A stretch of DNA of 10,134 bases from Armatimonadia bacterium. GTDB taxonomy: Bacteria; Armatimonadota; Zipacnadia; Zipacnadales; UBA11051. This document shows positions 1 to 10,134 of the stretch, piece after piece. Where the stretch lies: contig JBDKRC010000213.1 in assembly GCA_039683575.1 (NCBI GenBank), positions 1 through 10,134 of the forward strand, written 5' to 3'. Numbering within the stretch: the first letter of the stretch is position 1; every line of letters begins with the position of its first letter. The notes beneath the pieces are model-generated. The model did no database searches. It had not been told where the DNA came from and saw only the letters and a program-made list of their open reading frames with translations. Made by a program: the position numbers and the translations under genes.

Positions 1-1020
1 GATCGGGTGCGGGTGGAATTGACTTCCGACCGCTCAGGCGTGCTGCGGCTGTGCATCGCCTCGCAGCGTTCGGGAGTGGGAGGGACGTTCCGGGTCAGTG
101 TGCAGCCGAAGGCCATGGCTGACGCAGGTATACCCACTTCGCCGGTCACGCCGGCGGAGCCGGATGTGACGCCGGCCGATTTGCGCGTGCCCGCCCCGCC
201 TCGGTTCCAGGGAGCCAAGCTGCTGAACGCGCGGAGCCCCGGCCTCAGCGTCCCAACCCCTCAGCCGCTGCCTGCAACGGTACAGGACCCAGGGGTGTTG
301 AGCAGGACGCTTCACCAGATGAACTACCTCTCTGTCGAGGCTGGCGGGTGGTCGGAAATAGACGAGCGGAACTGGCTATACCCCAAGCCGGGCGATGTGA
401 CCCACAGCTCCCCCCGCTTCTTCTTTGCGGACCCGGATAACCAGTTCTCGGATGCTGATACGGCGAAGAACTACACCATCCCCCTGCAGTGGCAGGGCAA
501 CGTGTTCACCTGCAAGCACCGCAGGGACCTCGACGCGCATGGCAGCTTCGAGATGCTCGATGTCGCCGGTACCGTCAGCCCCGATGGCAGCCGCGTGGAA
601 TGGGTGACGATCCGGGAGTATGTGCAGGAGGCTTACTGGGACGAGAAGGACAAGGAGGCGCTGCTGCGCCATCGCCTGTATCGCAGCATTTCACTGGTGG
701 ACCTGCCCCTGCGCAACCCGTTCTACAATCCTGATACCGGTTCGGGGCCCAGTCACGTCACAATGCAGAACCTGCTGAAAGCGCGGCCGCTGGACCTCAC
801 GCTGAGAAACGGCTTGCACTACGGGTTCAACAATAGTCCTGAAGCGGGCCAACATGTGCTGGACCTGGGTTATCTGGAACAGGACCCAGCAGTCCGCGGG
901 GCACAGTGCATTGACGCCGACAAGATACACAGCGTCGCTTACCGCTCGACGAACTGGGCCTATCCGGACGGCCGCTCGACTGCCAAGCTGAGCTTTGAGC
1001 GGCGCAGTAACGCGCGGTAG
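1..1020 (+). CDS. Hypothetical protein, 5'-truncated: beta-strand-rich domain end, Pro-rich linker, unknown C-terminal domain
   Basis: The frame is open from base 1 (gat cgg gtg...) to TAG at 1018-1020, so the true start probably lies upstream of the window. Pro-rich linkers PTSPVTPAEPDVTP and PTPQPLPATVQDP. No family recognised. Confidence 0.7.
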   Translation, partial: DRVRVELTSDRSGVLRLCIASQRSGVGGTFRVSVQPKAMADAGIPTSPVTPAEPDVTPADLRVPAPPRFQGAKLLNARSPGLSVPTPQPLPATVQDPGVLSRTLHQMNYLSVEAGGWSEIDERNWLYPKPGDVTHSSPRFFFADPDNQFSDADTAKNYTIPLQWQGNVFTCKHRRDLDAHGSFEMLDVAGTVSPDGSRVEWVTIREYVQEAYWDEKDKEALLRHRLYRSISLVDLPLRNPFYNPDTGSGPSHVTMQNLLKARPLDLTLRNGLHYGFNNSPEAGQHVLDLGYLEQDPAVRGAQCIDADKIHSVAYRSTNWAYPDGRSTAKLSFERRSNAR

Positions 1021-1087
1021 CTAAGTAACCATCGCCGCACCACGGTAGAGAATCGCCGACACCAGGCCCGGTGTCTCTTGCCGTCGG

Positions 1088-2017
1088 TTAGTGTACCGTC
1101 GCCTGCAGCACCAGTATGCGGTCGCGGCCATCTTGGCGAGGCTGCCCGCACAGCGCCTGCCAACCGCACAGCAGGATTTGCTCGCTATTGCCCATCCTCA
1201 AGCCAGGGAACTCCAAGATCATGGCCATATCATCAGGTTGGCTCTGGCGCTTCGGGGGCGTAACCATGTCCGTCAGTGGCTTTCCGGCATTCGTCCACGT
1301 TGTCTGCAGCGACAAACTCAGAGTGATGGTTGCATCGGGGTTGATTACAGGCACGATTACAAAGCGGCTCCCGACATCTGTGTAGGTGAATTCTGGAAAT
1401 TCGCTCGGCTTTGGGGCCTCGCCGTTCTCTTTCATCGCGAAGTCCAGTTGAACTGCCTGCCCGCTTTGGGCGGCGACGTGGGGTTCATTCAGGACCGTCG
1501 CACGGCCAGCCGAGAGCAGCGCGTTCAGTTGGGGATTGAATCTTCCGCGCAGAATGGCGATGTTGCCGGGCAAGCGGTATCCGTCCCACGCGACAGCATC
1601 GTCCGCAGTCAGAAGATCAATGATCTTCAGGCCGATATCAACTCTCGGTGTCGTGTCACCGGGGGAAAACGCCCACGCACCGTTGTCTTGCCGCAGGGCC
1701 AGATTATGGCTTCGGGCGATTGTGGCTAGCATCTGATCTACCCGCAGGTCTTTCCAGTTCCAATCCATCACCCGCTTGCCCTCGACTTCCGCGCCAAACA
1801 CGACCTTGCTGTTGGTTGCCTTTGCCACGGCGCGCAGGAAGTCGGCGAGAGGCACGTTGTGGGCCTGAACGTTGAAGGTGCCTGCCCGCGCGCCCGCCGT
1901 AATGGACGGGGGAACCTGACGTTCGGGCTGAGCCCAGACCGCGACGCTCAGGCGCAAGATGCAAAAGCTGGCGAAAGCGACGCCGGATACGAACCTGCGG
2001 CCGAGAAGCGAAGGCAT
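1088..2017 (-). CDS. Compact secretin-like (GspD/PilQ-type) protein: signal peptide, STN/N0-like domain, reduced secretin domain
   Basis: Likely start ATG 2017 (MPSLLGRRFVSGVAFASFCILRLSVAVWA|Q, signal-peptide-like); the ORF track extends to 2074. STN-like segment FNVQAHNVPLADFLRAVAKATN...DQMLATIARSHNL. Secretin-domain motifs RVDIGLKIIDL, LNALLSAGRATVLNEPHVAAQSGQAVQL, FTYTDVGSRFVIVPVINPDATITLSL and EQILLCG. Confidence 0.7.
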   Translation of the reverse strand: MPSLLGRRFVSGVAFASFCILRLSVAVWAQPERQVPPSITAGARAGTFNVQAHNVPLADFLRAVAKATNSKVVFGAEVEGKRVMDWNWKDLRVDQMLATIARSHNLALRQDNGAWAFSPGDTTPRVDIGLKIIDLLTADDAVAWDGYRLPGNIAILRGRFNPQLNALLSAGRATVLNEPHVAAQSGQAVQLDFAMKENGEAPKPSEFPEFTYTDVGSRFVIVPVINPDATITLSLSLQTTWTNAGKPLTDMVTPPKRQSQPDDMAMILEFPGLRMGNSEQILLCGWQALCGQPRQDGRDRILVLQATVH

Positions 2018-2051
2018 GTGAAGACCATCCCGTTGTTGTTGTAGGCTCCCG

Positions 2052-2060
2052 ACTATAACA
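2052..2060 (-). promoter_or_regulatory. Possible extended -10 promoter (TGnTATAGT) for the secretin-like gene
   Basis: The minus strand reads TGTTATAGT about 35 nt upstream of ATG 2017, in an AT-richer patch. No good -35 hexamer. Confidence 0.3.
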
Positions 2061-2093
2061 ATGATCCACAACATCAGTTCCGCGGCGGTCAGG

Positions 2094-2972
2094 CTACACT
2101 TTCGGTACCCGCCAGTTCGCGTGCCATTGCGACTGCTCCGGCACGGGTGACTGGCTTTCGGCCAAATCCTGCATTGATTTGAAGTCCTTCACCAGCGGCT
2201 GCACGTCCTCTTCCCAGATCCGCTCGATGTCCCCGTAGCTTAGCACCTTGCGCTCGGGCTGCAGGCGGTCGTATTCGGCCAGTCGCTCCAGCGCGCGGCG
2301 GCCCATGCGGTCGCCGATCTCCTGGATGATCTCCTGCCCGCGCCGCAAGCTGGCCTGCGCTGCGTCCGCGCCCATGGCGAAGTGCGGCCCCGGCACGTCC
2401 GGAGCCGGGATGCGGGAGAGATCAGTGCAGTCCTCGTGAGCGGCCCACAGCATCGCCGTTTCCACTGCGCCGCCATGCCCGGCGCTGCCAGCCCAGAGGT
2501 CGTTGTACTCGCCGTCGAGCAGGAACTCGAGCCGCGCCGCGAAGTGTGGCTGCAGGACTTCCTGCAGGGTCTTTACATCGTGGGCATGGGGGCCGGAGTG
2601 GCCGCTGAAGACGACTACCACCTTCGCGCCCCAGGCATCGGCGGCGCGGACGTGGTAGCAGATGTTCTTCATGAACATCCACGGCGGCAGGGCGGTCAGC
2701 CAGGGCTTGCGCTGGCCGATGACCGCCTCGCCCCAGGCGGCATAGATGCCGAGTTCGTGTACGTTCCAGAAGAACGGCGGGGCGACGATGCCGCCGTGAA
2801 GCTCGGCGGCCCGCCGTGTGAAGGCGTGGGCGCGCAGGCCATCGCAGCCGAGGGCGTTCTGCGGCCCGTGGGGCTCGCAGAGGCCATACGGCAGGTAGAT
2901 GACCGGGCAGGCCTCGAAGGCAGCTTCGAGTTCGTCCACAAACATTCGCTCCCAACGCACTTCATGTCTCAT
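2094..2972 (-). CDS. Creatininase / creatinine amidohydrolase family metallo-amidohydrolase
   Basis: Motifs LPYGLCEPHGPQNALGCD (E-x-H...D metal ligands), SGHSG and GHGGAVETA. Start ATG 2972 (MRHEVRWERM) is preceded by GGGAG. Confidence 0.88.
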   Translation of the reverse strand: MRHEVRWERMFVDELEAAFEACPVIYLPYGLCEPHGPQNALGCDGLRAHAFTRRAAELHGGIVAPPFFWNVHELGIYAAWGEAVIGQRKPWLTALPPWMFMKNICYHVRAADAWGAKVVVVFSGHSGPHAHDVKTLQEVLQPHFAARLEFLLDGEYNDLWAGSAGHGGAVETAMLWAAHEDCTDLSRIPAPDVPGPHFAMGADAAQASLRRGQEIIQEIGDRMGRRALERLAEYDRLQPERKVLSYGDIERIWEEDVQPLVKDFKSMQDLAESQSPVPEQSQWHANWRVPKV

Positions 2973-3049
2973 ATTGAGTCTCCCATTCAGTATGTGCCGG
3001 GGCTGGATGATCGCAGACGGCGCGATCATTCAGTCCCTCCTGCAAGATC

Positions 3050-3073
3050 GGGCGGACCACGGTCCGCCCCTAC
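3050..3073 (-). repeat. GTAG-tagged REP-like palindrome overlapping the mnmA stop codon
   Basis: The minus strand reads GTAG-GGGCGGACC-GT-GGTCCGCCC, a perfect 9-bp inverted repeat directly after a GTAG tetramer. The TAG of that tetramer is the mnmA stop. Confidence 0.65.
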
Positions 3074-4170
3074 CGGATTGTTCCGCCTGCTACTACGTGA
3101 CCATCGTGTACATCGTATAGCGCCACCGTCTGGCCGGGGGCGGCGATGCCTGGCTCGTCGAGTTCCAGCTCCAGGGCCCGCTCCTCGGGGTTGTGCCAGA
3201 CTATGCTGCATGGTATTGGCTTCTGACGGTAGCGCAACATGGCCGCGAGGCTATAGTCGCCAGGGCACTCAGGCCACTCTCCGGCCGCGAGGTCGCACCA
3301 GTTGAGATCCTCGACCTGCACCATGTCGCGGCGCACCTGCTCCTCGGTGCCCACGACGAGGGCGTTATCACCGATTCGCTTCGCAATCACGTACAGCCGC
3401 TCCCCGACGCTGATTCCGAGGTTCTTGCGCTGCCCGACGGTGTAGTGATGCAGGCCGGCGTGTACTCCGAGGATGTGCCCCTCGGTGTCCATGATTGGCC
3501 CCGGCGCGCTGGGGATATCCCGCCCGGCCAGAAACTCCTGGTAGGTCCCCTCCGGCACAAAACAGATGTCCTGGCTTTCGGGGGTTTCGGCAGTCGGCAG
3601 GCCCGCCTCGCGCGCCAGCTCCCGGACCTGAGGCTTGAGGTACTCGCCCACGGGAAACAGCACATATGGCATTGTGGACTGGTTCAGGTGGGCCAGCGCG
3701 TAGGACTGGTCCTTATCTGGGTCCTTTGCAGGTAGCAGTCGGCAGCCCCCGTCCCGGCGCTCAATTCGCGCATGGTGGCCGGTGGCGACGAAGTCGGCCC
3801 CAATTGCTCGGGCTTTGCGCAGGAAGGCCTCGAACTTGATGTGGCGGTTGCACAGCACGCAGGGGTTGGGGGTGCGCCCGGCGGCGTACTCGCACACGAA
3901 GCGGTCGATGACGGCCTCGGCGAACTCGCTGACCATCGACATGACGTAGTGGGTGATGCCAAGCTTGTTGCAGACCGCTCGCGCCCGCTCGATGCTCTCG
4001 AGGGAGCAACAGGCCCGGTCGGCGTCCTGGCCTATGTCCTCGTTCTCAAACAGCTTGAAGGTGACCCCGACGACCTCGTAGCCGTGGCGCTGCAGCAGGA
4101 GGGCTGCCACTGAGCTGTCCACTCCCCCGCTCATTGCTACGAATACTTTCCCTTTGCCCATGTCAGGCAC
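3070..4170 (-). CDS. mnmA: tRNA-specific 2-thiouridylase MnmA
   Basis: PP-loop VAMSGGVDSS, plus GRTPNPCVLCN, ATGHHARI, KDQSY, ESQDICF, YTVGQRK and APGQ motifs. Start GTG 4170 is 8 nt after GGAGG (4183-4179); ATG 4161 is an alternative. Confidence 0.97.
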   Translation of the reverse strand: MPDMGKGKVFVAMSGGVDSSVAALLLQRHGYEVVGVTFKLFENEDIGQDADRACCSLESIERARAVCNKLGITHYVMSMVSEFAEAVIDRFVCEYAAGRTPNPCVLCNRHIKFEAFLRKARAIGADFVATGHHARIERRDGGCRLLPAKDPDKDQSYALAHLNQSTMPYVLFPVGEYLKPQVRELAREAGLPTAETPESQDICFVPEGTYQEFLAGRDIPSAPGPIMDTEGHILGVHAGLHHYTVGQRKNLGISVGERLYVIAKRIGDNALVVGTEEQVRRDMVQVEDLNWCDLAAGEWPECPGDYSLAAMLRYRQKPIPCSIVWHNPEERALELELDEPGIAAPGQTVALYDVHDGHVVAGGTIR

Positions 4171-4267
4171 CACGGCGGCCTCCGGTTTCATTCACTGGGG
4201 CTCGATTTCGCGCCGAGGCGCCGGATTCCCTGCATGATGGCGAATCGACGACGCGTGTTGCTGAGCA

Positions 4268-4495
4268 TTGTCCCGCCCGGCTGGAAGCCGGGCTCTAACA
4301 GCGCAATCTCGCGTGGCGACCGTAGCGGTCGCAAGGATGCCGCTCGTACGACCCAGGGACGGCTGGGTGTCGTTCAGCCTGCTCGGGGGTGGCAACCAGC
4401 CCCTCTCTCCGGGGGGCTATACCGTCACCATCACGGTTGGGGACAAGATTCTCGGCCGCAAGAGTTTCACAATCCGCGGCGGTGCCGTGGGTTAG
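4268..4495 (+). pseudogene. Small ORF or decayed gene remnant ending in a beta-sandwich-like C-terminus
   Basis: The C-terminal part GWVSFSL...PLSPGGYTVTITVGDKILGRKSFTI looks like the end of an Ig-like domain and stops just before a bidirectional terminator. There is no clear start or RBS, and an in-frame TGA sits at 4262. Confidence 0.35.
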
Positions 4496-4511
4496 CGGCG
4501 ATAGCCCTTCA

Positions 4512-4554
4512 CAAAGGCAAAAGCCCCGCCAACAGGCGGGGCTTTTGTTCTTTG
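4512..4554. terminator. Bidirectional Rho-independent terminator
   Basis: CAAAAGCCCCGCC (4518-4530), loop AACA, GGCGGGGCTTTTG (4535-4547): a perfect 13-bp stem with an A-tract on the left and a T-tract on the right, between convergent ORFs. Confidence 0.9.
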
Positions 4555-4564
4555 GTCATACCCA

Positions 4565-4753
4565 CTAATGGCAGGCCATCGCGCCTGACTTCACCATTGG
4601 GCGGATGTCCTCTGCCTTCAGGTCTTTGCCATGCGCTCGCCGCGCATGGTCCTGCACCGTGTTGATCACTTCGTCCTCATTGCTGTCGCATACGTGGAAG
4701 TCACAGGACAGACCTGCGTCCTTGCACGATACGCTGTACATATCCTTGCCCAT
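4565..4753 (-). CDS. DUF1059-like small predicted metal-binding protein
   Basis: 62 aa with the pattern C-x-D-x-G-x2-C-D-F...EDEV...H-A-x3-H-G. Strong RBS AGGAGG 6 nt before the ATG, and the gene is followed by the terminator. Confidence 0.88.
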   Translation of the reverse strand: MGKDMYSVSCKDAGLSCDFHVCDSNEDEVINTVQDHARRAHGKDLKAEDIRPMVKSGAMACH

Positions 4754-4902
4754 CGGCTACCTCCTCATACCCTCCCTCTGTCCTGCGACGGCCCTGATTG
4801 GCGAATGTTCAGGTGCTGCCGCTTGTACGGCTATGGCGAGACAGCATTGGCGCTGCTGCCTGTGGTCAGGCGAATCGTGTAGTGATCTCCGTTCCTCCCT
4901 GA

Positions 4903-4931
4903 TTGGCGTCTGCTCCTGTGCCTGCTATGGT
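4903..4931 (+). promoter_or_regulatory. Putative sigma70 promoter for the membrane-protein pair
   Basis: TTGGCG (4903-4908), 17-nt spacer, TATGGT (4926-4931) with an extended TG at 4923-4924. It lies just upstream of RBS AGGAGG (4942-4947) and ATG 4954. Confidence 0.45.
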
Positions 4932-4953
4932 TACCATGGGCAGGAGGATAGCG

Positions 4954-5430
4954 ATGATCGTCCCGGACCTTATTGGCGCGCTGGCTGTAACCATCATGTA
5001 CACAGTCCTGCTGATTCCGGTACTAGGGCCGGGGCGCACGGGTTGGCCGCAGTTTCTACTCTATTGCCTGCTGCTCTTCCTGATCGTCTGGGCGGGTGCT
5101 GCGTGGTTCCGGCCGCTTGGCCCCACCATTGCCGGCGTGCCCTGGCTGGTGATGCTGGGCCTGGGCGGGATCTTCGCGCTCTATCTGGCGGCGCTGGTGG
5201 ACCTGCCGGTGCGGGGCCCGAGGAGAGTAACCTCGCACCTGACACACCCGCCGACACACCACCACGAGACTGTCCATGACCTGCCTGCATCGCTGACCGG
5301 GCTGCGGGCGGACTCACCGGAAGACACCGTCGCGAATACAGCTCTGATAACCCTTGGCCTACTCGCGTTTATCCTCATCGCGCTGCTGCTGGCTGTGATT
5401 CTCGGCAACTACGCGCTGGTTGGGAGATGA
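4954..5430 (+). CDS. Hypothetical 4-TM membrane protein (paralog 1)
   Basis: ATG 4954 follows AGGAGG. Three hydrophobic helices, a polar His/Pro-rich loop, then a C-terminal helix; motif WP...LLFLIVWAGAAWFRPLGP. Confidence 0.85.
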   Translation: MIVPDLIGALAVTIMYTVLLIPVLGPGRTGWPQFLLYCLLLFLIVWAGAAWFRPLGPTIAGVPWLVMLGLGGIFALYLAALVDLPVRGPRRVTSHLTHPPTHHHETVHDLPASLTGLRADSPEDTVANTALITLGLLAFILIALLLAVILGNYALVGR

Positions 5431-5437
5431 TAGTTAC

Positions 5438-5890
5438 ATGGTCTGGCTTGATGTTGTCGCCTCGCTGATTCTCGCCGGTGTGTTCACAGCGGTGATCATC
5501 TCGGTCTCCGGTCGCCGCCGCGACGATGCCTGGCCCGGAGGACCCTTCTACTTCACGATTCTCTTCCTGGGCATCTGGGCGGTCCGAGTCTGGCTAAATC
5601 CGGTGGTCTGGACGACCTGGGGGTGGCACCTGCTCATGCTGGCTGTCATCGGCCTGATTCTAACCCTGGCGCTGCTGGCCACGACGGCGCCCGGTCGTGC
5701 GGGCCACGGCGGATCTCACCCCAGCCCTGACCCCGACGCGTCAACGTCGCGCGAAGACCTGGTGATGGGTGCCGAGGCCGCCCGCGTGAATGTGGAAGTG
5801 GCCCAGTACTCGTATGGCCTGATGTTCTGGCTACTGGTCATCGCTCTGGTGGGGGCGATCATCGCCGGGATGATCACGCCAGTGCGTTGA
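5438..5890 (+). CDS. Hypothetical 4-TM membrane protein (paralog 2)
   Basis: ATG 5438 follows GGGAGA, 7 nt after the paralog 1 stop. Same layout, with motif WP...ILFLGIWAVRVWLNP and C-terminal GLMFWLLVIALVGAIIAG. Confidence 0.85.
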   Translation: MVWLDVVASLILAGVFTAVIISVSGRRRDDAWPGGPFYFTILFLGIWAVRVWLNPVVWTTWGWHLLMLAVIGLILTLALLATTAPGRAGHGGSHPSPDPDASTSREDLVMGAEAARVNVEVAQYSYGLMFWLLVIALVGAIIAGMITPVR

Positions 5891-5954
5891 GGGTCGTGAG
5901 CTTGGAGACCATTTGACAAACGGCTACCACGCGCCAATCGCGCGGCGACCGCTG

Positions 5955-5977
5955 GGTCGCATGGAGACCGCTCCTAC
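5955..5977 (-). repeat. Degenerate GTAG-type REP remnant downstream of the CrtO-like gene
   Basis: The minus strand reads GTAGGAGCGGTCTCCATGCGACC, 17 nt after the stop codon. It overlaps the hairpin GCGACC-GCTG-GGTCGC (5945-5960). Confidence 0.35.
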
Positions 5978-5994
5978 CGGCTTTAGGGCGGCGG

Positions 5995-7626
5995 CTAACG
6001 CTCCGTCATCTTGCGGAACCTCTGGAAGGACTGCCACAGCTTCCAGTAGCCCCGTACGAGTGAGACGAGGCTCCTCTTTGAGACCCGGTGGCCGAGGTCG
6101 CGCAGTACCTCGCGCGCCGCGTTGCGGCCCGGCATGCCGGTGATGCCGCCGCCGGGGTGTGTGCCGCTGCCGGTCAGGTAGAGGTTCGTGATCGGCGTGC
6201 GGTACTGCGACAGCTCCGGCAGCGGCCGCAGGCCCCACGCCTGATGGATTTCCATGTCCACATGCCAGGCGCAGCCGTTGAGGTTGTCCGTGAGGCGCTG
6301 CCAGTCCAACGGGGTCGTGATCAGGCGGCCCTCGATGCTGTCGCGGACGTTCGGGGCGTACTTGCAGAAGGTCTCCACGACCTGGTCAGCGACATCCTCG
6401 CGTACCCCATCCCACGACTTCCCACCCGACAGGTTGAAGGGAGCGAATTGCGACAGCCACAGGGTGTGCTTGCCCTCGGGGGCTAGAGTTGGGTCAAGGG
6501 CCGTCGTGCAGGCACACCAGAGGCCCGGCTCGCGGGAGGGCCGTCCAGCCTGGATGTCCAGCCATCCGTCATACACGTACTGAAGGGACGGCGCGATGAT
6601 CGGGGAGGCGATGGTCTGCTCGGGCCGCGCCCCGTGCCCGCTGAAGACGGGCCGCTCCGAGAGGGCGAGGTCCACCTTGAACAGCGAGGCGCTCTCGACG
6701 GAGATCTGCTTGACGCGTCCGATGACCCCCGGTGGCACATCGCTTTCGTCCAGCAGGTTCAGGAAGACGCGCTTGGCGTCTATGGCGCTTACCAGACACT
6801 TGCCAACCTCGTGCGTTTCGCCATCGGCCGTGGTGACGGCGCTCACTTTTCCGCCCTTTACATGAATCTTGCTCACGTGGCTGTTTAGGCGTATCTCGCC
6901 CCCAGCTTCGGTGATGACCCGCGCCATCGCCTCGGAGACCGCCCCAGAGCCCCCTTTGGGGCGAGCGCTGCCGGACAGGTGGCTGCCGGACTGCAGGCTC
7001 ATGGCCAGCGTCGAACCGGGCTTGGTCGGCGGCGTTCCGGTCTGGACCGACCACCAGGCCATCGCGCCCTTGAGGCGCGGGTCGTCGAAGAAACGGTCGA
7101 TGAAGACAGTTGGCGGGGTGAGCAGTGCCCGCCAGAGTTCCTGCATCTCGGCCGTCTCGGTCGAACTCATCATGTCGGCCAGCGACGGCGGCGGGACTGT
7201 GTCAAACGGCTCCAGCATCGCCAGCGCTTGCTCCCAATAGGCGTGCCAGCGCCGGTAGTTCTCCACCTCGCCGGGCGCAAAGGTGGCCAGTTCCTCGCAG
7301 GTCTTGTCCACATCCCGCCAGACCAGCCAGCTTGAGCCGTCGGGGTAGGGGAAGAACCACAATGGCTCGTGCCAGAGGTATTCCAGACCGTGCTTCTCCA
7401 GTTCCAACTCCCGCGGTACGGGCCCGGAGCACATGTGCTGGTGGTCCACCCCGCCGCGGTTGAGGCGGAAGCCGGGCAGGCCGGGGAAGTCTTCGGTGGG
7501 GCAGCAGCCGCCAAGCACCTCCCGGCGCTCCAGTACCAGGACCTTCAGGCCCGCTTTCGCGAGATAGGCCCCGCACGCCAGACCATTGTGCCCGCCGCCG
7601 ATGACAATGACGTCATTCATGGCCAT
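5995..7626 (-). CDS. FAD-dependent oxidoreductase of the phytoene dehydrogenase superfamily, CrtO (beta-carotene ketolase)-like
   Basis: Rossmann motif DVIVIGGGHNGLACGAYLAKAG. CrtO-type segments FRLNRGGVDH...GPVPRELELEKHGLEYL, HLSGSARPKGGSGA, IDAKRVFLNL, LDPTLAPEGKHTLW and HVDM...LRPLPELSQYRTPITNLYLTGSGTHPGGGITGMPGRNAA. Start ATG 7626 or 7620 after GAGGGT. Confidence 0.88.
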   Translation of the reverse strand: MAMNDVIVIGGGHNGLACGAYLAKAGLKVLVLERREVLGGCCPTEDFPGLPGFRLNRGGVDHQHMCSGPVPRELELEKHGLEYLWHEPLWFFPYPDGSSWLVWRDVDKTCEELATFAPGEVENYRRWHAYWEQALAMLEPFDTVPPPSLADMMSSTETAEMQELWRALLTPPTVFIDRFFDDPRLKGAMAWWSVQTGTPPTKPGSTLAMSLQSGSHLSGSARPKGGSGAVSEAMARVITEAGGEIRLNSHVSKIHVKGGKVSAVTTADGETHEVGKCLVSAIDAKRVFLNLLDESDVPPGVIGRVKQISVESASLFKVDLALSERPVFSGHGARPEQTIASPIIAPSLQYVYDGWLDIQAGRPSREPGLWCACTTALDPTLAPEGKHTLWLSQFAPFNLSGGKSWDGVREDVADQVVETFCKYAPNVRDSIEGRLITTPLDWQRLTDNLNGCAWHVDMEIHQAWGLRPLPELSQYRTPITNLYLTGSGTHPGGGITGMPGRNAAREVLRDLGHRVSKRSLVSLVRGYWKLWQSFQRFRKMTER

Positions 7627-7704
7627 GCTCACCCTCGCTGACTGTATGTCGCGCGTGTTGCTCAAGCCTCTCCACCGCTTTGCCGATAGACCTCTCACAC
7701 GCTC

Positions 7705-7908
7705 ATGATCTCCCTCTTCACTATCCTAACCTGCCTTCTCCTCACGGCCGCGCTGATCCTGCATCGGCGACGCCACCCGGCCCTGGACCCACTCCCGCCG
7801 CAGCCGACGTCATACCCGCGACTCATTCTCCTGCGTGAAAACGAAAAGCCCCTGCCCACGCAAGTGGACAGGGACTCTGATGATGTCTTTCTGAGGCTGG
7901 TTGCCTAA
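7705..7908 (+). CDS. Possible small membrane-anchored hypothetical protein (67 aa)
   Basis: N-terminal hydrophobic helix MISLFTILTCLLLTAALIL followed by a basic HRRRH stop-transfer and a Pro-rich tail. It fills the gap divergent from the CrtO-like gene. No SD sequence seen. Confidence 0.45.
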   Translation: MISLFTILTCLLLTAALILHRRRHPALDPLPPQPTSYPRLILLRENEKPLPTQVDRDSDDVFLRLVA

Positions 7909-7921
7909 CGTCACTTACCCT

Positions 7922-8000
7922 CGTCATCCTGAGGGGCGTCGTGTGCGACGAAGGATCTCGGCTCGCGACACGGGGATTCTTCGCTTCGCTCAGAATGACA
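7922..8000. repeat. CGTC-tagged palindromic repeat (GTCATCCTGAG...CTCAGAATGAC type)
   Basis: Terminal inverted arms GTCATCCTGAG (7923-7933) and CTCAGAATGAC (7989-7999). Inner arms CGAAGGATCTC and GGGATTCTTCG. The left arm carries an extra CGTCG-TGTG-CGACG hairpin. Confidence 0.8.
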
Positions 8001-8006
8001 GATGGA

Positions 8007-8024
8007 GAAGGCTCTTTAGCCTTC
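8007..8024 (-). terminator. Possible weak terminator hairpin after argD
   Basis: GAAGGCT-N4-AGCCTTC, a 7-bp stem 12 nt after the argD stop. The U-tract is poor. Confidence 0.3.
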
Positions 8025-8036
8025 ACTGACCTGGCG

Positions 8037-9230
8037 TCAGGCGTTCAGCATTGCCTCACGCATGATCGCGAGCGCCTCCTGGACCTCCGCTTCGCTCAGG
8101 ATCAGCGGCGGCGCCAGTCGCAGCAACTGGTCGCCTAGCTTGTTCACGATGAGTCCGCGCTCCCGGCAGCCTGCCTCGACCTCGGTCCCCTTCGGCTCGC
8201 TCAGTTCCAGGCCCAACAGCAGGCCGCGCCCGCGCACTCCCGCCACCAGCGGCACTTCGCTCTTCATCGCCAGCAGCCCGTCCTTGACCATCTGGCCCAT
8301 GCGCTTGGCGTTGCCGGGCAGGTCGTCGTCCAGAATGACCGAGATCGCTGCCAGACCAGCCGCACAGGCGAGGTGGTTGCCGCCGAAGGTCGAGGCATGG
8401 TTCCCCGGCTCGAAGGCTGCAGCGACGCTCTCCTTCGCGAGGCAGGCGCCGATGGGGAAGCCGCCGCCGAGGGCCTTGGCGAGAGTGAAGATATCTGGCT
8501 CGATGCCGAACTGTTCGTAGCCCATGAAGGTGCCGGTGCGCCCGAGGCCGGTCTGCACCTCGTCGCAGATCAGCAGGATGCCCTTGTCGTCGCAAAGCTT
8601 GCGGACGCCCTGCAGGTAGCTTTCGCCCGGCACGATGATGCCGCCCTCGGCGATGATGGGCTCGAGCATGACCGCGCAGACGGTGTCATCAACGCGGGCG
8701 GTGAGGGCCTCGAGGTCGTTGTACGGAACATAGTCGAAGCCGCCGGGGAGCGGCGCGAAGGGCTTGTAGTACTTCGGCTGACCGGTTGCGGTGACGGTGG
8801 CGAGTGTGCGGCCGTGGAAGGAGTTCAGCGCGGTGATGATCGTGCGCTGACCGTCGGCGAGATGCAGCCCCGCCCACTTGCGGGCGAGCTTGATGGCTGC
8901 CTCATTGGCCTCGGCGCCGGAATTGCAGAAGAACACGCGGTCGGCGCAGGTGTTGTCGCAAAGCAGCTTGGCGAGCTTGGCCTGTGGCTCGATCTGAAAC
9001 AGGTTCGAGGTGTGCATAATCTGCCCCGCCTGCTCGCAGATGGCCTGCACGACCTTGGGGTGGCAATGCCCGGTGCCGAGAACGGAGATGCCAGCCAGGA
9101 AGTCCAGGTATTCCTTCCCATCGGCATCCCACAGCCGGCAGCCCTGGCCTTTGACGAAGGCAATGGGCAACCGCCCGTAGGTCTTCATGATGTGCTGGTC
9201 GGTAAGTGCGGTGATCTCTGCGTTAGTCAT
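8037..9230 (-). CDS. argD: Acetylornithine aminotransferase (class III PLP enzyme)
   Basis: Motifs YLDFLAGISVLGTGHCHP, FFCNSGAEANEAAIKLAR, SFHGRT, DEVQTG, DIFTLAKALGGG (PLP Lys) and HASTFGGN. It lies downstream of argB. Start ATG 9230 is 6 nt after GGAG; ATG 9242 is an alternative. Confidence 0.95.
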   Translation of the reverse strand: MTNAEITALTDQHIMKTYGRLPIAFVKGQGCRLWDADGKEYLDFLAGISVLGTGHCHPKVVQAICEQAGQIMHTSNLFQIEPQAKLAKLLCDNTCADRVFFCNSGAEANEAAIKLARKWAGLHLADGQRTIITALNSFHGRTLATVTATGQPKYYKPFAPLPGGFDYVPYNDLEALTARVDDTVCAVMLEPIIAEGGIIVPGESYLQGVRKLCDDKGILLICDEVQTGLGRTGTFMGYEQFGIEPDIFTLAKALGGGFPIGACLAKESVAAAFEPGNHASTFGGNHLACAAGLAAISVILDDDLPGNAKRMGQMVKDGLLAMKSEVPLVAGVRGRGLLLGLELSEPKGTEVEAGCRERGLIVNKLGDQLLRLAPPLILSEAEVQEALAIMREAMLNA

Positions 9231-9245
9231 TGGAAACTCCATGTG

Positions 9246-9276
9246 GGGAATCGGGAATTGGGAATAGGGAATCGGG
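9246..9276 (+). repeat. Tandem heptamer array (GGGAATN)x4 + GGG, left arm of the cassette inverted repeat
   Basis: GGGAATC GGGAATT GGGAATA GGGAATC GGG read directly from the sequence. Confidence 0.93.
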
Positions 9277-9286
9277 TTCGGACCTG

Positions 9287-9673
9287 TTACTCCAGCTTGC
9301 GGCTTAGCGATCGGATCAGGGCTTGTAGCATTTGACGGCAGCGGTGAAGGAGTGGGAGGAGGGTTTCTGGATCTACCTCATAGCCAAGCCGCTGGGAAAG
9401 TAGTACCTGAGTTTCGAGTTCGGCTGCAGCGCCGCGGGAGATTTGGAGGAAGCGGATGTAGTCCTTTGTGGTTCCGCGGCCATTTCCCTCCGCGATGTTT
9501 GATGGCACCGACACGGCGGTCCGTCACATCTGGCTAGTGAGGCCAAAACGCTCTTCTCTCGGAAACCCGGCTGTGGTGCTGTAGACAGACTGACAAATAT
9601 CCATGGCCAGATTCCAGACCCCCAGATCCCTGAAATCGTGCACAACCACGGCGTTCTCTTCCGAAGTCTCCAT
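9287..9673 (-). pseudogene. Four helix bundle protein (23S rRNA intervening-sequence protein / Avd-like family) with an internal in-frame TGA
   Basis: ORF-track pieces 9524..9754 and 9287..9514 are in the same frame. Joined, they read METSEE...HDFRDLGVWNLAMDICQSVYSTTAGFPREERFGLTSQM*RTAVSVPSNIAEGNGRGTTKDYIRFLQISRGAAAELETQVLLSQRLGY...LIRSLSRKLE. ATG 9673 follows GGGAGA. TGA 9526-9524 replaces the first R of the family QMRR motif. Confidence 0.9.
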
Positions 9674-9728
9674 GTCTCTCCCCCCCGTTGTTTCTTGTCC
9701 TTCTAACTCGCGAGCATCAACCACCAAA

Positions 9729-9765
9729 CCCCATCCCGATTCCCGATTCCCCATTCCCGATTTTC
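9729..9765 (-). repeat. Tandem heptamer array (GGGAATN on the minus strand), right arm of the cassette inverted repeat
   Basis: The plus strand reads CCCCAT CCCGATT CCCGATT CCCCATT CCCGATT TTC. Confidence 0.93.
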
Positions 9766-9769
9766 GCCG

Positions 9770-10134
9770 TCATCCCCGAATCATCGTTCCAATCCCGGCG
9801 TCGGTAAACAACTCAATCAGCATCGAGTGCGGCAGCCTTCCGTCGATCATGTGGGCGCGCGGCACTCCACCTTCGATGGCCTTCAGGCACGCCTGCAACT
9901 TGGGGATCATGCCCTTGCTGACCTTGCCGTCTTCCACCAGCTTCTCCGCCTGCTCGGGCGTTAGCTCACTGATCAGCGAGTTCTCATCTTCAACATTATC
10001 GAGCAGACCGGGGATATCGCTAAGGACGATCAGCTTTTCCGCGCCGAGGGCCGCGGCTACGGCTCCCGCGGCGGTGTCTGCGTTGATGTTATAGCTCTGG
10101 CCCTCTTCGCCGATGCCGATGGTGGAGATGACTA
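9770..10134 (-). CDS. argB: Acetylglutamate kinase, 3' portion (start lies beyond the window; missing from the ORF track)
   Basis: Manual translation from 10132 gives VISTIGIGEEGQSYNINADTAAGAVAAALGAEKLIVLSDIPGLL...KGMIPKLQACLKAIEGGVPRAHMIDGRLPHSMLIELFTDAGIGTMIRG*, with TGA at 9772-9770. Confidence 0.96.
   Translation of the reverse strand, partial: VISTIGIGEEGQSYNINADTAAGAVAAALGAEKLIVLSDIPGLLDNVEDENSLISELTPEQAEKLVEDGKVSKGMIPKLQACLKAIEGGVPRAHMIDGRLPHSMLIELFTDAGIGTMIRG

Follow-up and report, generated by a model that had tools for sequence, protein, structure and literature searches.

Why does a small gene, enclosed by mirrored arrays of a 7-nucleotide repeat, lie between argB and argD in an Armatimonadia bacterium? 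The locus is situated near the end of a 10,134-nucleotide contig (JBDKRC010000213.1), the whole of which was analyzed and is called the window below. The enclosed gene encodes a four-helix-bundle (4HB) protein of PF05635/TIGR02436, a very large family for which we know of no function. In print, the family has appeared mainly through rRNA intervening sequences (IVS) and as a relative of Avd, a protein of diversity-generating retroelements (DGR). Heptamer repeats are a puzzle of their own: many bacteria contain an excess of them, and the accounts given for Xanthomonas and cyanobacteria name no partner. A literature search conducted outside subscription journals found no paper tying the PF05635 family to heptamer arrays outside rRNA.

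Results

Organization of the argB-4HB-argD locus

All features of the locus are on the minus strand. Of argB (acetylglutamate kinase; PF00696 and TIGR00761, the latter with an E value of 1.7e-30), the contig retains the 3' portion at positions 9770 to 10132, the gene being truncated where the contig ends; its stop codon TGA lies at 9772-9770. The upstream arm (9731 to 9765), which is G-rich in the mRNA and was recognized by Tandem Repeats Finder (TRF), by the inverted repeat and by pattern search, sets in 7 nt past this stop and consists of about 4 units of GGGAATN. A leader of 57 nt (9674 to 9730) follows, with a GGGAGAG Shine-Dalgarno sequence directly before the ATG of the 4HB gene. The gene (9287 to 9673; ATG at 9673, TAA at 9289-9287) has 128 codons and is interrupted by an in-frame TGA. 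The downstream arm (9246 to 9281), C-rich in the mRNA and complementary to the upstream arm, holds about 4.4 units by TRF and inverted-repeat analysis; it begins 5 nt past the 4HB stop, and the array delimited by TRF begins 10 nt past it.

The C-rich array is followed by 8 nt, the GGAG ribosome-binding site of argD (9240-9237), another 6 nt and the argD start codon ATG (9230-9228), so that ribosome-binding site and start together span 9228 to 9240. The argD gene itself (acetylornithine aminotransferase; 8037 to 9230) matched PF00202 with an E value of 2.1e-123 and TIGR00707 with 499 bits. Its longest open reading frame opens at 9242, and the start conserved among the relatives, which reads MTN, is the ATG at 9230. 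Reading the minus strand in this way confirmed the initial annotation, in which the arms enclosed a single gene with its own ribosome-binding site at spacings of 7 nt from argB and 8 nt from the argD GGAG.

No inverted repeat in the window is longer than that of the two arms (9249-9281 versus 9730-9762; 33 nt, 88% complementary), and an ungapped alignment reproduced the match at 26 of 28 positions that had been claimed for their core. Within the 10,134 bases, TRF reported only two period-7 arrays, and these are the two arms, for which it gave 4.4 copies of GGGAATN at 9246-9276 and 4.1 at 9734-9762. This unit has a conserved core and a free seventh position. The pattern (GGGAATN)3GGG, with at most two mismatches allowed, matched the window four times, every time within the two arrays, and had no match in any of 200 dinucleotide-preserving shuffles.

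The enclosed gene and its interrupted reading frame

With the in-frame TGA read through, the 4HB gene product scored 112.4 bits against PF05635 (cutoff, 33.8) and 114.4 bits against TIGR02436 (cutoff, 24). Its closest solved relative is PDB 2GSC (XCC0516; E value of 1.8e-25), which was deposited with five chains and is termed a homopentamer in the sections of PMC4990558 cited here.

The TGA is codon 50 of the gene (9524 to 9526), located by translation, alignment and run variants. Arginine is aligned at this position in all three 4HB proteins of the genome (R50 is invariant), and TGA acts as a stop in this genome, since argB ends in TGA. We searched public runs with the region 8900-10134. Every run matched fewer than half of the sampled words, and all four runs retained (X1 to X4; X1 from DNA, X3 and X4 from RNA libraries) consist of assembled contigs. 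A sister strain in these runs has CGG at codon 50 (T>C at 9524 and A>G at 9526, both in X1, X3 and X4), and no run identical to the window confirmed the TGA codon at its first base. The 4HB gene in the window carries a nonsense codon, while the sister strain keeps an intact allele.

The enclosed gene matched PF05635 only and not a HUH/Y1 transposase. Among the 12 open reading frames of the window that were scanned there was no transposase and no reverse transcriptase, in line with what had been claimed for the element, and the sole RVT_1 match of the genome was on contig C320, which is not the window's contig. A scan of the region detected no sigma-70-like promoter or terminator on the gene's strand, and Rfam had no match in 9100-9900. 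The cassette is co-directional with the arg operon, and no promoter of its own was detected.

Insertion of the unit into the argB-argD junction

In the relatives, argB and argD are adjacent at 22 of 29 loci, and their aligned ends lie no more than 53 nt apart in 14 of these 22. In some relatives, including G001 of the same genus, the two genes overlap by ATGA. A 4HB match was absent from all 29 loci. The initial annotation had named a comparison with empty junctions as a check on its view of a self-contained element; such empty alleles are present, none with the gene there, and they support that view. The whole unit was inserted into a formerly overlapping argB-argD junction in the lineage of this species. 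The nearest relatives with an empty site have 75 to 82% ArgD identity and are too diverged to fix the insertion ends or a target-site duplication. In genomes G002 and G003, the argB-argD junction is a hotspot of other repeats.

Further evidence on what moves together came from other cassettes. Four cassettes of G002 have orthologous sites in the window's genome (G000), and these sites contain neither the gene nor arrays; therefore, the arrays move along with the gene. In G017, two paralogous cassettes with 83% nucleotide identity have the gene and compound arms in common. Pre-existing arrays were also considered as landing pads for the gene, and this was rejected at the four sites where G002 and G000 could be compared.

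A common design across the family

We surveyed 80 PF05635-family loci from many phyla. Inverted heptamer flanks at homologous genes, which the initial annotation had expected of such an element, were frequent: mirrored, mostly 7-periodic arms were found at 54 of 76 loci, where the inverted-repeat score was above that of 99% of the displaced and permuted controls. Periods of 7, 14 or 21 were present in the upstream flanks of 49 of the 76 loci and in the downstream flanks of 50. Arrays had a median length of 4.3 units, and the repeat unit varied between loci.

Co-directional genes flank the cassette on both sides at 67 of 73 loci. The median distance from the preceding stop to the upstream arm is 4.5 nt, and that from the downstream arm to the next start is 13 nt; the cassette has a median span of 480 nt. 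In the upstream arm, G exceeds C at 48 of 50 loci. At the accB-accC site of Xanthomonadaceae and Rhodanobacter we found 13 cassettes of four unit types (GGGAAT, GGGATT, GTGATT and GTGAAT), and in each of the 13 the opposite arm bears the matching complement. Judged by sequence layout, the argB-argD locus belongs to a widespread class of small insertion cassettes, each about 480 bp long and composed of a G-rich array, a short leader, the 4HB gene and a mirrored C-rich array.

It could be argued that the element is a regular component of the arg operon (an attenuator, terminator or operator), a product of chance or slippage, or the remnant of a DGR with a surviving Avd-like gene. PF05635 does resemble Avd (PMC10053308), and the junction is rich in other repeats in G002 and G003. 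However, the relatives lack the element at argB-argD, its pattern arose in 0 of 200 shuffles, Rfam, promoter and terminator searches gave no match, and the only reverse transcriptase of the genome lies on C320, outside the window. The same design, moreover, recurs in unrelated operons of many phyla. We therefore give this group of explanations hardly any credence.

Dispersed arrays and their link to the 4HB gene

The window's genome holds about 22 further GGGAATN arrays, mostly directly behind stop codons, versus three 4HB genes, and most of its arrays are single arms without a pairing partner. Twenty arrays of the GGGAATN family (AATCGGG) were scored, of which 11 lie directly after the end of an open reading frame in the G-rich orientation and 2 in the C-rich orientation. 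The initial annotation was thus partly supported. It held in its observations, in the self-contained insert and in the link to IVS; one of the findings that it had named as speaking against it, a scatter of such arrays independent of the family, was made in part, since arrays also occur without an adjoining 4HB gene.

On the other hand, arrays and the gene family are associated at the level of whole genomes. In the window's order, GGGAATN arrays occurred in 4 of 7 PF05635-positive and in 0 of 10 PF05635-negative genomes, and GAAAACR arrays were split by PF05635 presence in the same way; in Xanthomonadaceae, arrays occurred in 15 of 22 positive and in 1 of 19 negative genomes. In both groups these counts overstate the link, because related genomes are not independent. 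Five array-rich Xanthomonadaceae genomes each have exactly one PF05635 gene and 120 to 189 pattern matches.

Units of arms and of dispersed arrays were also compared. G053 has 189 GGGAATN matches, yet its sole cassette has arms of the GGGGATA type, and G075 and G041 are similar. G000 has 94 GAAAACR matches and no cassette bearing that unit. When proteins were at least 65% identical, 42% of 12 pairs agreed in six or more of the seven unit letters, versus 1 to 3% of pairs below 55% identity. Across the loci, protein sequence predicted the heptamer unit weakly (Spearman 0.09; reached by 19 of 1,000 permutations), and genomes such as G053 and G075 contradict such a relation. For the most similar protein pair, L128 and L132, TRF reported different units; the arms of both are compound, and TRF had settled on a different layer in each, which produced this apparent difference.

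REP/REPIN repeats and their RAYT partner offer a precedent for such a pattern. There, a single-copy or low-copy transposase gene lies between inverted short repeats that are also dispersed in intergenic spaces, often behind genes; the repeat sequence varies by gene lineage, and the repeats are largely confined to genomes holding the gene. By analogy, the heptamer arrays would be binding sites, on DNA or on single strands, for a pentameric 4HB protein that acts in trans to spread or maintain them, with the gene between two of its own sites and the RNA stem incidental. The ratio of one PF05635 gene to 120 to 189 matches in five Xanthomonadaceae genomes, the near confinement of arrays to PF05635-positive genomes in two distant lineages, the conserved core with its free seventh position and the unit letters shared by similar proteins (at least 65% identity; 42% of 12 pairs versus 1 to 3%) are all consistent with this proposal. 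So is the array length of about 4 to 5 units beside the five chains of 2GSC, a homopentamer according to the part of PMC4990558 cited above.

Other results fit the proposal less well. Resident arms and dispersed arrays differ in unit in G053, G075 and G041, the 94 GAAAACR matches of G000 have no cassette of that unit, and the weak correlation between protein and unit is what co-inheritance alone would be expected to produce. The family has no known catalytic domain. In addition, binding to double strands alone does not predict the upstream-G polarity of the arms or their co-orientation with the operon. A system acting like REP/RAYT is, in our estimation, a serious candidate that still falls on the unlikely side; it overlaps with the explanation that we prefer (see below) and is not exclusive of it.

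Predicted pairing of the arms in RNA

The duplex between the two arms had a predicted energy of -51.8 kcal/mol, versus -28.9 +/- 4.2 kcal/mol for shuffled sequences, and 0 of 500 shuffles were as good. The arms were paired in both the minimum-free-energy and the centroid folds. The fold of the whole 566 nt was predicted to have no stability gain over shuffles (z of -0.59), and only the arm-arm duplex stood out.

Contigs from RNA libraries, which may include DNA, extend from the 4HB gene across the downstream arm into argD (X2, 9211-9524; X4, 9216-9365). No joint skipping the cassette was found among the assembled contigs, and those from RNA libraries leave 9698-9781, with the upstream arm, uncovered.

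If pairing in RNA were under selection, mismatches between the arms would be expected to favor G·U wobble. Among 159 mismatched arm positions at 50 loci, we counted 41 G·U and 51 A·C on the sense strand, with no preference for G·U. This absence of bias speaks against an RNA stem kept by wobble-tolerant selection and adds to the points in favor of the REP/RAYT-like proposal, although the test is a weak one, as there are several registers in which tandem arrays can pair. In the older cassettes C63 and C224, the core word of each unit is conserved and full complementarity is not, a pattern of sequence conservation closer to that of a protein-binding site than to that of a stem.

A different structure is expected if the arrays are G-quadruplex (G4) or i-motif regulatory repeats, as in Xanthomonas, and the 4HB gene is an unrelated passenger. 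Four copies of GGGAATN make a canonical G3N4 quadruplex motif, and the upstream arm alone had a predicted energy of -11.5 kcal/mol with G4 allowed versus -3.7 kcal/mol without. According to the parts of Rehm et al. (2015; PMC4692102) used here, GGGAATC repeats form G4 in vitro, prefer 4 units, lie within 50 bp of stop codons and occur as 70 to 75 convergent pairs per genome. The arm-arm duplex, however, is predicted to be far more stable (-51.8 versus -11.5 kcal/mol), and 56 of 88 period-7 cassettes lack any G3 or C3 run at the same array length (median, 4.5 versus 4.0 copies). The gene is associated with arms at 54 of 76 loci despite their differing units. It is therefore quite improbable that the gene is a passenger among G4 repeats.

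Discussion

The explanation that we favor, and hold to be somewhat probable as a whole, is an insertion cassette whose arms pair as an RNA stem and whose ring protein acts on the arrays. In the arg transcript, the arms would pair into a stem of about 30 bp, which would fold the insert away and bring the argB stop near the ribosome-binding site of argD. By analogy with the 23S rRNA IVS that carry the same gene, this stem would be a likely substrate of RNase III. Through stem formation or RNase III processing, the element could thus be tolerated within an essential operon at little cost. The presumably ring-forming 4HB protein probably binds the heptamer arrays and may be needed for their spread or persistence.

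The link to rRNA intervening sequences that the initial annotation drew is real. As described in the sections of PMC4990558 cited here, the Coxiella IVS is bounded by a terminal stem of 28 bp, is cleaved by RNase III in vitro and contains tandem heptamers before an S23p open reading frame. According to the same sections, the 23S rRNA IVS of Coxiella burnetii, and of Leptospira as cited there, carry the same S23p/PF05635 protein in the loop and, like the element here, have terminal inverted repeats (a stem of about 28 bp in the IVS), tandem heptamers directly upstream of the open reading frame, decay of that frame in some strains and transcription within the host transcript. The two are similar in length (428 to 444 nt for the IVS versus about 520 nt here) and differ in site, the IVS lying in helix 45 of 23S rRNA and the element here between two protein-coding genes. 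Unlike in the IVS as described there, both arms here consist wholly of heptamer units. RNase III cuts out the IVS in vitro, whereas contigs from RNA libraries bridge one arm of the element here.

The arrays themselves resemble the Xanthomonas GGGAATC repeats, which likewise have a variable last position and about 4 units in the portions of Rehm et al. (2015; PMC4692102) considered here. By that account, the G-rich strand lies up to 50 bp past a stop codon or antisense upstream of an open reading frame, and arrays occur between aligned open reading frames and as convergent pairs; these placement rules hold in the window's genome too. The arms at argB-argD also comply, one lying 7 nt past the argB stop and the other antisense, 15 nt before the argD start. 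PMC4692102 treats the repeats as quadruplex-forming simple repeats, and its main text contains neither "S23" nor "intervening." Here and in Xanthomonadaceae genomes, such arrays serve as the arms of a 4HB cassette, and the window comes from a phylum distant from Xanthomonas.

Like REP/RAYT systems, the element has a gene between inverted repeats and a dispersed repeat that is confined mostly to gene-bearing genomes. Unlike RAYT, its protein is a four-helix bundle without a known catalytic motif and not a HUH/Y1 transposase; unlike REP sequences, its repeats are tandem heptamers and not single palindromes, and the identity of arm and dispersed units is not strict. A homologous four-helix-bundle fold occurs in Avd of DGR, for which PMC10053308, in the part cited, aligns BPP-1 Avd (4DWL) with 2GSC. 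In contrast to a DGR, no reverse transcriptase and no pair of template and variable repeats adjoin the 4HB gene here.

In its most general form, the proposal is that the 4HB protein and the heptamer arrays make up a genome-wide two-part system like that of RAYT and REPINs, in which a small ring-forming, nucleic-acid-binding protein without a known enzymatic domain would be required for the appearance, spread or persistence of arrays behind genes, with its own gene maintained between two of them. We offer this broader claim tentatively and think it rather doubtful. If it were true, it would explain why bacterial genomes hold more 7-base repeats than expected, as has long been known, and the rRNA IVS that bear an open reading frame would represent a particular landing site for the same element.

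With this locus and our comparisons, the puzzle of PF05635 and that of heptamer repeats become linked. Gene and mirrored arrays move together, as a compact unit that enters essential operons in their own orientation, and the dispersed arrays are nearly confined to genomes holding the gene. The cassette may represent a new kind of transposase-free element, either selfish or domesticated.

Layout of the cassette between argB and argD

All the genes relevant to the cassette lie on the window's minus strand, and the window is the entire contig C213 (10134 bases) of the genome G000. By their sequences, the flanking genes are securely identified as argB (3' part; PF00696, TIGR00761) and argD (PF00202; TIGR00707, 499 bits). 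Reading from argB, 7 nt separate the stop codon TGA (9772-9770) from about four GGGAATN units, which form a G-rich array (9765-9731). Next come a leader of 57 nt, with GGGAGAGAC at its 3' end, and an ORF of 128 codons (ATG 9673 to TAA 9289-9287) encoding a four-helix-bundle (4HB) protein (PF05635, 112.4 bits; TIGR02436, 114.4 bits). The stop codon is separated by 5 nt from the downstream complementary arm (10 nt to the heptamer array). This C-rich array (9281-9246), complementary to the G-rich one, is followed after 8 nt by GGAG (9240-9237) and after another 6 nt by the argD start codon kept among relatives (ATG 9230-9228). The coordinates that the initial annotation gave for the cassette were all correct when the sequence was read again.

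The nearest solved relative of the 4HB protein is XCC0516 of Xanthomonas campestris (2GSC, five chains; E value, 1.8e-25), which is termed a homopentamer in a paper on the Coxiella intervening sequence (IVS) (PMC4990558).

The cassette arms form the longest inverted repeat of the window (33 nt, 88% complementary), with 26 of 28 positions paired in the core. They are also the only two period-7 arrays found in the window by Tandem Repeats Finder (TRF). When no more than 2 mismatches were allowed, (GGGAATN)3GGG was found four times in the window, always inside the arrays, and in none of 200 shuffled sequences.

Two further features of the window were noted. The longest argD ORF begins at ATG 9242, overlapping GGAG, while the start shared by relatives (MTN...) is ATG 9230, so automatic calling could annotate argD four codons too long (9228-9242). 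Several ORFs without a Pfam match occupy 1-1020, 4234-4665, 4605-5279, 4903-5430 and 5420-5890 on the plus strand, and 1088-2074 on the minus strand; two of these ORFs may be paralogues, as suggested by a direct repeat of 36 nt with copies at 5060 and 5547 that are 75% identical.

The cassette is a unit inserted at argB-argD

The argD locus was retrieved from 29 relatives. In 22 of them argB was directly upstream of argD, and a gap of no more than 53 nt separated the aligned ends of the two genes in 14 of these 22; several relatives, including G001 of the same genus, had an ATGA stop/start overlap. None of the 29 loci contained a 4HB match. The empty argB-argD alleles that the initial annotation had proposed to look for in related genomes do exist, and the cassette is a unit inserted at this junction.

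PF05635 genes were patchy across the order of the window (7 of 17 genomes, 0 to 7 copies). Each of the 12 cassettes examined in the same-genus genomes G002 and G003 had its own repeat unit, and 10 of them showed both mirrored arms; in the other two the gene was broken, and the stretch taken as downstream fell within the gene. For four G002 cassettes, both flanks mapped to one G000 contig, and the G000 site had neither the gene nor a heptamer array, indicating that the arrays come and go with the 4HB gene. The possibility that arrays served as a pre-existing landing pad was ruled out at these four sites. A tRNA gene and dnaX border a fifth cassette of G002, which was orthologous to the G000 cassette on contig C63; the flanks were well conserved, with the 4HB proteins only 61% identical.

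Two paralogous cassettes in genome G017 (83% nucleotide identity) had in common the 4HB gene and compound arms of two heptamers, with strongly different unit numbers (9 vs 2). The cassette therefore duplicates as a whole, and array lengths change by slippage. In this pair (L128 on C34 and L132 on C582), an outer CTGGATR array encloses an inner GGGAACG array, and it is the inner units that number 9 and 2; in the 9-unit copy, the gene 3' end is in addition duplicated in tandem together with the inner arm.

The argB-argD junction also held gene-less inserts: in G002 (L005) 395 nt with hairpins and 14-nt tandem repeats, and in G003 (L006) a near-perfect palindrome of 90 nt. Since the inserts in G000, G002 and G003 differ, the junction is an insertion hotspot, struck independently at least three times within one genus. 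In G021 of the same order (C44:10355-12015), a further cassette lies beside a class-III aminotransferase gene: the 4HB gene (11704-12015, minus strand) adjoins an ArgD-like paralogous aminotransferase (10355-11476, minus strand).

The 4HB gene is broken in the window strain

Codon 50 of the 4HB gene is TGA (9526-9524), aligned with the invariant Arg of the QxRR motif in the three 4HB proteins of G000. TGA is a stop codon in this genome, because argB ends in TGA. The gene is therefore broken in the window strain. Four public runs from a single study (X1, DNA; X2 to X4, RNA libraries), all as assembled contigs, covered the locus and revealed a sister strain, about 97% identical, with the cassette at the same position. 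Contigs of X1, X3 and X4 read CGG (Arg) at its codon 50, differing from the window by 9524 T>C and 9526 A>G. The X2 contig (9211-9524), identical to the window, stops at the third base of codon 50, so the first base of the TGA is supported by the assembly alone. The two strains differed in the 4HB gene at 6 synonymous and 5 nonsynonymous codons, compared with 13 and 2 in the covered part of argD; the 4HB gene is thus less constrained than argD.

The arm design is family-wide

All three 4HB genes of G000 had mirrored repeat arms, with a different unit for each. We then scanned the family using one genome per species; 600 relatives were returned, and 80 loci of many phyla were kept. The inverted-repeat score of the arms exceeded the 99th percentile of displaced and partner-permuted controls in 54 of the 76 loci with usable flanks, and a period of 7, 14 or 21 was found in 49 of 76 upstream and 50 of 76 downstream flanks, with a median of 4.3 copies per array (149 arrays). 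The insertion was snug and co-oriented with the operon: both neighbors were co-directional in 67 of 73 loci, the upstream arm began a median of 4.5 nt after the preceding stop codon, the next start codon lay a median of 13 nt after the downstream arm, and the whole cassette spanned a median of 480 nt. Homologous genes elsewhere carry the inverted heptamer flanks for which the initial annotation had proposed to test PF05635 genes.

Unexpectedly, G outnumbered C in the sense strand of the upstream arm in 48 of 50 loci. The co-orientation and this polarity point to a strand-specific constraint. A reading of the arms as G-quadruplex elements does not generalize across cassettes, as 56 of 88 period-7 cassettes had no G3 or C3 run, and their arrays matched the others in length (median, 4.5 vs 4.0 copies).

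Predicted pairing of the arms in RNA

The arms are complementary and covary. In all 13 accB-accC cassettes of Xanthomonadaceae and Rhodanobacter, whose units are of the types GGGAAT, GGGATT, GTGATT and GTGAAT, the unit of one arm was matched by its complement in the other, which is two-sided covariation. The arms were predicted to pair in both the minimum-free-energy and centroid folds of a 566-nt transcript segment, and the isolated duplex had -51.8 kcal/mol, compared with -28.9 ± 4.2 for shuffled sequences (0 of 500 as good). A 28-bp stem of the Coxiella IVS is described as cut by RNase III in vitro, with tandem heptamers before the S23p ORF (PMC4990558).

Other observations count against a simple RNA-stem account. 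The arm mismatches of 50 loci showed no preference for G·U (1334 Watson-Crick pairs, 41 G·U, 51 A·C and 67 transversions), the fold of the whole 566-nt segment was not unusually stable (z, -0.59), and conservation in older cassettes was limited to a core word per unit. RNA-library contigs spanned the downstream arm and reached into argD, and none of them showed a joint at the cassette. Weighing both sets of data, we consider it quite possible, if still somewhat doubtful, that the arms would pair in the arg transcript, making the insert tolerable, and that RNase III would process the stem as in rRNA IVSs.

Arrays of the cassette type are dispersed and co-occur with the gene

A scan of G000 gave 27 GGGAATN-like blocks, of which 24 were retained and 3 (weak or with different units) were dropped. 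Two of the 24 are the arms of the window, two form a second inverted pair, and 20 are single. Read in the G-rich orientation, 11 of the 20 arrays of this family that were scored followed an ORF of at least 100 codons at a distance of no more than 45 nt, compared with only 2 of 20 in the C-rich orientation. At a low TRF threshold G000 had 373 period-7 arrays in about ten recurrent unit families, with the same bias behind ORFs across all families (102 vs 35).

The second inverted pair (C68:5786-5813 and 6016-6043), with 200 nt between its arrays, falls within one long ORF for a membrane protein (610 codons or more, no Pfam match), and its in-frame peptides are ...GGIGNGESGIG... and ...FPIPNSRFP...; the G002 and G003 orthologues have heptamer-like peptides (GIGIRDSGFG and IPNPESRIP) in the same two variable loops. 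At their left junction, G000 arrays of different unit families (for example, C142:3392-3420, C237:4866-4896 and C192:5247-5271) share ACGGC or GAGGC, which also precedes the upstream arm of the window; many of these arrays are near contig ends. Other repeated modules often come after the arrays, namely, a hairpin rich in GC around CCCCTTCGGGG and a conserved segment with GGTTGTCATCCTGAACGAAGTGAAGG.

The dispersed arrays match point for point what Rehm et al. (2015; PMC4692102) describe for Xanthomonas GGGAATC repeats: the unit is the same, four units are preferred, sense-strand repeats lie within 50 bp after stop codons, and convergent pairs number 70 to 75. The main text of that paper contains neither "S23" nor "intervening". 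In the open-access literature searched, the Coxiella rRNA IVS was the one case in which a gene was found combined with a heptamer stem, and the heptamer arrays described were all free-standing repeats.

At the genome level, the gene and the arrays co-occur. In a sample of 41 Xanthomonadaceae genomes, the GGGAATN pattern matched at least five times in 16, and a PF05635 gene was present in 15 of these, compared with 7 of the 25 genomes below five matches; five array-rich genomes (120 to 189 matches) had exactly one such gene each. In the order of the window, GGGAATN arrays were found in 4 of 7 PF05635-positive and 0 of 10 negative genomes, as were arrays of the unrelated unit GAAAACR, and G001 (90% complete) had neither the 4HB gene nor GGGAATN arrays. 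These counts overstate the link because related genomes are not independent; the co-occurrence repeats in two distant lineages, the genomes within each being related.

The link is not unit-for-unit. Genome G053 has 189 GGGAATN matches and a sole cassette with GGGGATA-type arms, and G000, with 94 GAAAACR matches, lacks a cassette built from this unit. Protein similarity predicted unit similarity weakly (Spearman coefficient, 0.09; reached by 19 of 1000 permutations). From the co-occurrence we propose, as a possible though rather unlikely reading, that the ring protein would bind the heptamer arrays and that these would depend on it to spread or be maintained, much as in the relation of RAYT and REPINs. 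This proposal and that of arm pairing in RNA are mutually compatible.
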